A stretch of 64,000 bases of DNA, from positions 32,001 through 96,000 of the IMG/VR virus record IMGVR_UViG_3300023184_000045; one strand, written 5' to 3'. Positions 1 through 64,000 of this stretch are shown piece after piece. Under the pieces are notes generated by a model. That model was not told the DNA's origin, searched no databases, and saw only the letters and a list, made by a program, of their open reading frames with translations. Origin of the DNA: a virus. The position numbers were made by a program, and so were the translations under genes. Each line of letters opens with the position of its first letter. Position 1 is the stretch's first letter.

Positions 1-3000
1 TTGCTACGCCGTTTTGACCAGTGTTATTACCAACTTGAAGAGATCCGTTGCCACCGCCGCCAGTACCACCCATTGCGTAGTAGCTGGCGCCACCACCTGC
101 ATAATATGTTCCAGAACCAGCTGGCCATTCTTTACCGGCGCCGCCTGCGCCAGGATACCCTGATCCAGCAGCGCCTGCACCGCCGCCGCCAGTGACATAG
201 TATCCGCTGCTAGAAGCACCACCATCGTTACCATAACCGCCACTGGCGCTAGCTGGTTGTAATCCATAACCGCCACGGTCAGCAACCCTGGATGTTCCAG
301 CACCCGATCCACCACTATTACCAATGCCATATTGTTGGCCGCCGCCGCCACCTAACGCAGTAATAGTTGATGATCCAGATAATTGTAAAGTTGAATCAAT
401 ACCGTTAGTGGCAACAGCGCCGCCAGCGCCCACTGAAATGGTCAATGTATAGCCAGGGGAAACAGATGATGTTCCCATTACAAAACCGCCTGCACCACCT
501 CCGCCGCCGTTACCGTCATTGCCTGTTCCGCCACCACCACCGCCGCCTGCAATCACTAAGTAATCAAATGCCGATGGCGCATTTCCTAAATCGGGTGAGT
601 ATCCAACACGTAACCCTCTGCCAATGCCGGCACCGCCTGCTACTATTAATGCGCCAGTAGTAGTTGATGTCGACGGCGTAGTGTTGCTGGTTATGATCTG
701 TTGTGTAGTTGTGCCGCTGAATGTACCAGCTGATCCTGCATAGCCAATTGATCCCGAGTAGCCAATTGATCCTGCATATCCTAATCCTGCCGAACCAGTG
801 TAACCAGCTGGACCCGAACTGGTAAACGATGCACCATTGGCCCAAAATATACCACCACTGGTAATTAAACTGCCGGTAGTGGTAATATTTCCACTGGCAA
901 CAATACTGTTGGCATATTCTGTATTGGTTATCGTTTCATAGTTTAATGTAGTAATGTTACCAGTTACTACTAAATTGCCACCAATGTATAAGTCGCCGGA
1001 TACGCCTACTCCGCCAGTGACTACTAATGCGCCTGTGTTAGCACTAGTACTTGGAATTGCACTATAGGATAGTGTGTTGTAGTATTGGCCAGCAGTATCT
1101 GTCAGTACCGTACCGGTGGTTGTTGCATCGTATGTATCTTTATGGTAATAAAGATTAATCTTATAATTAACGCTGCCAGATAAACTTACTGTTTCGGTGT
1201 ATACAACACTATCATTTGTATATAGGTAATTAAATGTTAGTGTTGATCCAGTTTTTCGTACTCGGAATCTAAATGCAATATTACCAACATTGGTGAATGC
1301 ATAATGTATCAAAGGTCGAGCCAGGCCAGCGGATGGATATGCCGTATAGCTGGCCATATCAAGTGCCGCAGTATAAGTGCTTGTGTCGACGTTTAAATAA
1401 CCTATCCCAATTTCGCCTGTGTACATACCAATTCCAGGGAATTCAATTTTAAAATCAAAGTCTGGGCTTGCTGTTGTAAATGTATAGTTAGCAGGATGAT
1501 TGTAACCCGTAGTAGCATTAGTTAACGATATTGAACTTATATACCCAGATGTTACTGCTGTTGCCGATCCAATGTATACATTGCCGTTAATTCCGGCACC
1601 GCCTGCGACTACTAATGCACCTGTTGTAGTGCTAGTTGACGCAGTGGTGTTGCTGGTTATAATCTGCTGTGTAGTTGTCCCACTAAAAGTACCTACTGAT
1701 CCAGCATAGCCAATTGATCCAGTATAACCAATTCCACCAACACTTCCGCTGTAACCGGTTGATCCACTATATCCAACACTTCCGCTGTAACCTGCTGATC
1801 CACTATATCCAATTGGGCCGCTACTAGTAAACGATGTACCATTTGACCAAAATATACCCTGCGTAGTAGGAATTACTAAATTACCGCCAATATATAAATT
1901 GCCTGCTATACCAGCGCCACCACTGACTACTAATGCGCCAGATGTGGTGCTTGTGCTAGTGCTAGTAGCATTGGCTGTACCCGAAGCATTAAAACTAATT
2001 GTCCCGCTGGTTAAGAACGTGTATATTACATAGCTGCCACTTGTAGTTACTGTTGCGTTTGTTGTTGTTGCGGTTGCATAGGTATTAGGATGACGAATAA
2101 TTACAATACCTGAGCCACCAGCACTACCATTACCGCCACCACCTCCGCCGGTATTTGCAGCACCATTTCTTCCCGGACTAGCGCCAGATCCGTTGCCACC
2201 TCCGCCCAGTCCACCAACAGTTGCACCAGTTGAGCCAGCACCGCCGCCTGCATAATACGTAGGAGTTCCAGAAATATTTGTTTGTACGCCGACACCACCA
2301 TCGGTTGGAGTATTGCTCAACGATGTGTTTAATGCAGCAGCGCCAGCACCGCCTCCACCGCCGCCTGCATAGTGTGTGGATCCGGTACCACCTGCATAAC
2401 CTTGTCCTGTTGTGCCAGAACCGGCTGGTACTGTAGGTTCTGCAGATCCACCGCCGGATCCACCATTGGCACCACCAGCACTCATTGATACACCGCCACC
2501 AGCATTGCCACCGCCACTGTTAGGTCCACCGCCACCACCACCTAGAGATACGATAGATACTGCACCGCCTATGATAGAAGAATTTCCACCTTTAAATCCG
2601 GTTACTTCTTCGCCACTAACAGCAGTTCCACCGTTACCAATTGTTACGGTATACGTTACACTAGCTGATACTGCTGCAGGAGATTCTGCGCTGGCTCCAC
2701 CGCCTGACATTTCTCCAACTACACTAGATCTATAACCACCTGCACCACCACCACCAGACCAATAATATCCACCACCAGACCCGCCGCCTGCAACTACAAC
2801 ATACTCAATAGTAGCAGGGGCGCCGGATGGGGTAGTGTACACTCCACCAACAAATAAATTACCAGCAATGCCGCCGCCGCCGGCAACCTGCAATGCGCCT
2901 GTTATGGCACTAGTAGATGGTGTTGTATTTGATGTTATTATCTGTTGTGTAGTTGTGCCGCTGAACGTACCCGTTGATCCAGTATATCCTGCATTACCAA

Positions 3001-5488
3001 TGCTTCCACTATAACCAGCCGAACCAGCATAACCGCTTGATCCGGCATATCCAGCAGATCCTGCATAGCCAACTCCGATTGATCCTGCATAGCCGCTTGA
3101 TCCGGCATAGCCAACACTGCCTGCATATCCGGCAGATCCTGCATAGCCAACACTGCCTGCATAGCCAACCGAACCAACGTATCCTAAATCACCGCGGTCA
3201 CCAGTCCTGGCAAATGTAACAATCAGCGATGTGCCATTAGTAAATGATCCCGGACCCGACAAGTAGGAGATGGGCACATGGAAATGGTTGTGTACCGGCG
3301 CGCCTTCTTCGGTATGATTACCAATAATTGCAAACATTGCATAGTTTGCATTGTTTCCATTTTCTACTACAGTAAAATGTCCCTTGATGCTGGATGTTGA
3401 GTCGTCAATAGTTTGTAAGAAACTGTAGGCCGATACTCCCAACTTATCATAAAAGTTGATGTACATTACCGTAGCAGACGATAGTGTAGTTGAATCAAAT
3501 TCAACGTTGCCTGATGTAGGATCGGTTATGGTAGTATCACTGCTGTAAGTGTAAGAAAAAGCCTCGCCACCAAAATTACCATCGTTACCTTTAGAACCCG
3601 TATAACCAACGCTGCCAGCGTATCCAGCACTACCTGCATAACCTTTACTGCCAGCATATCCCAACGCACCGCTGGCACCCTTAGGACCCTGACCGCCCTG
3701 AATACTATCTTCAATAGCTACATAATCAATTTGAGTTTGATGTGCTACATTGCCGGTGTTACTATGGTATAGTCTAATTGTGGCTGCTCCACTATTAACA
3801 TAATTAGTAGAATCTATTACTTCTAATGCAAACTGATAAAAGCCGCCTAATCCTGTATAAGATCCAATATTATCCCATACTGTTGTTAAATTATTATATA
3901 CTTGAACATAAATTATGTGGCCAGAATTCTGTGTATAATTAATATTTAATGCAACACGATTGAACTTAACGACACCAGTAAATCCAACAGTTACTATCCA
4001 AGCAGGTCCTGCATGCGTGCCGTCAGTAATGGTATAATAATTGCCATCGTTAAAAGTTTGTATGTCAGTCAACCCGCCAGACACATAAACACCATCAGTT
4101 AGCGATATTGATTGCGCTGTATAAGTCAACGATTCTGGTGTAATACCGCTAGCACCAACAGGGCCTGTTGCTCCTGTTGCACCAAATGATCCTGTATAGC
4201 CAATTGGACCTGTTGCGCCTTGGTTACCTTGTGGTCCAGTTACATTACCTACGTCTGCAAATGCAGTTCCTGACCAAACAGCCAAGTGACCATTTGCAGC
4301 TATAATGTAGCCATCACCAAAGTTGCCCACTACAGTATCGTCTGGCCCATTTAACCATGTTAAACTAGGAACTGATCCAAGTATGGTAATACTAGTTCCA
4401 TCAATACCTTTGCTACCTGTGTAACCAAGCGAGCCTGCATAACCAACGCTGCCGACATAGCCTTCGCTGCCTGTATAGCCGACGCCGATCGAGCCAGTAT
4501 AACCAAATGCGCCAGTTGATCCGCTGGCACCCATAACGCCTGTTGCACCAGATGATCCTACTGGGCCAACAATTTTTCCAATATCATTCCATTGTCCGGT
4601 TGACACGTTCCAGAACCATAATGCGCCATCTAAGTGGGCAGCACCGTCGCCGGTGGTAACTATCCAGCCGTAGCCAGCAAACGTATTCCAATCCATTGGC
4701 GCTGCGGGCAAGTCGGCAATAGTTGCTTTGGTACCTTGTAAGGTAACACTAACACCCTGCGCACCGGTTGGACCTGTTGCTCCAGTGGCTCCCGAAGCAC
4801 CAGCGCCTGTTGCACCACGACTGCCTATGTATCCAGCACTGCCGGTATAGCCGTTACTGCCAGAGTAACCCGAAGCCCCAGTGGCTCCAAATCCTGTAGC
4901 ACCCGTTGGACCAGTTGCGCCTTGTGTACCCGGTGTACCTCTGCTGCCAACATAACCATTTGACCCTGCATACCCAGAACTACCTGTGTAGCCAATTGGG
5001 CCAGTGGCACCAGTGTTGTAATACGGAACACCATTTGCGTAGAAATAATGGTCTGAGTATATATTACCAGTTATTGTAACATTGCCTGTGGCTGTTAAAT
5101 CTACTGTAGATATTAAATCGGCACCAGTGATAGCAGCATATGTACCAGTTGTTATAAAACTTTCTGCGTATACATTTCCAGTTACAACAATTGTATTAGC
5201 ATATTCTGTATTGGTTATTATTTCGTAGTTTAGTGTAGTAATGTTACCAGTTACTACTAAATTGCCGCCAACATATAAATTACCTGTGATACCTGCACCA
5301 CCTGCTACAGTTAATGCCCCTGTTGAATAGTCAGTGCTAGCTGTGGTATTTGCTACAAAAAATGTATTATCTGTGCCGTGAACTCCCTGTGCAACCCGCG
5401 ACCAGGCATTGTTTGTAGCAGAATAGATGTAGGTAATCCCATCTATCACTGTTACTGTATTGCCCGCTGGTGTTGTTGGAAATGTCAT
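1..5488 (-). CDS. Giant collagen-like/Gly-rich tail or head fibre protein (>1,829 aa, 3'-truncated by the window edge; absent from the ORF track)
   Basis: ATG at 5488 (MTFPTTPAGNTVTVIDGITYIYSATNNAWSRV). I translated 5488 to ~2650 by hand without a stop, and spot checks at ~2100, ~1080 and 2-60 are open in the same frame. It contains G-X-Y tracts (GATG, GYxGSx), repeated TGALxVxGGxGIxGNLYVG shaft modules and two Gly-rich heads (EYVVVAGGGSGG...GGSGIVIIR). A TAAATA lies 5 nt upstream. Confidence 0.9.
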   Translation of the reverse strand, partial: MTFPTTPAGNTVTVIDGITYIYSATNNAWSRVAQGVHGTDNTFFVANTTASTDYSTGALTVAGGAGITGNLYVGGNLVVTGNITTLNYEIITNTEYANTIVVTGNVYAESFITTGTYAAITGADLISTVDLTATGNVTITGNIYSDHYFYANGVPYYNTGATGPIGYTGSSGYAGSNGYVGSRGTPGTQGATGPTGATGFGATGASGYSGSNGYTGSAGYIGSRGATGAGASGATGATGPTGAQGVSVTLQGTKATIADLPAAPMDWNTFAGYGWIVTTGDGAAHLDGALWFWNVSTGQWNDIGKIVGPVGSSGATGVMGASGSTGAFGYTGSIGVGYTGSEGYVGSVGYAGSLGYTGSKGIDGTSITILGSVPSLTWLNGPDDTVVGNFGDGYIIAANGHLAVWSGTAFADVGNVTGPQGNQGATGPIGYTGSFGATGATGPVGASGITPESLTYTAQSISLTDGVYVSGGLTDIQTFNDGNYYTITDGTHAGPAWIVTVGFTGVVKFNRVALNINYTQNSGHIIYVQVYNNLTTVWDNIGSYTGLGGFYQFALEVIDSTNYVNSGAATIRLYHSNTGNVAHQTQIDYVAIEDSIQGGQGPKGASGALGYAGSKGYAGSAGYAGSVGYTGSKGNDGNFGGEAFSYTYSSDTTITDPTSGNVEFDSTTLSSATVMYINFYDKLGVSAYSFLQTIDDSTSSIKGHFTVVENGNNANYAMFAIIGNHTEEGAPVHNHFHVPISYLSGPGSFTNGTSLIVTFARTGDRGDLGYVGSVGYAGSVGYAGSAGYAGSVGYAGSSGYAGSIGVGYAGSAGYAGSSGYAGSAGYSGSIGNAGYTGSTGTFSGTTTQQIITSNTTPSTSAITGALQVAGGGGIAGNLFVGGVYTTPSGAPATIEYVVVAGGGSGGGYYWSGGGGAGGYRSSVVGEMSGGGASAESPAAVSASVTYTVTIGNGGTAVSGEEVTGFKGGNSSIIGGAVSIVSLGGGGGGPNSGGGNAGGGVSMSAGGANGGSGGGSAEPTVPAGSGTTGQGYAGGTGSTHYAGGGGGGAGAAALNTSLSNTPTDGGVGVQTNISGTPTYYAGGGAGSTGATVGGLGGGGNGSGASPGRNGAANTGGGGGGNGSAGGSGIVIIRHPNTYATATTTNATVTTSGSYVIYTFLTSGTISFNASGTANATSTSTSTTSGALVVSGGAGIAGNLYIGGNLVIPTTQGIFWSNGTSFTSSGPIGYSGSAGYSGSVGYSGSTGYSGSVGGIGYTGSIGYAGSVGTFSGTTTQQIITSNTTASTSTTTGALVVAGGAGINGNVYIGSATAVTSGYISSISLTNATTGYNHPANYTFTTASPDFDFKIEFPGIGMYTGEIGIGYLNVDTSTYTAALDMASYTAYPSAGLARPLIHYAFTNVGNIAFRFRVRKTGSTLTFNYLYTNDSVVYTETVSLSGSVNYKINLYYHKDTYDATTTGTVLTDTAGQYYNTLSYSAIPSTSANTGALVVTGGVGVSGDLYIGGNLVVTGNITTLNYETITNTEYANSIVASGNITTTGSLITSGGIFWANGASFTSSGPAGYTGSAGLGYAGSIGYSGSIGYAGSAGTFSGTTTQQIITSNTTPSTSTTTGALIVAGGAGIGRGLRVGYSPDLGNAPSAFDYLVIAGGGGGGGTGNDGNGGGGGAGGFVMGTSSVSPGYTLTISVGAGGAVATNGIDSTLQLSGSSTITALGGGGGQQYGIGNSGGSGAGTSRVADRGGYGLQPASASGGYGNDGGASSSGYYVTGGGGAGAAGSGYPGAGGAGKEWPAGSGTYYAGGGASYYAMGGTGGGGNGSLQVGNNTGQNGVA

Positions 5489-5493
5489 ATTAG

Positions 5494-5499
5494 TATTTA
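5494..5499 (-). promoter_or_regulatory. Late promoter core TAAATA, 5 nt before the ATG at 5488
   Basis: Plus-strand tattta in a short intergenic gap, oriented with the gene; matches the core of the T4 late promoter TATAAATA. Confidence 0.6.
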
Positions 5500-5510
5500 C
5501 CCATTAATAA

Positions 5511-6062
5511 TCATGCGTTGCCTGCTGGAACTGCGCCTGCTGGCAAAGAATATACAAAAGGGCCGGTGCCCCAATTTATACTGCCAGACCCTGTACTAGA
5601 ACTTGTTCCGTCGTAAACAGCAAAATATAGCTGCCCCGATCCAAAAATTACCTGCGGTGCTGCTCCATCAAATGATACAGTTTGCGCATCTAAATCAACC
5701 AAAATCCTATAGGTAGTCCCGGTAATCATTGGTGCTAAAGATCTGCCCTGGCCGCCATTGCCGTTATAGCCTGATCCATCATGATAATTTCCTGCCCTGG
5801 TAGGCACACGTTGAACTCCTATGTAGCATCCGTAGCCGTCACTGCCTGCTTGTATTGATGTGAATTCAAAGTATATTTTACCCAAAGTTTGACGTAAAGC
5901 ATAAAGAACTGATGCAAATTGTCCTGTTGTAGTAACTGTATTTCCTGTAACCGTAAAACTGCCGCCGCTCCAAGTTGGGTCGTAAGTTAAATCATTTGCA
6001 ATTGTCTGACTAATAATTTTAATACCACCTGACAATGTTATCCCAGTTACAGTTAGTGCCAT
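5511..6062 (-). CDS. Small virion-associated protein with a SPRY/B30.2-like (ConA-type) beta-sandwich
   Basis: Motifs GKIYFEF, CYIGV and GTTYRILVDLDAQTVSF match the SPRY pattern (GKxYxEV ... IGV ... GDVIGxxLDLDxGxxxF). The N-terminus is MALTVTGITLSGGIKI. Confidence 0.65.
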   Translation of the reverse strand: MALTVTGITLSGGIKIISQTIANDLTYDPTWSGGSFTVTGNTVTTTGQFASVLYALRQTLGKIYFEFTSIQAGSDGYGCYIGVQRVPTRAGNYHDGSGYNGNGGQGRSLAPMITGTTYRILVDLDAQTVSFDGAAPQVIFGSGQLYFAVYDGTSSSTGSGSINWGTGPFVYSLPAGAVPAGNA

Positions 6063-6075
6063 TTACTCAATTCCG

Positions 6076-6408
6076 TTAAAGTGTAGGCGATGTGCTTAAA
6101 TATTTTACTGTGGGCCCAGTAAAATCTAGCCAGAATGAGTAAGCGCCATTACTAACAAATTCGTACATTCTATCATTAGTTGTATTGTACCAGAAATCCC
6201 CCACTGTTGCTCCAGTGGGGCTAGTATTGCCTACTCGGGTTGTTGACGAACTAAATGCTTTTCCATTGGCCCAGAACATACCCTTGGTAGTGATAACCGA
6301 AGAAGTAGTAGAAATATTACCAGTGGTGATTATGCTGCCAGAATTGGCGTCAATGGTTAAATTGCCTACCGTGAGGCCGTTTTTTGCTACAAAATTTTTA
6401 GTTGCCAC
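6076..6408 (-). CDS. Small fibre-associated adaptor protein
   Basis: GTG start. It shares GNIxTTxSxITxxGxFWxNG with modules of the 1-5488 fibre, followed by SPTGATVGDFWYNTTNDRMYEF, a typical phage fibre segment. Confidence 0.7.
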   Translation of the reverse strand: MATKNFVAKNGLTVGNLTIDANSGSIITTGNISTTSSVITTKGMFWANGKAFSSSTTRVGNTSPTGATVGDFWYNTTNDRMYEFVSNGAYSFWLDFTGPTVKYLSTSPTL

Positions 6409-6436
6409 AGTTCATTTTCCCTATAGGCTTGTATGT

Positions 6437-6442
6437 TATTTA
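6437..6442 (-). promoter_or_regulatory. Late promoter core TAAATA, inside an imperfect inverted repeat (6427-6459)
   Basis: tattta in the intergenic gap; flanking arms are gcttg/caagc and gttatt/aataac. Confidence 0.5.
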
Positions 6443-6473
6443 TCTAGAATAACTCAAGCTATGGGTGGCACTA

Positions 6474-7331
6474 TTATCCCTTACGTATTACATACCCGGT
6501 TGCAGTACTAGACCCTAGTGTAGTGCGCTGATAGGTAATTGTAACACTGCTGCTGTCACCAATTGCGTACAGATCAATGTTACCATCAGTTACGTCTGAT
6601 GCGTAGTTAGCTACTTCATAGTCGTTGTCACTTAACAATACTGCATATTCAGTGAAAAATGTCATGATTCCGTTGTTAATGCAATCAATTGTGCTAAATT
6701 TATATCTATTATTGATGTTGTCAACTGCACTTAGTAACCATCTCACAGTAGTGGTGCCAGACAACGGAGTATGATCAGCAACCACCAATTCATCTGCAAT
6801 AGTAACATGCCCATTGTAGATGTTGCTGTCAACTACATAAGGACTACCATCGGCATTTGATATACTGTCAGAATACACTTTTCCAGCAGTGATATTATCA
6901 GTAGTAATATTGCCAGTGGTAATACCAAAAGTATTAATAATGTTGCCAGAATAAACATTACCAGTGGTAATGTTGCTAGTAGTAATACCAAAAGTATTAA
7001 TAATGTTGCCAGAATACACTTTTCCAGCATTGATATTGCCAGTGGTAATGTTGCTAGTAGTAATACTAAAAGTATTAATAACGTTGCCAGAATAAATATT
7101 GCCAGCAGTAACGCTGGTGTTGCTAACAATATTACCGGCAGTAACACTAACAGCACTAATGTTGCCGCTTGTGCCACCAGATCCACTGATTGCTTTAATA
7201 TTACCGTCGGTGTGTTTAATATAAAGTATGGCATCGGCTGTGTTAACAGCAATTTCGCCCACTTCGAGGTCTCCAGCCACTGGAACTTTTCCAGGAACCG
7301 CAGATCGTTTTAATTTAATTGTGCTTGCCAT
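6474..7331 (-). CDS. Short fibre protein with a T4 gp37/Mtd-type N-terminal connector
   Basis: TIKLKRSAVPGKVP..DLEVGEIAVNTADAILYIKHTDGNI aligns by eye with the T4 gp37 N-terminus (IQFKRS...GELAINLKD..IFTKDDSGNI). Internal GNVYSGNIINTFGITTxNITT repeats follow. Confidence 0.75.
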   Translation of the reverse strand: MASTIKLKRSAVPGKVPVAGDLEVGEIAVNTADAILYIKHTDGNIKAISGSGGTSGNISAVSVTAGNIVSNTSVTAGNIYSGNVINTFSITTSNITTGNINAGKVYSGNIINTFGITTSNITTGNVYSGNIINTFGITTGNITTDNITAGKVYSDSISNADGSPYVVDSNIYNGHVTIADELVVADHTPLSGTTTVRWLLSAVDNINNRYKFSTIDCINNGIMTFFTEYAVLLSDNDYEVANYASDVTDGNIDLYAIGDSSSVTITYQRTTLGSSTATGYVIRKG

Positions 7332-7377
7332 AATTTATGGACCATCCTAAGTGCTATATAGCCAATGCATAAAATAA

Positions 7378-7401
7378 AACCAGGATTTTGAAGCCCTGGT
7401 T
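7378..7401 (-). terminator. Possible intrinsic terminator hairpin
   Basis: aaccagg(7378-7384)/cctggtt(7395-7401), followed on the minus strand by UUAUUUUAU. Confidence 0.45.
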
Positions 7402-7436
7402 ACCTGCATTATAAACTTCAATAAAGTATTTATTCT

Positions 7437-10400
7437 CTAATAGAATCCGCCATCAATTGTTGCAGAAACATTGCCAACTGTTAGTGTTTTAGTAGTAGAA
7501 GCGTAAGTCATGTATTGATTGTCAGTTATAAACCCAGATGCGCCGGCAATTAGTACACGACCTTCAATTAAATGCGGATCCTTAAATTCATCTGCGGTAA
7601 CTGTACCAGTAAAATTACCAATGCCTTCCACTCTGATTGGCTTGCTAAATTCCCATGCATCGGTTGTATGAACGTAATTCATTGTTGCCGATCCATCGGT
7701 ACCTAAATTTAGAGTTATGCCGCCGCCACTGGATTGCTCGGCGTTTAGGGAGTCATTGCCTAATTCTATATTTAAATCTTTGATGCTAACTGTAGTTGCA
7801 TTTACTGTGGTTGTAGTACCTTGTACTGTTAAATTACCACCTATTAGCACATCACTTGTAGTTGTTATCGAATATGCACTAATATTGCCGTTGGCAACAA
7901 TGTCCTCCCCAACATAAACATTACCACCAATGCCAGCACCACCTACTACTTGTAAAGCACCAGACGTTGTACTAGTTGACGGATCTGTATTAGCTGTTAC
8001 TAGTTGCTCTGACCCCAAGAAAGTGCCAGCTGGTCCAACACTGCCTGTGTATCCAACACCTCGAGAACCGGCAAACCCAATTCCTGTAGGGCCAGTGGCG
8101 CCAGGTGGCCCTGACGCACCAATACTACCTGCATATCCTCTTAATCCAGTTGAGCCAGGAATTCCTTGTAATCCTTGTCCAGTTGCACCAGTTGGGCCGG
8201 TAGCGCCAGGTGTACCAGTAGGGCCAGTAGGGCCTACTGTTCCGGTATCTCCTTTAATACCGGCTGCACCCGAAAGATCAGTTGTGTAAACATAGCTGTT
8301 GCCAGTCCACAAGTATAGTCTAGAATCCTCTGCGTCATCAACGTTTCCAGTATCAATTATAGCAAATTGCCCAGGCACAATATCAATTGGGGTAGTATCT
8401 GCATCTAAATTAGATACTGAACTATAAGTTTTTGCAATTGAGAATCCTAATCCTGTTAAACCAGTGGCACCAGTTGGGCCGGTATCGCCAGTCTGGCCTG
8501 TTATACCCGTTGATCCCCTAGATCCTTGTGGTCCAGTTGCTCCTTGTAATCCAACTCCGGTTGCACCGCGTGGGCCAGTAAACCCAGTAGCACCAATTGG
8601 ACCAGTTGCGCCCCCTGGGTCTCCAGGAGAGCCGGTATTGCCTTGGCTGCCAGTGTAACCTATGCCGGTTGCACCAGTCGGTCCAGTTGCTCCTGTAGAC
8701 CCATAAAATCCAGTTGGACCAGTTGGACCAGTTGCTCCAGTTAAGCCAGTTGCTCCCAATATTCCTTGCAGTCCAGTTGCACCGGTTATACCCGAGATTC
8801 CAGTTGCACCTTGGGTACCATTTAACCCGTCGTTTCCTGAAATTCCAGTGGCGCCCCGGGGTCCAGCTACGCCAGTTGCTCCCTTTGGCCCAACTATACC
8901 AGTTGCTCCTTCCAATCCAGTGGCCCCATCTGGACCAATCGGCCCGGTTGCTCCAGGCGGGCCAGTGTCGCCAGTGACACCATCTGTTCCACTAATACCA
9001 GTTGCTCCAGTTAAGCCAGTTGACCCTATAATACCTTGTACACCGGTTGCGCCAACCGGGCCAATTTGGCCAGTGGCACCGGTGTTTCCAACTAATCCAG
9101 TAGCACCAATCAATCCTTGTGGCCCGATTACACCAGTTGCGCCTGGGATACCAGTAGCACCAAGCGGGCCAGCAACACCAGTTGCTCCTATACCAGTTGC
9201 CCCACGTGGACCAGTTAATCCTTGTGGCCCAGTTGCCCCGTCGGCGCCTGTTGCGCCTGCTACCCCTATAGCGCCAGTATCACCAATTGGACCAATTAGT
9301 CCTGTTGCACCAATTAGTCCAGTGTCTCCAGTGGCACCCTGGATACCAGTAGAACCTCTTGGCCCTGTTGCTCCTGGTGGGCCCGATGGGCCGACTAGTC
9401 CGGTTGCCCCTGGGATACCCGGGTCGCCGGTTAAGCCAGTTGCACCTAAAGAGCCAGTTGCACCTAAAGAGCCAGTTGCTCCAGTGGCTCCTATTCCTGT
9501 TGCACCGCGTAATCCTATTAATCCCTGTGGGCCAGTAGCACCGTCAACTCCGGTTGCTCCTGCCAATCCTTGTGGACCTGTTGCCCCTGTGATGCCAAGA
9601 GAACCAGTTGCACCGAGTAAACCAGTGGCACCTGTTTCGCCAGCACCGGTTGCCCCAATTGGTCCCGCTGGGCCTATTAGCCCGGTAGCACCGGCAACGC
9701 CGGTTGCACCTAAAATACCTTGTAGACCAGTGGCACCAGCCGGTCCAGTAATTCCAGTAGCACCACGAATACCAGTGGCACCAGTGGGACCCGGTGTACC
9801 AGCTGATCCTACTACTCCTGTTGCCCCCGGTGCACCGGTTGCGCCAATTGGTCCCATAACACCTGCGCCAGTTGCTCCATTTGCTCCAGTTGCACCTGTT
9901 AATCCTTGCAGTCCAGTTGCACCAATTTCTCCGTATAAAGTCCCATCTACGTGGCGTAATTGATCTGTATATATAGACCCTGCATATACATTGCCGCCAA
10001 TGCCTGCGCCTCCTGCAACAATCAGAGCACCTGTAATTGTACTAGTACTGTCTGTGCTATTGGATAATGTTAATGATCCAACATCAAATGTTCCTGCATT
10101 GCCTGTTATAACGCCACCTGCCGATGCTGTTCCATCAGAAATAAATTTCAAATGCCCAGTTGTATTGTCCCAGGCCAAAAATGCATATTTTTCTATTCCA
10201 TTGACTGATTTGTAATAATTAAACTCAATTCCGATATCTTTACCGTCGTCAACAGTTAGGGATGTACCATCAGTGTGTAAAATTATTAATGCATCATTTA
10301 TTGTTGTGTTTGTAGATTCAATAGTAGTCACATTGCCAGCTAATACTAGATTACCTGTTATTGTTAAATCCACAGTGGTTAGTGATGTTTGTACACCAAC

Positions 10401-10643
10401 TTGCGTAATATAAGGCTGCGATGCTGTTACTACTGTACCAGTTAATTGATCAGCAAATATATTATTTGCATATACATTGCCCGCAATGCCAACTCCCCCG
10501 GCTACTTTAACAGCACCAGTAGTGGTGCTGGTGCTTTCTGTAGTATTGGATACTCTGAATGTGGTTCCAAGTACCGTTGAAGTTACATTACTTGCTGTTC
10601 CAAGATTTTTTAATGGAGCAGGCTGTCGTAGATATCTAAACAT
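7437..10643 (-). CDS. Collagen triple-helix fibre protein (Thr-rich GATG repeats)
   Basis: About 570 aa of G-X-Y (mostly GAT-Gxx) at ~8030-9925, flanked by fibre modules ([21 protein letters not shown]; TGALxVxGGxGIGGNVY x3). Confidence 0.9.
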
Positions 10644-10650
10644 TTATGTT

Positions 10651-11007
10651 TTAACTCATTATTTCGTATGACATAACATACTGCAACACGCCAGCTGTTG
10701 TGGCAGAAACCCTTAACGAATCGCCTTCTTCAAGATATATGCTAGTATCTTTAGCAATAGCAACTAAAGAATCCCCCACTGGCACCGGAATAGCATTGCC
10801 AATTTTATAGCTTACCGAACTTCTGAATATATCAATGGTAACTTTGCTGTCAGACGCACTTAAATTAGTAACGTACATCACATTTATACGATATGATTGC
10901 GAACTATTAACCGAATTTGTTAATATCGCTGTGAGAGTATTAGGCACCCAATCGGCTTTGGTTTTACCAATAATAGATGTTGTAGTAATTAAATTAGGAG
11001 CTGCCAT
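10651..11007 (-). CDS. Small conserved virion protein (beta-sandwich type)
   Basis: 118-aa ORF with TAAATA at 11058-11063. It resembles the N-terminal domain of 34282-35616 (MYxxN...IYLEEGDSL vs MYFCN...LILGDGDGL). Confidence 0.7.
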   Translation of the reverse strand: MAAPNLITTTSIIGKTKADWVPNTLTAILTNSVNSSQSYRINVMYVTNLSASDSKVTIDIFRSSVSYKIGNAIPVPVGDSLVAIAKDTSIYLEEGDSLRVSATTAGVLQYVMSYEIMS

Positions 11008-11092
11008 TTAAAATCCAATTCAGTAGCAAGGAATAACATAAATCTTGTTCGATTATGTATTTATGTCCGTTGCCAACTACGCTGATCAAGTT

Positions 11093-14000
11093 TTAAGCTA
11101 ATCTAATATAAAAACCGCACCATTTATCCAGATATCTGAGTGTAGTAACATCATTGGCGGTACTAGCAGCATAATTGGAATAATACCCTTCGTTGTACAT
11201 TTCAATGGTAACTTGCTGCCCAGGAGCAGCCAATCCAGCATGCACTACTGCAACAGACATGTCAGAATCTGCTGTGTAAGGCTGGCTACCCCAAACAAGA
11301 TTGCCAGTTAAACTGCCTGTTACTGTAACATTAGGATACGGCCCGCAAATAGTTTCTTCTGTGCCAGGCGGTGGCGGGGGAGGAGCAGGTGGCTGTGGGG
11401 GCGGTGGCGGGGGGGGAGCAGGTGGCGGGGGAGGAGCAGGTGGTTCATATTTTGTAATTTTTATATCAGTTACATACAAACTTGCACCTAGCGCAGTTCC
11501 ACCAGAGAAGTCAAAACTTCCACTTACAAAAACAAATTTATAACGCCCAGTTTGTCCAGATCCTACAGTGTAGGTTATTTGTGCCCAAGCTGTGGTTGCA
11601 CCACCACTGTCACCTGTTTGATTGAGCAATTCAATTGTAGCACCTGTATCAACGTTAAGTAAATAGGCAAAAATATCGTAAGCATCATTGCCGCCTTGCG
11701 CTTTCCACCAGAAATATATAACATCGTCGGTAACTAAATCTACAGCAGTTTTTGTAACCAAATATGGGCCATGTATAATACCATAGCCAACTGTAGTGCC
11801 TGTGCTAAACAAGTGTATTGACTTGGCGGGTGCAGTGATACTAGACGGTAAATCAGTATCTAAAGTTGCACTAAATGTAAAGCCGCTAGGCACTTGATCG
11901 TCGCCAACACCAAATCCGCCCGATCCCTGAGGATGTTGAGTTGAATCAGTTGGTGTTGGATATCCTTCAATTGTAGATAGTCCGTCTAATTTTATCTGGC
12001 TATTAAAAACTTTCCATCCTGGGGTTGATAGTGTATTGTCTCCATTGTCTAATAGCGATCCTTGACTAAAATTACCATTATAAAAAGTAAATAGTACTTT
12101 AGCAATAAACCCGCCGGACCAGCTTAGTGTTACTTTTTTAGACATTGCAGGCGATGTCCAATGTGCCCAAATTGTAATTCGAGCGCCGACACCGCCTATG
12201 CCAGTGATAATGCCTTCACCATTTACAGTAGTAATAGTTAAATTTGTAGGTCCGTACGTAACCCCGTTAACAATCATTGTTGTGCCCGGGTCGTCAACAA
12301 ATAATTCATAAGAAGTGGCCGTGCCTCCGCCAGTCTGAGTATCATTTGCAACTACTTTAAAGTTTAGAACTTCATTAAATCCACCACCACCTACTAGGTA
12401 ACCATTAGTGTCAACTGTAATATTTAATCCGCTAACATGTGAATTTTGTTCACCGTCGGTATAATACGCAGACCATGGTCCTCTACCCGGCGGTGGTGGT
12501 GCGGGAGGGCTCCCCGACGTGTCATTGACCCTGACAGCAGTTGAACTTGCAACTATTGGCCCATTGGTTGACCCAGTTCTTAAATTAATAGTTATTGTTT
12601 CAGGGCCTTCAGTTGTGAAATCATTCACCAACCGCCGTTTTAAGTAGCCTGTGTTATCTTTAATGTATATTGACCCAGAATTTGCTTGATCATCAAAGTC
12701 TGCACTATTAGTAGTTCCTTCGTTAGTCCAATAAACTATCGAGTCATCTGGAACATTTATTGTTTTGATAACGTAATTAACACTTCTATTTTCATCCAAT
12801 GTACTAATTGCACTAAATGAATTGGTTTGTTCAAATAGATTTAAAATTAATCCATGATTTTGAGAAAACAAATTAACTGGAATTGAAATAATTTCGCCTG
12901 TTTCTTGAACTTGTACAATGTCCCCTGAATGATATGTCACTGTAGTATCACACCCGGCATTATTTAAATCAATGTAATAGCCACCATCTTTAAAATTCTG
13001 CCCATACCCCCCTCGGATGCTCGGTAACACACTTATTTTAGTTTCGTCGGCAAATATATCATTGGCCGCCCCTTCACCTAAGAATATGCTCATGTTTCCA
13101 GCTGGAACATCATATTTGTATTTTTGAGCATTGGTTACTGTGCCTGTATTTGATTTAGGAGCATATATAACATTGCCGTTTACTCTCCACTGTCCCGGCA
13201 CTGCTATGCTTACAGCAACCATACTTAAATTGTTTAATTTGGTTGTGTCCCAGTTAGCCCACTCCCATTTTGCATAAACGTCTGGTGGACCTACAGCTAA
13301 TGTACCTGGCACTTGGTTGATTGCTACTACATGCCCGGGGGAACTATAAGTTGCTGCATAGATTTGATTATCAAATACAGGTGCGTCTAACCAAATTGGT
13401 AAATCAAATGCATTGTGCGAAGTAACCCATGTTATTATAGTCCAGTAAGCAGCAGAAATAGATGTAGTATCAGCAGGTGGGGAAAATTTAAATGTAGTAG
13501 CATGACTAACTGGATTATTTTTACTAAATCTACTGTAAGTTCTAACGCGGTAGTTGTCGCCAGGATACACATCTGCCATATCATGGCCATCATCATCGTC
13601 TTGCTCCCAGAGCTTGGTAGTACTCGTACTTCTAACCAAACTTGTTTTATTCTTATACCACCAAGTCAATAAGTTTGAACTGTTATCAATTGTGCCACCT
13701 GTGTAAATTGAATAATATTGTTCTGCAGGTATTAGATTTGTTATAGTAACCGGTGTTGCTGTTGCAACAATTATCCCAGACTCTGACTCTGTTCGTAATA
13801 CTAAAATCAGTCTCTGGTCGGACTCTGGCACGTTAGCAGCTATTTTTCTAGTAATTGCACCAGCATTGTTGGTGATTGTAACCGACCCGCTGCTGGCAGA
13901 ATCTGCAAAATAAGAACTTGCTACATTTCCAAAATTACTCCAATATAATACAGTATTATTTTCTACATTAGTAGTATAAACGTTAAATGTAACTGTTCCA

Positions 14001-15676
14001 TTTTCATTGACTATCTGTGTATCGGGTCTGACAAAATATGTTCTTTGAGTCTTAGAAGTATCGTATACCACTACCGTATCTGCTAGTGCAACAACCGGGC
14101 CGGCTAACGATTTTGTTCTAAGTTCCATTATTATTGTTTCGGGACCTTCGTCTAAATGGTCTGCTACTGCCGTTTTAGAAAATGTAGCAGAATTATTTTG
14201 TATTACAACACTTCCATGCCCTGTGCCGGTTGTTAATGCCCAGCTAATGGCAGCATATCCGCTATCACCATCTGCCGACAAAAAATCTGAATATGTTCCG
14301 CCGTTGTCAGCATAAGTTTGTGAAAATTCCAATGGAACTTCAGGAATCAGATCTCTACCGTCTGACCCACTGTATGCCCCATTATCGCCAGCGGTGCTAT
14401 ATAAAGTTCCGCTATCTCCGCCTAACCACCCGCCACCACCGCCACCACTTCCTGGACCATCGGTTGGTGTAGCCACTCCGTTGTTACCACTGGTTGTTTC
14501 GCTTGAAACATAAAGCTGTTGAGGTTTGCCGCTGCCATTAACACTAGATCCTGCACCGCCGCCACCGCCGCCACCAGCAGCTACAATTTTAAGTGAGTTA
14601 TTAACCAACAGCAGTGATGCGCCACCGCCGCCGCCGCCGGATCCAGAACTCCCCCAAGGGCCACTTTTACCCCCAGTGCCCCCATTGTATCCAATGGTTG
14701 TTACAAATAAATTAAATGCAGCAATATTGCCAGACAAGGTTGACACCGAACCAACATAACTTCCCGGTTTATATACTGTGCTAGTAGGAAGTATAGAACT
14801 ATTGTAAACAACTTGTCCGTGTACTATTACCCAATATTGTTGTGCTGTAGTAGCATCTTGAGTTACTTCATCATTCAGAGTGTACCATCCATTGCCAATT
14901 GTTATTGCAGCAGGATCATTGGTTAGATTGGCAACTAAACTAGAATAATATGTTGCATCTGTTCCCTGGCCGCCTGCGCCGCCATTGGCGCTGGCATTAA
15001 AATACCCGCCTCCTCCACCACCACCTATGTAAAATCTAAGTGTGTCCCCAGGAGTCACCGGTAACGTACCAGTAACTCTATGTCCAGGATAACCTGAATA
15101 ACCAGGATAGCGATCGTTGCCCCCTGCGCCGCCACCTGCACCAGCAATGTCAATTTCAACACTGTCAACATCTGCAGGTACAACCCAGGCATACATCCCA
15201 GGAGTATCGTATGTTGCCGTTGATTGAATTCCAAAATCAGCTGCCGATGTAGTACCTATATTGTTCCAATATAAAACTGTATCATTTTTAACATTAGTTG
15301 TAGTAATTGTATACGTCAAAGTTTCAGATTCTTTTATATACAATTTGTCTGGTGCAATAGTATAAGTTGGCGGATCTAATACATATACAATTTTAGACAC
15401 TGTTGGTGTTATACCAACTAATGTTACAGTCAATGGCTCGTTGTCGTCTGGCAAATAATCGTTTTTAAGATTTAAAACTAATTGCAAGAATCCCGGTTCA
15501 ACAGGTCCAACTACAAACTCGCCTGATAAGCTAGTAGGCGGCTTTCCGTTAATTTGATCAAAATCATCTAATGTTATCCCAGCACCAGAAATTACGTAAG
15601 GTATTCTGGTGCCGTCGGGCTTATTGGTTTTTAATGTAAATATAACATTTTTTCCATTTTCAAAAATTTGGTTCAT
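11093..15676 (-). CDS. Multi-domain virion adhesin: about 4 Calx-beta/Ig-like repeats, Gly-rich domain, jelly-roll domain, Pro-rich linkers, C-terminal LCCL domain
   Basis: Repeated ...TxNVxxxTVLYWxNxGxxxxxxF...GSxxIxNNxxxxxxxxxxDxxxEGPETI...LRT units. Linker PAPPPPPAPPPPPPPQPPAPPPPPP. The C-terminus VWGSQPYTADSDMSVAVVHAG...YAASTANDVTT is the LCCL signature. Confidence 0.8.
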   Translation of the reverse strand: MNQIFENGKNVIFTLKTNKPDGTRIPYVISGAGITLDDFDQINGKPPTSLSGEFVVGPVEPGFLQLVLNLKNDYLPDDNEPLTVTLVGITPTVSKIVYVLDPPTYTIAPDKLYIKESETLTYTITTTNVKNDTVLYWNNIGTTSAADFGIQSTATYDTPGMYAWVVPADVDSVEIDIAGAGGGAGGNDRYPGYSGYPGHRVTGTLPVTPGDTLRFYIGGGGGGGYFNASANGGAGGQGTDATYYSSLVANLTNDPAAITIGNGWYTLNDEVTQDATTAQQYWVIVHGQVVYNSSILPTSTVYKPGSYVGSVSTLSGNIAAFNLFVTTIGYNGGTGGKSGPWGSSGSGGGGGGASLLLVNNSLKIVAAGGGGGGGAGSSVNGSGKPQQLYVSSETTSGNNGVATPTDGPGSGGGGGGWLGGDSGTLYSTAGDNGAYSGSDGRDLIPEVPLEFSQTYADNGGTYSDFLSADGDSGYAAISWALTTGTGHGSVVIQNNSATFSKTAVADHLDEGPETIIMELRTKSLAGPVVALADTVVVYDTSKTQRTYFVRPDTQIVNENGTVTFNVYTTNVENNTVLYWSNFGNVASSYFADSASSGSVTITNNAGAITRKIAANVPESDQRLILVLRTESESGIIVATATPVTITNLIPAEQYYSIYTGGTIDNSSNLLTWWYKNKTSLVRSTSTTKLWEQDDDDGHDMADVYPGDNYRVRTYSRFSKNNPVSHATTFKFSPPADTTSISAAYWTIITWVTSHNAFDLPIWLDAPVFDNQIYAATYSSPGHVVAINQVPGTLAVGPPDVYAKWEWANWDTTKLNNLSMVAVSIAVPGQWRVNGNVIYAPKSNTGTVTNAQKYKYDVPAGNMSIFLGEGAANDIFADETKISVLPSIRGGYGQNFKDGGYYIDLNNAGCDTTVTYHSGDIVQVQETGEIISIPVNLFSQNHGLILNLFEQTNSFSAISTLDENRSVNYVIKTINVPDDSIVYWTNEGTTNSADFDDQANSGSIYIKDNTGYLKRRLVNDFTTEGPETITINLRTGSTNGPIVASSTAVRVNDTSGSPPAPPPPGRGPWSAYYTDGEQNSHVSGLNITVDTNGYLVGGGGFNEVLNFKVVANDTQTGGGTATSYELFVDDPGTTMIVNGVTYGPTNLTITTVNGEGIITGIGGVGARITIWAHWTSPAMSKKVTLSWSGGFIAKVLFTFYNGNFSQGSLLDNGDNTLSTPGWKVFNSQIKLDGLSTIEGYPTPTDSTQHPQGSGGFGVGDDQVPSGFTFSATLDTDLPSSITAPAKSIHLFSTGTTVGYGIIHGPYLVTKTAVDLVTDDVIYFWWKAQGGNDAYDIFAYLLNVDTGATIELLNQTGDSGGATTAWAQITYTVGSGQTGRYKFVFVSGSFDFSGGTALGASLYVTDIKITKYEPPAPPPPPAPPPPPPPQPPAPPPPPPGTEETICGPYPNVTVTGSLTGNLVWGSQPYTADSDMSVAVVHAGLAAPGQQVTIEMYNEGYYSNYAASTANDVTTLRYLDKWCGFYIRLA

Positions 15677-15734
15677 ATTATATCACCATCAAAAATATTA
15701 ACGTCTAGATCGTATGTGTATGTAATCGCACCAA

Positions 15735-18700
15735 TTACATTATATAAACGCATTTAGGTGGACCTATTTGCCCAGTCTGAGTCATTAAAGTATATGTAAA
15801 ACTATCAAGCCCTTCATAATCGGGAAACGGCACATAGGCAAACTTTTTTCTATCACTTGTTATACGCACATATCCGTGTTGTGGTTGAGATATTACTATT
15901 GGCTCTGAATACTTACCAACACCAACTCTAACATTTAAAAAACTGTTATACAAGTTAATAGCTTTTGTATCAGTTGCATCTACGACCACTGGATTGTTAG
16001 TAACTTTAGCATATGTAGGTGCATCGGGACTACCAGGGGCCCATCTGCCACGAGTGAATCGTTGCGTAAAAGTATCATAGTTTTGTATATTATCAATATC
16101 AATTACAGTAGCATTAACCGACACGTCCGGAGATGTATCGCATATAACTGTTACTATTCCGTATACTTCTTTTTTAAAAATTATTTTATTATCAAATGTA
16201 ATATTAAAAGTTTCAAACGGCATAGCCGACGTTTTTTCAGTTGCATAATGATAATTCAGTATTCTGGTTCCGTTAACTGGCGGAACATTACCTACTATAT
16301 TATAAAACGTAGGATTTATCAGTGGCACTAAATTTCCTGTTATATCCAATGCCTTAGGTATTGGCGGAAATATATCTACAGCAAATGGTGTTCCGTCTGC
16401 TGCAATTTCAAAATTAATTTCGCAATACGAATTATACGAACTGCACACATCCATTTGTGCAAAATCGTCTATCATTTTAAGATTATTAACACCTCTAGTA
16501 TTCCATATTATGGCGCCTGCCGGATTTGTCACTGTTGCTGCTACACCATTAATTTTATATTCAATTTCTTTTACACTCGACGTTGCCCATATTCTATTTC
16601 CGCTAGCATCTTTAATCACAGCACCTATGCCTGCTTGCGCAATTATATTCGATGCTGTTATTTTAATTATCCATATGCTAGCTTCCATAAAACTAGAACT
16701 AATAAACGCATTTTGATAGTTGTCACTGATCTCGGTTTGATTAGTTTCAACTATTAGTTCAAAATCAGAACTTAAATTGTTTTTATTTTTTATATATAAA
16801 CTTCCTATGCCGTCGGCTGAAAACTCAAATGTATATGTTTCGCTGCGAGGGATTATAACTTCCCAAATATAATCACCGTTGCCGTCCCAAACTCCGTATT
16901 CAGTTATTAAAGTATTCCAATTGCTATTTGACACCTTAGTTGCAGGATAATATTCTTTTGATTTAATCAATCTATTATAATCTGCTGCAAATATTTTAAT
17001 TTTATACCAACCACAATTATCAATATAATATGCAGTTGAATTAACAGTACTGTACTGGTCGTTAGGGGATCCAACTGTTTTAATAATTTCTATATTTCTT
17101 GCCTGCCCCGAAATTCCAGAACTTGACTGTAATTGTAAATTTGCTGTGCTATCTGCAGATATTGAAAAAACATATGTATCTGCTTTGGGTATAAACAAGT
17201 CCCATTCATAATATTTGTAATTCCATTTTAAACTAGATGTAATATTCTCAATTGTAAAATTAACCGAATCCATACCTGTTAATTGATCGCCTACCGCAAA
17301 TACTAAAATAGAAGTGCTAGTAAAAGTGTCAGGAACAACTAAAGTACCAACTTGAGAATCGCTATTTCTGCCAGATGTTGAATATATATGATGATATAGT
17401 GTTTCTGTCAGTGGCAACGTTACTCCTAGGGCAACATCCCATATCCAATATCCAATCCTAAAATAGTATTCAGCGTTAAACTCACATGCCCAAGGAATGT
17501 AATCACCAGATTCAACTATTCGCATTTGATTAATTGGTGTTGTAATTCCAAACTTCAATAAGTCAGCCGCAGTAACATTGTATCCAACTAATACTATATC
17601 TTCTGTAGAAGCAGCTCCTGTTACAGGAGTTAAATTTTTAATTAATGGAATAATTCCATTGTTAAATTCTATGTTAGTCCAAATACTTTCAGCGGGCGTT
17701 GTGATCATATCATTTGTAATGTCGCCGGACGTTTTGGCTACATTCCAAATACTAAAATGTGTAAGGTAGCCAGAGAATTGTGTTGTTGCATCTAGTTTTT
17801 TATTTCCTATTATTAAAGGGTTTGCACTAGCTTCGGATGTACGCACAATGTCGGATATTGTATCAATCAGGACTCCGTCAATATAAACTCTCAGGGTAGT
17901 GCCATTTTCTATTACCACTGATAAAAATGTGTTAACATTTGGGTAAATAGTTGCAGTACTATAATACCAAAATTCATCAATAGCATTGATTCCCCAATCT
18001 ATAGCAACTGAAATTTTTCCATTTGCCTCAATATAAATTTCGTATTCGTTATTTTTACTTGCAATTACTCCGCCTTTTGTTGATGTTCTATGCACCCAAG
18101 TTTGTATAGTGTAAGAACCAGTAGGATTAAAAGACAAATTAATCTTAGGCGAACTATCAACTGTAACAAAACCAACAGTGTTATTTGTACCAAATTTTAT
18201 TGCCATCTCGGATCTGTTAGGTGGTACAGCAAATGTAACATTATTTGATATAGTAACAGTTGCAGTAGGCTCGATTAAATCTATTAGATTATCGGCTGCA
18301 CTATTTACTTCTAACTGTAATAGTGGACCCAAAGTTGTTATTGTTAGTGTCCCCGATGCTACGCCACTTGTACTGCCACCATCTAATATTCCAGTTTTAA
18401 TTGTATACGTATTTTCAAAAATTCCTGATATGTTGCTTTCCCACACACTATACGTATTCAATAAAGTAGACCAATTTGGTGTTGTGGTTGTTACTATCTG
18501 GTATTGGTTGGCTCGTTCTCTATGGTTTGTTCCTACAATACCAACATTATTGTTATGCAAAATTGTGTTTTGATCAGTCGCATCATTGCATCCGCCGTAT
18601 GCTTCAATTCCGTTACCTTTTCCACACCCTGGAATTCCTACCAGGATATACGATGATCTAATTTTAAACAACGTAGATTCAAAAATTTCTTCGCTTGCAC

Positions 18701-19841
18701 CACATCGATACATAGCTTGAATTAATAACGGATCCAATCTATTAATCTTAGGATCGTTAAACGTGGTAATTATTACAATGTATTGGTCTGACGTTGCATT
18801 AAGTGTTGCGGCTAATTTTTTAGCTTCGTTGGGGTCAACTGACAAATTAAAATTTTTGTTGTATACTAATTTTCCAGTTTCTCTGAATATTTTTGATAAG
18901 TTATATGTGTCAGTTGTGGCTACTAATTTAGTATCTGTTTTACTATTATACACGCCAGCTTGTAAAATTCCGTTAGTGTCTCTAAGGCCGCGCGAAACAG
19001 CACGATAAGAAACATTATCACGCAAGTATAGCTCTAACCATCTATAAGAAAGAGGAGTAAAAGATAATTTTATTTCTTTTTCTCCATCTAAATAAAATTT
19101 TTCTTGATGATCTTTTCTATACCATTTATAAGGTGCTGGTGTTGTGCCAATATGTTTTAATATTGCTGCATTTACTTTTGGTGACAAACAAATGTCTACT
19201 ATATTTAAATATCCTAGTTGTCGAGGGTGAATACCGTCGGGCATGCTTCCTACCCACACACTGTTTAACTCGTACGCGTCGGCTATTAAATCTCCATAGA
19301 TAGCAGCGACTTGCCGCATTGCTATTGCATAAGGTTCTGTATTCCAATAGTAATTAAAGATAGGAGTCTGCCATATCATTTTCTGATCAGCTCGTAGTCC
19401 TTGTCTCAATGCAATTAAGTTATTTTTATATTCAAGGACCGGAATACCAAATTTAGCATCATTTAATCCGTGATTTATTACTACAATATTAGCTTCAATA
19501 GCGTCAGGCCAGGCTTCATTTACGCCGTCGGTGCCATTTAACAAATCGCCACTGGTACTATTGCCTTGCGATCGTGTAGTAATAATAAGTTTATATTGTG
19601 GTAGCAATCGAGTCAATAGCTGGGCAGGTGGCTCGGGGACTCTGGCAGTTATTGTATCTTCATTATTACAGACTCCGCATCTTGGTGCTAAAGAATCGGG
19701 ATCGCGCCCGCACATAATACTATCACCAAACAACTCAATGTGTATAAAGTCGTCAATTGAGGATGAAATTGACGCAACATTCATCCCTATATCGACGGTT
19801 TTAGGTACAATTACCTGGTGATTTGGTACAAGTAAAGCCAA
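15735..19841 (-). CDS. Multi-domain receptor-binding/esterase protein: SGNH hydrolase + ILEI/PANDER + LamG + PA14-like + C-terminal Ig (Big/cadherin-like)
   Basis: All SGNH blocks present: FGDSI, SQGNS, NHGLNDA, DGIHP. ILEI motif RSSYILVGIPGCGKGNGIE. LamG YTIQTWV...VYIDG...FSGYLTHFSIWN. C-terminal QPQHGYV...FAYVPFPDYEGLDSFTYTL. TTG start with GGAGG 7 nt upstream. Confidence 0.8.
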   Translation of the reverse strand: MALLVPNHQVIVPKTVDIGMNVASISSSIDDFIHIELFGDSIMCGRDPDSLAPRCGVCNNEDTITARVPEPPAQLLTRLLPQYKLIITTRSQGNSTSGDLLNGTDGVNEAWPDAIEANIVVINHGLNDAKFGIPVLEYKNNLIALRQGLRADQKMIWQTPIFNYYWNTEPYAIAMRQVAAIYGDLIADAYELNSVWVGSMPDGIHPRQLGYLNIVDICLSPKVNAAILKHIGTTPAPYKWYRKDHQEKFYLDGEKEIKLSFTPLSYRWLELYLRDNVSYRAVSRGLRDTNGILQAGVYNSKTDTKLVATTDTYNLSKIFRETGKLVYNKNFNLSVDPNEAKKLAATLNATSDQYIVIITTFNDPKINRLDPLLIQAMYRCGASEEIFESTLFKIRSSYILVGIPGCGKGNGIEAYGGCNDATDQNTILHNNNVGIVGTNHRERANQYQIVTTTTPNWSTLLNTYSVWESNISGIFENTYTIKTGILDGGSTSGVASGTLTITTLGPLLQLEVNSAADNLIDLIEPTATVTISNNVTFAVPPNRSEMAIKFGTNNTVGFVTVDSSPKINLSFNPTGSYTIQTWVHRTSTKGGVIASKNNEYEIYIEANGKISVAIDWGINAIDEFWYYSTATIYPNVNTFLSVVIENGTTLRVYIDGVLIDTISDIVRTSEASANPLIIGNKKLDATTQFSGYLTHFSIWNVAKTSGDITNDMITTPAESIWTNIEFNNGIIPLIKNLTPVTGAASTEDIVLVGYNVTAADLLKFGITTPINQMRIVESGDYIPWACEFNAEYYFRIGYWIWDVALGVTLPLTETLYHHIYSTSGRNSDSQVGTLVVPDTFTSTSILVFAVGDQLTGMDSVNFTIENITSSLKWNYKYYEWDLFIPKADTYVFSISADSTANLQLQSSSGISGQARNIEIIKTVGSPNDQYSTVNSTAYYIDNCGWYKIKIFAADYNRLIKSKEYYPATKVSNSNWNTLITEYGVWDGNGDYIWEVIIPRSETYTFEFSADGIGSLYIKNKNNLSSDFELIVETNQTEISDNYQNAFISSSFMEASIWIIKITASNIIAQAGIGAVIKDASGNRIWATSSVKEIEYKINGVAATVTNPAGAIIWNTRGVNNLKMIDDFAQMDVCSSYNSYCEINFEIAADGTPFAVDIFPPIPKALDITGNLVPLINPTFYNIVGNVPPVNGTRILNYHYATEKTSAMPFETFNITFDNKIIFKKEVYGIVTVICDTSPDVSVNATVIDIDNIQNYDTFTQRFTRGRWAPGSPDAPTYAKVTNNPVVVDATDTKAINLYNSFLNVRVGVGKYSEPIVISQPQHGYVRITSDRKKFAYVPFPDYEGLDSFTYTLMTQTGQIGPPKCVYIM

Positions 19842-19844
19842 CGG

Positions 19845-22800
19845 TTATCCTCCTTGAATATACCAGGTTACTGGGAATATTCTTCCTTTTTTAGGTACAC
19901 AGAAATGATGTTCGTTAAAGTAAATACGATAATTCCAGTAATCGGTTGTTGCAATTTTTATTGCATCTGCTGAATAGTATTTACTCGCTTTATCCATTGC
20001 ATCCTCGTAGGTTAGATATGCTTTGTCACCAATATATGTATATTCTTTTGTATATTCCATCATTGGCAATGTAGCCGATGAATTAATCAGACCAATTCCT
20101 TGACTTTGATTAGCAAATATACTTATGTATGTATTAAACACGCCGCCAATGTCAATCTGATCAGTGCCCCAGAATACTTCTTGATCTAATTCAAATGTCA
20201 CACGGTAATTTATTAATCTTTCAGCGTCAAGTTCAGGAACAATTTGGTCTGACACTAAATGTTCGTCTTCAACTACCAATTGGAAATTAGTATTGTCTAC
20301 TAGATGTTCGTCTTCGACTATCAGTGGGAATTTGTTAATTGTTAATAAATTTTCAGCATCAAGTTCCGGCGGCAATTCTGGTAGTACCAGATGTTCAGCA
20401 TCAAGTTCCGGCGGCAATTCTGGTAGTACCAGATGTTCAATTTCCATTTCTAGTGGAAAAGATTTAAATGTTGTAATTGATTCAATTTCCAATTCTGCCA
20501 ATGGTCTATTTGTTACTCCGTGTTCAAATTCTAATACTGGTGGCAGGTCTTGGAATACTAAATGTTCATTGTCTAAATTCATTGATGGCATGTTACCTGC
20601 TAATACCGTTTCAAATTCTAATACTGGTGGCAGGTCTTGGAATACTAAATGTTCATTGTCTAAATTCATTGATGGCATGTTACCTGCTAATACCGTTTCA
20701 AATTCTAATTCTATATTAGGTGCTAGTGTATCAATGATTGTTTCAATGTCTAATACCGGCGGTAAGGCCTTTGTTATTAAATGTTCAACGTCTATTTCTA
20801 CTGTAGAGGACGCAAATAGTTCGCTAAAAGTAGCTGCCCCTGTTGATAAAGGTGCATTAAACATCTCTGTTATTTGAGGTATTAATACTATATCCATTTG
20901 TGTTAGCGATTCAGATTGATGCAAATCTGGATTAGATTCAATTTTATCGCTTACGTTAATGGTATAGTTTGATTCGCTGATAACATCCCCAGTCTGGTGT
21001 GTGTTTAACGTCATTGGTACTGTTATTGATGTCTCAAACATCTTAATGTTTCTTTCAGTAACAAAAGTATACTCCACTGGGAACGCAGCCGGGCTAGCAT
21101 AACTATATGGGAAATTTAATACATTTTTAAGTGGCGCAATTTTTAGATACGAATACTTCATACCAATTGCAGCAACAAACTTAAACGGTTTAACATACGA
21201 GTAATTTTTGTCCAAAATAGACATATACTTGTCTGACTTTAAGTACGAGTAATTTTTAGTTAAAGCAGATTTATATGTATCCGACTCAATATACGAATAT
21301 AAAGCATACGGTATTGATGCGTAAGGAATTGATTTAAGTAACGAATATGTTGATCCGGGCGCTGCCGTATATGCGTTAGATTTTAAGTAGGCATAGGTTG
21401 CACCCAGTGCTGCCGTATATGCATTGGATTTTAAGTAGGCATAGGTTGCACCCAGTGCTGCCGTATATGCATTGGATTTAAACAAAGAATAATTTGCGCT
21501 TGGTACCGCTGTATATGCATTGGATTTAAACAAAGAATAATTTGAACCCAATGCTGCTGTATATGAATTAGATTTTAAGTAGGCATAGGTTGCACTCAGT
21601 GCTGCTGTATATGCTTTGGATTTTAAGTAGGCATAGGTTGAACCCAATGCTGCTGTATATGAATTAGATTTTAAGTAGGCATAGGTTGAACCCAATGCTG
21701 CTGTATATGAATTAGATTTTAAGTAGGCATAGGTTACACTTGGTGCCGCTGTATATGCTTTGGATTTTAAGTAGGCATAATTTGAACTCAATACTGCTTT
21801 GTATGCTTTGTATTTTAAGTAGGCATGATTTGCACTTAACAATGCTGCGGTGTACGTAATTGATTTAGCAAGTGAAGCTACAGAAAAAAGATTAGATACT
21901 AAAGGATTTTTAAAAACTGATGTTGCTGATAGCACTAATTTTGTGTTTAACTTGATACCAAATAAATTTACAGTTGATAATACAATATTCTTTTTAGGCG
22001 CAAAGCCTGTAGTCCAATTTGAAATAGCAGGCATCCGTGGTATATTTTTTATAGAAGTATTGTTGTCAATTAAATTAGTGGTTAACTTTTTTAATGCCAG
22101 TAATTGGTCTTGATCAACTACTGGCATAAGGGTAGATAGATTGTTAATGTTTTTTAACTCTGGTATTTCTGGGGTTAATAAAGTGTTGACTAAATTTGTT
22201 TGTGGTAACATTGATTGTGGTGCGCTAATAACTTTATTTTGCATGTTCCAAATACCAATTGGTATATAGACATTGCTTGATATAGCTGAATCAAATTTAA
22301 CTTGATAAATTGTAACTGGCGGCTCAGAATAATTAGCAATCAAGCGCGATATTGATATTTTGTTGCCATTGGTAACATTTGTTACATAACTACCTTTATC
22401 TACTCCGTCAATTAATATATTGGCATAAAGCGTATCAATATATAAATTACCAATGACTGTAGTACTTGCGGCCAATGTTATTTGGCTTGTAACAATGACT
22501 TCATTGGTAACTGTTACTGCATAATCAACTGTAGTATAAGTTTGTTGTCTAGCATAAGGATCAATTAAAGTTCCAAAATTTAAATAATCAAATACAGGAT
22601 TTTTTCTTGTTCTAACAGATATACGCAATGCTTGCGACGAACTGGTAATTATTATATCTCGCGAATCGTAAATAGCAAACGAAGTTATGATATTATCAAC
22701 ATCAATTTGGTCGCCGGCATTAAAATAATAATACTGCCCAGGAACAAGCCGTTGTCTGAATACATCTAAATTTGTCAGATAAAATTGAAGATCGTTGCCC

Positions 22801-25800
22801 GCATTGCTAACTTTTCTGTAATATTCTGGTATATAATACAAATCATCTATTGGTACAATTGCTGTTGCACTCATGTAAATGCCAAGGTCCTGGTCATCGT
22901 ACAAAAATAAAGTTTCAAAAATTGGATTTATTGCAGCATCTGACACCATTGGCAATACAATTTGTAATTCTGCAATACTAAGCATAGGTGCAACAACACT
23001 CAACGATAAATTATACGGAATAGTTAAAGAAATTACATCATTTTTTTGCAAGTATCTTGTACCAGTATAATCTGCACCGTTGACCGTAAGTTGCCCAAAA
23101 CTTGAAGCAATTAGAACATTGGCCCCAATTGGAAAATCTTGTGCTACAAAAAGTTCAACTTTGGATTCATTAGAGAATAATGGGGTCGATTTAAAAATTT
23201 CAAGTTGACCGTACGGAACATACCCTGAAGAATTTTCTGTAAAACCGCCTGCACCTAATAGGCTCCATTTTCCGTCGGCTATATCACTAGTGAATAACAC
23301 ACTAGTTTGAGTAGATGCGTGAGTTGAAATTGATGCACGTACCGAATCGTCTGATGAAATACCAATAATTCTAGACTGTGTATGATTATCGTTGTTATAA
23401 AAAAATTCTGCATATTGATAAGACAAACCACTATAAAATCCCACTTCGTAAGTACGTTCAATTAATGGAATTTTTGTTTTAAATAACAACGATGTGCCAG
23501 ATGATAATGTTTGAGGAGTATCAATGATTACAACTTGTTGTTGTATATTCAGTGGGCCTGTTATCAAATTGGCAACGCTATTAAGTGTTAATTCATCAAT
23601 TGAAAATCGAACAGTATCATTTGTAGAAATATATTGAGCAGTTATAGCACTTGCAAAATTTATTGCAGTAGTTGTAGTATTGAATTGATCGTTGACGCTA
23701 ACTGTTAAATTAGTATCAAATACTAATGCATAGTCAGTTGATACTATTTTCTTTTGTAAGATATAAACGTCATACAAAGGTACGTATTGATTTTCGTAAA
23801 CTTTATCGTAATCGGTTTGACTAACATATACCGTATTAGTTTCAGCAGGCACTCCGGTTATAGTTATAGTGTTTGTTGTAGAATTTATGCTTGTTACATT
23901 GGTTATATCAGTGGTTGTTGCCGGATGCGACAATAAAAGCATTGTAGCTGTTGCTGCAACAGCAGCCGACGGTATTCCATTTAAATCACTTAATTGTGCC
24001 TTTTTAAACGACTGAGTGGGTACAGCAAAGTCTGCTGTATACACTGCAACTCCTGCTACCAATCTAAGATTTGATATATACCCTTGAAAGTATTTTGCCG
24101 GTGCTGAATTATTATAACCAATGGATGCAGCAGTCATTGAGTTGTTCCATGTTCCTGCTAACGTCACACTGCCAACATTGACACCATCAAGATACACATT
24201 CATTGTATCATCTACATTAACAAAAGCAATATGAGCCCAATTATTTTTATTAGGTATTGTAGCAGATAAAAATGTATAGGTACTAACGGATCTATTACTA
24301 AACAAATACCCAGTGCTTGTTATAGACCAAATCATATTACCAGATGGTCCCATTGCAGACACTATCGGAATTGCAGTACTAATAGAATTTCCTGCACCTG
24401 GGTCGCTAGTTCTATATATCCAACATTCAATGGTGTAATTACTTTCAGTGCTAGTCCCCAAATTGTTTACTATCCAAGCCGGAAAACTTAAATATTGGTT
24501 AGTGCCATTGAATGTATATCTCCCAATTATACCAATTGGGCCTGCCGTTGTTAATCCAACACCGCCATAATTTATTATTTCTGCAGCATTGTCCGATCTA
24601 TCTATTATAATCCCAATGTTATCCACAGTTGTGGCTAGCATTTCAGTGCCGGTTAGTGCCCCTTCCTGAATAATTCTAGCACTAGGAGTTCCGTTAATGT
24701 TAGGTTCTTGCACAGCAGTCAATGGTATTGTTGACGGAGTAAAATCTGCTGTATAAACTTTTACATTATTGACTAAACGAAAATTACTTATATATCCATT
24801 GAAATATAGAGCATTTCTAACTATATCTAATCCAAATGTATAAGTAGCTTGAGTTGCATATGTGCTTCGATTAATCAACGTAAATTCAGATGTTCCAATA
24901 CCATCAACATACATTTTAGATGTTTCTGTAGTCAACGAATCATTGATATTATTTCTACCACCAACTATGGCAATATGAACCCATGTATTAATTGGAATAA
25001 TAGATGTAGTGAATAATTGGCTAGTGACGCCAATTGGACAATCTATTAGAATTTGTCCTGTACCAGGTGCCCTAAAAAGTGCCCACTTTTGGAGAGTGAC
25101 CATTCCAGGGTCAACAGACAATATACATTGAATAGTAGTATCATTAGTTACATAACACCAAAATTCTATAGTCCAACAGAACACTCCTGCGGCTACTGTA
25201 CCACCGAGACTTGCATCAAAGCGATTTGCACCATTAAACAACATACTACCAGTATTTGCAAACGGACCAAACGATGTTGGAATACAAGAATAAGTAGAAC
25301 TAGATATTGTTGGGCCTGTCCGACCTTTGTTAATAAAACCAGATAATGTTTTAGTAGGTAAATTTGGAAGACCAATTACATAATCAGCAGTAATAGAGTT
25401 ATCAATTGCGCCATCAACATATAAAGTAGTTGCAGCCGGGTTTACATATAATAATCTATCTGCGGTTGGTATTCCTGTTCTATAGTACCGTGAAGAAGTT
25501 GTTGCAGTTAGTGTATGATTTACTGTAGCCAATACATTTGATACCGTTGATGCTGTTTGTAGTGTTGTTATATCAAAGTCTGGAGTTGCCAATATAATTT
25601 TATTATTACCAGCATCAATTTTTCTTGCTACAACATGATATAATATACCCAGCTCGTATGCTGAAACACGAGTTGAAACTGTAATTCCTGTCCCACTGAC
25701 ATAGTCGCCGACATTTGTACTTGATGTGTTAGATACTATTAATCTAGTTGATGATGTTATACTTGACAATAACGAAACTAGGTTACCAGCTGGGTATGGC

Positions 25801-28532
25801 TGTGTTTCAATTCCCACCCAACGAAGTCTAAAATAGTTAAAATCATTCAAGCTGCCCGACGCATAGTACAAGCCGGGCGCAAGTATTGTTCTATTAAAAG
25901 GTACTTGAGTACTTTCAACACAATTTCCATTATTAATAATTGTTTGCCTATAACTACTAGTATCTACAAAATTATTTGTTAACAATAAACTTGTTTGTGA
26001 TACTAATGGTATAGCTGCACTTGGATATCCATCAACATTTGATTGCTGGGTGATAGCCAATCTTTCTGTCGCAGGAGTAAAATTTGCGGTATAAACTGCC
26101 ACACCATTAACAATGCGAATATTAAATAGATATCCATTTAAATATCCACTCCCTGAAACATTTGCCCCTATAACAATTCTAGTAGATACGTAATTATTAT
26201 TATCTGTGTACGTTGATCCTTCGCGGTCACCATTTAAAAACATGTTTGTGTCATTGCTATTTTTGGTAACAGCCACGTGGTACCAAATACCAGTTGAAAG
26301 TATGGTAGTCCCTGTTATTCTATCAATTCCGTTTACATAATATCGAAGACGGCTAGAAGTTATATATATTGTCGGTACAACTTCTGTAGGGTACGTAGCT
26401 CGATGATCTACAATTGTCTGAGTTCCAGAAACGCTATTAAATTTAACCCAAAATTCTATAGTAAAGTTATTATTTCCGTATGTAAATTGTGGGGCTGGTG
26501 CAGACACTTGAGTATATAAGTACTGGGCGGTTCCATTGAATTCCATGCTAACATCTTTACCTCCAATTGGCAACGGTCCAATATTTGCAGGATCAGAGTT
26601 GTCTATTACTGTGCCCATATACATATTAGTTAATTCTTCTATGTAAAAACAGTCAACATTTAAGTTGCCAAATTCAACCGGGCCATTGGCTCTGACAAAA
26701 TTATCAAACGTAATATACCCATCAGTTGACACATTTATGTCAGAGTATATATTTCCGTACATAACCCAATCAAATCCCAGTGGCAGGTGAGTTACTACTC
26801 CAGTATCCACTGTACCAAAATTTACAGTTGATGCTACTGTAATGTTTGTTAAGGTGCTAAATTGATTTAGCCTATTAGGTGCTACAGTATTTTTTAAAAA
26901 ATAGTCAGCGGACTTTGTTGACGATACTACAGTAAAATCGCAATCAAATGCTGTGTCACCTAAAATAACAGATCTTCTGAAGATACCGTTGGTGTACCCC
27001 CTAAAACTAATTCCAAAATAATCGTTACTGTTTAGACCAAATACATTATTTGTACCCGACAGGCCATTAACCCAATAAGTTAAATCACGGCTGGTAACAG
27101 GGGTTATATTTTCTTCGCCTAGCATTTTTATCTGCACAGGGGTAGTACCAATATTTGTTCTAGGACCCGGTTTACTGGATAATTGCACAGGTATTACTTT
27201 TCTAATTCCAGTTAGATCTAACGTCACAAACTCTTGTAAATAATGAACTGCCAAGTAGCTGCTGTTTACTACAGAAATTACAGTAACTTTATTATTAAAT
27301 TCTAATACCTCAATTCGTTTAGTACTACCAGCTGTTATATTATTATTTGGACTAGTAATTCGATATACTTGATTATTGTCGTGTCCAGTAACCCATAAAT
27401 TTTTTCCAAACTCTCTGACATACGCGGGTGCCATGTCTGGCGTTGCAAAATATGATATGGCTAGTGTACCTGCCTCAATTAATATCAACCGTTGATTGTT
27501 AGGGTCGGGTATTGCCACTAAACTATCATTATTAACATTTCCTGCTATGCCTAAAGCCTCAACAGTCATTAATAAAGTAAAATCACCCAATTCAGATATA
27601 TGATATACTTCGCCTAATTTAGTTACTCCAATAGCATCTGCACCAAGGCATGCAATACTAATAAATTTTGCAAACTGTTTTGAAAATTTTCCCACTACGT
27701 TAAACTGATTATCAGTGACAAACACTGTATCAAGCCCTGCTATCCATATACGTGTATTACTTGAATTCACCGACATTGTTTTTATTGGTGGATTTATTTT
27801 TGATTGATAATAACTGCGACGAGCATCAAGATAACTTTGCCCGCTGGGAGTGTCAGAATCAAACCATAATGCTTCTAATGAATTAACAGGAAGAACTGTT
27901 GGAGTATATGTGCCGCTATAGTAATATCGATGGTTAAATATTATGCGATACATTTTTCTGTTTCCGCAGAGTATCAACGCCTCAACTGTTTCTTTTCCGG
28001 TAAGTGGGTCAGTAACACGTAGTTTACTATATTCAATTGGACCAGCAGGAAGGCCAACTCTAGTGAATAATACTTGTTTGTCAGAATAAAAATAAACTGC
28101 ATCATTTATATGATCAAGTACAATATGAGTACGCTCCATATCAATTTGATTATAATTAAAACCAAATTCGCGCTGTTTATCTTCGCCATAAAATGTAATT
28201 AAAAATTTTCCTGGTACATAGTTATACCAAGATTTTCCTGCGTCGCCAGGTTTAACTGTAGGAGTATAACTATTTTTATTAACTACAGCAAAAGAATGAG
28301 TTTTAAAATCAAGTTGATACTCGTAAAATGTGTAGTCTAAGTATCCCGGAGGAGAGGTAACAGTAGCTTCGACATAATCAGTGATATTTAATTTAATTGG
28401 TCTAGTATTTGTTACCGTACCATTTATTGATACTGTGACATTTGACCATATATTAAACGTTTGATATTTGTCTGAATAAAAATTTACTGTAATAGGGCTA
28501 TTGGGGGCGCATGCCGAAACGCTGCTGAACAT
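19845..28532 (-). CDS. Giant (~2,900 aa) virion protein: N-terminal beta-propeller-like region, three LamG domains, basic Tyr-rich and acidic tandem repeats
   Basis: Three LamG units (FxIEFWV..WxHVA..FxGYISNxRxVxxVAVYTAxF) at ~23930-26550. The likely start is ATG 28532 (GGAGG 5 nt upstream) rather than the TTG at 28544. Confidence 0.8.
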   Translation of the reverse strand: MFSSVSACAPNSPITVNFYSDKYQTFNIWSNVTVSINGTVTNTRPIKLNITDYVEATVTSPPGYLDYTFYEYQLDFKTHSFAVVNKNSYTPTVKPGDAGKSWYNYVPGKFLITFYGEDKQREFGFNYNQIDMERTHIVLDHINDAVYFYSDKQVLFTRVGLPAGPIEYSKLRVTDPLTGKETVEALILCGNRKMYRIIFNHRYYYSGTYTPTVLPVNSLEALWFDSDTPSGQSYLDARRSYYQSKINPPIKTMSVNSSNTRIWIAGLDTVFVTDNQFNVVGKFSKQFAKFISIACLGADAIGVTKLGEVYHISELGDFTLLMTVEALGIAGNVNNDSLVAIPDPNNQRLILIEAGTLAISYFATPDMAPAYVREFGKNLWVTGHDNNQVYRITSPNNNITAGSTKRIEVLEFNNKVTVISVVNSSYLAVHYLQEFVTLDLTGIRKVIPVQLSSKPGPRTNIGTTPVQIKMLGEENITPVTSRDLTYWVNGLSGTNNVFGLNSNDYFGISFRGYTNGIFRRSVILGDTAFDCDFTVVSSTKSADYFLKNTVAPNRLNQFSTLTNITVASTVNFGTVDTGVVTHLPLGFDWVMYGNIYSDINVSTDGYITFDNFVRANGPVEFGNLNVDCFYIEELTNMYMGTVIDNSDPANIGPLPIGGKDVSMEFNGTAQYLYTQVSAPAPQFTYGNNNFTIEFWVKFNSVSGTQTIVDHRATYPTEVVPTIYITSSRLRYYVNGIDRITGTTILSTGIWYHVAVTKNSNDTNMFLNGDREGSTYTDNNNYVSTRIVIGANVSGSGYLNGYLFNIRIVNGVAVYTANFTPATERLAITQQSNVDGYPSAAIPLVSQTSLLLTNNFVDTSSYRQTIINNGNCVESTQVPFNRTILAPGLYYASGSLNDFNYFRLRWVGIETQPYPAGNLVSLLSSITSSTRLIVSNTSSTNVGDYVSGTGITVSTRVSAYELGILYHVVARKIDAGNNKIILATPDFDITTLQTASTVSNVLATVNHTLTATTSSRYYRTGIPTADRLLYVNPAATTLYVDGAIDNSITADYVIGLPNLPTKTLSGFINKGRTGPTISSSTYSCIPTSFGPFANTGSMLFNGANRFDASLGGTVAAGVFCWTIEFWCYVTNDTTIQCILSVDPGMVTLQKWALFRAPGTGQILIDCPIGVTSQLFTTSIIPINTWVHIAIVGGRNNINDSLTTETSKMYVDGIGTSEFTLINRSTYATQATYTFGLDIVRNALYFNGYISNFRLVNNVKVYTADFTPSTIPLTAVQEPNINGTPSARIIQEGALTGTEMLATTVDNIGIIIDRSDNAAEIINYGGVGLTTAGPIGIIGRYTFNGTNQYLSFPAWIVNNLGTSTESNYTIECWIYRTSDPGAGNSISTAIPIVSAMGPSGNMIWSITSTGYLFSNRSVSTYTFLSATIPNKNNWAHIAFVNVDDTMNVYLDGVNVGSVTLAGTWNNSMTAASIGYNNSAPAKYFQGYISNLRLVAGVAVYTADFAVPTQSFKKAQLSDLNGIPSAAVAATATMLLLSHPATTTDITNVTSINSTTNTITITGVPAETNTVYVSQTDYDKVYENQYVPLYDVYILQKKIVSTDYALVFDTNLTVSVNDQFNTTTTAINFASAITAQYISTNDTVRFSIDELTLNSVANLITGPLNIQQQVVIIDTPQTLSSGTSLLFKTKIPLIERTYEVGFYSGLSYQYAEFFYNNDNHTQSRIIGISSDDSVRASISTHASTQTSVLFTSDIADGKWSLLGAGGFTENSSGYVPYGQLEIFKSTPLFSNESKVELFVAQDFPIGANVLIASSFGQLTVNGADYTGTRYLQKNDVISLTIPYNLSLSVVAPMLSIAELQIVLPMVSDAAINPIFETLFLYDDQDLGIYMSATAIVPIDDLYYIPEYYRKVSNAGNDLQFYLTNLDVFRQRLVPGQYYYFNAGDQIDVDNIITSFAIYDSRDIIITSSSQALRISVRTRKNPVFDYLNFGTLIDPYARQQTYTTVDYAVTVTNEVIVTSQITLAASTTVIGNLYIDTLYANILIDGVDKGSYVTNVTNGNKISISRLIANYSEPPVTIYQVKFDSAISSNVYIPIGIWNMQNKVISAPQSMLPQTNLVNTLLTPEIPELKNINNLSTLMPVVDQDQLLALKKLTTNLIDNNTSIKNIPRMPAISNWTTGFAPKKNIVLSTVNLFGIKLNTKLVLSATSVFKNPLVSNLFSVASLAKSITYTAALLSANHAYLKYKAYKAVLSSNYAYLKSKAYTAAPSVTYAYLKSNSYTAALGSTYAYLKSNSYTAALGSTYAYLKSKAYTAALSATYAYLKSNSYTAALGSNYSLFKSNAYTAVPSANYSLFKSNAYTAALGATYAYLKSNAYTAALGATYAYLKSNAYTAAPGSTYSLLKSIPYASIPYALYSYIESDTYKSALTKNYSYLKSDKYMSILDKNYSYVKPFKFVAAIGMKYSYLKIAPLKNVLNFPYSYASPAAFPVEYTFVTERNIKMFETSITVPMTLNTHQTGDVISESNYTINVSDKIESNPDLHQSESLTQMDIVLIPQITEMFNAPLSTGAATFSELFASSTVEIDVEHLITKALPPVLDIETIIDTLAPNIELEFETVLAGNMPSMNLDNEHLVFQDLPPVLEFETVLAGNMPSMNLDNEHLVFQDLPPVLEFEHGVTNRPLAELEIESITTFKSFPLEMEIEHLVLPELPPELDAEHLVLPELPPELDAENLLTINKFPLIVEDEHLVDNTNFQLVVEDEHLVSDQIVPELDAERLINYRVTFELDQEVFWGTDQIDIGGVFNTYISIFANQSQGIGLINSSATLPMMEYTKEYTYIGDKAYLTYEDAMDKASKYYSADAIKIATTDYWNYRIYFNEHHFCVPKKGRIFPVTWYIQGG
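20352..20439. repeat. Exact 42-nt tandem duplication (EHLVLPELPPELDA x2)
   Basis: Identical units begin at 20352 and 20394. Confidence 0.95.
20523..20708. repeat. Exact 87-nt tandem duplication (ETVLAGNMPSMNLDNEHLVFQDLPPVLEF x2)
   Basis: ttcaaattctaa recurs at 20523, 20610 and 20697. Confidence 0.95.
21120..21860 (-). repeat. Coding 48-nt (16-aa) tandem array, consensus YTAALGSTYAYLKSNx, about 11 good and 5 degenerate units
   Basis: The unit ttttaagtaggcataggttgcacccagtgctgccgtatatgcattgga repeats in frame with no unique spacers. Confidence 0.9.
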
Positions 28533-28587
28533 CATGCCCTCCAATATATTGTATCATTTCCACTATGTAATGTTTTGTAAATTTAGA

Positions 28588-30024
28588 TTAAGGTGCAGGA
28601 TTACCAACTGTATGACTATCTTCAGACTCGGTATTATACGTGTCCACTGATCCATCTTCGTCCCAACCTGCGGCAGTTAAAACCATTAACCTCATACCAG
28701 TGCCGTAACGTTCTGTGCCGTATAATGCGGTATATTTGCGTTTGCCTAACGTAGGGCCACCAACAATAATATCACCATTGTTATCATACCCGCCGTCGTT
28801 TTCGTTATAAACATCAACAGTAATAGTTGTGCCTGCGCCAACAACAGCAGCAGACACTGTTCCTAGCATGTCTAGCTCGTCTGCATATCTGAATCTAGGT
28901 GAACTTAAATTATTCAAGAAAGTAACAACAAATTCACCACTCTCAGTCAATGACTGCTGTGGATACGGATTTAATATTGCTGGATTATCTTCTGACTGTA
29001 TAGTAGCCGGTCTTTTCCTACTAGGAACCGGAACATCGACTTCTCTTCCAATAAATTTTACAAACTGCTGCGGAGACGATGACCCGCTAACTACAAACAA
29101 CGGGCATCGACTTGTTTCTTGCGTAATATTGTTATTTGCTGGATTTCCGTTTACAATTCCGCGGAAAACTGCACCGCCGCGCACATGCCCTGTAATTCTA
29201 TCTACTGCTCGTTGAATTAAAACCCAACGCAAGGGGCTATTTCCATACGGCTTACTTGGGTTAGGGTTATTAACTGGATCCCAGGTACCTTCGGGAGTTT
29301 CTTCTTGACTACCTTCCCAAACTGCTAAAAACATCCCTCTATTAGTCATTGTTAGTGTATAACTCATTGGATAAGCTGCTTCAGACCCAGTAATGCTTGC
29401 AGTACGATCTAACCAAATTTTGTTAAATGCAGTGGGCATCGCGCCCGGTGTTGCAGCAGTCCAATCGAGAGGCGAGACATTGCCAACTGGCTCTGTTATT
29501 GTTCCACCTGTTAATGCTCTGGTACTATACTGTGCAATGATACCAGTGTTTGACAATTGCATTTCTGTTGCAATATGTATTGCTAGTTGTGAGTCAGACA
29601 ATTGATTAAAACAAATTCTCCAATTTGACGAATTTCCAGCAGCTGAGTAATAACTGCCAACTTGGTCTTTATAAGCCAATGGATCTACTGCTACATTTGA
29701 CGATAATATCACTATACGAGAACTTCCAGTGCCAGCGCCACTTGCAGGTGGCGTTTGAGTTCCTGTTCCAAACGAATCGTATACTAGGTCAAAATACATC
29801 GATCCAGGGTCAGTATAAGTATTAACAGTCGCTAGCCCCCGAGCGGGTCTTGTAGTCCATGACGACCCGGTATTATAAGGAGAAGCTACTCTATTATCGC
29901 CCCCTAATGTTTTTGGACCCCATGGTTGAATTATGCCAACATTGCCGGTCATTTCACTTACTATGTCATTAAGTATGGTTTCTACACTTGTAAACCCGTA
30001 CTTTGTAATATTAAAACATGCCAT
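28588..30024 (-). CDS. Virion structural protein (paralog of 30044-32950)
   Basis: Shared motifs YPxxYTxTxTNRGxFxxVWEG, WxLxQRxVxRxTG, RCPxF and FLxNLxxPRFRYxxELDMxG. Confidence 0.7.
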   Translation of the reverse strand: MACFNITKYGFTSVETILNDIVSEMTGNVGIIQPWGPKTLGGDNRVASPYNTGSSWTTRPARGLATVNTYTDPGSMYFDLVYDSFGTGTQTPPASGAGTGSSRIVILSSNVAVDPLAYKDQVGSYYSAAGNSSNWRICFNQLSDSQLAIHIATEMQLSNTGIIAQYSTRALTGGTITEPVGNVSPLDWTAATPGAMPTAFNKIWLDRTASITGSEAAYPMSYTLTMTNRGMFLAVWEGSQEETPEGTWDPVNNPNPSKPYGNSPLRWVLIQRAVDRITGHVRGGAVFRGIVNGNPANNNITQETSRCPLFVVSGSSSPQQFVKFIGREVDVPVPSRKRPATIQSEDNPAILNPYPQQSLTESGEFVVTFLNNLSSPRFRYADELDMLGTVSAAVVGAGTTITVDVYNENDGGYDNNGDIIVGGPTLGKRKYTALYGTERYGTGMRLMVLTAAGWDEDGSVDTYNTESEDSHTVGNPAP

Positions 30025-30043
30025 TATTATTAAACTCCTGATG

Positions 30044-32950
30044 TTAGTGTGGTATATCTTTGAGTGCGCAGATTCTTAGGCCTGTGTTGTATGGTAAGTT
30101 AGAAGGCATTGCTCTGTAAACACGCGGCGTGCTTTCGTTATATACCCCAGATCCATTTGGTTTTTGTAATACTACATCATTACCACCTGCGCAAACATCT
30201 GCCGAAGTTTGCCCAACCATATCCAATTCTTCAGAATACCTAAATCTAGGTGTTGTTAAATTATGTAAGAATGATATTAGATATGTATTTGTCTCAGTTA
30301 GTGCAATTTGATTTGTTGTATTTAATATTGCATAACTATTAATAGTATGTGAATCTGCTGGTATTCTATACGCTGACAACATATTACTTTGCATCCATGC
30401 AGTACCAGCAGTAGCATCGCTTGCAGCACCTAGGGCGGCAAGTTGTTGATAACCTGGCAGGGATGCTGAACCCGACCCAATATATGCTATCATCGACCTA
30501 GGGTCAATTGTATCTCTGTAAGCGTCAGGGTCGCCTTGTTGCGGGTGTAAGATATCTTCTTCACGTACAACAAATTTCCAATATTTATATCCAACACTAT
30601 TAACGCAAAATACCGGGCATCTTCCTTTAGTTAAAGTTTTTCCAGTGTATCGGTTAACCGGCCGTTGTACTAAAAACCAATTAAAGAAATTATCTTTATC
30701 GGTAACACTTCTAACTGAAGTTTTTTGTATTACGCTCCAATTGCCTTCCCATACACCAAAAAATAGTCCTCTATTTGTTACAGTCATTGTGTAATTTAAC
30801 GGATATATTTCAGGGGATCCAGCAACACGAGCTTCTCTATTTAAAAATCCTTCGGCTGTTTTGTCTTTGTCAGGTGCAATCATACTACCACTATAACCCG
30901 GCGTCTGATGTGGAACATTGTTTGATCCATTTGAACCACCAAAGAATACATACTTTGTTGGTTGGGAGCCCATCATCCCAGCGCGGTCAATAGGATATTG
31001 GCCTGCAGAATTAAATATATTACTAATACCACCGTCATCTTGCAATTGCAACGGTGTACCAGCATAACAGTTTAAAGTCTGCGCTCCTACACCTACTTTG
31101 TTGTACACGCTTGTGTTGCTTACAACTTCAAATGCCAGGCGCCATGGTTGTCTATACGATTCGGGAAAACTAAATTCCAATAGGTCGTGCATCGTTAATG
31201 ATGCTTGACTATCTAATCGCACGTTGGCTTTGAGATTGTTTAAATTACTTAGATTGTCGTTTACGCTAACAACAGTGCCAATTAGCACCGGGTCACCGGC
31301 GCCTAGTAGCGTTACATTTTGCCCTTCGTAGATGATTCCTCGTTTGGTAGTGGCACTATTAGATAACTGATCTACTTCAATGTACACATTACTAGAAGTA
31401 CTTGCAGTTATGTTACCAGTAACTACGCGGCTGCTATTCAATGGATCGGTTCCACCATTAGCCTCTATAATTATTAAAAACCCAGCTGCTGTTATATCGT
31501 CGGTATCTTTTGCTTTTGCTCCGGCACCTCTAACTACAATTTTGTCATCTTGGTTAATAGTAATCTCATTACTGACTCCAAACCAAGTATAAGTTGACGA
31601 ATGTTGTTTCCAATTCTTTGCGCCGGGGCCGCTCCATTCTACAATTCCGTCAACCACCAGAATAGGATTAATACTAGTAATAGTAGTGCCAGGAGGAATA
31701 ATACTTGATGGATTAGATTCCGTTGGTTCAAGTAAAATTTCTTGACCAATAAAAAATCCTGTACCGGGTACACCACTAGTAGCATCGGTATACAGCACAT
31801 TTGCCCAAAAACCATCTCTAGGCCATAAATCAATTGATCCGTTGGCTCCGTGGGCATTTTGCCAGGTCAGGCCTGCGCCTTCAGGCTGCGCCACCGGGTC
31901 CAGGCCTGTTACTCCAATTGACAAGTATGCTGCTTCGGTATAGGGGTTTATAGTGGGGTTTATAGTAGTAGACAGTTTCCCGCCATGCTGAGAATAACTT
32001 GGCTTACTAATTGCCACCGTGCCGTTGTCAGTAACATCATTATACCCAGGATCCGCCAATGGCTGTGCAATTATATCTACAGTTGGTGCATCTGTAGATC
32101 TTGCTGGTACAGTTCCTGTGCTTTGACATAAAAATGTTCTTGTATTAGCAGTAAATGTTGGTGTTGTATTTGTAGAACTCAACCCATTTACATCCACTTT
32201 TGGCCATGTTAATTCAATTATATCAGTAGGAGTCACCGGAAAGTTAGTACCTCTTCTAGGCAACAAATACCAATTATTAGCTTTAATATTGTAGTCAGAG
32301 AAACCAGGCGTCCAGTCTTTTGTCATTCTAACTGACGTAATTGATCCGTACGGGGTAACTGATGATACAACTACGCGAGGAGCCGGTACATCTAATAATT
32401 TTAATTTTGGTGGGGTTCCTGCCGAGCCAGGATCATATCCTACGTCATACACAGGGTCGGTGTCGGTGTAATAAATTGTGTCGTTTATATTCAATCCCGG
32501 ACGTAGTGCAGTAAATACAGTTCCAATTACATTTGATGGCGAACCTATCTTAGTAAAATCAGCATTGCTTCCGCCGCTATTTGTACCAATGCTCACAATT
32601 TGATATGCATGCCCGTGCAGCCACGGATCACCGTTGGGAAATACCGCATCCCCTTGTGGGGATCCAGTTGCAAAAGCCGGCACGCTAATTTCTAATACGT
32701 CACCAACTTTGTACCCAACACCACCTCTAACTATTTTTAAATCTCTTAGAGTGGGACTTGCAGAATCAAGATACAAAATTGAATTTCCAACTTCGTCAGT
32801 TGCAGACACATGTTTTTTGTCAAACCCGTGTTCGTTAATCAAAGTGCCTACCGCATCACCTACTAATTCTGCCATATTAGTAAAACCAATTACTTCAGTT
32901 GCAAAAAAGTCTTGATCTGCGTATTCTTTTGTGTAAACTATTGTTGCCAT
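30044..32950 (-). CDS. Virion structural protein (paralog of 28588-30024, with a large internal insertion)
   Basis: Same conserved motifs; about 500 extra residues after the N-terminal GFTxxxE segment; TAAATA at 33005-33010. Confidence 0.7.
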   Translation of the reverse strand: MATIVYTKEYADQDFFATEVIGFTNMAELVGDAVGTLINEHGFDKKHVSATDEVGNSILYLDSASPTLRDLKIVRGGVGYKVGDVLEISVPAFATGSPQGDAVFPNGDPWLHGHAYQIVSIGTNSGGSNADFTKIGSPSNVIGTVFTALRPGLNINDTIYYTDTDPVYDVGYDPGSAGTPPKLKLLDVPAPRVVVSSVTPYGSITSVRMTKDWTPGFSDYNIKANNWYLLPRRGTNFPVTPTDIIELTWPKVDVNGLSSTNTTPTFTANTRTFLCQSTGTVPARSTDAPTVDIIAQPLADPGYNDVTDNGTVAISKPSYSQHGGKLSTTINPTINPYTEAAYLSIGVTGLDPVAQPEGAGLTWQNAHGANGSIDLWPRDGFWANVLYTDATSGVPGTGFFIGQEILLEPTESNPSSIIPPGTTITSINPILVVDGIVEWSGPGAKNWKQHSSTYTWFGVSNEITINQDDKIVVRGAGAKAKDTDDITAAGFLIIIEANGGTDPLNSSRVVTGNITASTSSNVYIEVDQLSNSATTKRGIIYEGQNVTLLGAGDPVLIGTVVSVNDNLSNLNNLKANVRLDSQASLTMHDLLEFSFPESYRQPWRLAFEVVSNTSVYNKVGVGAQTLNCYAGTPLQLQDDGGISNIFNSAGQYPIDRAGMMGSQPTKYVFFGGSNGSNNVPHQTPGYSGSMIAPDKDKTAEGFLNREARVAGSPEIYPLNYTMTVTNRGLFFGVWEGNWSVIQKTSVRSVTDKDNFFNWFLVQRPVNRYTGKTLTKGRCPVFCVNSVGYKYWKFVVREEDILHPQQGDPDAYRDTIDPRSMIAYIGSGSASLPGYQQLAALGAASDATAGTAWMQSNMLSAYRIPADSHTINSYAILNTTNQIALTETNTYLISFLHNLTTPRFRYSEELDMVGQTSADVCAGGNDVVLQKPNGSGVYNESTPRVYRAMPSNLPYNTGLRICALKDIPH

Positions 32951-33042
32951 TTATTTTTTACTCCTTGCCCAAAATAAACACATTAAGGGCTAATGTTATA
33001 AAGTTATTTATCATCTTTAATCCAGTTGTTATGTTTGATTAA

Positions 33043-33873
33043 TTAATTTAAGGCATTCCAGGCGCCGTTGACCCATATATTTAACTTATTAGATGACGTG
33101 TCAAATACCGTTTTTCCGTCATATAAATGCTGTGTTGGTAATGCCGTTAAAACTTCCGTTGCAGGTCTACTATCTGTTACAGCAGGGAAATAATATATAC
33201 TAAAAGTTATTGGATCACCAGCCTGGTAACTGTCCAAACTAGTAAGTGTTACAAATACTCTGGGTTGAGCCGGTTCTTCCAAATTTGAAAATATGCTGTA
33301 TTGTCTGCTTTGAAAACTACTTCCGTCGTTAAGTATAACAGTACCATCATCGGTTAAATGGTCTGGAGTAGCAATAAATGTATAAGGGTTTGGTTCATTT
33401 TTATCAGGCGTACTAAAAACTTCAACTTGAACAGGCCTGCTAACACTTACTGCATATACTATAGAACTAACTCCAATATTTAACACAAACTCTGCTGTAC
33501 CAAACCCAACCAAACTGCTTATGGTTGTTTCGTATCGTCTACGGCGTATTCCAGACTCTGGAGCTCCAGGAGCCCAGTATGTTACCATGCTGCCAGGGCC
33601 GTCGGCTGTTAGTATCTGGCCAAATCCATCTGGAGCCGTAGGCGGTAATGTATAAGATGTACCAATAGTTATTGTATTGCCAACAAACAAGTTACCTGTA
33701 ATGTTAGCAGAACCAATAACATCAAGTTCTACCCTGGGTGTTAATGTGTTAATACCTACACGTTTTTTAACAACGTCAAAATAAACAACATCACCATCTA
33801 TAGCTAAGTTAATACCATCTCGTTGCAAATTTGCAACAAGCATTGGACCAGTAATTCTTCCTATTGTTGCCAT
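33043..33873 (-). CDS. Fibre-anchor type structural protein
   Basis: N-terminal GRITGPMLVANLQRDG...YFDVVKKRVGINTLTPRVELDVIG shaft motif; C-terminal DGKTVFDTSSNKLNIWVNGAW. Confidence 0.65.
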   Translation of the reverse strand: MATIGRITGPMLVANLQRDGINLAIDGDVVYFDVVKKRVGINTLTPRVELDVIGSANITGNLFVGNTITIGTSYTLPPTAPDGFGQILTADGPGSMVTYWAPGAPESGIRRRRYETTISSLVGFGTAEFVLNIGVSSIVYAVSVSRPVQVEVFSTPDKNEPNPYTFIATPDHLTDDGTVILNDGSSFQSRQYSIFSNLEEPAQPRVFVTLTSLDSYQAGDPITFSIYYFPAVTDSRPATEVLTALPTQHLYDGKTVFDTSSNKLNIWVNGAWNALN

Positions 33874-34292
33874 TATGCGTATCCGTGTAAAATTACTATG
33901 GGTTGATTGTTAGGTGGGGCACTAGAAAACTCAATTTCTCTGCCATTAACTACAAATGCAACACCCGGGTTTTGAAAAACGTTACCAATGAACACTAAAA
34001 GATGCATTTCGTCGCCAGGCAAATAACTATACTTCATCGGGCCAAATCTAGTTTGTGACCCATTGCCAGTATATGTATCTTTTTGTAGCCTTGATGCATT
34101 AAGACCAGTTATAAATACCTTCCATGAATTATTATAAAATATTTCAGGATCCCCGGTGGTTTTATTATATCTAATTAATCCATCCACAGGCGAATCGGGA
34201 CCAACAGCACTATACCCTACTGGTATTCGTATGCTGTGGCTAGCAGATCTCAGCTCTAGATTTTTAAGGTATCTACCCATATTAAATGCCAA
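33873..34292 (-). CDS. Small structural protein
   Basis: DGLIRYNKTTGDPEIFYNNSW and YTGNGSQTRF...LVFIGNVFQNPG are typical phage fibre/baseplate motifs; stop/start overlap with neighbours. Confidence 0.65.
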   Translation of the reverse strand: MAFNMGRYLKNLELRSASHSIRIPVGYSAVGPDSPVDGLIRYNKTTGDPEIFYNNSWKVFITGLNASRLQKDTYTGNGSQTRFGPMKYSYLPGDEMHLLVFIGNVFQNPGVAFVVNGREIEFSSAPPNNQPIVILHGYA

Positions 34293-35616
34293 TACTAGAC
34301 ACTGTTGCTATAACCACTGGCAGATCTACAGATATTACAGGACTAGTTGTACGATATGTCCAAGTTGTCACATCTGGACTAGTAGCAACTCTGGCTGCGT
34401 ACCCAACTGCTATAAATTCTGCTCTATCCGAATTCCACAGTATTCCTGTACCTGCATCGCCGCCCCAATCTGAATTTGGATTAGCAAGTGCAGTTGACTC
34501 AGTTGCCCATGAGGATCCATCGTACAAGTACACGTTTGGTAGTGTACTACCAAATACATAAAATCCGTAACCTGGCCTAAAAGTTGCACTAGCAATGCAA
34601 GGCTGTGTTGATGATGTAACTAAATCTGCAAGTCCACTGTTGTAAGTCCACGACGTGCCATTGGTGCTGGTACCCGCACTGTGGCTATCAACAGTTAGTG
34701 CCAAATATATAGATCCTGATGTTAATATTGTTGTTATCCTGTCGGTTCCCCAAGCAGGTGTGTTGTATAAATCTAAATACACAGTCCACACATTTCCATC
34801 AACGCTTCTTGCAATTTTTCCGCCAGTACCACCAACGACAAAATAAGTTCCATCCCACATAACCGAAGTTGCATCAGTAAGTAGTCCCCAATCAGGATTG
34901 GCACCAAGATTTATTCTGTTAGTCCATGTACTGCCATTAATACTGGTAGCTACCCTGGCCTGGTCGCCAACAGCCATGAATATTGATCCATTGTTAGCAA
35001 CTGCATTAATATTTTTATTTCCCCAACCAGAAAGATTAAAAATTGCATCTTTATTAGCCCAATGTATGCCATCAGAACTAGAAGCCATTAGTCCCTGGTC
35101 GCCCACTGCTACATATTGATTGCCTATCATTTTAGTAACAGCATTTATTTTTGTTCCGCTTGGCCAGCCTAATGTGTCTATTAGATCGGACTGGTATGTC
35201 CATTCTTCGCCAGTAGGACTAGTTGCAACTTTTCCGTCGTTACCAACTATTAGGTATTCACTTAAATCATGTGCCCAAGTAACTGCTCTACAATCTGCAA
35301 TTGTGCCCCATCCTGTGCTGCTCAATCCAACACCAACTGTGGATGCTGGATCAATTATGTTAGCAAACAAACCGTCACCGTCGCCAAGAATTAATTTTTC
35401 ATTGTCTATTACATAAGTGTCATGCGCAGTTAATTGCACTTTATAATAGATCAGTCTGTTATTAGTAGGAATCTCTGTATTGGGTACAGCAAAAACATTA
35501 AACATAATTGTTCTATCGCTGGTATTGCAAAAATACATAGCAGTAATAGCACTACCGCCTGCGCTGGTATAGATGCTGTCTGCTGTGGTTGTTAAAGTTG
35601 TACTGGTTAATGCCAT
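34282..35616 (-). CDS. Virion protein with a 7-bladed BNR/Asp-box-like beta-propeller
   Basis: Seven ~45-aa repeats (xW...xxAVxx...xAVGxxGxxAxSxxGxxWT) at ~34345-35325. Confidence 0.75.
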   Translation of the reverse strand: MALTSTTLTTTADSIYTSAGGSAITAMYFCNTSDRTIMFNVFAVPNTEIPTNNRLIYYKVQLTAHDTYVIDNEKLILGDGDGLFANIIDPASTVGVGLSSTGWGTIADCRAVTWAHDLSEYLIVGNDGKVATSPTGEEWTYQSDLIDTLGWPSGTKINAVTKMIGNQYVAVGDQGLMASSSDGIHWANKDAIFNLSGWGNKNINAVANNGSIFMAVGDQARVATSINGSTWTNRINLGANPDWGLLTDATSVMWDGTYFVVGGTGGKIARSVDGNVWTVYLDLYNTPAWGTDRITTILTSGSIYLALTVDSHSAGTSTNGTSWTYNSGLADLVTSSTQPCIASATFRPGYGFYVFGSTLPNVYLYDGSSWATESTALANPNSDWGGDAGTGILWNSDRAEFIAVGYAARVATSPDVTTWTYRTTSPVISVDLPVVIATVSSIGI

Positions 35617-35626
35617 GTTATTTTTC

Positions 35627-36259
35627 CTATAGCACCAATGAATAAATCAATGCTCTTTGTTTGGTAATCAATTCTTGATCATCTTTGATAGAATTTGATA
35701 CATATAATCCTGTTACTCCGCCGCCAGGCAAGCTAGCATAAAACACAGTTGAGTCTGTTACTTGTGGCACGCTGTTGATAGTATATTTAATTTGTATGCC
35801 AGCATTAGATCCAAACAGTGAATACCCTGGATTAAACACAATATTTTGACTGTCAGCCGATCTAATCTCATAGCCTGCTAAATTTAAATCACCGCCTAAG
35901 TAAGGAGTAGGGTCATCGGCTACGTGTGACATAACATCACTCAGTGTGAGTCCACCATCTGAACTAATTTGCCACTTGCCTACTGCTTCTGTCCACTGAA
36001 AAACTGCGTTGGGTTCGTCGCCGCGTCTGACTTCTATGCCTGCATTTAATACTGGTACGCCTGTGGTTACATTAGCTGCTAATGTAATGATATTGTCCGT
36101 TATTAGTGTTTCAACAGATCCAATATTAGTTTGTGATCCAATTACTATTAAATCGCCTGCAATGCTAACAGTACCGTGGCCAGCACGAGCATCTAGATAT
36201 ATGTTGCCGTCTAGTGCTTTTAAGTACCAATCACCTGATGTACGATCAACCGTAGCCAT
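35627..36259 (-). CDS. Short fibre-module structural protein
   Basis: GDLIVIGSQTNIGSVETLITDNIITL...NAGIEVRRG...VFQWTE resembles modules in 7437-10643; TAAATA at 36279-36284. Confidence 0.65.
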   Translation of the reverse strand: MATVDRTSGDWYLKALDGNIYLDARAGHGTVSIAGDLIVIGSQTNIGSVETLITDNIITLAANVTTGVPVLNAGIEVRRGDEPNAVFQWTEAVGKWQISSDGGLTLSDVMSHVADDPTPYLGGDLNLAGYEIRSADSQNIVFNPGYSLFGSNAGIQIKYTINSVPQVTDSTVFYASLPGGGVTGLYVSNSIKDDQELITKQRALIYSLVL

Positions 36260-36300
36260 GAATTATTCCTATTTTAGATATTTATCATCTAAGATAAGTT

Positions 36301-36330
36301 AAAAAAATAGCTGCCACAGCAGCTATTTTT
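36301..36330 (-). terminator. Intrinsic terminator (perfect 12-bp stem, potentially bidirectional)
   Basis: aaaaatagctgc-caca-gcagctattttt, with a U-run on both strands, downstream of 36345-37355. Confidence 0.85.
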
Positions 36331-36344
36331 ATTTAAAAACGAAT

Positions 36345-37355
36345 TTAAGCGTTTGATATTTTGATGTTAACATCGGCTGCAAAGTATGGTTGATTGTCAT
36401 ATACTTTAGTACCGCTAGTACCATTTGCAGTCCATGCTACTGAACTATTACTTGCAAATTGATGACTAGCACCGGTACCACGAGTCACTCGTGCTTGATG
36501 ATTTGACAACTTTGTAATGTAATATTGATTGCCAGCAGTATCAGTTGCTGTGATAGAAGCTTCGCCAGCTGTAATTACAGCTGAATCTTTCAACTTGACA
36601 ATACCAGTTCTTGTGCCATCTGTTACTTTATAACGACGTCCAGAAACTTGTCTGATTACATCAACTGTGGTTGCCGAACCACCAGTTAAGTATGCTGTCA
36701 TAGTAATTGCATTCTCGTTTTGACCAACTACAGCCGATGATCCCATTACTGCATCACCAGTAACCGATTGGCTAAATGATACAGCCGCATCGGTTGGATC
36801 GGTATATCCAGAACCGTTGTTAATCATCAACACTGATTTGGCACGATAACGCAATGTTAATGTTGCGCCAGTGGCTGTACTTGCTGAGCCGTCGGCGTGT
36901 GTTACTGTGGTTGCTTGTGCTCCAGTTGCTAAAGCACCCGATGCATACAAGAATGTACCACGGCTCAATGGTGTTACAGCAGTAACATCGTCGCCGCCGG
37001 TTCCACCAATTGTATCAACTGTAAAAGTTGCTGTGCCGGCGGAAGTAGTAACTGTTAGAATATCACCGGCTACGTATCCAGCCATTGTACCGCCAATGGC
37101 AGTTGCACTTTCAACTTCAGATGTAACACTACCAGTTGCACGTACAGCACCTAGTGCTAACTTGTCTGGATCACTGAATGTAGTCGATGGTCGTACTGTA
37201 TACGCACCCAGGGCAGTTAATGTTACACTAGCAATCTGATTACCACCAAGACCGTCATCGCCTTGATTTGCAGAATTATGTGCGTTTGTACTTTCGGCAC
37301 CATTAGCGCCGATGTTGCGATTACCAAAATATTTTTTATTTAAAGGACGTCCCAT
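36345..37355 (-). CDS. Probable abundant virion protein (MGRPLNKKYFG N-terminus), function unknown
   Basis: Thr/Ala/Gly-rich beta-type protein with a strong SD (AAGGAGA), its own late promoter, a structured leader and a terminator. Confidence 0.7.
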   Translation of the reverse strand: MGRPLNKKYFGNRNIGANGAESTNAHNSANQGDDGLGGNQIASVTLTALGAYTVRPSTTFSDPDKLALGAVRATGSVTSEVESATAIGGTMAGYVAGDILTVTTSAGTATFTVDTIGGTGGDDVTAVTPLSRGTFLYASGALATGAQATTVTHADGSASTATGATLTLRYRAKSVLMINNGSGYTDPTDAAVSFSQSVTGDAVMGSSAVVGQNENAITMTAYLTGGSATTVDVIRQVSGRRYKVTDGTRTGIVKLKDSAVITAGEASITATDTAGNQYYITKLSNHQARVTRGTGASHQFASNSSVAWTANGTSGTKVYDNQPYFAADVNIKISNA

Positions 37356-37450
37356 TTTATTTTCTCCTTAAGAATTTATGGCGTTCTATGCCATACGCGG
37401 TTGGATTTCCGCATAAAACTTGCCCTATGCAAGTCGTACTGTCTATTTAT
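37356..37450 (-). promoter_or_regulatory. Late promoter (ATAAATA, 37444-37450) followed by a structured 5' leader: three hairpins and a possible pseudoknot ahead of the SD
   Basis: Stems acttgc/gcaagt (37418-37434), gcgg/ccgc (37397-37412) and tatggc/gccata (37377-37395). G-U extensions form only on the minus strand. Confidence 0.6.
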
Positions 37451-38103
37451 CAATTTAATTCAAATAATATTAAATGAGGTGTTCCAATTGGCACTACAAA
37501 ACTAATTTGATCTATTTCTATTGCATCACCTTCGGTTAATACGATATCGTTAATAGTGCAGCTTCCTTCTAGTACCAGTAAGTAACTAAAGTCATTCGTT
37601 TTTAGATTTTGATCTAGTATTCCTGCCCAACAACTAAACCTAGTATTTTTAAACACTATAGGCAGCGGAGCAAAGCCTGCAGGGCGATCAAAAAAATTGT
37701 ATTTAGGAGTTTGATCCCAATCTATTGTATTAGGATAAATCCATATTTGCAAATATCTATTAGACTCTGAGCTTTCATTAGACAATTCGTGCCATATACT
37801 ATCACCGCACCAAAAATGTTGCACTTGCCCAGCACGAGCTATATTATCATTGCCAATGTTATCCCGATGTCTACATTGTCCAGCAATGACATAATTGATT
37901 ATGTCTAGTCCGCAATGTTCATGCCAGCTGGTAATAAATCCCGGTTTAGTTCTATCATCATTGATTGTTGTCACCGGACCCCAGTTTGTATACTTAGGAT
38001 CGCGATAATTCATACAACTAAAACTACGATAACTTTGATAGTTGTCTTCCCCTAAACGATTTAATGGAATAAATCCTCTAGTATCTGCTGGTCTAATTTT
38101 CAT
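37450..38103 (-). CDS. Pirin-family bicupin (YhhW/quercetinase-like)
   Basis: Co-linear with E. coli YhhW: RxxxxRG, SxxxFS..NYxDP, INDD, HxHxxxxIxxYVxxG...HxDxxGN, H, QIWIxP, LVLEG...LxxGDA, LxLFxL. Confidence 0.9.
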   Translation of the reverse strand: MKIRPADTRGFIPLNRLGEDNYQSYRSFSCMNYRDPKYTNWGPVTTINDDRTKPGFITSWHEHCGLDIINYVIAGQCRHRDNIGNDNIARAGQVQHFWCGDSIWHELSNESSESNRYLQIWIYPNTIDWDQTPKYNFFDRPAGFAPLPIVFKNTRFSCWAGILDQNLKTNDFSYLLVLEGSCTINDIVLTEGDAIEIDQISFVVPIGTPHLILFELN

Positions 38104-38127
38104 ATACAGTATTTAATAGCCGTAAAA

Positions 38128-38150
38128 AAGCCTACTATAAAAGTAGGCTT
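38128..38150 (-). terminator. Intrinsic terminator
   Basis: aagcctact/agtaggctt 9-bp stem followed by a U-run on the minus strand. Confidence 0.8.
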
Positions 38151-38170
38151 GATTTTTAAATAACTACTGA

Positions 38171-38557
38171 TTAACAGTCGTTAACAATACTGTAGCCAAC
38201 TAACTCGCCGTCCCAAACACGAACACTAGTTAGACCAGTTGTTGCATTAATTGCATCTTCTAGTAGACTGTTACGTAGCTGATCGGCTGCTGCACGGTTT
38301 GAGGGAAACGGTGCTGTTTCTGCACTGGCAATAACTGTAAACCAATGATTATCTGGCTTACCAATTCCGTACAATTCAATGCTTTGTTGCAATCCTCTAA
38401 TAGCTTTTGAGTACAAACTATTTGGTAATAGATAGTTGGTTTCTACATCTTGCTGCATATCAACTTGAAAAAACGCTAGATTGCGAGTTCCCATAGTTGT
38501 TGTTGGTTGTGTTTTCTGATAATTAACTGCTAAGTCTGTTCCGGTTAAATCTGCCAT
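38171..38557 (-). CDS. Small probable virion (possibly head-accessory) protein
   Basis: 128-aa ORF next to the capsid gene, with SD AAGGAG, TAAATA at 38584-38589 and its own terminator. Confidence 0.6.
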   Translation of the reverse strand: MADLTGTDLAVNYQKTQPTTTMGTRNLAFFQVDMQQDVETNYLLPNSLYSKAIRGLQQSIELYGIGKPDNHWFTVIASAETAPFPSNRAAADQLRNSLLEDAINATTGLTSVRVWDGELVGYSIVNDC

Positions 38558-38620
38558 ATTGGCTCCTTTTAATTTAGTAATAATATTTATCTGAATTTAA
38601 TAATTTATTATTGGTTAGCC

Positions 38621-38646
38621 AACAAAAAAGGCTCCGAAGAGCCTTT
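38621..38646 (-). terminator. Intrinsic terminator with a C(UUCG)G tetraloop after the capsid gene
   Basis: Minus strand AAAGGCUC-UUCG-GAGCCUUU-UUU, the classic T4-type terminator. Confidence 0.9.
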
Positions 38647-38689
38647 AATGTAACTTCCCATCCCAAAGGTAAAAAGTTTGGTTCTACTA

Positions 38690-39868
38690 TTAATAGAACG
38701 ATAAGTTTTGTACAGCAATCTCAGAAACGTAGTCGCCTGCGTTGCCTAAAGAACTTGCTGTGTTGGTCAACTCAACATAACCATAACGTGTCATGAAGCC
38801 AACTACTGGTTCAAAAGTAGATGGATCCAACACAACACCACTGCTCATTAATGGAACATATGGGCAATAAAATGCTGCTGCATCAGCTTCGCTGGAACCT
38901 TTGTATCCAACTAGAACTGGCTTAGCGTCGTCAGCATAAGAGTCAACGAAAATACGCATTGCGCCATTTAATGTACCAACAAACTTGGTGTTTGTAGGAG
39001 CTTCAAATGTACCTTCAGTAGTGCGAGCAAAAGCCGAAGTAGTTGCAGACTGTAGCACAGTTAGTGCTGCAGGAGAAACAACTGCCCAGTTAGCAGCGCC
39101 ACGACGTGTACGTTGAGCAATCAAGTTAGCTGCGCGGTTAATCAATACTGCTAGTGCAGCATGCTCGTCACCAACGAAGGTAGCTGTGCCAGATACGGCA
39201 GCTTGGTTATAATAGAGTTCAGTTGCGGCCAAAGCACGTAATGAACCTAAAACTTCCTGATCAATCTCAACTGTAATTTCTTGTGCTAGTGCAGCCATGA
39301 TTTCTGCCTCAACATCCAAACCGTGCATGGCTTGAGCGTCTTGAGCAGCTTCAAATGTCCAACGAGCAGATAGCTTACGAGTACGAGCCTCAACTACTTG
39401 CTTCAAGATTTGAACATTGATCTTACGACCTGGTTCGCCTTCAAGCGACGCAGTGGAAGATGCTTTACCAGTACCAGCATTGCCAGAATAAGCATTAGCA
39501 ATCTTGAACGGGCTCAATGCTTCGTCACCGGCTGCGGTGTCAGTGTTGTAACCGCTGGTGTCATTCATTGTTTCTGCATAACGTACACGTAGAGTGTGGA
39601 TCTGTGCAACAGGTCCGGTCATTGGCTGAACACCAACAATTTCGTTAGCAATAACAGTAGGCATTACACGACGGATAACTGGAAGAATCACACGGTTAAG
39701 TGTAGACATGTTTCCAGATGTTGTTGAACCAGCAGTTACCGATTCAGCCAATTGGCGACGTGTGTTTTCTAGGATGATTCCCATTGTTGTGCGGCGTGGG
39801 CCTTGTAAGCCTTCAAGCAGGGCATCTTTAGTCTCGCCCCAACGGCCTTCTAATAGTTCTTGTGTCAT
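38690..39868 (-). CDS. g23: Major capsid protein (T4 gp23 family)
   Basis: RRVMPTVIANEIVGVQPMTGPVAQIHTLR, RKLSARWTFEAAQD, EITVEIDQE, FYCPYVPL, GFMTRYG. Confidence 0.97.
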   Translation of the reverse strand: MTQELLEGRWGETKDALLEGLQGPRRTTMGIILENTRRQLAESVTAGSTTSGNMSTLNRVILPVIRRVMPTVIANEIVGVQPMTGPVAQIHTLRVRYAETMNDTSGYNTDTAAGDEALSPFKIANAYSGNAGTGKASSTASLEGEPGRKINVQILKQVVEARTRKLSARWTFEAAQDAQAMHGLDVEAEIMAALAQEITVEIDQEVLGSLRALAATELYYNQAAVSGTATFVGDEHAALAVLINRAANLIAQRTRRGAANWAVVSPAALTVLQSATTSAFARTTEGTFEAPTNTKFVGTLNGAMRIFVDSYADDAKPVLVGYKGSSEADAAAFYCPYVPLMSSGVVLDPSTFEPVVGFMTRYGYVELTNTASSLGNAGDYVSEIAVQNLSFY

Positions 39869-39895
39869 TTTTCTTTCCTTTAAGGTTTAACTATA

Positions 39896-40990
39896 TTATT
39901 TTAACCCTGCCAACCGACGTAGTTCAACAACATTAGTGTTAACTTGAACCGGCGTTTTAGCAGTTTTATCTCCAGTTACTGCAACATGGCCTTCGTTAAG
40001 AGTAGTCGAAGACTTCTCTTTTGTAGGACCAGATGTCAGTACTGCTGGAAGATACTTATCAAATGCATTCTTCAATTTATCAGTCTGCACGTTTTCAAGA
40101 AGCTCACGCATTACTGTTTGCTTCTCGCGGGTAAGAGTACCCAATAATCCAGAAATTACTTCCTTACGATTAATACTCTCTTTAATCACGCGAATTTCGC
40201 GATCTTTTGATTCAACAATTTGTTGCGCGTCGGTTGCGACTTTGGAAGTCTCATTGATTTGCTTTTGCTGATGATTAATAATCTGTTTTAGTTTTTGCAA
40301 TTCACGATTTTCATTAAGGTGAGTTAACGAAAATTCTCCGGCAAAAGCTTCGAAAATACGACGACCAAACATGTTCTCGCGAGCAAGTTGAATGTCTTCC
40401 TTGAGTTGTGTTAGTTCTGCACCTAGTTTAGTGGATACCGATTCTTTAACAAGTTGTGCGCTGCTGGCAATAAAACGATGTTGTAGATCACTAATTTTTC
40501 TCTTGGCTTCAGCAACCAATTTAACTTTAGTTTCAACTACAGCTTGTTTGTCTTGTGCAAATTCTCTAATTTCATTTGTTAGTGCTTTAACAATGAACTG
40601 TTCGAGACGGCGATAGTTTTCCAATTGGATCTTACGGTCTTTGTGCAGCTCTTTAATTTCTTCAGCTAGTTTAGTAGCCATGAAATTATTAAATCTGCCC
40701 GCACTTTCCATCATGTGGTTTTTAACACGCACACGATCTTCAACTACAGCTTGCTTCTCACCAACAAATTCTTCAATTTCTTTGGCAAGACTTTCAGTAA
40801 CCATTTTGTCTAGAGCTTCGACCATTACTTGTTTGTCATGATTGTAGCGGCTAGCCATTTCTTCGCGCAATTCAGCACGAATACTTTCACGGGCTTCATT
40901 TAACTTAGTTTCCCAAGCTTCATTGATAGCTGTGCGAGTTTCCTCGTTAACAATGCCACTATCTAATAATGGTTTGATAGCATCAAACAT
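39896..40990 (-). CDS. g22: Prohead scaffold/core protein (gp22-like)
   Basis: Coiled-coil acidic protein between the protease and capsid genes, ending ELRRLAGLK. Confidence 0.85.
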   Translation of the reverse strand: MFDAIKPLLDSGIVNEETRTAINEAWETKLNEARESIRAELREEMASRYNHDKQVMVEALDKMVTESLAKEIEEFVGEKQAVVEDRVRVKNHMMESAGRFNNFMATKLAEEIKELHKDRKIQLENYRRLEQFIVKALTNEIREFAQDKQAVVETKVKLVAEAKRKISDLQHRFIASSAQLVKESVSTKLGAELTQLKEDIQLARENMFGRRIFEAFAGEFSLTHLNENRELQKLKQIINHQQKQINETSKVATDAQQIVESKDREIRVIKESINRKEVISGLLGTLTREKQTVMRELLENVQTDKLKNAFDKYLPAVLTSGPTKEKSSTTLNEGHVAVTGDKTAKTPVQVNTNVVELRRLAGLK

Positions 40991-41002
40991 AATAGCTTTC
41001 TC

Positions 41003-41638
41003 CTATAATTTTAAGTCTTTGATCAAGCGAGTTACCTGCTCTTTCAAATACTTCTGCACTTTTTTGTCGTCCTGAGCATCACGAGCTATTTCTAGCGCCT
41101 TGTGCCCATGTTTCATATTAAACAAACCTTCATAGATGGCTGTTGGATATGCATGTGGCGCACTAGGTTGTGCTACAATGTCAACTGTGACTATCTCGAA
41201 TTCACTGACGTGCCCAGTGCCTTCGCTGACGTTACCGCTACCGCGGCTTGAAACACCCAATTTAACACCACTTTCTAACATGGTTCGGACTAACTGTCCC
41301 ATAGGTGTTGGTAGAATCTTTAGCTTGCCGCAGCCTGCAGGTCCGTCCATCCACATTTGTTCAATCATGTGGCTAACACGGTCCAGATTAATTTTTAAAT
41401 CATCTGGGTGGTCTACTTCGCCCAAGACGCTGTAGCCACCTTTGATTTGTTCATTAATCTCTGACACTGCTTTGGTAATTTCATTAACAGGATAAATGCG
41501 CTCGTTTAGATTTCTTACGCCGCCTTCAATGAAAATACCTTTCATGTAGCACTCTTTGACTGAGCCAGACTTGCTATCCTCGTAGAGGACTTCCATGCCA
41601 GCACGGTCAAAGGTAAGATTTTCTTTTAAATAAGCCAT
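41003..41638 (-). CDS. g21: Prohead protease (gp21-like)
   Basis: GIFIEGGVRNLNERIYP, GEVDHP, LGVSSRGSG, DIVAQPSAPHA. Confidence 0.95.
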   Translation of the reverse strand: MAYLKENLTFDRAGMEVLYEDSKSGSVKECYMKGIFIEGGVRNLNERIYPVNEITKAVSEINEQIKGGYSVLGEVDHPDDLKINLDRVSHMIEQMWMDGPAGCGKLKILPTPMGQLVRTMLESGVKLGVSSRGSGNVSEGTGHVSEFEIVTVDIVAQPSAPHAYPTAIYEGLFNMKHGHKALEIARDAQDDKKVQKYLKEQVTRLIKDLKL

Positions 41639-41648
41639 TATATACCAA

Positions 41649-42593
41649 TTAACGAGTTGTCTTACGTACTGCTCTACGTGACTCAGCTACTACGCTAGAC
41701 TTAACAACTGGAACCGATCCATCAGTGGTTTGTCCTTCTTTGCCATGATTCTTTTCATAGCTGGTTTCTTTACCGTTGTAGAACTTGTCAGCACCTTTGC
41801 CACCCGGTACATTAACTTGGCGCTTAGTAACGTCAATTTGACCAGAGTTTTTGCTGTATTCGTTCTTTGGCATAGAATAAGCACGACCTTCAGGAGCCGA
41901 TTCAGATCCACCTTTAACAATATTGCCGGATGTTCCGCCCATATTGTTCTTAGGTTGATTTAGGCTTTTAGAGTTAATTGGCGCACTACCGTCGTTGCCA
42001 ACTAGTTTACCTTCTGGTGCGCTTTTCTTTTCAGCGCCGTGACCATCTTTAACTGGAATAACATATTCCATTAGTTCGTCGGTGTCCATCATGCTGTGCT
42101 CGTCGCCGCCCATGCCACCCATGTCGTGCATACTAACATCGCCATGAATGCCTGGCTCGCCGTGTTCTTCGTTTTCTTCGCCGGCTACGATTCGATCAAA
42201 TTTAGCACTTAAAGCATCTAATTCTGCTTCTAGGTCCATAACGCGGTCAGACAATTCTTGCTCGCCGCCCATTTCGCCGTCCATTTCACTGCCGCCTTCT
42301 TCGTGCTCTGCGCCTTCTTCTTCGTCGCTTTCGCCTTCTTCGTGCTCTGCGCCTTCTTCGTCATTGCCAAATGGATTTTCTTCCTCTTCTTCGTGCATAC
42401 CGTGTTCGTCATCAGAAATTTCGTCAACTAAGTTGTCAACTCCGCTTCCAGATTGTTGAATAGCTGGCTCTTCGTCAATTAAGTTTTCATAGATTGATCT
42501 TGATTTCTCAACAACGATTTGATGAAAAAGCTCACGTGCTTTATCTTCTTGCTCATTGATGATATATTCAATTAACTTTTCAAATTGGTTCAT
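41649..42593 (-). CDS. Acidic prohead core protein (gp67/68-like position)
   Basis: Glu-rich low-complexity N-half with a 39-nt internal duplication (EEGAEHEEG), located between the portal and protease genes; TAAATA at 42629-42634. Confidence 0.6.
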   Translation of the reverse strand: MNQFEKLIEYIINEQEDKARELFHQIVVEKSRSIYENLIDEEPAIQQSGSGVDNLVDEISDDEHGMHEEEEENPFGNDEEGAEHEEGESDEEEGAEHEEGGSEMDGEMGGEQELSDRVMDLEAELDALSAKFDRIVAGEENEEHGEPGIHGDVSMHDMGGMGGDEHSMMDTDELMEYVIPVKDGHGAEKKSAPEGKLVGNDGSAPINSKSLNQPKNNMGGTSGNIVKGGSESAPEGRAYSMPKNEYSKNSGQIDVTKRQVNVPGGKGADKFYNGKETSYEKNHGKEGQTTDGSVPVVKSSVVAESRRAVRKTTR

Positions 42594-42691
42594 AGGAATC
42601 TCCTTGTAATTATGTATTCGCTTAATGATATTTACATAATATTACAATATTATGCATTAAATGGTGGTTTTTTGAATGATTTCAACTATTT

Positions 42692-42919
42692 TTACATAGG
42701 TGGCACGCCAGTTGCTGGCGGCTTGAATTGTTTTGCTACATCTTCAACTTCTTTTTGACGTTCAAATGTACGCAGGTCATTCATAATTCTGAGTCGTTTA
42801 ATCTGCATTAAAGTAAGCCTGCTTTTGCGGGTGTCAGTCATCTTTTTGATGCTATTATCATCATTTTCCGAACTGTAACCTTCGGCCCGATTAGTACTAA
42901 AAAATTCAGTTATAAACAT
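42692..42919 (-). CDS. Small conserved head-module protein
   Basis: 75 aa containing DTRKSRLTLMQIKRLRIMND; TAAATA (42926-42931) lies 6 nt upstream of the ATG. Confidence 0.65.
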   Translation of the reverse strand: MFITEFFSTNRAEGYSSENDDNSIKKMTDTRKSRLTLMQIKRLRIMNDLRTFERQKEVEDVAKQFKPPATGVPPM

Positions 42920-42945
42920 ATAGAATATTTACCAAAAATAACAAA

Positions 42946-44691
42946 TTACATTACGCCTGGCATGTTGGGCATTGGTGCTCCGCCGCCAGGCATTGGTGCT
43001 GCTCCTACACCAGGTGCTCCAGGCATGCTGCCGGCTGCTCCAGGCATACCACCTTCCATGCCAGGCATGGCGCCGTCCAGTCCAGGTAGTGCATTTGCTG
43101 TATCCAAATCGCCGCTGATTGCACCGGGTGTAATACCCACACTGCGCAATCCAACTGCGTTTTCGTTATCTGCTGTTTTGGTTTCGCCTTGCTCTTCAAG
43201 CCAGGCTTGTTCGTTTTCGCTCATTTCTTGCTCAGTTAGTCCTAAGTAGCGTTTCATTAAGAAACGTTTGCTAAAGTAAGGAAACTGCTCTAGCTGCCCG
43301 TAAGTATTAATACGTGCTGCATCCACTTCAGTTTGGCGATATTGTGCAAAGTTTTGCGGCTCATTGAGCTCTAATGTAAACAATTGACTGTCTATGTTAA
43401 TGCCTCTCCAACGCATGAACATTTTAAATTCTTTGTCTAACGTGCCAGAAATCATGTTCTGTAGTCTGATACAATAGCGGTTAAATCTCCACTCTTGAAT
43501 TAGTGCAGTACCAACACGCCCATCTGTAATAGATGCAGTGCCGTCGTCTGCGCCTGTGGGCAAATAGCTGCTGGGAATACGTAGTCCACGGAACAACTTG
43601 TTGGTAAAGAAACGCAAGTCTGTGATCTCGCCCAAGTTCTGTCCGCCTTGCAATACTTCAACTTTGCTGCCGCGACCTTCTGCTGTTTGCGGAAAGAAGA
43701 AGTCTTCGTTGGTAGAAATAGGATTGTATGTAGCATCCATCATGTTGGCGCCGCCGCCAGTTTGACTAGGAATACGACGCTGTTGGATTTCGTTTTTAAC
43801 ACGCTCAACAAAGGCCATGGCCATGTGGCTGGGCATGTTGCCAACGTCTACGTAAAATGCTCTGCGCTCTGGCGCACGTTGCACACGATAGATAATAATA
43901 GCATCTTCAATTAGTTCTTTTTGCTTGAACACCTTAAAGATATTTTCCAACACGCTGTTACCAAAAGGCCAGTTAATGTCCAAGCCTTCTGTTAGGCTCA
44001 AATGCACTATGTGTTCAGCATTGATTGCAGCTTCGTTCTGTGCATTGGTAAATCTACTACCGCCAGAAAATGGGGTTGCTGGTTGCACATAAGATCCATT
44101 CGATGCGCCCGACTGCGGGTGGCTCATGTATGCATCTGTTGTGCTAACTGCTGTCACAGTTAGATTTTTAAAGTTGGGCTGTATTTCTCTAAGCACGTAT
44201 TGCTCAGGTTCTTTGCCTTCGGACTCATTGACAATGACCTTGACAACTTTATTCATTTCAACCCACATGAGTTTAAATGTTTCTGGATCACGTACAAAAA
44301 CTTGATCTCCATACTTTAACGTATTTCTAACTATTTTAAAGATACGTTTGTTTAATTCGTTCAAGGTAACCCACTGCTGTAACTGTTCCTTGATCAAGTC
44401 AACTTCAGTATCAGTTGGTTTTTCTTTGTAATTCAATTTAAATGGTAAGCTGGTTGTTTCATCAGGTTGGCTGCTGAATTCAGCAAGAATATCCAATGCT
44501 GCGTTGATTTCCGAGTCTTGATCCATCTGCTCATATTGATTGTAACGCTCAATACGGTTGGGATGACCAACATAAACTTCGGGCAAGTTACTTTGATAAT
44601 TTCTATAGCTAGGGCTGCCTTGGGCCGCGCCGTTAGGAACGGGACTGAGCATAGCAGGGTTAGGGGATTTAAAGTATTTTTTCCAGGCCAT
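42946..44691 (-). CDS. g20: Portal protein (T4 gp20 family)
   Basis: YEQMDQDSEINAALD, LIEDAIIIYRVQRAPERRAFYVDVGNMP, EDFFFPQTAEGRGSKVEVLQGGQNLGEITDLRFF; TAAATA at 44716-44721. Confidence 0.97.
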   Translation of the reverse strand: MAWKKYFKSPNPAMLSPVPNGAAQGSPSYRNYQSNLPEVYVGHPNRIERYNQYEQMDQDSEINAALDILAEFSSQPDETTSLPFKLNYKEKPTDTEVDLIKEQLQQWVTLNELNKRIFKIVRNTLKYGDQVFVRDPETFKLMWVEMNKVVKVIVNESEGKEPEQYVLREIQPNFKNLTVTAVSTTDAYMSHPQSGASNGSYVQPATPFSGGSRFTNAQNEAAINAEHIVHLSLTEGLDINWPFGNSVLENIFKVFKQKELIEDAIIIYRVQRAPERRAFYVDVGNMPSHMAMAFVERVKNEIQQRRIPSQTGGGANMMDATYNPISTNEDFFFPQTAEGRGSKVEVLQGGQNLGEITDLRFFTNKLFRGLRIPSSYLPTGADDGTASITDGRVGTALIQEWRFNRYCIRLQNMISGTLDKEFKMFMRWRGINIDSQLFTLELNEPQNFAQYRQTEVDAARINTYGQLEQFPYFSKRFLMKRYLGLTEQEMSENEQAWLEEQGETKTADNENAVGLRSVGITPGAISGDLDTANALPGLDGAMPGMEGGMPGAAGSMPGAPGVGAAPMPGGGAPMPNMPGVM

Positions 44692-44745
44692 TATAATGAA
44701 TCTCTCTATTAGCTATATTTATCGTTCGTAATTTACCATTGCGCA

Positions 44746-47700
44746 TTAATAACTATTTTGCAACAGCGACCGTGTATAGTCTTTGTTTTCGGACATTAGA
44801 CTAATCAAGTTATCAGTTTTGGTCATATGCTCTTGCATTGAATCCAATTGTTTAGTTAATACATCATATAATTTTGATTGATCCATATTAGCAGTCTGAG
44901 TTGGTTGTTCAGATTTTACTTCTTTGGGTCCCGGCACAGCCTGAACTTTATTACTTTCTGTAATTGCATTTAACAGTCTAGTGTAGGTGTTTGACAATTC
45001 AGAATTTGTTAAATTCTGCTGCTGTGCTTGTCCAATTGATTTCAAATTTGAATTTACAGCATCAGCAAAATCTTTGTTAGTGGCATTTTGAATTGCTAAT
45101 GTGTTGCTGACTATTCCACCAAACATTGTTGTTTCTTCTATTGCACGTTGTATTTGTTGACTAGTAGTGTCATTGTTTTTGTCTTGATCTGTTGTTAGCG
45201 ACGTAGACAAATTGCTAATCATATTATTAGCAGTATCAGTAAATTGCGTAAACAAAGACTTAATTGCTCCCGGATCAAATGCAGTCTTATTAGCAGTATC
45301 AATAAATTGCGTAAACAAAGACTTAATTGACTCTGGGTCAGATTCTGATTTCTGGCCTGCAAAACCTGTTATAATTGATTTTATATCAGATCCAAAACCA
45401 GTTAGCATATTGCTAAACTGCGGAACTAAATTGTCTAACCCGGGTGGCATTGTCGATTCAACTTTAATGCTAACATCTTTTTCTAATACATCTGATAGTT
45501 TGCTTGCTGCACCCAGTACAGAATTTTGCAACATTGTTCCAGTTGTTGTTAAACTATCAATGAAATCTTTCATTGGTGTTTGAGTTTGTGTATTTGTGTT
45601 TGTATCTGCTGTTATAGATACAGTAGGAGTAGCTATTAATCCAGCATTGTATTCGGCAGTTTCTTTAGGGTTTAGTACACGTTCCCCAGCATGCACTAAT
45701 AAGACTCTAGTGCTAGGTTCAACTGCTGCGCCGTAGTGCTTGCCTGTACCATCTAGTCTAGTATTTTTAGGGCTAGAAAAGAACTCAGTAATTCCAGCAA
45801 TAAGTGCGCCAACTACACCGCCGCCTACGGCGCCAACTACACCGCCGCCTACGGTACCAACAACCGGTAATGCAAATGATGATGCTGTAGCAAGAGCTGG
45901 CGCACCTATTGATGCGCCAGTAACGGCTCCACTTGCAGCAGCAGTAGCAACCCTTAGTGTTTTATCCCACATGCCTTCAGCTTTGGCTGAAGCTTCTCCA
46001 GGTTTGATTTTAGCTATTTGATCTGCAATGTCAGAAAATGTTTTAGATATTTCTTCTAACATTTTTTCTGTTACTTTAGAATACCCAGCAATCAGCGGAT
46101 CCATGGCTTTTTGTAGCTTTAGTGCCATGTCTTGCGCAGCCACAGTGGCTTTAGTTAAAGATTCTGTTAACGGATCAGTTGTTACTTGTTGGTTTTTAAT
46201 TTGAGCAGCAACATTTCCAACTGCGTCAGCTGTGACTTTTCCATTTAAATTCAAAGCGTCTAGGCCAGCTTTAGCAACGCCAGACACAGAATCAACTCCA
46301 TTATATGCTGCAAGAGCTAAATCTTTAGATCCCAAAACACTATTGTTTATAGTGTCTCTAAACTTTATTGTAGTTTGGTTTACTGTTGTAACATTTAAAT
46401 TATTATCATCTAATAGCCGTTTTAACGTTTCACCTTTTTCTCTCATGCCAGCAAATTGTGCCTCGGCAATCGCACCATCTTTGTTAACTACTTGTCCATA
46501 AATTACACGATCTCTAAGATTTTTTGCGTCCTGGGCGGTCATTGCTGCCATTGCTGTTTCTAGTTGTGCTCGCTGCTCTGGCGATCGTCTTGACATTTCT
46601 TGTTGGAAAGCCAGTATTTGATTTTCAGCAGCTACTGCTTCTATTCTTTTCTTAGCATCTTCGCCGGTTAGTGCAGCAATGGTTCTGAGATTTTCTGCAT
46701 ATTTCTTTGTTTGTTCTGCAACCTGAGTGTCTGATGCCAAAAACGGTTTACCAGACACACCCTTCATTCGTTGCATAGTTTCTGCAACTAAATCCGCTTG
46801 TTCCTCAAATCCAAATCCCAATTTAAGCAATTGTGTTTGCATCTCTTTGCCGCCACGGGCCAAGACTCCGCCGATTCTTCTTGACCCTTCGCCGACTCCC
46901 ATACCAAGTTGGGATAAATTTCCAGACTGTCTACTAATTACGTCAGAGAACTGATTAACTGTTAGTCCTGCTGCTGTTGACGCTGTACGCATTCCTTGCA
47001 CACCATCAGCAAATAATGCACCAGCTGTATTAGTTTTCTGAAATGCTTCAACAGATTTTTTTACTTCGGTACTTAGGACTTCAATTCCAAATTTAGCAAG
47101 TTTACTGCCTTCTTGCCCAATGAAACCTAACGCTGTCCCAGCAACAGTTGCTGCAAGCCCCAGCCCCCGAAGCTTTGGATTAGTTGAATGTTGTAGGACA
47201 GAACCCAATCCTGTGGCAGCACCACTTGCAGCACTCATACCTGCGCCAGCTACATCTACCGCAGCAGACATTGCGCCAGCTGCTAAATCAACACTACTTG
47301 CGCCGCTTTGTAATCCTTTAACAAACTGCCCTGTTCCCCCAGCAAAGGCTTGTCCCATTTGAACAGTGGCTTTTATTGCGCCTAATGTAAAATTACCTAG
47401 TGCAGCTTGTGCATTATGCGATGCAGCAGCTTCTCTTACCCGAGCTTTTTCTTGTATTAATAAATCTCTAGTAACTATGTCGTGGGCATCGCTAGCTTGC
47501 CCAATGGCTTTTTCTAACTCTTCAAGTTTGTCTGTTACATCTGCATACGTTTGGGCTGTATTAGTTAATACAGATTTAAATAGCTTTTGGCTAGCAGTAG
47601 ATTTTTTAAGTTCGCTAGAAAAATTTAACAAGCTTCTACGCACTTCGTCTTGTCTTTTTGCGTCTTCTTCGCCGGCTCTGCTTGTAATGTTACGACTCAA

Positions 47701-47757
47701 AGCTTCGGCTAATGCATCGCCTATGCCTGTATAATCGTCGCGATCTAATGCTGCCAT
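44746..47757 (-). CDS. Tail tape measure protein
   Basis: 1,003-aa Ala/Gly-rich helical protein with a hydrophobic GAxxGA tract, an LLVHAGERVLNP motif and a 63-nt internal duplication at 45227/45290; lies beside the chaperone-like gene. Confidence 0.75.
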   Translation of the reverse strand: MAALDRDDYTGIGDALAEALSRNITSRAGEEDAKRQDEVRRSLLNFSSELKKSTASQKLFKSVLTNTAQTYADVTDKLEELEKAIGQASDAHDIVTRDLLIQEKARVREAAASHNAQAALGNFTLGAIKATVQMGQAFAGGTGQFVKGLQSGASSVDLAAGAMSAAVDVAGAGMSAASGAATGLGSVLQHSTNPKLRGLGLAATVAGTALGFIGQEGSKLAKFGIEVLSTEVKKSVEAFQKTNTAGALFADGVQGMRTASTAAGLTVNQFSDVISRQSGNLSQLGMGVGEGSRRIGGVLARGGKEMQTQLLKLGFGFEEQADLVAETMQRMKGVSGKPFLASDTQVAEQTKKYAENLRTIAALTGEDAKKRIEAVAAENQILAFQQEMSRRSPEQRAQLETAMAAMTAQDAKNLRDRVIYGQVVNKDGAIAEAQFAGMREKGETLKRLLDDNNLNVTTVNQTTIKFRDTINNSVLGSKDLALAAYNGVDSVSGVAKAGLDALNLNGKVTADAVGNVAAQIKNQQVTTDPLTESLTKATVAAQDMALKLQKAMDPLIAGYSKVTEKMLEEISKTFSDIADQIAKIKPGEASAKAEGMWDKTLRVATAAASGAVTGASIGAPALATASSFALPVVGTVGGGVVGAVGGGVVGALIAGITEFFSSPKNTRLDGTGKHYGAAVEPSTRVLLVHAGERVLNPKETAEYNAGLIATPTVSITADTNTNTQTQTPMKDFIDSLTTTGTMLQNSVLGAASKLSDVLEKDVSIKVESTMPPGLDNLVPQFSNMLTGFGSDIKSIITGFAGQKSESDPESIKSLFTQFIDTANKTAFDPGAIKSLFTQFTDTANNMISNLSTSLTTDQDKNNDTTSQQIQRAIEETTMFGGIVSNTLAIQNATNKDFADAVNSNLKSIGQAQQQNLTNSELSNTYTRLLNAITESNKVQAVPGPKEVKSEQPTQTANMDQSKLYDVLTKQLDSMQEHMTKTDNLISLMSENKDYTRSLLQNSY

Positions 47758-47780
47758 TTATTTCTTCCAAAAAATATGTA

Positions 47781-47810
47781 TATAAATACAAATGCTCACT
47801 TATATTTATA
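47781..47810. promoter_or_regulatory. Two face-to-face full-consensus late promoters TATAAATA (+ 47781-47788; - 47803-47810)
   Basis: Exact T4 late consensus on both strands in the 65-nt gap between the tape measure and gp26-like genes. Confidence 0.75.
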
Positions 47811-47822
47811 GGATTTCAAATA

Positions 47823-48671
47823 ATGGAAAATCAACGCAAAAACCCACTTGCTGGGCATTTCAGACAGCCTGCCATTTACTTAAATTTGCCTAGTAAAGGC
47901 CGGTGGTGGGGTGAAAATGCCCTTGATATGCCAGCAAATCAAGAAATACCAATTTACCCAATGAGTACCAAAGATGAAATTATACTCAGAACACCAGACG
48001 CACTGCTAAATGGACAAGGAATTGTAGATGTAATACACAGTTGCTGCCCAAACATACTAGACGCCTGGAAGATGCCTAGCATTGACACAGATGCTATTTT
48101 GATAGCAATACGCATTGCCACCTACGGCAATCAAATGAATTTTGACAGTAAATGCGCACACTGCGGCGAAGAAAACACGCACAGCGTTGATTTGAGCATG
48201 CCGCTAGCCAGCTTAAAATGCCCGGACTATTCTAGTTTATTAGAATATAAAGACTTAAAAATACGCTTTAAACCACAGTTTTACTTTACAGCCAATAAGT
48301 CAAACATGCTAGAATTTGAAGAACAAAAGATATTAAGTCTATTAAATTCTGCCGATATGGACCCAGACGAAAAAGCTGCACAATTATCTAAGAGTTTAGA
48401 TAAGATGTTTGATTATGGCCTGCAGGCATGCACTCAAAGTACAGACTATATTGAACTAGCAGACGGAACAAGGGTCGACGACTCAGAGTTTATATTTGAA
48501 TTTTATAAAAATGCCGAAAGTGAAGTGGTAAGACTGCTGCAAGCCAAAGTCACAGACTTGTCTAAACAGGCTCGCCCAGCAGGTATAACGCTGGCCTGTC
48601 AAGAATGTCATAAACCTTATGAAATTGAACTAGCATTCGATTACGCAAATTTTTTCGGCAGAGGCTTTTAA
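47823..48671 (+). CDS. g26: Baseplate hub/tail assembly chaperone (T4 gp26-like)
   Basis: NPLxxxFRQPAIYLNLPSKGRWW, PIYPMxxKDEIILRTPDALLNG, DxDAILIAIRIATYG, CxxC twice, ending NFFGRGF. The ATG at 47823 is preferred over the 47712 start in the ORF track. Confidence 0.8.
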   Translation: MENQRKNPLAGHFRQPAIYLNLPSKGRWWGENALDMPANQEIPIYPMSTKDEIILRTPDALLNGQGIVDVIHSCCPNILDAWKMPSIDTDAILIAIRIATYGNQMNFDSKCAHCGEENTHSVDLSMPLASLKCPDYSSLLEYKDLKIRFKPQFYFTANKSNMLEFEEQKILSLLNSADMDPDEKAAQLSKSLDKMFDYGLQACTQSTDYIELADGTRVDDSEFIFEFYKNAESEVVRLLQAKVTDLSKQARPAGITLACQECHKPYEIELAFDYANFFGRGF

Positions 48672-48889
48672 CTCTAACCACGGACGCAGAGATCATCAAG
48701 TTCCTAGAGGGACACGATCGAGAAGTAAAAGCCTTAAAAGAAGAAGTAATGCGTATGTGTTGGTATATGCGTGGTGGCATTACATACCCAGAACTCATGG
48801 AAATGAGCGCTAATGAAAGACTCATTATTGGGGAAATCATTAAGAGTAATTTAGAAACTACTAAAGAAACACGAATGCCTTTCTTCTGA
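48653..48889 (+). CDS. -1-frame extension of gp26-like gene (gp51/tail-chaperone T-like; 78 codons; absent from the ORF track)
   Basis: Open from the slippery T TTT TTC (48650-48656): FRQRLLTLTTDAEIIKFLEGHDREVKALKEEVMRMCWYMRGGITYPELMEMSANERLIIGEIIKSNLETTKETRMPFF. The first in-frame ATG is at 48749. Confidence 0.7.
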   Translation, partial: FRQRLLTLTTDAEIIKFLEGHDREVKALKEEVMRMCWYMRGGITYPELMEMSANERLIIGEIIKSNLETTKETRMPFF

Positions 48890-49347
48890 AGTTCTTTATC
48901 TGTTCGAGACTTGCAATGCAAGTCTATTGCTATCGCTATCGCTCAGCAATATTTTTCCTTCTAATCTAATGAACTGTTTTAATACTTCTAATTCAGATAT
49001 ATTATCTAGATGTAGATCACAATTCGGCCCAGCAGGCCAAAATTGTGATCGAGACATTATCTGAGTGCCTTCAACACACTAACTATAAGAGATTGCCTGC
49101 TGGTGCAAACACGGAGGCGGTCATCCTGTACCCCCTACTCTAGATTCGATTATGACGGTACACTATACAATAACTAGTTAGCGCCATTGTTAGTGCTTGG
49201 GTTGTATATTTTTTACAGAGCCCAGATCATTTAATACCTTACGTTGGTATCTTACCGTGCAGCTCCTAAGTCCGCGGGTGTTATTTCACACACACTCAAT
49301 AGGGATCGAGGTACCTCGATCAAACAACGCTGCTATAATAATTTGCC
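48890..49347 (-). ncRNA. Candidate large structured non-coding RNA (or RNA-primed origin)
   Basis: About 460 nt with no credible ORF, the largest intergenic tract in the window. At least 7 stems, including 48907-48925, 48925-48951, 48993-49064 and the palindrome 49304-49321. Confidence 0.45.
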
Positions 49348-49869
49348 TTATTGGCTGGATTCACATATTTGTTCTATTGTTTTGGAATTTGTAGTCCAGA
49401 AAGATTCAAAGTCTTGAATTATCCATGTGCCATAATTGGGAGAGATATACGTGGAGTAGTTGGGATTTAGTGTTAGACTTGGTGTCGGTTGGCAGGCAAT
49501 ATAAGTGCCCTTGCGATTAAATTTCATAAGCAATACATTAAAGTCGCCTGTGTTGGCCACTTCTAATAATTGCCCAATCCATTTTTCTAGTATAGGTATT
49601 GTACCTTGATAAAGTTGATGGAATGGAAAATCGGCATAACTCTTTGCTTCCGCATTGAAATATTTCCAAGATTCCGGAGGAACAATATCTCCTTTGAAGC
49701 TTTTAACTTGACTTGCATCAAGACTTGCTTTTCTAAAAGAATTTGTTCCACCAATGTACGCTCCGCTGTGTGGTGCTCTGATAAAAGAGGCATTATGCTG
49801 CTCAGATAGAAACTTGGCAACTAAACGTTCCCAGGAATTTCCTTTATTTTTGCTTTTTGATCCACTCAT
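49348..49869 (-). CDS. Holliday-junction-resolvase-like PD-(D/E)XK nuclease (Hjc type)
   Basis: KNKGNSWER...GDI...EAKSY catalytic pattern; a TAAGTA promoter variant lies at 49891-49896. Confidence 0.75.
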   Translation of the reverse strand: MSGSKSKNKGNSWERLVAKFLSEQHNASFIRAPHSGAYIGGTNSFRKASLDASQVKSFKGDIVPPESWKYFNAEAKSYADFPFHQLYQGTIPILEKWIGQLLEVANTGDFNVLLMKFNRKGTYIACQPTPSLTLNPNYSTYISPNYGTWIIQDFESFWTTNSKTIEQICESSQ

Positions 49870-49928
49870 TGATTTTTGTACCTTGACTATTACTTAGCTT
49901 AATTCTCTGTATCTGTGTATTTTTTATT

Positions 49929-50006
49929 AAAAAGCTGCGGCTGGGTGGCCACATGTTGGCAAATTACATTTTATCGTTATTATTAAGTATTCGTCCCAAC
50001 CGCAGC
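49929..50006 (-). terminator. Long-loop 12-bp stem plus U5 after gp46 (terminator-like or processing element)
   Basis: GCUGCGGUUGGG(50006-49995) pairs with CCCAGCCGCAGC(49945-49934), with one G-U on the minus strand, then UUUUU. Confidence 0.5.
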
Positions 50007-50018
50007 AATTCCGTTTAA

Positions 50019-51785
50019 CTATGAGTCTACATCGGTTCCATACGTGGTATAGCCATTGCTCTTGGTAACCCTGAGTATATTTTCAACCCTGGCAACTAAT
50101 TCATCGCGATGACTAACTAACCACACGCTCTTTTTGCCGTCCCTGCTGAGCTTTTTAAGGATAGCCAAAGAACTTTCCATTCCGCTGGAATCCAGTCCCG
50201 AATCAACCAATTCATCAACAAATAGTAGATTGACTTTCTGATATAGACTTTCCCAAACATCGCGGAATGCCCAGCTCAGACTTAAGATAAGTCTGTTGCG
50301 TTCGCCTCTGCTGAGATTGTCAAAATCTAAATCTCTACCTAGCTCAGTAATACTTACCGTTAGATCGTTTTGAAATTCCACTTGATGTGGCAAACCAATC
50401 TTTTCTAAGTAATAGCTGAGTCTAGTATTTAAATAACTCAAGTTTTGATCAATGATTTTTTTACGAATAAAACTATCTTTGTTGGTCAGCAACTTGAGCA
50501 AAAACTCTTCGTGATCTTTCATCTTGGTCAGCTGATTGATATTATCATAGCTGACTTCTTCTAGAGCAGTTTTTGTCATCTCTTCAATTTGATCACCATA
50601 GGGATCAACTTCAAGTTTCTTCTGCTCGATCTGCTGCAATAGGTTTGCCAGTGTAGCTCTGTGCTCGACAGCATCAGACTCACGATCATAGAATATATCA
50701 GGACGCGGACCTAACTCACCCAAATCTTTTAATGTTTGAGTATGTTCTAAGTATTGACCATTCGTTGCCAAAGCCTGCAACGAGGCTTCTTGTAGTGCTG
50801 TTACCTTCTCATCCAACACACTTACATGCTTTTGATCATGGAACTCTTGTCCACAAGCATAGCAAGTGTGATTTTTTAAATCACTAATTTCTTTTGTTAG
50901 TGTGTTTATTAACTTTTCTTCTTTGGCCTCATCGAGCTCGCATCGCTTGATTAAACTGTTAAGAGATTTAATCTTTTCTGCTTTCTTGTTGTAGGCTGTC
51001 AGCGAGCGGTGTGCAGCTAGTTCTGCTTCGATGTCAATTTGATTCAATTGATCGTATGCACTTTGTAACTGCTCACAGTCTGTGTTGTATTTGTTGACCC
51101 AGAGTGTTTGTCTACGTCGCAGTGCTTGAATTTGTTCTTCGATACGCTTGTTTGCATCAATAACAGCTCTGATGCGAAACTCGTCTTGCTGTATGTCGTC
51201 TTTAGTCTGTTTAATTCTTTCTTTGAGTACTTCTGCTTTTTCACTTAGCAAAGTAATACCCATCAGCTGCTCAATGATTTCTCGTTGATCGCTGGCTTTT
51301 AAACTTAGAAACGGCTCTGTGTAGGTGTTTAACGCAACAATATGTTTGAACATATTGTGGCTCATGCACAACAGTCGCTCAATGTCTTGCTGCGTTTCTC
51401 TGCTATCGCCTTGGCTTTCGTCGACAATTTGTTGTTCAACATCGGCAACATAAAATTTCATTACATTAGGTTTGCGTCCGCGTTCAATTCTATATTCAAC
51501 GCCGTCTTTTTCAAAATCGATAGTAACCATCATGCCTTTGGCATTAGTTCTATTAATCAAATTGTCTTTTTTAATATTGGTTAGTGCATTGCCATACAAA
51601 GCATAGCTAACTATATTCAATAATGCGCTTTTTCCAGTACCATTGCGGGCACCGCTATCGTCGCCGCCTAAGTCAAGATTCTCACCCAATATCAGTGTTA
51701 GATCGTTACGATCTAAATTGACACTCTGGGTAACGTTGCCAATCGACAAGAAGTTTTTTGCTGTAACAGATTTTATTTTAAGCAT
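50019..51785 (-). CDS. g46: Recombination exonuclease ATPase subunit (T4 gp46 / SbcC-Rad50 family)
   Basis: Walker A NGTGKS, zinc hook CYAC, signature LSRGE, Walker B LLFVDE, H-loop VSH. Confidence 0.96.
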   Translation of the reverse strand: MLKIKSVTAKNFLSIGNVTQSVNLDRNDLTLILGENLDLGGDDSGARNGTGKSALLNIVSYALYGNALTNIKKDNLINRTNAKGMMVTIDFEKDGVEYRIERGRKPNVMKFYVADVEQQIVDESQGDSRETQQDIERLLCMSHNMFKHIVALNTYTEPFLSLKASDQREIIEQLMGITLLSEKAEVLKERIKQTKDDIQQDEFRIRAVIDANKRIEEQIQALRRRQTLWVNKYNTDCEQLQSAYDQLNQIDIEAELAAHRSLTAYNKKAEKIKSLNSLIKRCELDEAKEEKLINTLTKEISDLKNHTCYACGQEFHDQKHVSVLDEKVTALQEASLQALATNGQYLEHTQTLKDLGELGPRPDIFYDRESDAVEHRATLANLLQQIEQKKLEVDPYGDQIEEMTKTALEEVSYDNINQLTKMKDHEEFLLKLLTNKDSFIRKKIIDQNLSYLNTRLSYYLEKIGLPHQVEFQNDLTVSITELGRDLDFDNLSRGERNRLILSLSWAFRDVWESLYQKVNLLFVDELVDSGLDSSGMESSLAILKKLSRDGKKSVWLVSHRDELVARVENILRVTKSNGYTTYGTDVDS

Positions 51786-52801
51786 TAGAGAGTTTGATAG
51801 ATTTCAAGCAACAAGTTAGTATTATAGTTTTCACTGGTAATACCTGTCAATTGATTAGATACAATTTGATCAACGCTTTGAAAAGATATGTTGCCTTGTG
51901 CAACCATGCCTTCAAGGTCTACGTTTGATTGTGGTATTAATTTAATCTCTCTGAGATGATGGCTGTTAATAAATGTTTCTTTGATAAAGCTAGCTTCTTC
52001 GTAGCTAATGTCAATATCTAAGTTAACCCTGGCATGCATATTTCTGCGTAACAACCTGTCGGAGTCATTTAAGATGCTGCTAAGATTGTAAACTCGGTAC
52101 ACGGGTTGATCGGGCCAGGCATGATACACTGGCTCTTGTCCCCATTCGAGTATCATTAGCCCGCGTTCGTCGTCGCCAGCATCGGCATAGTTATGTGGAA
52201 AGCAATTGCCAATGTAGGTAATGTTCTTTTTAGTTTGGCGTTTGTGAAAATGTCCGGTAAACACATGATCAAAGTGATTAAAGTCTTCTCTATGTACAGT
52301 GCCATGGTCAGGCATTTCTACCATAGCATTCATCATGTAACCTGGCAGTTCAAAATGCCCAAACATATATTTGGCAGCCAGCTTAGGAATACGTTTGTGG
52401 TCATCTGCAACAAGCCAAGGAGCAATAACTACATCACCCTCAATAAGCCAGTCATTGCAAATGACTACATTAGATAAATGTTTAGCCCACTCGACACTTT
52501 GTACATCGCGCTTGTCTCGGTAATACAAATCATGATTGCCGGGTATAAAGAATACCCTATCAAAATTTGCATTTAAGTGTTCTAATGCTTGTAGGCTGTA
52601 ATTAAGGGTAACAATGTTAATGCTAGCTCTATTGTTATGCCAATCGCCAAGGAACATAGCGGTTTCACAACCTTCTTCCTTGGCTTTGGCAGTAGCCCAC
52701 TTGACAAAGTTCAAACAATCATCGTTGTGTTGGCTGCTGTTTGACTTTAGCCCAAAGTGGATGTCAGTGAAAACAGCGGCTTTTTTAAAAAGATTACTCA
52801 T
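51785..52801 (-). CDS. g47: Recombination exonuclease nuclease subunit (T4 gp47 / SbcD-Mre11 family)
   Basis: Metallophosphoesterase motifs DIH, GDW, GNHD, GHFE and GHFH. Confidence 0.95.
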   Translation of the reverse strand: MSNLFKKAAVFTDIHFGLKSNSSQHNDDCLNFVKWATAKAKEEGCETAMFLGDWHNNRASINIVTLNYSLQALEHLNANFDRVFFIPGNHDLYYRDKRDVQSVEWAKHLSNVVICNDWLIEGDVVIAPWLVADDHKRIPKLAAKYMFGHFELPGYMMNAMVEMPDHGTVHREDFNHFDHVFTGHFHKRQTKKNITYIGNCFPHNYADAGDDERGLMILEWGQEPVYHAWPDQPVYRVYNLSSILNDSDRLLRRNMHARVNLDIDISYEEASFIKETFINSHHLREIKLIPQSNVDLEGMVAQGNISFQSVDQIVSNQLTGITSENYNTNLLLEIYQTL

Positions 52802-52807
52802 TCATCT

Positions 52808-52837
52808 ATTATAACAATTTATCCATTGGTATGTAAA
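52808..52837 (-). promoter_or_regulatory. Sigma70-type promoter for g47-g46 (TTTACA-18-TATAAT, extended -10 TGn)
   Basis: Minus strand TTTACA taccaatggataaattgt TATAAT agatga ATG. Confidence 0.7.
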
Positions 52838-52848
52838 GCAATATGGCG

Positions 52849-53730
52849 TTAATCGTGATCGCCGTCGCTGCCACCCGAGTACCCAGATGACATACCTTGT
52901 CTAGTGTAACTTGGATTAAAGTTATTCATTTCTAAAATGTCATCGCGTAAGTTTTGATTACGTTTTTCAATATTTAACACACGAGTAAAGCTATTAGTGA
53001 TAGCGGCAGTATAATACGCAAAAGGGTTCTGCGATTTTGACTCGTCAAATTGTAGTCCAATTTGGCTGAGTTGTAACAGTGCTTGGCTTCGCATTTCGTC
53101 ATTGTATGTATATCCTCTCCAATTTGATCTTGTTGCATAGCGCTCACATAGTTTCATAAACATTAAGGCTAGCTTTTTAGTCATTGAACCGTGATCCCTA
53201 GACCACTCGCCTGTGTCTAAATTGCCCTTCCAGTGGCTTTTACCTACGCAATAGCTGGTACCTTCTGTGTCAATTTTATAGTGCTGGAATGGTGGAAAGT
53301 TACATTTGGTATATTTGATCACGGCTATTGGTACTTTGTAGTCTTCGTCGTCGTCGTACTCGGTGTGGGCAGCAGCCTCTTCATCGGCAGCGTCCTGACT
53401 CTTTTTAGTAGCAGCTTCGTTAATTGGCACATGTGCCCAGGTCATTACCCGAAAAATTACATCGGTAGTAGGGATTTCTTCGGTCGGAAGTAAAAACTCA
53501 TCTAATTTACGTTTTTCTCCTAGTGCAACAGCAGCTTCTAGCTGTAGCTTTGCTAGACGTTCTGCTCGATTTTCCTGTGCTTGCCGAATGTTATCCGTGG
53601 TGATCTGTGCTAGATCGTGGATAATCATATCATAATCGGCATAATCCGGCGATGTAAAAGTACAGTAAGTACTCTTGCTACGGTGTATCTCTTTTAAGAT
53701 ATCTTTGTTGTTTAGATAATTGTGTTTAAT
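52849..53730 (-). CDS. g55: Late-transcription sigma factor (T4 gp55-like)
   Basis: NYLNNKDILKEI, LCERYATRSNWRGYTYNDEM, FDESKSQNPFAYYTAAITNSFTRVLNIEK. The start is probably ATT at 53730 (AGGAG 7 nt upstream); the ORF track uses TTG at 53748. Confidence 0.85.
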   Translation of the reverse strand: MKHNYLNNKDILKEIHRSKSTYCTFTSPDYADYDMIIHDLAQITTDNIRQAQENRAERLAKLQLEAAVALGEKRKLDEFLLPTEEIPTTDVIFRVMTWAHVPINEAATKKSQDAADEEAAAHTEYDDDEDYKVPIAVIKYTKCNFPPFQHYKIDTEGTSYCVGKSHWKGNLDTGEWSRDHGSMTKKLALMFMKLCERYATRSNWRGYTYNDEMRSQALLQLSQIGLQFDESKSQNPFAYYTAAITNSFTRVLNIEKRNQNLRDDILEMNNFNPSYTRQGMSSGYSGGSDGDHD

Positions 53731-53765
53731 TTTTATTCTCCTGAGCAAATTACTGCGTTATTTTT

Positions 53766-53794
53766 AGTTTAGCATACAATTCAATTGATTGCAA
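53766..53794 (-). promoter_or_regulatory. Sigma70-type promoter for the late sigma gene (TTGCAA-17-TAAACT, TGn extension)
   Basis: -35 at 53789-53794, -10 at 53766-53771, 17-nt spacer. Confidence 0.65.
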
Positions 53795-53826
53795 CCATTG
53801 GTATAAACATAGCACATTTTAAACGG

Positions 53827-53834
53827 TATAAATA
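53827..53834 (+). promoter_or_regulatory. Late promoter TATAAATA for the baseplate operon
   Basis: Exact consensus 21 nt before the GTG at 53856, with SD AAGGAA between. Confidence 0.75.
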
Positions 53835-53855
53835 TACAAAAGAAGGAATACTATT

Positions 53856-54755
53856 GTGTCAGACTACCTAGGACTATATGATTACATATCGGGACAGCAA
53901 GCACCAAAGGCACGGCAAGAAATTCACATTGCACCTGGGGATTACCCTGCACGGTTAGATTCACCGTCGGATTCTGATCCTTATCAAAATTTAAATGCAT
54001 TTACACCCGACGCTGCTACCAGACTTGCTGCCGCCGGATTAACAGCTGGCGGGTTTGCTCCATCTGCAACCGGTGTTAATACAGGTGGTATAGATTTTAG
54101 TCAAGGATCGTACGGAAACGCCGATTCTGGAAACACTGGCTATTCTTACAACAACAGCCCTGCTCAGTCTAGAGCAACCAGCAGCAGCGGAGTAGATTGG
54201 CGTTTAAAAATCAGCTGCAAAGCAATCGGGTTAAGTGGTATTCTATCTCCTTTAGCTAAATCAAATGGGGTAATATTTCCAATTACTCCAACGGTGAACA
54301 TGACGTATCAAGCAAACTATTCTCCACAACGCTATACGCATAGCAATTATCCAATGTATTCATATGAGAATAGCGAAGTGCAAGCTATTTCAGTCTCTGG
54401 GGAATTTACCGCTCAAAATAAAGAAGAAGCTGCGTATGTATTAGCTTGTATTTATTTCTTCCGGGCAACTACTAAAATGTTTTTTGGCAGTGGCGCCAAT
54501 GCAGGCAGTCCACCACCTATTGTTAGATTAAAAGGTTACGGTGACCAGTATTTGCCTAACGTGCCGTGTATAGTAACACAATTTGCGCATATTATGCCAC
54601 AAGATGTTGATTATATCAGCAGTGGAACAACACGAATACCAACAGTTAGTACAATATCTTTAAGTCTACAACCGTTATATAGCAAGGCTACTATTAAAAA
54701 CTTTGATTTACAAAAATTTGCCAGTGGTGGCCTAGTAGGATCGGGATTCCTATAA
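53856..54755 (+). CDS. Baseplate tail-tube cap/initiator (gp48/gp54-like)
   Basis: VIFPITPTVNMTYQANY...THSNYP..SY.NSEV..ISVSGEFTAQ and PPPIVRLKGYG, a tube-fold pattern; first gene of the baseplate operon. Confidence 0.65.
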   Translation: MSDYLGLYDYISGQQAPKARQEIHIAPGDYPARLDSPSDSDPYQNLNAFTPDAATRLAAAGLTAGGFAPSATGVNTGGIDFSQGSYGNADSGNTGYSYNNSPAQSRATSSSGVDWRLKISCKAIGLSGILSPLAKSNGVIFPITPTVNMTYQANYSPQRYTHSNYPMYSYENSEVQAISVSGEFTAQNKEEAAYVLACIYFFRATTKMFFGSGANAGSPPPIVRLKGYGDQYLPNVPCIVTQFAHIMPQDVDYISSGTTRIPTVSTISLSLQPLYSKATIKNFDLQKFASGGLVGSGFL

Positions 54756-55057
54756 TGACTGCAAAATACTCTAAATATAGTCCATACTATGCAACTACTG
54801 TAACGGGCGGATTTCTTGACGTACTAAAATATAGACCCATACCAAAAAATTCATTAGATGTCAAATATACAATCGATACAATTTATGCATACCGTCCCGA
54901 TTTATTATCGTCGGACCTGTATGGCAATTCGGGACTATGGTGGGTGTTTGCTATGCGCAATCCAAACGTGATCAAAGATCCTGTATTTGATTTTTATCCC
55001 GGGCAAGTAATTTATATTCCTAACAAGTCTACTTTGATTTCAACATTGGGAATATAA
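54755..55057 (+). CDS. g53: Baseplate wedge protein (gp53-like, LysM-type)
   Basis: YRPDLLSSDLYGNSGLWWVFAMRNP...IYIP. Confidence 0.8.
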   Translation: MTAKYSKYSPYYATTVTGGFLDVLKYRPIPKNSLDVKYTIDTIYAYRPDLLSSDLYGNSGLWWVFAMRNPNVIKDPVFDFYPGQVIYIPNKSTLISTLGI

Positions 55058-55058
55058 A

Positions 55059-57260
55059 ATGGCAGACAATGGGGCTTATAAAAAATATCTGTACGAACAG
55101 CAGCAAAACAGGATTAAATCAAATACTGCTAAGTACGCAGGCATCACTACAGCCGCTCCTTTATCGGCTGCTGAAAAAACAACTATATCTGGCCCACACC
55201 AAAAACCACCTCGTGACCCTTTTGCAGATGCTCGTAACAATGCTGGTCGTGCTGGCTACGATGAAGCAGGTAGCCCAATTGACCCGTTTGCTGCTGCCCG
55301 TGCGAACGCTGGCCGTCCTGGGTATGATGAGTCTGGTGATCCGGTGGACGCATTTGCCAATGAACGTGCAAACGCTGGTCGCCCCGGATACGACGAAGCT
55401 GGCACCAAGATCAACAGCGACGGAACGCCTGGCGGAACTCAAAGTATAAGTGCCAATGGTGCAAGTTCTGGCGCAGACGGCGGTGGTAATCCGGATAGTA
55501 ATCCGTTAGATAATTATGCTGACTATACCTACAGTTTAAATTTGTCTGTGCTGCCACCATCTGATTATAACGGCCTAGGCAACGGTCCGTTCAGTGCCGA
55601 CGGCAAAGTATTAATTGCCAGCGGCGGTAGACGCGACAGTGGCTTTGGTAGAGTAGCAGGATTCGAATCTGATTTTTATTTTGATAGTTTTAAAATGACA
55701 ACTATTGTTGGGGTAAACAATACTACTCGTGGCAGTAATGTAATTGATATGTCGTTTACTGTATTAGAACCATATGGGATGACACTACTTGACAAAATTT
55801 TAAAAGTAGCAGACACACTAGGCGCAAAAAATTGGAATGAAATGCCATTTGTAATGCAAATTGATTTTTATGGTAATACCAATGATGATATACCAGAATT
55901 AATTGCTGGACAAACAAAAACTATTCCTATAAAATTAATTGAATGTAAAATTAAAGCAACTACCAAAGGTGCTGAATATCAGTTTCACGGAATTCCGTAC
56001 AATCATGCAGCATTCCAAACTAATGCAGTATCAACTCCGGCATTCAATGAAGTAACTGCAAAAACTGTTGGAGAATTTTTTAGTAACGCAGAAGATGATA
56101 AAGGCAGCTATGCGTCGGCACTGAACAAGTACCAACAAAAATTAGCTGATGCAAATAAAAAGTATCAGGCGCTACCTGATAAATTTGAATTTGAAATTGA
56201 CGATGAAATAAAAAATGCAAAAATAATTGCCGACGATAAGCGCGGCAATGTTAGAAATACCCCAACTGCAAACGATGCCGCACCTAGCTCAAAAAAAGTA
56301 GATGGAAAAAAAGCAGCAGAAGGTGGCAAACCAGCTACAGTTGATTTAAAAACTCAAGTTACAGCTATCAATGCTGGAACATCTATCCCAGCAGTAATTG
56401 ATCAAGTTATAAGGAACAGTAGTTATTTTTCTGAGCAAGTGGGTAAACAAGGTAACGATGTAATTAAATCGTGGAAAATAATTCCTAAAGTTGAAATAAT
56501 GGAATTTGACAATTATAGAAAATGCTACCAGAAAAAATACATATACGTAATTAAAAAATCAGAATATCACAACACCAAATATCCAGACGCACCTACTAAA
56601 TTTCCTAAGAAAATTTCTAGGCAATATGATTATATGTACACTGGAAAAAATCAGTCTATAATAGATTTTAATATTGATTTTAATATTGTATTTTATACAG
56701 CAATGACTGCCAATAGAGACAAACTAAAAACGACAGAAATAGATCCTGATTCAACAAAAAATGAACGAGATAAAGGCACCCAAGCTGGTGCAACAGCAAA
56801 TAAATTGGATCAATCACATACAAAAACAGTTGGCTCAAATTCAGATCTTCAAACATCGGCACAAGGAACAAATGATTTTAAAAATGTAGCAGCAAATGAC
56901 TTGGTTAGATCGATGTTTACCGACTCTCGTGGAGATATGATTAATATCAAATTGAAAATTGCTGGTGATCCAGCATTTATTAAACAAGATGATGTTTACT
57001 TTAAACCTAAGGCAAATGACAATACTCCGCCGGGCGAGCTTGATGGGGCCAACAGTTTTACCACTGATGGTGGCGAATTATTTGTTGCATTAAATTTTAG
57101 AACACCGTCGGACACTAATCCCACAGATGATACATATGATTTTAGTGAAAGCGAAAAGACTGCATTTAGTGGTACTTATAGAGTTATTACAATAGAAAAC
57201 ATTCTTGAACGAGGAGTATTTACACAAACACTTGATATAATAAAAGTATTTGATGTATAA
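55059..57260 (+). CDS. Baseplate hub protein (gp27-like position)
   Basis: Lies between gp53 and gp5; C-terminal IKLKIAGDPAF...FSGTYRVITIENILERGVFTQTL is a hub motif; 22-aa triple repeat at 55215-55412. Confidence 0.6.
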   Translation: MADNGAYKKYLYEQQQNRIKSNTAKYAGITTAAPLSAAEKTTISGPHQKPPRDPFADARNNAGRAGYDEAGSPIDPFAAARANAGRPGYDESGDPVDAFANERANAGRPGYDEAGTKINSDGTPGGTQSISANGASSGADGGGNPDSNPLDNYADYTYSLNLSVLPPSDYNGLGNGPFSADGKVLIASGGRRDSGFGRVAGFESDFYFDSFKMTTIVGVNNTTRGSNVIDMSFTVLEPYGMTLLDKILKVADTLGAKNWNEMPFVMQIDFYGNTNDDIPELIAGQTKTIPIKLIECKIKATTKGAEYQFHGIPYNHAAFQTNAVSTPAFNEVTAKTVGEFFSNAEDDKGSYASALNKYQQKLADANKKYQALPDKFEFEIDDEIKNAKIIADDKRGNVRNTPTANDAAPSSKKVDGKKAAEGGKPATVDLKTQVTAINAGTSIPAVIDQVIRNSSYFSEQVGKQGNDVIKSWKIIPKVEIMEFDNYRKCYQKKYIYVIKKSEYHNTKYPDAPTKFPKKISRQYDYMYTGKNQSIIDFNIDFNIVFYTAMTANRDKLKTTEIDPDSTKNERDKGTQAGATANKLDQSHTKTVGSNSDLQTSAQGTNDFKNVAANDLVRSMFTDSRGDMINIKLKIAGDPAFIKQDDVYFKPKANDNTPPGELDGANSFTTDGGELFVALNFRTPSDTNPTDDTYDFSESEKTAFSGTYRVITIENILERGVFTQTLDIIKVFDV

Positions 57261-57265
57261 TAAAG

Positions 57266-59389
57266 ATGTCTAAAACAGATAGAAGAATAGGTAAAAAAGT
57301 ACCAGACTATATACGCCGTGAAGATAGCTCGGGCGTCCGCCTTGATGCTGGCCCGTATATTGGAAAAATTAAAAATAATTACGATACTATACGGCAAGGC
57401 AGATTGCAAGTTTGGATTCCGGACATTGGTGCAGGCGATGAGAATGATCCTAGTAATTGGCGAACAGTTAGCTATGCTAGTCCTTTTACTGGAGCAACTT
57501 CTCAAGAAGAAGATAAAAAAGATAATAAATTTAAAAAAGGTGTAAGGCACACTTACGGATTCTGGTTTACTCCACCAGACATTGATAATTTTGTACTATG
57601 TACATTTGTTGCAGGCGATCCTATGCGCGGATTTTGGTTTGCGTGTATACCAGTGCAAGCAGGGCAACACATGATACCAGCAATTGCTGGGTCTGCAAAT
57701 TATGACGATAAAGATATTGACAGCGATGCTGTTAAAAAGATGTCAAAGTCGCCACCACTACCTGTAGCCGAGTTTAATGAAAATGCTGATCAGGATTGGT
57801 CTAATTTTGTAAATTTAAAAAAAGCCCTGCACGAAACACAAATTGAAGTTCTACTAGAGCAGGGGCTTGATAGAGATACAACCCGCGGAGTAATCAGTAG
57901 CAGCAGTCAGCGAGAAAGCCCTAGTAAAGTATTTGGAATTAGTACACCCGGCCGTGCATTGTCTGGAGCCACCAATGACCAGCTAGTCTATTCCAGAGAA
58001 GGTGGGCATACTTTTGTTATGGATGACGGCGACTTTGCAAACAAAAACAAATTATTTAGAATACGAACATCGGGTGGTCATCAATTAATAATGAATGATT
58101 CCGATGATGTATTATACATTGGAAATAGTAAAGGAACAGCCTGGGTAGAGTTAACAGGCAGCGGCGATGTTAATGTATTTGGTACTGCTAGCATAAATCT
58201 TAGAGCTCAAGAGAATATCAATTTCCATGCAGGCAAAGACATTAACATACATTCTGATGGAAAGTTTAATTTATTTGCAAAGACTTCTGTAAAAATTGAG
58301 TCAGAAGCAATAAGTTCTGTATCAAGTAAGAGAACAACTATATATGGCAATGGCATTGAAGTGGGTAGTGAATCTACCATTGACATTAATGCCAAGAGCA
58401 GTGCCAGTTATAGTGCTGGTCCAGAATTAATTCTATCTGGCACTACAATAAAATTAAATTCGGGCAAGGGTCCTACTGTAGCTAAACCTGAAAAAATAAC
58501 AATAAATGATTTGTACGATGCAGAAAAAGATGGCAACGGACAATGGCAATCTAAACCTGCTAAATTAAAAAGCATTGTTAAGAAAGCACCAACGCATGAG
58601 CCGTGGGGACGAGACGGTGGTAAACCGAATCCAGCCGCTAGTGGCGCCGCCAGCGCATCCGGTAGCAACGGCGGCAGTTTGGGCAGCGCATCCGGCAGCG
58701 GCGCAACACAGACAGTAACCGGCGCCGGCGCAGTTGACGGATTTGGAAACCCAGTATTAAAAGGATCTAGCAACAGTTCGGATGCTGGATTAAAATCTGC
58801 ACTAGGGGGAAGTGTTCGCAAACCAGCATCAAAAGAAGAAATGTATCGTAGCGACAATCCTACTCCTACAAAAGGAGTTGGTAACTTAGACCCAATTGAT
58901 AAGAAAGCCTTAAAAACACAAATTGCCAAAAGTGAAAGTGGCGGTAAGTATGACATTGTAGAATCTAATAGAGGTAATTATTTGGGCAAGTACCAAGTTG
59001 GTGCGTCTGCACTAGTTGGCGAAGGATATATCAAACCTGATGCTTACGCCAAGTACGGTACTGCTGCGGTTAATTATCCATCAAGTTGGACTGGAAAAGA
59101 TGGAGTTAGTGGTAAGCAAGATTTTCTTAACAATCATTCTGCACAAGAAAATGCAATGGACGGCTTACTTGACAAGAATTATGCTGCTTTGCAACGCACT
59201 GGCGGCGTTAGATCAACTGATAGTAAAGAAACAGTATCAGGAATGTTGGCAACAAGTCACCTATTGGGTGCAGGCGGTGCAACAACATGGCGTAATACAG
59301 GAGGCGGCGCAGACGCCAATGGTACAACGGGCACAGCATATTTTAACATGGGTAGGTACGCTTCAAACGTATTGGCTAAAACATCTTAA
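57266..59389 (+). CDS. g5: Baseplate central spike (gp5/VgrG-like) with OB-fold, beta-helix and C-terminal lysozyme-like/transglycosylase domain
   Basis: GRLQVWIP, TYGFWFTPPD..NFVLCTF, GGHTFVMDDG, RIRTSGGHQLIMND, PTHEPW, then IAKSESGGKY...LGKYQVG...ATSHLLGAGG. Confidence 0.85.
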   Translation: MSKTDRRIGKKVPDYIRREDSSGVRLDAGPYIGKIKNNYDTIRQGRLQVWIPDIGAGDENDPSNWRTVSYASPFTGATSQEEDKKDNKFKKGVRHTYGFWFTPPDIDNFVLCTFVAGDPMRGFWFACIPVQAGQHMIPAIAGSANYDDKDIDSDAVKKMSKSPPLPVAEFNENADQDWSNFVNLKKALHETQIEVLLEQGLDRDTTRGVISSSSQRESPSKVFGISTPGRALSGATNDQLVYSREGGHTFVMDDGDFANKNKLFRIRTSGGHQLIMNDSDDVLYIGNSKGTAWVELTGSGDVNVFGTASINLRAQENINFHAGKDINIHSDGKFNLFAKTSVKIESEAISSVSSKRTTIYGNGIEVGSESTIDINAKSSASYSAGPELILSGTTIKLNSGKGPTVAKPEKITINDLYDAEKDGNGQWQSKPAKLKSIVKKAPTHEPWGRDGGKPNPAASGAASASGSNGGSLGSASGSGATQTVTGAGAVDGFGNPVLKGSSNSSDAGLKSALGGSVRKPASKEEMYRSDNPTPTKGVGNLDPIDKKALKTQIAKSESGGKYDIVESNRGNYLGKYQVGASALVGEGYIKPDAYAKYGTAAVNYPSSWTGKDGVSGKQDFLNNHSAQENAMDGLLDKNYAALQRTGGVRSTDSKETVSGMLATSHLLGAGGATTWRNTGGGADANGTTGTAYFNMGRYASNVLAKTS

Positions 59390-59397
59390 ATACTATT

Positions 59398-59772
59398 ATG
59401 ACTACATACAAAGGATTTAGCACCTACAACAGACTACGTAAATTTACGTTATCTGACTTTGACTTGGTTAAACAAGACATTTTTAATCACTTTTCAATAA
59501 GAAAAGGTGAAAAACTAATGAATCCCAAATTTGGAACAATCATTTGGGGATTGTTATTTGAACCAATGACAGAAAATATCCGTGAGCTAATAGCCGAGGA
59601 CGTTAAGACAATTGTTGATTACGACCCCAGAGTGTCAGCTGATAGCATATCAATAATTGAATTTGAACACGGAATACAAATCAATTTAAATCTTCGATAC
59701 GTGCTAACTAATCAAGTAAGCGAGTTAGCACTGAGATTTGACAGCACGTCAAATGCTTTGACTTACGCTTAG
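59398..59772 (+). CDS. g25: Baseplate wedge protein gp25
   Basis: DLVKQDIFNHF..RKGEKLMNPKFG...YDPRV; TAAATA (59387-59392) lies 5 nt upstream. Confidence 0.92.
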   Translation: MTTYKGFSTYNRLRKFTLSDFDLVKQDIFNHFSIRKGEKLMNPKFGTIIWGLLFEPMTENIRELIAEDVKTIVDYDPRVSADSISIIEFEHGIQINLNLRYVLTNQVSELALRFDSTSNALTYA

Positions 59773-59823
59773 TTAAACACCCACTTTAATTACATAATAA
59801 ATATATGAACAGAGTCTTATAAC

Positions 59824-62800
59824 ATGGCTATTATATCTCGACAAACCGGTCTGCTTTCGGCAGAAAACTGGAAAAAAATATATCAAACCTTTCGCGAGGC
59901 TGATTTCACTACCTACGATTTTGAAACCCTACGTAAGAGTATGATTGATTATATCAAGATATACTACCCCGAGGACTATAACGATTTTACAGAAAGCAGC
60001 GAATTTGTTGCATTAATTGACCTGATAGCTTTTATGGGTCAAAATTTGGCGTTTAGAACAGACTTAAATGCTAGAGAAAACTTTCTTGACACAGCCGAGC
60101 GCAGAGACAGCGTGTTAAAACTAGCCAGACTAGTTAGCTATAATCCCAAACGCACATTACCAGCTACAGGTTATTTGAAAATTGAAAATGTTAGCACTAC
60201 AGAAAGTGTGTTTGACAGTAACGGATTTGACCTTAGTAATACTATTGTTAATTGGAATGATCCAGCAAATGATAACTGGTTGGAGCAGTTTACTACAATA
60301 TTAAATGCAGCATTAGTTAGTAGTCAAATAGTTGGGAAACCTGCACATAGTCAAACTATAAATGGAATTGTTACAGATGAATACAGTATAAACAATTTAT
60401 CTAGTACTGTTCCTATTTATAGATATGAATCAACGGTTGAAGGCACAACAACGTCATTTGAAATTGTTAGTGCAACCAGTACTGGAAAAACTTACATTTA
60501 CGAAGCTGCACCTGATTATCAGAAAGTTTTTAACTTTTTGTATAAAAACGATAACAATGGCAATTCTAGTAACAATACCGGATTCTTCTTTTACTTTAAG
60601 CAAGGCGAATTAGCAAGTTTAGATTTTAATGTTGCAGAAGCAGTGCCAAATAAAGTTGTTAACATTGATGTTAACAACATTAATAATTCAGACGTTTGGT
60701 TGTATAAACTTAACACCGATGCGTCAACTCAATCATTATGGACCCAAGTGCCGTCTACATCGGGCATTAATGTAATTTATAATAATCTAAGTGATAAAAA
60801 TCTTTATCAAATTAACACACGCGCATCAGACCAAATTAGTTTAGTGTTTGGCGATGGGTCGTTTACTAATGTACCGCAAGGCGATTTTAGACTGTATTAC
60901 AGAACTAGTAACGGATTAAATTATAAAATAACACCAGACGAAATGCGATCTATTAGTATTACTATCAAGTATACTAGTAGACAAAATAGAATAGAAACTA
61001 TTACTATTCGTGCAAGTTTAAAATACACTGTTGCCAATGCGTCCTCAACTGAAACAACAGACAATATAAGACAAAAAGCACCGCAACAGTATTATACTCA
61101 GAATCGCATGATTACAGGCGAAGATTATAATATCTTGCCTTATACTTCATTTAGTAAAATTATTAAAGCTAAATCTATTAACCGCACCAGCAGTGGATTA
61201 AGCAGATATTTAGACATGTTGGATACCACTGGCAAGTACAGTAGTACTAATACGTTTGGCCAAGATGGCGTGCTGTATAGAGATGCGTATATTAATACAT
61301 TTGAATTTGGCTTCCGCAGCGCAAATGATGCACGTAGAATTGTATATAATCAAGTAATTAATCAAGTTGTGGCAGGACAAGGATTGTTACACCATTTTTA
61401 CAAGACTACTTCAAATATATATTCAGCTGATATAATTACAGCTGACCAAATGTTGTTTGGCCACAGATATATCATTGAGTCTGTTGGCATAACAAATTTT
61501 ACATTATATGATGCTTTAGAAAATCGTGTTGGTGGTAATTTTGTTGCCGGCGGCGCCGACACAGTTAACGCTAATTCTCAGGGAATTGGCACAGTGAGAG
61601 AAATGCCAGTGGCTTGGCATTTAAGTGTAGTAGGCAGCAATAGTTCCAATGGGTATTTTATATCTAGCAGCACTGGGGCGGCGTTAGGGTTAACGCCGCC
61701 ACCAAATACTATTTCACGATATTTAAAAGCTGGTGCAATTATAAAATTTCTAGCACCTGCAGGGAAATATTTTAATGCGTCAAATACTTTATTAACAGGT
61801 GTGCCTAGTCGCCCAGACGATAAAGTTGAAATATATGCATCTGTTGTTGATATAATTGGTAATGGTGCAAATGACGGACTTGGCAATTTTACCAATGGCG
61901 CAGGTCCCGTTACATTGAATACTAAAGTTCCGTCTGGCGCAATAATTAAATATGTCATACCTGCATACAAAAATAATTTTGGTGCTGGGTTTGTTGATAA
62001 TATTGTTAGCAACATTCTTGCCTATCAAAACTTTGGGATACTTTATAAGAGTACTACACAAACTTGGAAGTTGGCAGAATTTCCAGAAATGGCCGCAGAC
62101 GAATGGATGATTAAATTTGAATATAACAATAATAGTAACAAATATATTGTAAGTTATAAAGGATTAGATTACATTTTTCATAGCCCGGCCGAGACTACGT
62201 TTTACTACGATGCAGCACTAAAAATATACGATAGTAAAACTGCTAGTATCATTTATGATCACATAAATGTTCTAGGAGTTAACCGAGGCCCCGATTCGGC
62301 CGCACCATTGGGCGCAAATGCAACATGGAACGTATTGGATAAAGTAACTGATGTTGACGGATATGTTGACAGCAGTAGAATTTATTTAACATTTGCCGAT
62401 AGTGATTCTGACAGCGTACCTGACAATCCAGATTTATTCAACTTGGTAGTAGATCCTGATACTAACTCAGAGTTTAAATTGGTATTTTTTGAATCAGTTG
62501 CTACAACTGGATACACAAAGTATTTTAATTTAACACTATTAGCGGCAGATACTGTAATTTCTATTTACGCAACTAAACAAGAGATCGCAACGGTGGCAAC
62601 AGGATTTAATTCAAATTTTGAACTAGGGCAATTATTTTACGCCACCAACGATCGTGCATTCTATAAAATAATAAGAGCAGCAGATAGCAGTTTTACTTTG
62701 TCTGACGCTATAACAAAATATCAAGCATACTATGGACGTAGAAATTTGTTCTACCAATACAGACATAATTCTCCAAACACACGTAGAATTGATCCTAGTA

Positions 62801-63369
62801 TTAGCAATATCATTGACATGTATGTGTTAACGTCTGAGTATGATACTAGTTACAGACAATGGATACAAGATACATCAAATACTGTAGTTGAGCCTACTGC
62901 ACCAACTAGCACTGAATTAGCAATAGACTTCTCTGGGTTAAATGATATTAAAGCTATTAGCGACACTATCATATTCCAGAATGCATCTTACAAACCAATT
63001 TTTGGTTCTAAGGCTATTAATAATTTGCAAGCAATATTTAAAGTAGTTAAGAATCCAAATTTAAATATCAGTGATGCCGACATTAAGATATCGGTTATCA
63101 ATGCTATCAATACTTATTTTGATATTAACAATTGGGATTTTGGCGAAACATTTTACTTCAGTGAGCTGTCGGCGTATTTGCACCAAATGTTAAGTCCAAA
63201 CATTGCAAGTATTGTTATAGTTCCTAGGGACCCGTCGATAAAATTTGGAAGTTTATATCAAATCAATGCAGAACCCAATGAGATAATTATTAGTTGTGCT
63301 ACAGTAGATAATGTTGAAATTATCACAGCAGTAACAGCGATACAATTAAATCAAGGTGTGTCACTTTAG
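59824..63369 (+). CDS. g6: Baseplate wedge protein gp6
   Basis: YDFETLRKSMIDY, LIDLIAFMGQNLAFRTDLNARENFLDTAERRDSVLKLARLVSYNPKR, QNRMITGEDY, WDFGETFYFSELS; TAAATA at 59798-59803. Confidence 0.92.
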   Translation: MAIISRQTGLLSAENWKKIYQTFREADFTTYDFETLRKSMIDYIKIYYPEDYNDFTESSEFVALIDLIAFMGQNLAFRTDLNARENFLDTAERRDSVLKLARLVSYNPKRTLPATGYLKIENVSTTESVFDSNGFDLSNTIVNWNDPANDNWLEQFTTILNAALVSSQIVGKPAHSQTINGIVTDEYSINNLSSTVPIYRYESTVEGTTTSFEIVSATSTGKTYIYEAAPDYQKVFNFLYKNDNNGNSSNNTGFFFYFKQGELASLDFNVAEAVPNKVVNIDVNNINNSDVWLYKLNTDASTQSLWTQVPSTSGINVIYNNLSDKNLYQINTRASDQISLVFGDGSFTNVPQGDFRLYYRTSNGLNYKITPDEMRSISITIKYTSRQNRIETITIRASLKYTVANASSTETTDNIRQKAPQQYYTQNRMITGEDYNILPYTSFSKIIKAKSINRTSSGLSRYLDMLDTTGKYSSTNTFGQDGVLYRDAYINTFEFGFRSANDARRIVYNQVINQVVAGQGLLHHFYKTTSNIYSADIITADQMLFGHRYIIESVGITNFTLYDALENRVGGNFVAGGADTVNANSQGIGTVREMPVAWHLSVVGSNSSNGYFISSSTGAALGLTPPPNTISRYLKAGAIIKFLAPAGKYFNASNTLLTGVPSRPDDKVEIYASVVDIIGNGANDGLGNFTNGAGPVTLNTKVPSGAIIKYVIPAYKNNFGAGFVDNIVSNILAYQNFGILYKSTTQTWKLAEFPEMAADEWMIKFEYNNNSNKYIVSYKGLDYIFHSPAETTFYYDAALKIYDSKTASIIYDHINVLGVNRGPDSAAPLGANATWNVLDKVTDVDGYVDSSRIYLTFADSDSDSVPDNPDLFNLVVDPDTNSEFKLVFFESVATTGYTKYFNLTLLAADTVISIYATKQEIATVATGFNSNFELGQLFYATNDRAFYKIIRAADSSFTLSDAITKYQAYYGRRNLFYQYRHNSPNTRRIDPSISNIIDMYVLTSEYDTSYRQWIQDTSNTVVEPTAPTSTELAIDFSGLNDIKAISDTIIFQNASYKPIFGSKAINNLQAIFKVVKNPNLNISDADIKISVINAINTYFDINNWDFGETFYFSELSAYLHQMLSPNIASIVIVPRDPSIKFGSLYQINAEPNEIIISCATVDNVEIITAVTAIQLNQGVSL

Positions 63370-63388
63370 AATAACCTATAGGTAAACA

Positions 63389-64000
63389 ATGGCTACTAGA
63401 AAGACGTTAAATTTTCTCCCAGACATATTTAAAACAGATATTAATAAAAAATTTCTGGGCGCTACAATAGACCAATTGGTTAGCGAAGCAGAAATTTCTA
63501 AACTAAATGGACTAGTTGGGCGTAAATTTTCATCATTAACAAATCCCAGTGACAATTTTATATTGGAACCAACGGATACAAGACAAAATTATCAATTTGA
63601 GCCTGCGGTAATAGTCAACAATGAAAGTAATGGTATTGAACTGTATGGTGACTACCAAGCCCTAATAGAAAAAATTAGCTACTACGGCGGCATAACAGAC
63701 AACCATAATAGATTATTTGAATCTGAATATTACAGTTATAATCCTAGAATTGATCTTGATAAGTTTGTTAACTATACTCGTTATTTTTGGTTACCAAATG
63801 GGCCAGACACTGTAACAGTATCGTCTGGCGTTGACGGTGCACCAAAAGCATTTAATTTTACCCGCAATGATCAAGGTAATTCTGTCGTTGTTAATGTCAA
63901 CGACGGTAATAGTGTTCCTAATCCAACTATTACCTTGGTAAGGGGCACTACATATCAATTTGTCGTAGACCAAGTTGGTCATCCACTGTGGATCCAAACT
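63389..64000 (+). CDS. Large baseplate wedge protein (gp7-like), 5' part only; absent from the ORF track
   Basis: ATG 63389 opens MATRKTLNFLPDIFKTDINKKFLGATIDQL...YNPRIDLDKFVNYTRYFWLPNGP and runs off the window. Confidence 0.8.
   Translation, partial: MATRKTLNFLPDIFKTDINKKFLGATIDQLVSEAEISKLNGLVGRKFSSLTNPSDNFILEPTDTRQNYQFEPAVIVNNESNGIELYGDYQALIEKISYYGGITDNHNRLFESEYYSYNPRIDLDKFVNYTRYFWLPNGPDTVTVSSGVDGAPKAFNFTRNDQGNSVVVNVNDGNSVPNPTITLVRGTTYQFVVDQVGHPLWIQT

Follow-up and report, generated by a model that had tools for sequence, protein, structure and literature searches.

The 5′ leader described here is a member of a catalogued orphan RNA family, freshwater-2 (Rfam RF02980), and not a mere lookalike. 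It heads a late mRNA of a giant phage, and we consider it probable, at roughly 0.6, that it controls translation initiation in cis through a pseudoknot that takes in the start codon. The DNA analyzed, referred to here as the window, is a stretch of 64,000 nucleotides from a 123,497-bp IMG/VR virus record (IMGVR_UViG_3300023184_000045, positions 32,001 to 96,000) that is estimated to be 35% complete. On its minus strand, three consecutive hairpins, here P1, P2, and P3, are followed by a Shine-Dalgarno (SD) sequence and the start codon of a gene in the head module. The sequence and coordinates that an earlier note on this DNA had given for the leader were accurate. The features to which we refer are the following.

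38690-39868, minus strand: gp23-type major capsid gene (PF07068, Gp23; 1.4e-96)
37450-38103, minus strand: pirin/cupin-family gene (PF02678; 6.6e-18), inside the head module
37444-37451, minus strand: T4-type late promoter element GATAAATA, matching the T4 word TATAAATA at 7 of 8 positions
37417-37435, minus strand: P1 hairpin, 7 bp, GACUUGC-AUAGG-GCAAGUU, with a closing G-U pair
37435-37429, minus strand: P1 5′ arm, GACUUGC
37423-37417, minus strand: P1 3′ arm, GCAAGUU
37416, minus strand: linker U
37394-37415, minus strand: P2 hairpin, 7 bp, UAUGCGG with CCGCGUA, including a conserved U-G wobble
37415-37409, minus strand: P2 5′ arm, UAUGCGG
37408-37401, minus strand: P2 loop, AAAUCCAA
37401-37405, minus strand: UCCAA of the P2 loop, 5′ strand of the supported pseudoknot
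37400-37394, minus strand: P2 3′ arm, CCGCGUA
37379-37393, minus strand: P3 hairpin, 4 bp, UGGC with GCCA, with a near-invariant 7-nt loop, N-U-A-R-A-A-C
37393-37390, minus strand: P3 5′ arm, UGGC
37389-37383, minus strand: P3 loop, AUAGAAC
37382-37379, minus strand: P3 3′ arm, GCCA
37369-37363, minus strand: SD sequence AAGGAGA, 7 nt 5′ of the AUG, inside the loop of the supported pseudoknot
37355-37353, minus strand: AUG opening the 336-aa ORF
37350-37355, minus strand: AUG GGA (start codon and codon 2), 3′ strand of the supported pseudoknot
36345-37355, minus strand: MGRP-family gene, 336 aa, all-beta, beginning MGRPLNKKYFG

Membership in the family follows from an Rfam 15 scan, in which positions 37434-37353 of the minus strand match RF02980 (freshwater-2, type Cis-reg) over model positions 1-84 of 84. 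The match scores 74.3 bits against a gathering score of 49.9, with an E value of 3e-11 in a 1.2-kb search and of 1.7e-9 over the whole window. No Rfam family besides RF02980 passes its cutoff in the window, nor does any other in the 123-kb record. Between 36800 and 38000 no riboswitch family appeared among the Rfam matches, even at E <= 10, and a 12-bit match to Alpha_RBS located elsewhere was set aside as noise. The Rfam consensus consists of a variable first hairpin, the stem UUAUGCgG...CcGCGUA, a 4-bp third hairpin with the loop cUAGAAC, and then AAGGAGAAAAcAAAUG. Our leader has the hallmarks of that consensus, with its three consecutive hairpins, the conserved UUAUGCGG...CCGCGUA stem, and the UAGAAC loop. 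Its placement is likewise that of a cis-acting leader, immediately 5′ of an ORF and with the SD and AUG lying within the motif. The earlier note, which matched the leader to no riboswitch known to it, had put it forward as a candidate new cis-regulatory RNA and had proposed the Rfam scan as a check. Given an above-threshold, full-length match to RF02980, the leader is not a new RNA class; the class was already catalogued, as Cis-reg with function unknown, and the claim of novelty therefore falls.

The freshwater-2 motif reportedly stems from the comparative screen of Weinberg et al. 2017, where it is said to appear in the supplement only, and we take RF02980 to be one motif of that 224-motif survey. 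A full-text literature search for freshwater-2 by name returned no relevant paper. In the main text of the survey (PMC5737381), the word "freshwater" is absent.

Between freshwater-2 as curated and the leader there is no structural difference. What goes beyond the Rfam consensus is the late-promoter context, the tie to a single gene family beside a capsid gene, the covariation of a loop with the start codon, and a set of divergent copies. The Rfam model passes its cutoff on 10 of 17 such copies and misses the other 7, so that the family extends somewhat beyond what the curated model covers. Loci L004, L008, L012, L031, L061, L077, and L163 score 45-67 bits with our own covariance model and fall below the Rfam gathering score.

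That model was built from 91 diverse copies, drawn from relatives gathered in two independent ways: 80 IMG/VR loci picked solely through their downstream protein and at least 120 viral contigs found by a strict DNA pattern. A MAFFT alignment misplaced P1 (47% of cells paired), and the covariance-model alignment was used instead. Every one of the 80 protein-selected loci yields a single copy with this model, which also recovers the copy in the window. The protein-selected alignment has 52 distinct rows, in which pairing holds in 93.3% of cells and compensatory changes are seen at 13 of 18 pairs. Its covariation score of 0.535 compares with 0.201 for shuffles (0 of 500 reach it) and at most 0.081 for slid registers. 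The three hairpins that had been read from the single sequence are thus borne out by covariation upstream of homologues, the check that the earlier note had suggested.

The hairpins differ in how they are conserved. P1 is freely variable in sequence among the 52 distinct relatives, with all 7 pairs compensated and 85% of cells paired. P2 is near-invariant, with 99.7% of cells paired; its sixth pair alternates among G-C, A-U, and U-A (29, 19, and 3 copies, respectively). In P3 all 4 pairs are compensated and 96% of cells pair, and the columns of its loop are 96-100% conserved, except for the first base and a G/A at position 4. The SD columns GGAG, which lie within the Rfam consensus, are 98-100% conserved. 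The spacing between P3 and the SD is 9 nt here, and in some relatives P3 directly abuts the SD. Mutual-information scans found no further partner columns, and none for the P3 loop, as expected for a loop that is invariant. The third stem had originally been drawn with 6 bp; its outer UA is shared with P2, and the two extra pairs are made by just 40-49% of relatives. We therefore count P3 as 4 bp.

In the window itself, the minimum free energy fold of the leader is the same three hairpins, at -22.8 kcal/mol (z = -2.5; 3 of 200 shuffles are as stable). Thermodynamics alone does not pick the strand, since the complementary strand folds about as well (-21.2 kcal/mol, z = -2.6). The sense strand had been favored in the earlier reading on account of the G-U pairs, and this holds up: the U-G wobble of P2 is retained in 50 of the 52 distinct relatives. 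The statement that the leader carries far more structure than others in the same DNA is also upheld, in that the other predicted late leaders of the window are 3-51 nt long and unstructured. Two apparent exceptions were rejected. A 164-nt "leader" among the window's late leaders (z = +0.9) overlaps the upstream ORF, and for a second "structured late leader," at the ATG at 59518 on the plus strand, that ATG is internal to an ORF at 59398-59772.

What, if anything, do the loops of these hairpins pair with? We find support for a pseudoknot between the P2 loop and the start of the coding sequence. The loop nearly always carries CC(C)A/G near its 3′ end and the ORF nearly always begins AUGGG; in 111 of 159 copies, the longest complement of the P2 loop starts at the U of the AUG. 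In the window, the implied pairs are U37405-A37350, C37404-G37351, and C37403-G37352, with A37401-U37354 possible past a mismatch; an alternative register, UCCA with UGGG, can also be drawn. The informative copies are those in which codon 2 departs from GGN. In one fixed register, 3 of 9 GCN copies have a loop G facing the middle base of codon 2, compared to 0 of 141 GGN copies (Fisher p = 1.5e-4). An additional search of viral contigs collected copies with ATGGC while leaving the P2 loop unconstrained, and a loop was called covering when it formed a contiguous helix of at least 3 bp over the C at the middle position of codon 2. Covering loops were found in 19 of 28 distinct GCN loop/start combinations, compared to 6 of 78 GGN combinations (p = 1.4e-9, with relatedness ignored). 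The compensated GCN cases differ in their P1 and P3 sequences and therefore represent several lineages. About a third of the GCN copies are uncompensated.

Within the loop class to which the window belongs, UCC occurs with GGA, UGC with GCA, and AGC with GCU, so that both loop positions track codon 2. The full loops are AAAUCCAA with GGA, AAAUGCAA with GCA, and AACAGCAA and AAAAGCAA with GCU. Scored as a whole in one fixed register, loop-start pairing reaches 75.0% of cells, compared to 74.7% for shuffled columns, and the covariation score is marginal (reached by 8 of 500 shuffles); the test does no better than shuffles because both strands are nearly invariant. The support thus amounts to essentially one base pair, joined in a single loop class by another, and the register varies among loop classes. 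The helix is also short, at 3-5 bp, and worth -3.1 kcal/mol in the window and -5.5 kcal/mol for the commonest loop. Weak as it is by itself, the helix would presumably have to stack on P2 or depend on a bound factor. The conservation of GGN could instead reflect selection on the MGRP N terminus of the protein. Taken together, the comparison supports a pairing of the P2 loop with the start codon and codon 2, in what would be a pseudoknot enclosing P3 and the SD. An RNA structure that overlaps the initiation region, as would be looked for in a translational operator, is indicated here by the covariation between the P2 loop and codon 2.

A different pseudoknot had been proposed by the earlier note, which drew three hairpins with a 6-bp P3 and paired GUUUUAU (37419-37413) with the P3 loop AUAGAAC (37389-37383) over 7 bp. 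The seven pairs can indeed be drawn in the window's own sequence, and the central three (UUA with UAG) are possible in nearly all relatives; with both sides invariant, however, this is uninformative either way. One subclass of leaders that has no P1 carries UCUAGA 5′ of P2, complementary to the P3-loop word CUAGA, and this could be counted in favor of a partner for that loop. Against the proposal, six of the seven GUUUUAU bases sit in stems that covary, 37419-37417 in the 3′ arm of P1 and 37415-37413 in the 5′ arm of P2, leaving U37416 as the sole true linker base. The duplex is worth -2.8 kcal/mol, and unpairing its bases from the stems costs 4.2 kcal/mol. Across relatives, 69.5% of its cells pair, compared to 69.6% in shuffles, with 0 compensatory changes, and its outer four pairs are broken in 31-81% of the distinct relatives. 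Reusing the bases of P1 and P2 as it does, this pseudoknot is very improbable, and we do not retain it.

Transcription signals put the leader at the 5′ end of a putative late unit. The pirin-like gene upstream ends in a TGA stop (37452-37450) that the promoter element GATAAATA overlaps, and the leader starts eight bases past this element. Of 158 distinct copies, 157 carry TAAATA at a distance of 13-43 nt 5′ of P2, compared to 3% of random 70-nt windows. A TATAAATA-like -10 element together with T4-type genes marks this as a predicted T4-type late unit, and NATAAATA is present in 157 of the 158 copies. Applying the geometry of T4 late promoters to the sequence, we infer that transcription would start about 6 nt past the promoter, at about 37438-37436, which is 1-3 nt before P1. 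The end of an adapter-joined contig near 37420 was considered as a transcription start and rejected; the contig belongs to a relative, and its end falls within P1. The MGRP ORF, but not the pirin gene, is covered by contigs of three lake metatranscriptomes, one contig being 978 nt long (36339-37316); these are assembled contigs, which carry neither transcript ends nor levels and in which DNA carry-over is possible. Coverage of the ORF is compatible with its expression.

The leader belongs to a giant, uncultured T4-like phage of freshwater. Among cultured phages, those closest in the major capsid protein are jumbo phages at 64-67% identity, namely Vibrio 2.275.O, PA5oct, Sinorhizobium Phosso, and large E. 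coli phages. Among 281 motif-bearing loci, 197 have a capsid gene. Of the 68 protein-selected loci with a capsid gene, 65 have it upstream and on the same strand, in 33 of them within 300 nt. In the window, two rarely found genes, a 128-aa ORF and the pirin-like gene, stand between the capsid gene and the leader. The pirin gene looks like a recent insertion, since a homologue is found in only 8 of the 281 related loci. Right after the major capsid gene, at 38627-38646 on the minus strand, there is a terminator-like hairpin, AAAGGCUCUUCGGAGCCUUU, with a U run, and similar GC-rich hairpins lie 5′ of the leader's late promoter in several relatives. Downstream of the MGRP gene, a 444-aa ORF (34282-35616, minus strand) has about six Asp-box-like repeats by eye (S/T-x-D/N-G-x-x-W-T), as a beta-propeller might; Pfam and PHROG gave no match for it.

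The motif is largely confined to such phages. Its strict form is found in at least 120 viral contigs, compared to 3 of 185,579 species-level prokaryote genomes, all 3 of which are metagenome-assembled. These three GTDB contigs (L296, L297, and L298) are labeled Vampirovibrionales, Legionellales, and Rickettsiales, and they are probably phage contigs that were binned with bacteria. In four cultured jumbo relatives (Vibrio 2.275.O, PA5oct, Phosso, and Turkey5), nothing scored above 22 bits with RF02980, and blastn of the locus against cultured phages gave no match.

The gene behind the leader is constant too, and it is normally the neighbor of the major capsid gene. Of 146 complete ORFs behind leader copies, 145 form one BLAST cluster, ranging from 109 to 512 aa. 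Members share a basic N terminus (MGRP...) and a C-terminal core, and the longer ones, including that of the window, have inserted beta domains. More than 1,355 homologues exist, all annotated as hypothetical. For the 336-aa protein we found no Pfam or PHROG match and, by tblastn, no match in 50,697 cultured-phage records. An AlphaFold2 model (pLDDT 84.7) retrieved nothing from the PDB with Foldseek at E <= 0.001. Its matches in BFVD are uncharacterized proteins of uncultured phages, together with short domains in Agrobacterium phage Atu_ph07 and Acidovorax phage ACP17. With VIA-align, the best Z score was 4.9 (a Tudor/SH3-like barrel; a T4 sheath domain), below a meaningful level. The position beside the capsid gene, the late promoter, and the strong SD fit a product that may be head associated and well expressed; the probable abundant virion gene of the earlier note would agree with this synteny. 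At L084 (1425-1515 and 3144-3232), L055/L056, L060/L062, L045, and L051, more than one MGRP-family gene is seen: some phages have two copies of the leader, each in front of an MGRP paralogue, and elsewhere the leader-headed gene is followed by another member of the family that has no leader itself.

Departures from the common layout are also seen. P1 is missing from one leader subclass (L012, L082, L093, L096, L136, L152, L176, and L188), which has (G)UCUAGA in its place, a repeat of the P3-loop word CUAGA with which it is self-complementary over 5 nt. This element could be a second binding site or could take part in a lineage-specific long-range pairing. One lineage inserts AUCGGACUUCUUUAAGGAG between P3 and the SD (L083, L104, L113, L145, L150, L167, L178, L199, and L090); in L090 the arrangement is CUCCU...AGGAG. 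AUCGGACUUCUUUAAGGAG is an anti-SD-like stretch that may be able to mask the ribosome site. Such stretches are found in some lineages only and are not conserved across the family.

How might such a leader work? In our reading, the motif makes up the whole 5′ leader of the late mRNA, and the signals directly upstream fit a T4-type late promoter. Pairing of the P2 loop with the start codon and codon 2 would occlude the start codon, and by this occlusion the leader would act in cis on initiation at the head-module gene. A trans-acting factor, most likely a protein and possibly the gene's own product, may recognize the invariant P2 stem and P3 loop and so lock or open the pseudoknot; alternatively, stem and loop may make a tertiary contact. 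P1 would protect the 5′ end. The earlier suggestion of a translational operator or ligand sensor is plausible in its first part, and its second part is the weaker reading.

A rival explanation, which we regard as possible if on the unlikely side, is a constitutive leader with no regulator at all. Its hairpins would do no more than stabilize the late mRNA, the one at the 5′ end acting against 5′-end-dependent decay, and set a fixed translation rate or provide a ribosome standby site. The conserved bases would make an RNA-RNA tertiary contact in which the P3 loop, rich in A, docks onto the P2 stem, rich in G-C pairs. The placement of P1, 1-3 nt past the inferred transcription start, agrees with this, as does the family-wide picture, in which there is neither a conserved alternative fold nor a stem that hides the SD, and in which mutual information reveals no extra partner columns. 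Yet plain stabilizers need no near-invariant stem, conserved U-G wobble, or invariant 7-nt loop, nor a strict tie to one gene family, and the subclass that dispenses with P1 lacks the very hairpin that would guard the 5′ end. The same conserved core could be read as a riboswitch, with P2, P3, and the pseudoknot binding a small molecule or ion to open or close the start codon; the high conservation of the core in sequence and the Cis-reg type given by Rfam speak for it, and small classes such as preQ1-II and SAM-II do use pseudoknots that occlude the ribosome site. We think it quite unlikely, since there is no multihelix junction or conserved internal loop, the conserved bases sitting in a regular stem and one hairpin loop; the gene, of one family in 145 of 146 ORFs, encodes a head-module protein rather than a metabolic or transport function; and no riboswitch family is matched.

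That P1 and its U run might instead be an intrinsic terminator for the pirin-like gene, or that the conservation acts at the level of DNA, is hardly credible. GCAAGUUUUAU does come right after the P1 stem, but the site was not called by a terminator scan, it lies downstream of the late promoter, and in most relatives the U run is interrupted or only 2-3 nt long. The leader moreover persists in most relatives although the pirin gene is absent from them, and the conserved G-U pairs, the SD, and the AUG all mark a sense-strand RNA.

The regulated, start-codon-occluding leader that we prefer has known analogues. In E. coli, rpsO (S15) and the alpha operon (S4; Rfam RF00140) have pseudoknotted leaders at the initiation region that are stabilized by a protein, with the ribosome blocked or trapped. 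These operators are the closest analogue for the possible mode of action here, in that the pseudoknot involves the initiation region; there is no similarity in sequence or model, and the gene in our case encodes a phage head-module protein. The T4 gene 32 leader combines a 5′ pseudoknot with an A/U-rich operator in autogenous translational repression. Like it, the present leader is found in a T4-type phage, is structured, is followed by an A-rich spacer and a ribosome site, and is gene specific; unlike it, the leader has another fold and sequence, the gene 32 pseudoknot excludes the start codon, and autoregulation here is hypothetical. The preQ1-II and SAM-II riboswitches are small pseudoknots that hide the ribosome site. 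They are similar in size, and in them, too, a loop pairs downstream over initiation signals; in contrast to them, the leader has no match to a riboswitch family in Rfam, no metabolic gene context, and no evident ligand pocket.

Going one step further, the leader might be an autogenous operator bound by the MGRP protein, or its core might sense a small molecule that times late head-protein synthesis; either would be a speculative extension that we hold to be unlikely. In the autogenous version, unassembled copies of the MGRP protein would bind to the invariant stem of P2 and loop of P3, thereby locking the start-codon pseudoknot. The basic N terminus of that protein, MGRPLNKK..., is the one part conserved across all length variants of the family.

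The value of these findings lies in the context they give to an orphan motif, whose carriers are giant, lytic T4-like phages from lakes and from some marine waters, not cells. Freshwater-2, until now listed with "function unknown," acquires a testable model, translational control of a phage head-module protein. Should the autogenous version prove true, giant T4-like phages would match the synthesis of a capsid-associated protein to the assembly of the capsid.

What the first reader, a model, noticed from the sequence alone, without database searches (positions are those of the whole stretch)
48890..49347. About 460-nt densely structured non-coding element directly downstream of the resolvase-like nuclease
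This is the only large gap in an otherwise tightly packed genome. On the minus strand the stems are: a perfect 18-nt palindrome GAUCGAGGUACCUCGAUC; GAUACC/GGUAUU; UGGG-CUC-UGUA..UACA-A-CCCA; a G5 tract with competing GUACC/GGUAC and GUCAU/AUGAC pairings; a 72-nt multi-segment arm (UCAGAUA..AUGU..GAUCACAAUU..GGCC/GGCC..AAUUGUGAUC..ACAU..UAUCUGA); an AT-rich spacer; and two terminal hairpins with GCGAUA repeats. It does not fit tRNA, tmRNA, RNase P or group I/II cores. Hypotheses: (a) a new large phage ncRNA, possibly in an RNP with the co-transcribed PD-(D/E)XK nuclease; (b) the primer RNA of an R-loop origin (G-tract plus unwinding element, as in ColE1 or T4 origins) at the junction of the replication and structural modules; (c) a packaging or processing site. 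I recall similar tracts at this position in related phages, but that is unverified.
Basis: partly seen in the sequence, partly recalled or inferred. Interest (0 to 1): 0.85.

Follow-up and report, generated by a model that had tools for sequence, protein, structure and literature searches.

The report
Twin-box structured phage RNA gene
The 460-base "empty" gap is a real gene for a large, knotted non-coding RNA shared by well over a hundred uncultured T4-like giant phages and a few bacterial mobile islands; it carries the same short box twice, the two copies always change together, and what reads them is still unknown.

Summary
Window 48890-49347 is non-coding and folds far better than shuffles, best on the minus strand (z -4.75). 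It is conserved at nucleotide level in relatives whose flanking nuclease is only about 50% identical. Two are not: GUACC/GGUAC and the outer segments of the 72-nt arm.

It is an RNA gene of about 430 nt on the minus strand. A lineage-variable 5' domain precedes a conserved pseudoknotted 3' core. The core holds two boxes, A-CUC-RGAURAN and A-UCU-RGAURAN. They are identical in 163 of 172 homologues, through about 60 coordinated changes on a tree.

In other lineages the 5' domain is the Rfam motif Polynucleobacter-1 (RF01718, function unknown). The window does not match RF01718, but it matches a model of the shared core (49 bits, E 3e-8).

This scan found the same RNA class before on another genome ("twin-box RNA"). 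I re-derived that reading and extended it.

The differences between the two box contexts are almost all transitions, so one partner could pair with both by wobble. No such partner is encoded in two complete relative genomes. The neighbouring nuclease swaps between two unrelated families and does not co-vary with the boxes. Function is unknown; a bivalent base-pairing decoy or scaffold is my best guess.

The parts
48907..49333 (-). Whole RNA as far as conservation and structure reach (about 430 nt). True 5' and 3' ends are unknown.
   Evidence: nhmmer and alignments. RNAalifold gives 108 pairs, 34 with changes on both sides.
49259..49333 (-). 5' domain D1. Closing stem GCAGC/GCUGC encloses hairpin P1 (49321-49304, the 18-nt palindrome), stem CCUA/UAGG and hairpin P2 (about 49297-49274).
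   Evidence: Compensatory changes in 8 close relatives. P1 is replaced by unrelated but complementary sequences in wider relatives.
49155..49258 (-). 5' domain D2. Closing stem ACGGU/ACCGU (invariant) encloses hairpins P4 (49251-49233), P5 (49224-49198) and P6 (49196-49161).
   Evidence: P4, P5 and P6 each have several pairs with both-side changes.
49152..49156 (-). Pseudoknot 5' strand, GUCAU.
   Evidence: Pairs with 49124-49120. 96.3% standard pairs over 142 sequences with CG/UA, AU/GC and AU/UA/GC/CG alternation; shifted control 36.8%.
49113..49135 (-). Hairpin H2, GGGGG/CCUCC. Its loop carries the pseudoknot 3' strand AUGAC (49124-49120).
   Evidence: helix 2: 98% paired, 3 of 4 pairs with both-side changes.
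49088..49141 (-). Helix H3: AGAG (49141-49138) with CUCU (49091-49088). It encloses H2 and an inserted hairpin (49111-49094).
   Evidence: Helix 1: all 5 pairs change on both sides (GC/AU/CG/UA). Examples are visible.
49056..49066 (-). Box 1: ACUC + AGAUAAU.
49015..49050 (-). Central hairpin between the boxes. The core UUGGCC/GGCCGA is universal; the extension GAUCACAAUU/AAUUGUGAUC is specific to this clade.
   Evidence: Helix 3: 97% paired, 7 of 8 pairs with both-side changes. Also.
49001..49011 (-). Box 2: AUCU + AGAUAAU.
48951..49000 (-). A/U-rich spacer, variable in length and sequence among relatives.
48926..48950 (-). 3' hairpin 1 with conserved loop GAGCGAUAGCGAUA (GAGCGNNAGCGA in all classes; inner GC-GNRA-GC on this strand).
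48907..48925 (-). 3' hairpin 2, AGACUUGC/GCAAGUCU.
   Evidence: 8-bp helix, 6 pairs covary; both-side changes.
49348..49869 (-). Upstream neighbour: stand-alone PDDEXK_15 nuclease (173 aa). Context, not shown to be part of the RNA's function.
48749..48889 (+). Converging small conserved ORF downstream of the gp26 baseplate-hub gene (47712-48671). Context.
   Evidence: tblastn hits in 122 related loci.

Best explanation
Shown:
- The gap is a gene for a structured non-coding RNA of about 430 nt, read from the minus strand.
- It belongs to a large family found in T4-like giant phages, always between the gp47-gp46-(small nuclease) block and the converging gp26 operon.
- The RNA has a lineage-variable 5' domain and a conserved 3' core. 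The core consists of a pseudoknotted hairpin, a covarying enclosing helix, two boxes separated by a conserved hairpin, a spacer, and two terminal hairpins.
- The two boxes are kept identical through dozens of coordinated changes.

Inferred:
- The RNA is made after or as the tail of the early/middle recombination-gene transcript and acts in trans.
- The two boxes are two equivalent single-stranded docking sites read by base pairing by one and the same partner sequence, roughly 5'-N-U-Y-A-U-C-Y-G-G-G-U-3'.
- Everything that differs between the two box contexts is a transition (CUC vs UCU, G vs A, C vs U), which a common partner would tolerate through G-U wobble.
- The partner is not encoded in the phage. 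The RNA would therefore be a bivalent decoy, sponge or scaffold for a host (or otherwise unlinked) nucleic acid whose sequence differs between hosts.
For: Real RNA gene:
- Fold z -4.75.
- Nucleotide conservation where the neighbouring protein is about 50% identical.
- 172 of 201 sequences hold it.
- 108 pairs, 34 with both-side changes, among 8 close relatives.
- Core model statistics: 94.6% paired vs 71.2% shuffled, covariation 0.608 vs 0.174, 0 of 500 shuffles, slid controls at most 57.5%.
- Pseudoknot 96% vs 37%.
- No coding signal.

Strand: many invariant or frequent G-U pairs would be A-C on the other strand, and the fold is better on the minus strand.

Family membership: the window scores 49.0 bits, E 3e-8, over the full length of a core model built only from other lineages. 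Synteny is fixed.

Twin boxes:
- Identical in 163 of 172.
- 61 parsimony changes in each box but only 64 jointly; 134 of 142 concordant against 25 expected.
- The flanks CUC and UCU never homogenise, which argues against gene conversion.

Common-partner signature: positions -6, -5, 7 and +8 are co-pairable in 77-97% of sequences, against 49-69% when the boxes are paired across sequences. -3 to -1 are always transitions.

Partner not in cis or in the phage.
Against:
- No promoter or terminator above chance, so the ends and even expression are inferred.
- No partner sequence has been found anywhere, including the three bacterial genomes that carry a copy, so the base-pairing reading rests only on the pattern of substitutions.
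- A crude folding test did not show that the boxes sit in closed hairpin loops more than chance would give.
- The alignment used was fitted to the model structure, which inflates pairing percentages somewhat.
- Tree-based change counts depend on a FastTree of short, diverged sequence.
Confidence: 0.5

Rival explanations
1. RNA-only homo-oligomer, as shown for the phage RNAs GOLLD and ROOL. The boxes would be quaternary contacts between copies of the RNA rather than docking sites for a foreign partner.
For: - Same general kind of object: large, ornate, phage- or mobile-element-borne, function unknown.
- Box 2 with its flank (AUCURGAU) is self-complementary, as self-interacting kissing loops must be (sequence).
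- That paper also reports an unusual A-A helix, so like-with-like contacts exist in such assemblies.
Against: - Ordinary kissing contacts predict complementary covariation, not identical covariation.
- Box 1 with its flank (ACUCRGAU) is not self-complementary.
- The covarying positions 5 and 7 lie outside the palindrome.
- Position 1 faces an invariant U, so its A/G change would be neutral and need not be matched in the other box.
Confidence: 0.15
2. RNA partner (guide, scaffold or regulator) of the small nuclease encoded directly upstream.
For: - A stand-alone nuclease gene of 140-175 aa, without an obvious DNA-binding domain, lies directly upstream in 108 of 122 loci.
- Two unrelated nuclease folds occupy the same slot, which could mean the slot's function is tied to the RNA.
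Against: - Both nuclease families occur with both RNA 5' classes and with all box variants.
- There is no residue-box co-variation above phylogenetic background.
- 24 of 80 PDDEXK loci have no detectable RNA.
- The bacterial copy examined has no Pfam-recognisable nuclease among its neighbours.
- The slot follows gp46/gp47, where a junction-resolving nuclease is expected anyway.
Confidence: 0.12
3. Cis-acting end of the converging transcripts: a structured 3' UTR or bidirectional terminator region that stabilises or insulates the nuclease and gp26 messages.
For: - It lies between convergent operons.
- On the plus strand, the complement of the two terminal hairpins is followed by UAUUUUUCC, a plausible terminator for the gp26 operon (sequence).
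Against: - About 400 nt with a pseudoknot, multi-helix junctions and identical covarying boxes is far beyond what termination or stabilisation needs.
- The terminal hairpin loops are GNRA-type on the minus strand.
- The same core occurs in bacterial islands in a different gene context.
- The scan found no canonical terminator.
Confidence: 0.07
4. DNA-level element: a replication origin with an R-loop primer, or two directly repeated recombination sites whose crossover cores must be identical.
For: - Identity between two short cores is what site-specific recombination requires of its crossover regions (established knowledge of lambda Int, Cre and Xer systems).
- Integrase genes lie 2-4 kb from the bacterial copy.
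- An AT-rich spacer follows the boxes.
Against: - Strand-specific G-U pairs and compensatory changes show selection on RNA, not on duplex DNA.
- The G tract is not conserved.
- No recombinase was seen in the phage genes examined near the element.
- There is no GC-skew inflection beyond the strand switch of the genes.
Confidence: 0.04
5. Decayed or unconventional protein-coding gene, for example a dead homing-endonuclease gene.
For: Homing-endonuclease-like genes sit next to it.
Against: - Stop-free runs equal those of shuffled sequence in 141 homologues.
- Indels are mostly 1 or 2 mod 3.
- Conservation follows helices, not codons.
Confidence: 0.01

Closest known systems
Polynucleobacter-1 RNA motif (Rfam RF01718; Weinberg et al. 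2010, PMC2864571)
   Same: In many homologous loci a full-length RF01718 match (81-121 bits; gathering score 37) lies directly 5' of the same twin-box core, on the same strand and in the same genomic slot. The window's RNA is therefore the same gene family as the RNAs that contain this motif. The paper lists the motif only as a candidate RNA from Burkholderiales and fresh water/estuary, with no function.
   Different: The window and its whole 123-kb record have no RF01718 match even at E 10. Its 5' domain has a different sequence and a different set of helices. The conserved part of the family (pseudoknot, twin boxes, 3' hairpins) matched no Rfam 15 family.
GOLLD and ROOL RNAs (large ornate phage/prophage RNAs)
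   Same: Large, multi-domain, pseudoknotted, and carried by phages and mobile elements, with unknown function. GOLLD likewise has a conserved 3' region and a variable 5' region.
   Different: No sequence or model similarity (no Rfam hit). It is smaller (about 430-625 nt). It is not next to tRNA islands in the phages. Identical covarying boxes are not among the features I found reported for them. Oligomerisation was not tested here.
Multi-site decoy (sponge) RNAs such as CsrB/RsmZ
   Same: Several equivalent single-stranded sites on one structured RNA, read by one partner (established knowledge).
   Different: CsrA sites need GGA, and 58% of the boxes start with AGA. Here the sites change sequence in step, which points to a nucleic-acid reader. 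No partner is known.
phi29 prohead RNA
   Same: A phage-encoded structured RNA whose two loops covary across phages (own knowledge).
   Different: pRNA loops are complementary to each other and build a ring on the portal. Here the two boxes are identical, not complementary, and there is no evidence of virion association.

Membership tests
Polynucleobacter-1 (RF01718) | Covariance-model score at or above the gathering score of 37 bits | tested here: not met
   No match at E up to 10 in window 48400-49600 or in the whole 123-kb record. The same model gives 81-121 bits in 7 related loci.
Polynucleobacter-1 (RF01718) | Homology of the locus (same gene in the same slot) | tested here: met
   RF01718 matches lie directly 5' of a twin-box core that aligns with the window's core. 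Synteny gp47-gp46-nuclease-RNA-gp26 is shared.
   Window 48987-49167 (-): 49.0 bits, E 3.2e-8, model positions 1-161 of 161.
Twin-box core family | Two boxes, A-CUC-RGAURAN and A-UCU-RGAURAN, with identical variable positions | tested here: met
   AGAUAAU at 49062-49056 and at 49007-49001.
Twin-box core family | Pseudoknot between the 5 nt that begin at the G of CCG (GUCAU here) and the loop of the G-rich hairpin | tested here: met
   GUCAU (49156-49152) with AUGAC (49124-49120); family-wide 96% pairing.
GOLLD / ROOL / OLE / raiA / HEARO | Rfam model match | tested here: not met
   No match in the gathering scan of the window or the E<=10 scan of the element.
tRNA, tmRNA, RNase P, group I / II introns | ARAGORN or Rfam model match | tested here: not met
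GOLLD/ROOL-like RNA-only assemblies (as a way of working) | Homo-oligomer formation | not testable with these tools
   Needs biophysics of the transcript.

The most novel reading that the evidence does not exclude
A giant-phage RNA carries two guide-like boxes that read, by base pairing with wobble, a host nucleic acid of about 12-16 nt. The phage re-tunes both boxes together whenever that target differs. This would be a programmable bivalent RNA decoy or scaffold, a kind of phage-host interface not described so far. Alternatively, the identity covariation reflects like-with-like pairing in an RNA quaternary structure.
Probability: 0.25. Interest if true: 0.85.

Novelty: new variant of a known kind. 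Interest (0 to 1): 0.7.

Why it matters
Large ornate RNAs of phages (GOLLD, ROOL) are among the main unexplained RNA classes, and this adds another widespread one. It also shows that the orphan Rfam motif Polynucleobacter-1 is only the optional 5' domain of a much larger RNA. The conserved business end of that RNA matches no current Rfam model.

The twin boxes give an unusually sharp experimental handle. They are two short sites whose sequences are forced to stay identical across about 60 independent changes.

The presence of copies in a culturable bacterium (Nereida ignava CECT 5292, three copies) makes such tests feasible without the uncultured phages.

Tried and rejected
1. Rfam, tRNA and tmRNA scans of the element: nothing.
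2. Annotated phage collection, blastn: no match.
3. Coding reading: rejected.
4. RNAalifold on MAFFT alignments of diverse sequences: almost no structure recovered because variable stems misalign. This was solved with anchored counts and a covariance model.
5. The long-range pairing AUCUAGAGUA/UACAUCUAGAU predicted in close relatives is invariant there and is replaced family-wide by helix H3, so it was rejected.
6. An automatic count of H3 with mixed classes was inconclusive.
7. Partner of the boxes within the RNA or within 5-10 kb: no position enriched.
8. Partner in the own 123-kb record: best hit has one mismatch and lies antisense inside a 1254-aa gene, consistent with chance.
9. Partner in relatives of 354 kb and 345 kb (100% and 99% complete), and in two less complete ones (262 and 303 kb): hits equal the reversed-pattern control.
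10. Partner in three bacterial genomes that carry a copy: only the boxes' own complement and one unconvincing site. The excess over control is explainable by codon usage.
11. Phage tRNA partner: no tRNA in the record. The anticodon-loop reading fails because position 37 would be a pyrimidine.
12. CsrA site, hammerhead core, C/D box and mini-ORF (RUG...URA) readings were each checked against the alignment and dropped. They fail for box variants starting with AGA, or the spacing varies.
13. Nuclease as reader: no specific co-variation.
14. Boxes in closed hairpin loops: not significant in a crude test.
15. Sister-pair comparison: too few close relatives with different boxes.

Full report
**Setting**

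The window is part of a T4-like giant phage. It encodes a T4-type portal (42946-44691, -), gp46/gp47-like SbcCD nuclease subunits (50019-52801, -), the late sigma factor gp55 (52849-53748, -), a gp26-type baseplate hub (47712-48671, +) and very large virion proteins. The record is a 123.5-kb viral contig that CheckV rates as 35% complete.

The finding lies where the leftward gp47-gp46-nuclease block meets the rightward gp26 operon. The PDDEXK_15 nuclease gene stops at 49348. A small plus-strand ORF, conserved in 122 related loci, stops at 48889.

Yes. The 458 nt fold at -138.4 kcal/mol on the minus strand (z -4.75, none of 100 dinucleotide shuffles as good) and less well on the plus strand (z -2.91). 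There is no coding signal. In 141 homologues the longest stop-free run equals that of shuffled sequence (median 70 codons, against 176 in a coding control). Indels among close relatives are 1 or 2 mod 3 in 65 of 69 cases. No tRNA, tmRNA or Rfam family matches the element, even at E 10. It is the largest non-coding gap of the window.

**Relatives**

- A search with the nuclease protein returned 80 viral contigs. The DNA after the nuclease gene is alignable to the window even where the nuclease is only about 50% identical, and iterated nhmmer found the element in 56 of them, always on the nuclease strand.
- In all, 172 of 201 sequences held the element.
- Synteny is fixed: gp47, gp46, (small nuclease), RNA, then the converging small ORF and gp26, then the portal.

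**Structure in the window's clade**

RNAalifold on eight close relatives gives 108 pairs, 34 of them with changes on both sides. Counting on the minus strand, the parts are:

- Domain D1 (49333-49259): a closing stem GCAGC/GCUGC, the 18-nt palindrome hairpin (49321-49304), a short stem and a second hairpin.
All three covary.
- The core.

The palindrome hairpin is replaced in wider relatives by unrelated but self-complementary sequences.

GUACC/GGUAC has no support. The outer parts of the '72-nt arm' (UCAGAUA/UAUCUGA, AUGU/ACAU) are not kept even in close relatives.

**The conserved core**

The core contains these elements:

- A pseudoknot. The five bases that begin at the G of an invariant CCG (GUCAU here) pair with the loop of the next hairpin (AUGAC). 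Over 142 non-redundant sequences, 96.3% of cells are standard pairs, with CG/UA, AU/GC/GU and AU/UA/GC/CG alternation, against 36.8% in a register shifted by one.
It is GAGG/CCUC, GUGG/CCAC or AGCAGG/CCUGCU elsewhere, so the G tract is a helix strand and not a conserved G run.
- An enclosing helix (AGAG/CUCU here; GGAGC/GCUCU, GCAAC/GUUGU, GUGGC/GCCAU and others elsewhere).
- A central hairpin between the boxes.
- An A/U-rich spacer.
- Two terminal hairpins, the first with the conserved loop GAGCGNNAGCGA.

I built a covariance model from 38 compact cores of other lineages, with three helices that I specified. It finds 94 of 100 sources. It finds the window at 48987-49167 (-) with 49.0 bits, E 3e-8, over its full length.

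On the resulting alignment:

| Measure | Observed | Control |
|---|---|---|
| Cells forming standard pairs | 94.6% | 71.2% after shuffling |
| Covariation score | 0.608 | 0.174 (0 of 500 shuffles reach it) |
| Pairs with both-side changes | 15 of 17 | - |
| Pairing with partner slid by 1-3 columns | - | at most 57.5% |

The alignment was fitted to the model, which favours pairing somewhat. The pseudoknot count and the nhmmer-based helices are free of that bias.

Frequent G-U pairs (for example 56 GU at one position of the G-rich hairpin, and several invariant GU) would be A-C on the other strand. The functional strand is therefore the minus strand.

**Relation to a known family**

The 5' part differs between lineages. 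In many relatives it is a full-length match to the Rfam motif Polynucleobacter-1 (RF01718; 81-121 bits, gathering score 37), directly upstream of the twin-box core. The paper that introduced the motif lists it only as a candidate RNA from Burkholderiales and fresh water/estuary, with no function (PMC2864571).

The window's 5' domain is of another type, and neither the window nor its whole record matches RF01718 at E 10. The window's RNA is thus the same gene family as the RNAs that contain Polynucleobacter-1. It is not itself a member of RF01718, and the part shared by the whole family matches no Rfam 15 model.

Two earlier follow-ups of this scan, on another genome, reached the 'twin-box RNA' reading and named the same closest relative. 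I took both as leads and re-tested them here.

**The twin boxes**

Box 1 is A-CUC-RGAURAN (49066-49056, AGAUAAU here). Box 2 is A-UCU-RGAURAN (49011-49001, AGAUAAU).

- Positions 1, 5 and 7 vary freely (12 variants seen), yet the two boxes are identical in 163 of 172 sequences, and in 147 of 155 non-redundant ones. The pattern used to collect half of the loci did not require identity.
- On a tree built from the rest of the RNA, parsimony needs 61 changes in each box but only 64 for the pair. 134 of 142 tips are concordant, against 25 expected and 42 at most in 1000 shuffles.
- The three bases before the boxes are always CUC in one and UCU in the other (148 of 148). Gene conversion between the repeats therefore cannot explain the identity.
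- The correlation extends to positions -6, -5 and +8.
- Where the two contexts differ, the differences are almost only transitions. Positions -3 to -1 are always transitions. At -6, -5, 7 and +8 the two bases are identical or a transition pair in 77-97% of sequences, against 49-69% when boxes are paired across sequences.

One partner strand, about 5'-N-U-Y-A-U-C-Y-G-G-G-U-3', could pair with both boxes through G-U wobble. That is my reason for favouring a nucleic-acid reader.

- Nothing complementary is found at a consistent place in the RNA or in the 5-10 kb flanks.
- The window's own record has no match to the 15-nt degenerate partner. The single one-mismatch hit is antisense inside a large gene.
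- Two relatives of 354 and 345 kb (100% and 99% complete) and two less complete ones (262 and 303 kb) give no exact match. Their one-mismatch hits equal the reversed-pattern control.
- The record has no tRNA gene.
- If a partner exists, it is not encoded contiguously in those phage genomes.

**The neighbouring nuclease**

- In 108 of 122 loci with enough flank, the gene directly upstream is a small stand-alone nuclease. It is PDDEXK_15 in 39 loci. In 69 it is an unrelated SegE-type GIY-YIG protein of about 145 aa.
- Both occur with both RNA 5' classes and with all common box variants (only GGAUAAU was seen with GIY-YIG alone), and box positions share no more information with nuclease residues than control RNA positions do.
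- 24 of the 80 PDDEXK loci have no detectable RNA.
- The slot follows gp46/gp47, where a junction-processing nuclease is expected.
- I read the adjacency as positional, although a looser functional link is not excluded.

**Bacterial copies**

- A scan of bacterial genomes gave mostly chance matches. Thirteen loci were confirmed by the family profile. They include short MAG contigs binned as Flavobacteriales and Methylococcales, which are probably phage.
- There is also a third class in Rhodobacteraceae: Nereida ignava CECT 5292 (three copies), Roseicyclus, Ascidiaceihabitans and Rhodobacter. About 625 nt are conserved between genera.
- In these genomes the RNA lies near integrases, a ParE toxin and a tRNA gene.
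- Only 1 of 151 sampled genomes of that family has it.
- The RNA therefore travels on mobile elements and is not tied to T4-like virion or replication genes.

**What it most likely is and does**

Shown: a structured RNA gene of a large, mobile-element-borne family, with a conserved pseudoknotted core and two co-evolving identical boxes.

Inferred: it acts in trans, and the boxes are two equivalent docking sites for one partner sequence that lies outside the phage. That would make the RNA a bivalent decoy or scaffold.

Rivals:
- An RNA-only oligomer of the GOLLD/ROOL kind. Those RNAs share the conserved-3'/variable-5' layout and use self-interacting kissing loops (bioRxiv 10.1101/2024.12.08.627333), and box 2 with its flank is a palindrome.
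- A partner of the upstream nuclease.
- A cis-acting transcript end.
- DNA-level readings, including the R-loop origin. These conflict with the strand-specific compensatory changes and with the non-conservation of the G tract.

No expression data could be obtained, and no promoter or terminator stands out. The RNA's ends are therefore unknown.

Noticed in passing
window 37353-37434 (-): Full-length match to the Rfam cis-regulatory motif freshwater-2 (RF02980, 74.3 bits), directly upstream of the 336-aa gene at 36345-37355.
   Followed up: no
window 47712-48889 (+): The gp26-like ORF is 319 aa here and in L001, but 282 aa in most relatives. There a separate 61-73-aa ORF follows it. In the window the corresponding small ORF has its first ATG at 48749 (46 aa). 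Another first-stage note proposes a -1 frameshift here. I only confirmed that the small protein is conserved in 122 loci.
   Followed up: partly
related loci, gene directly upstream of the RNA (e.g. L087:432-860:-, L082:6363-6797:+): The slot after gp46 is filled either by a PDDEXK_15 nuclease (39 loci) or by a GIY-YIG catalytic domain of about 145 aa of the SegE type without a DNA-binding extension (69 loci). This is a non-homologous replacement in a fixed position.
   Followed up: partly
L236 1-1700, L213, L330 (Nereida ignava CECT 5292): Three copies of the bacterial form sit on short contigs. Two copies share about 1.6 kb at 93% identity. About 1 kb of it, upstream of the 625-nt stretch conserved between genera, has no ORF over 100 aa and no Rfam match. 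This may be a larger repeated mobile element.
   Followed up: partly
alignment A3 columns 10-28 (e.g. L022:4721-4882): In compact cores a hairpin CCGUY..RACGG can form. It uses the same bases as the pseudoknot 5' strand, so two mutually exclusive folds (a possible switch) may exist.
   Followed up: no
window 42692-42919 (-): The second-largest apparent gap (42594-42945, upstream of the portal gene) holds a protein-like 75-aa ORF.
   Followed up: no
L216 4904-5164 (+) and 22-2114: The Roseicyclus copy of the RNA lies between two integrase genes, a nucleotidyl-transferase gene and a ParE toxin gene, i.e. inside an integrative island.
   Followed up: partly
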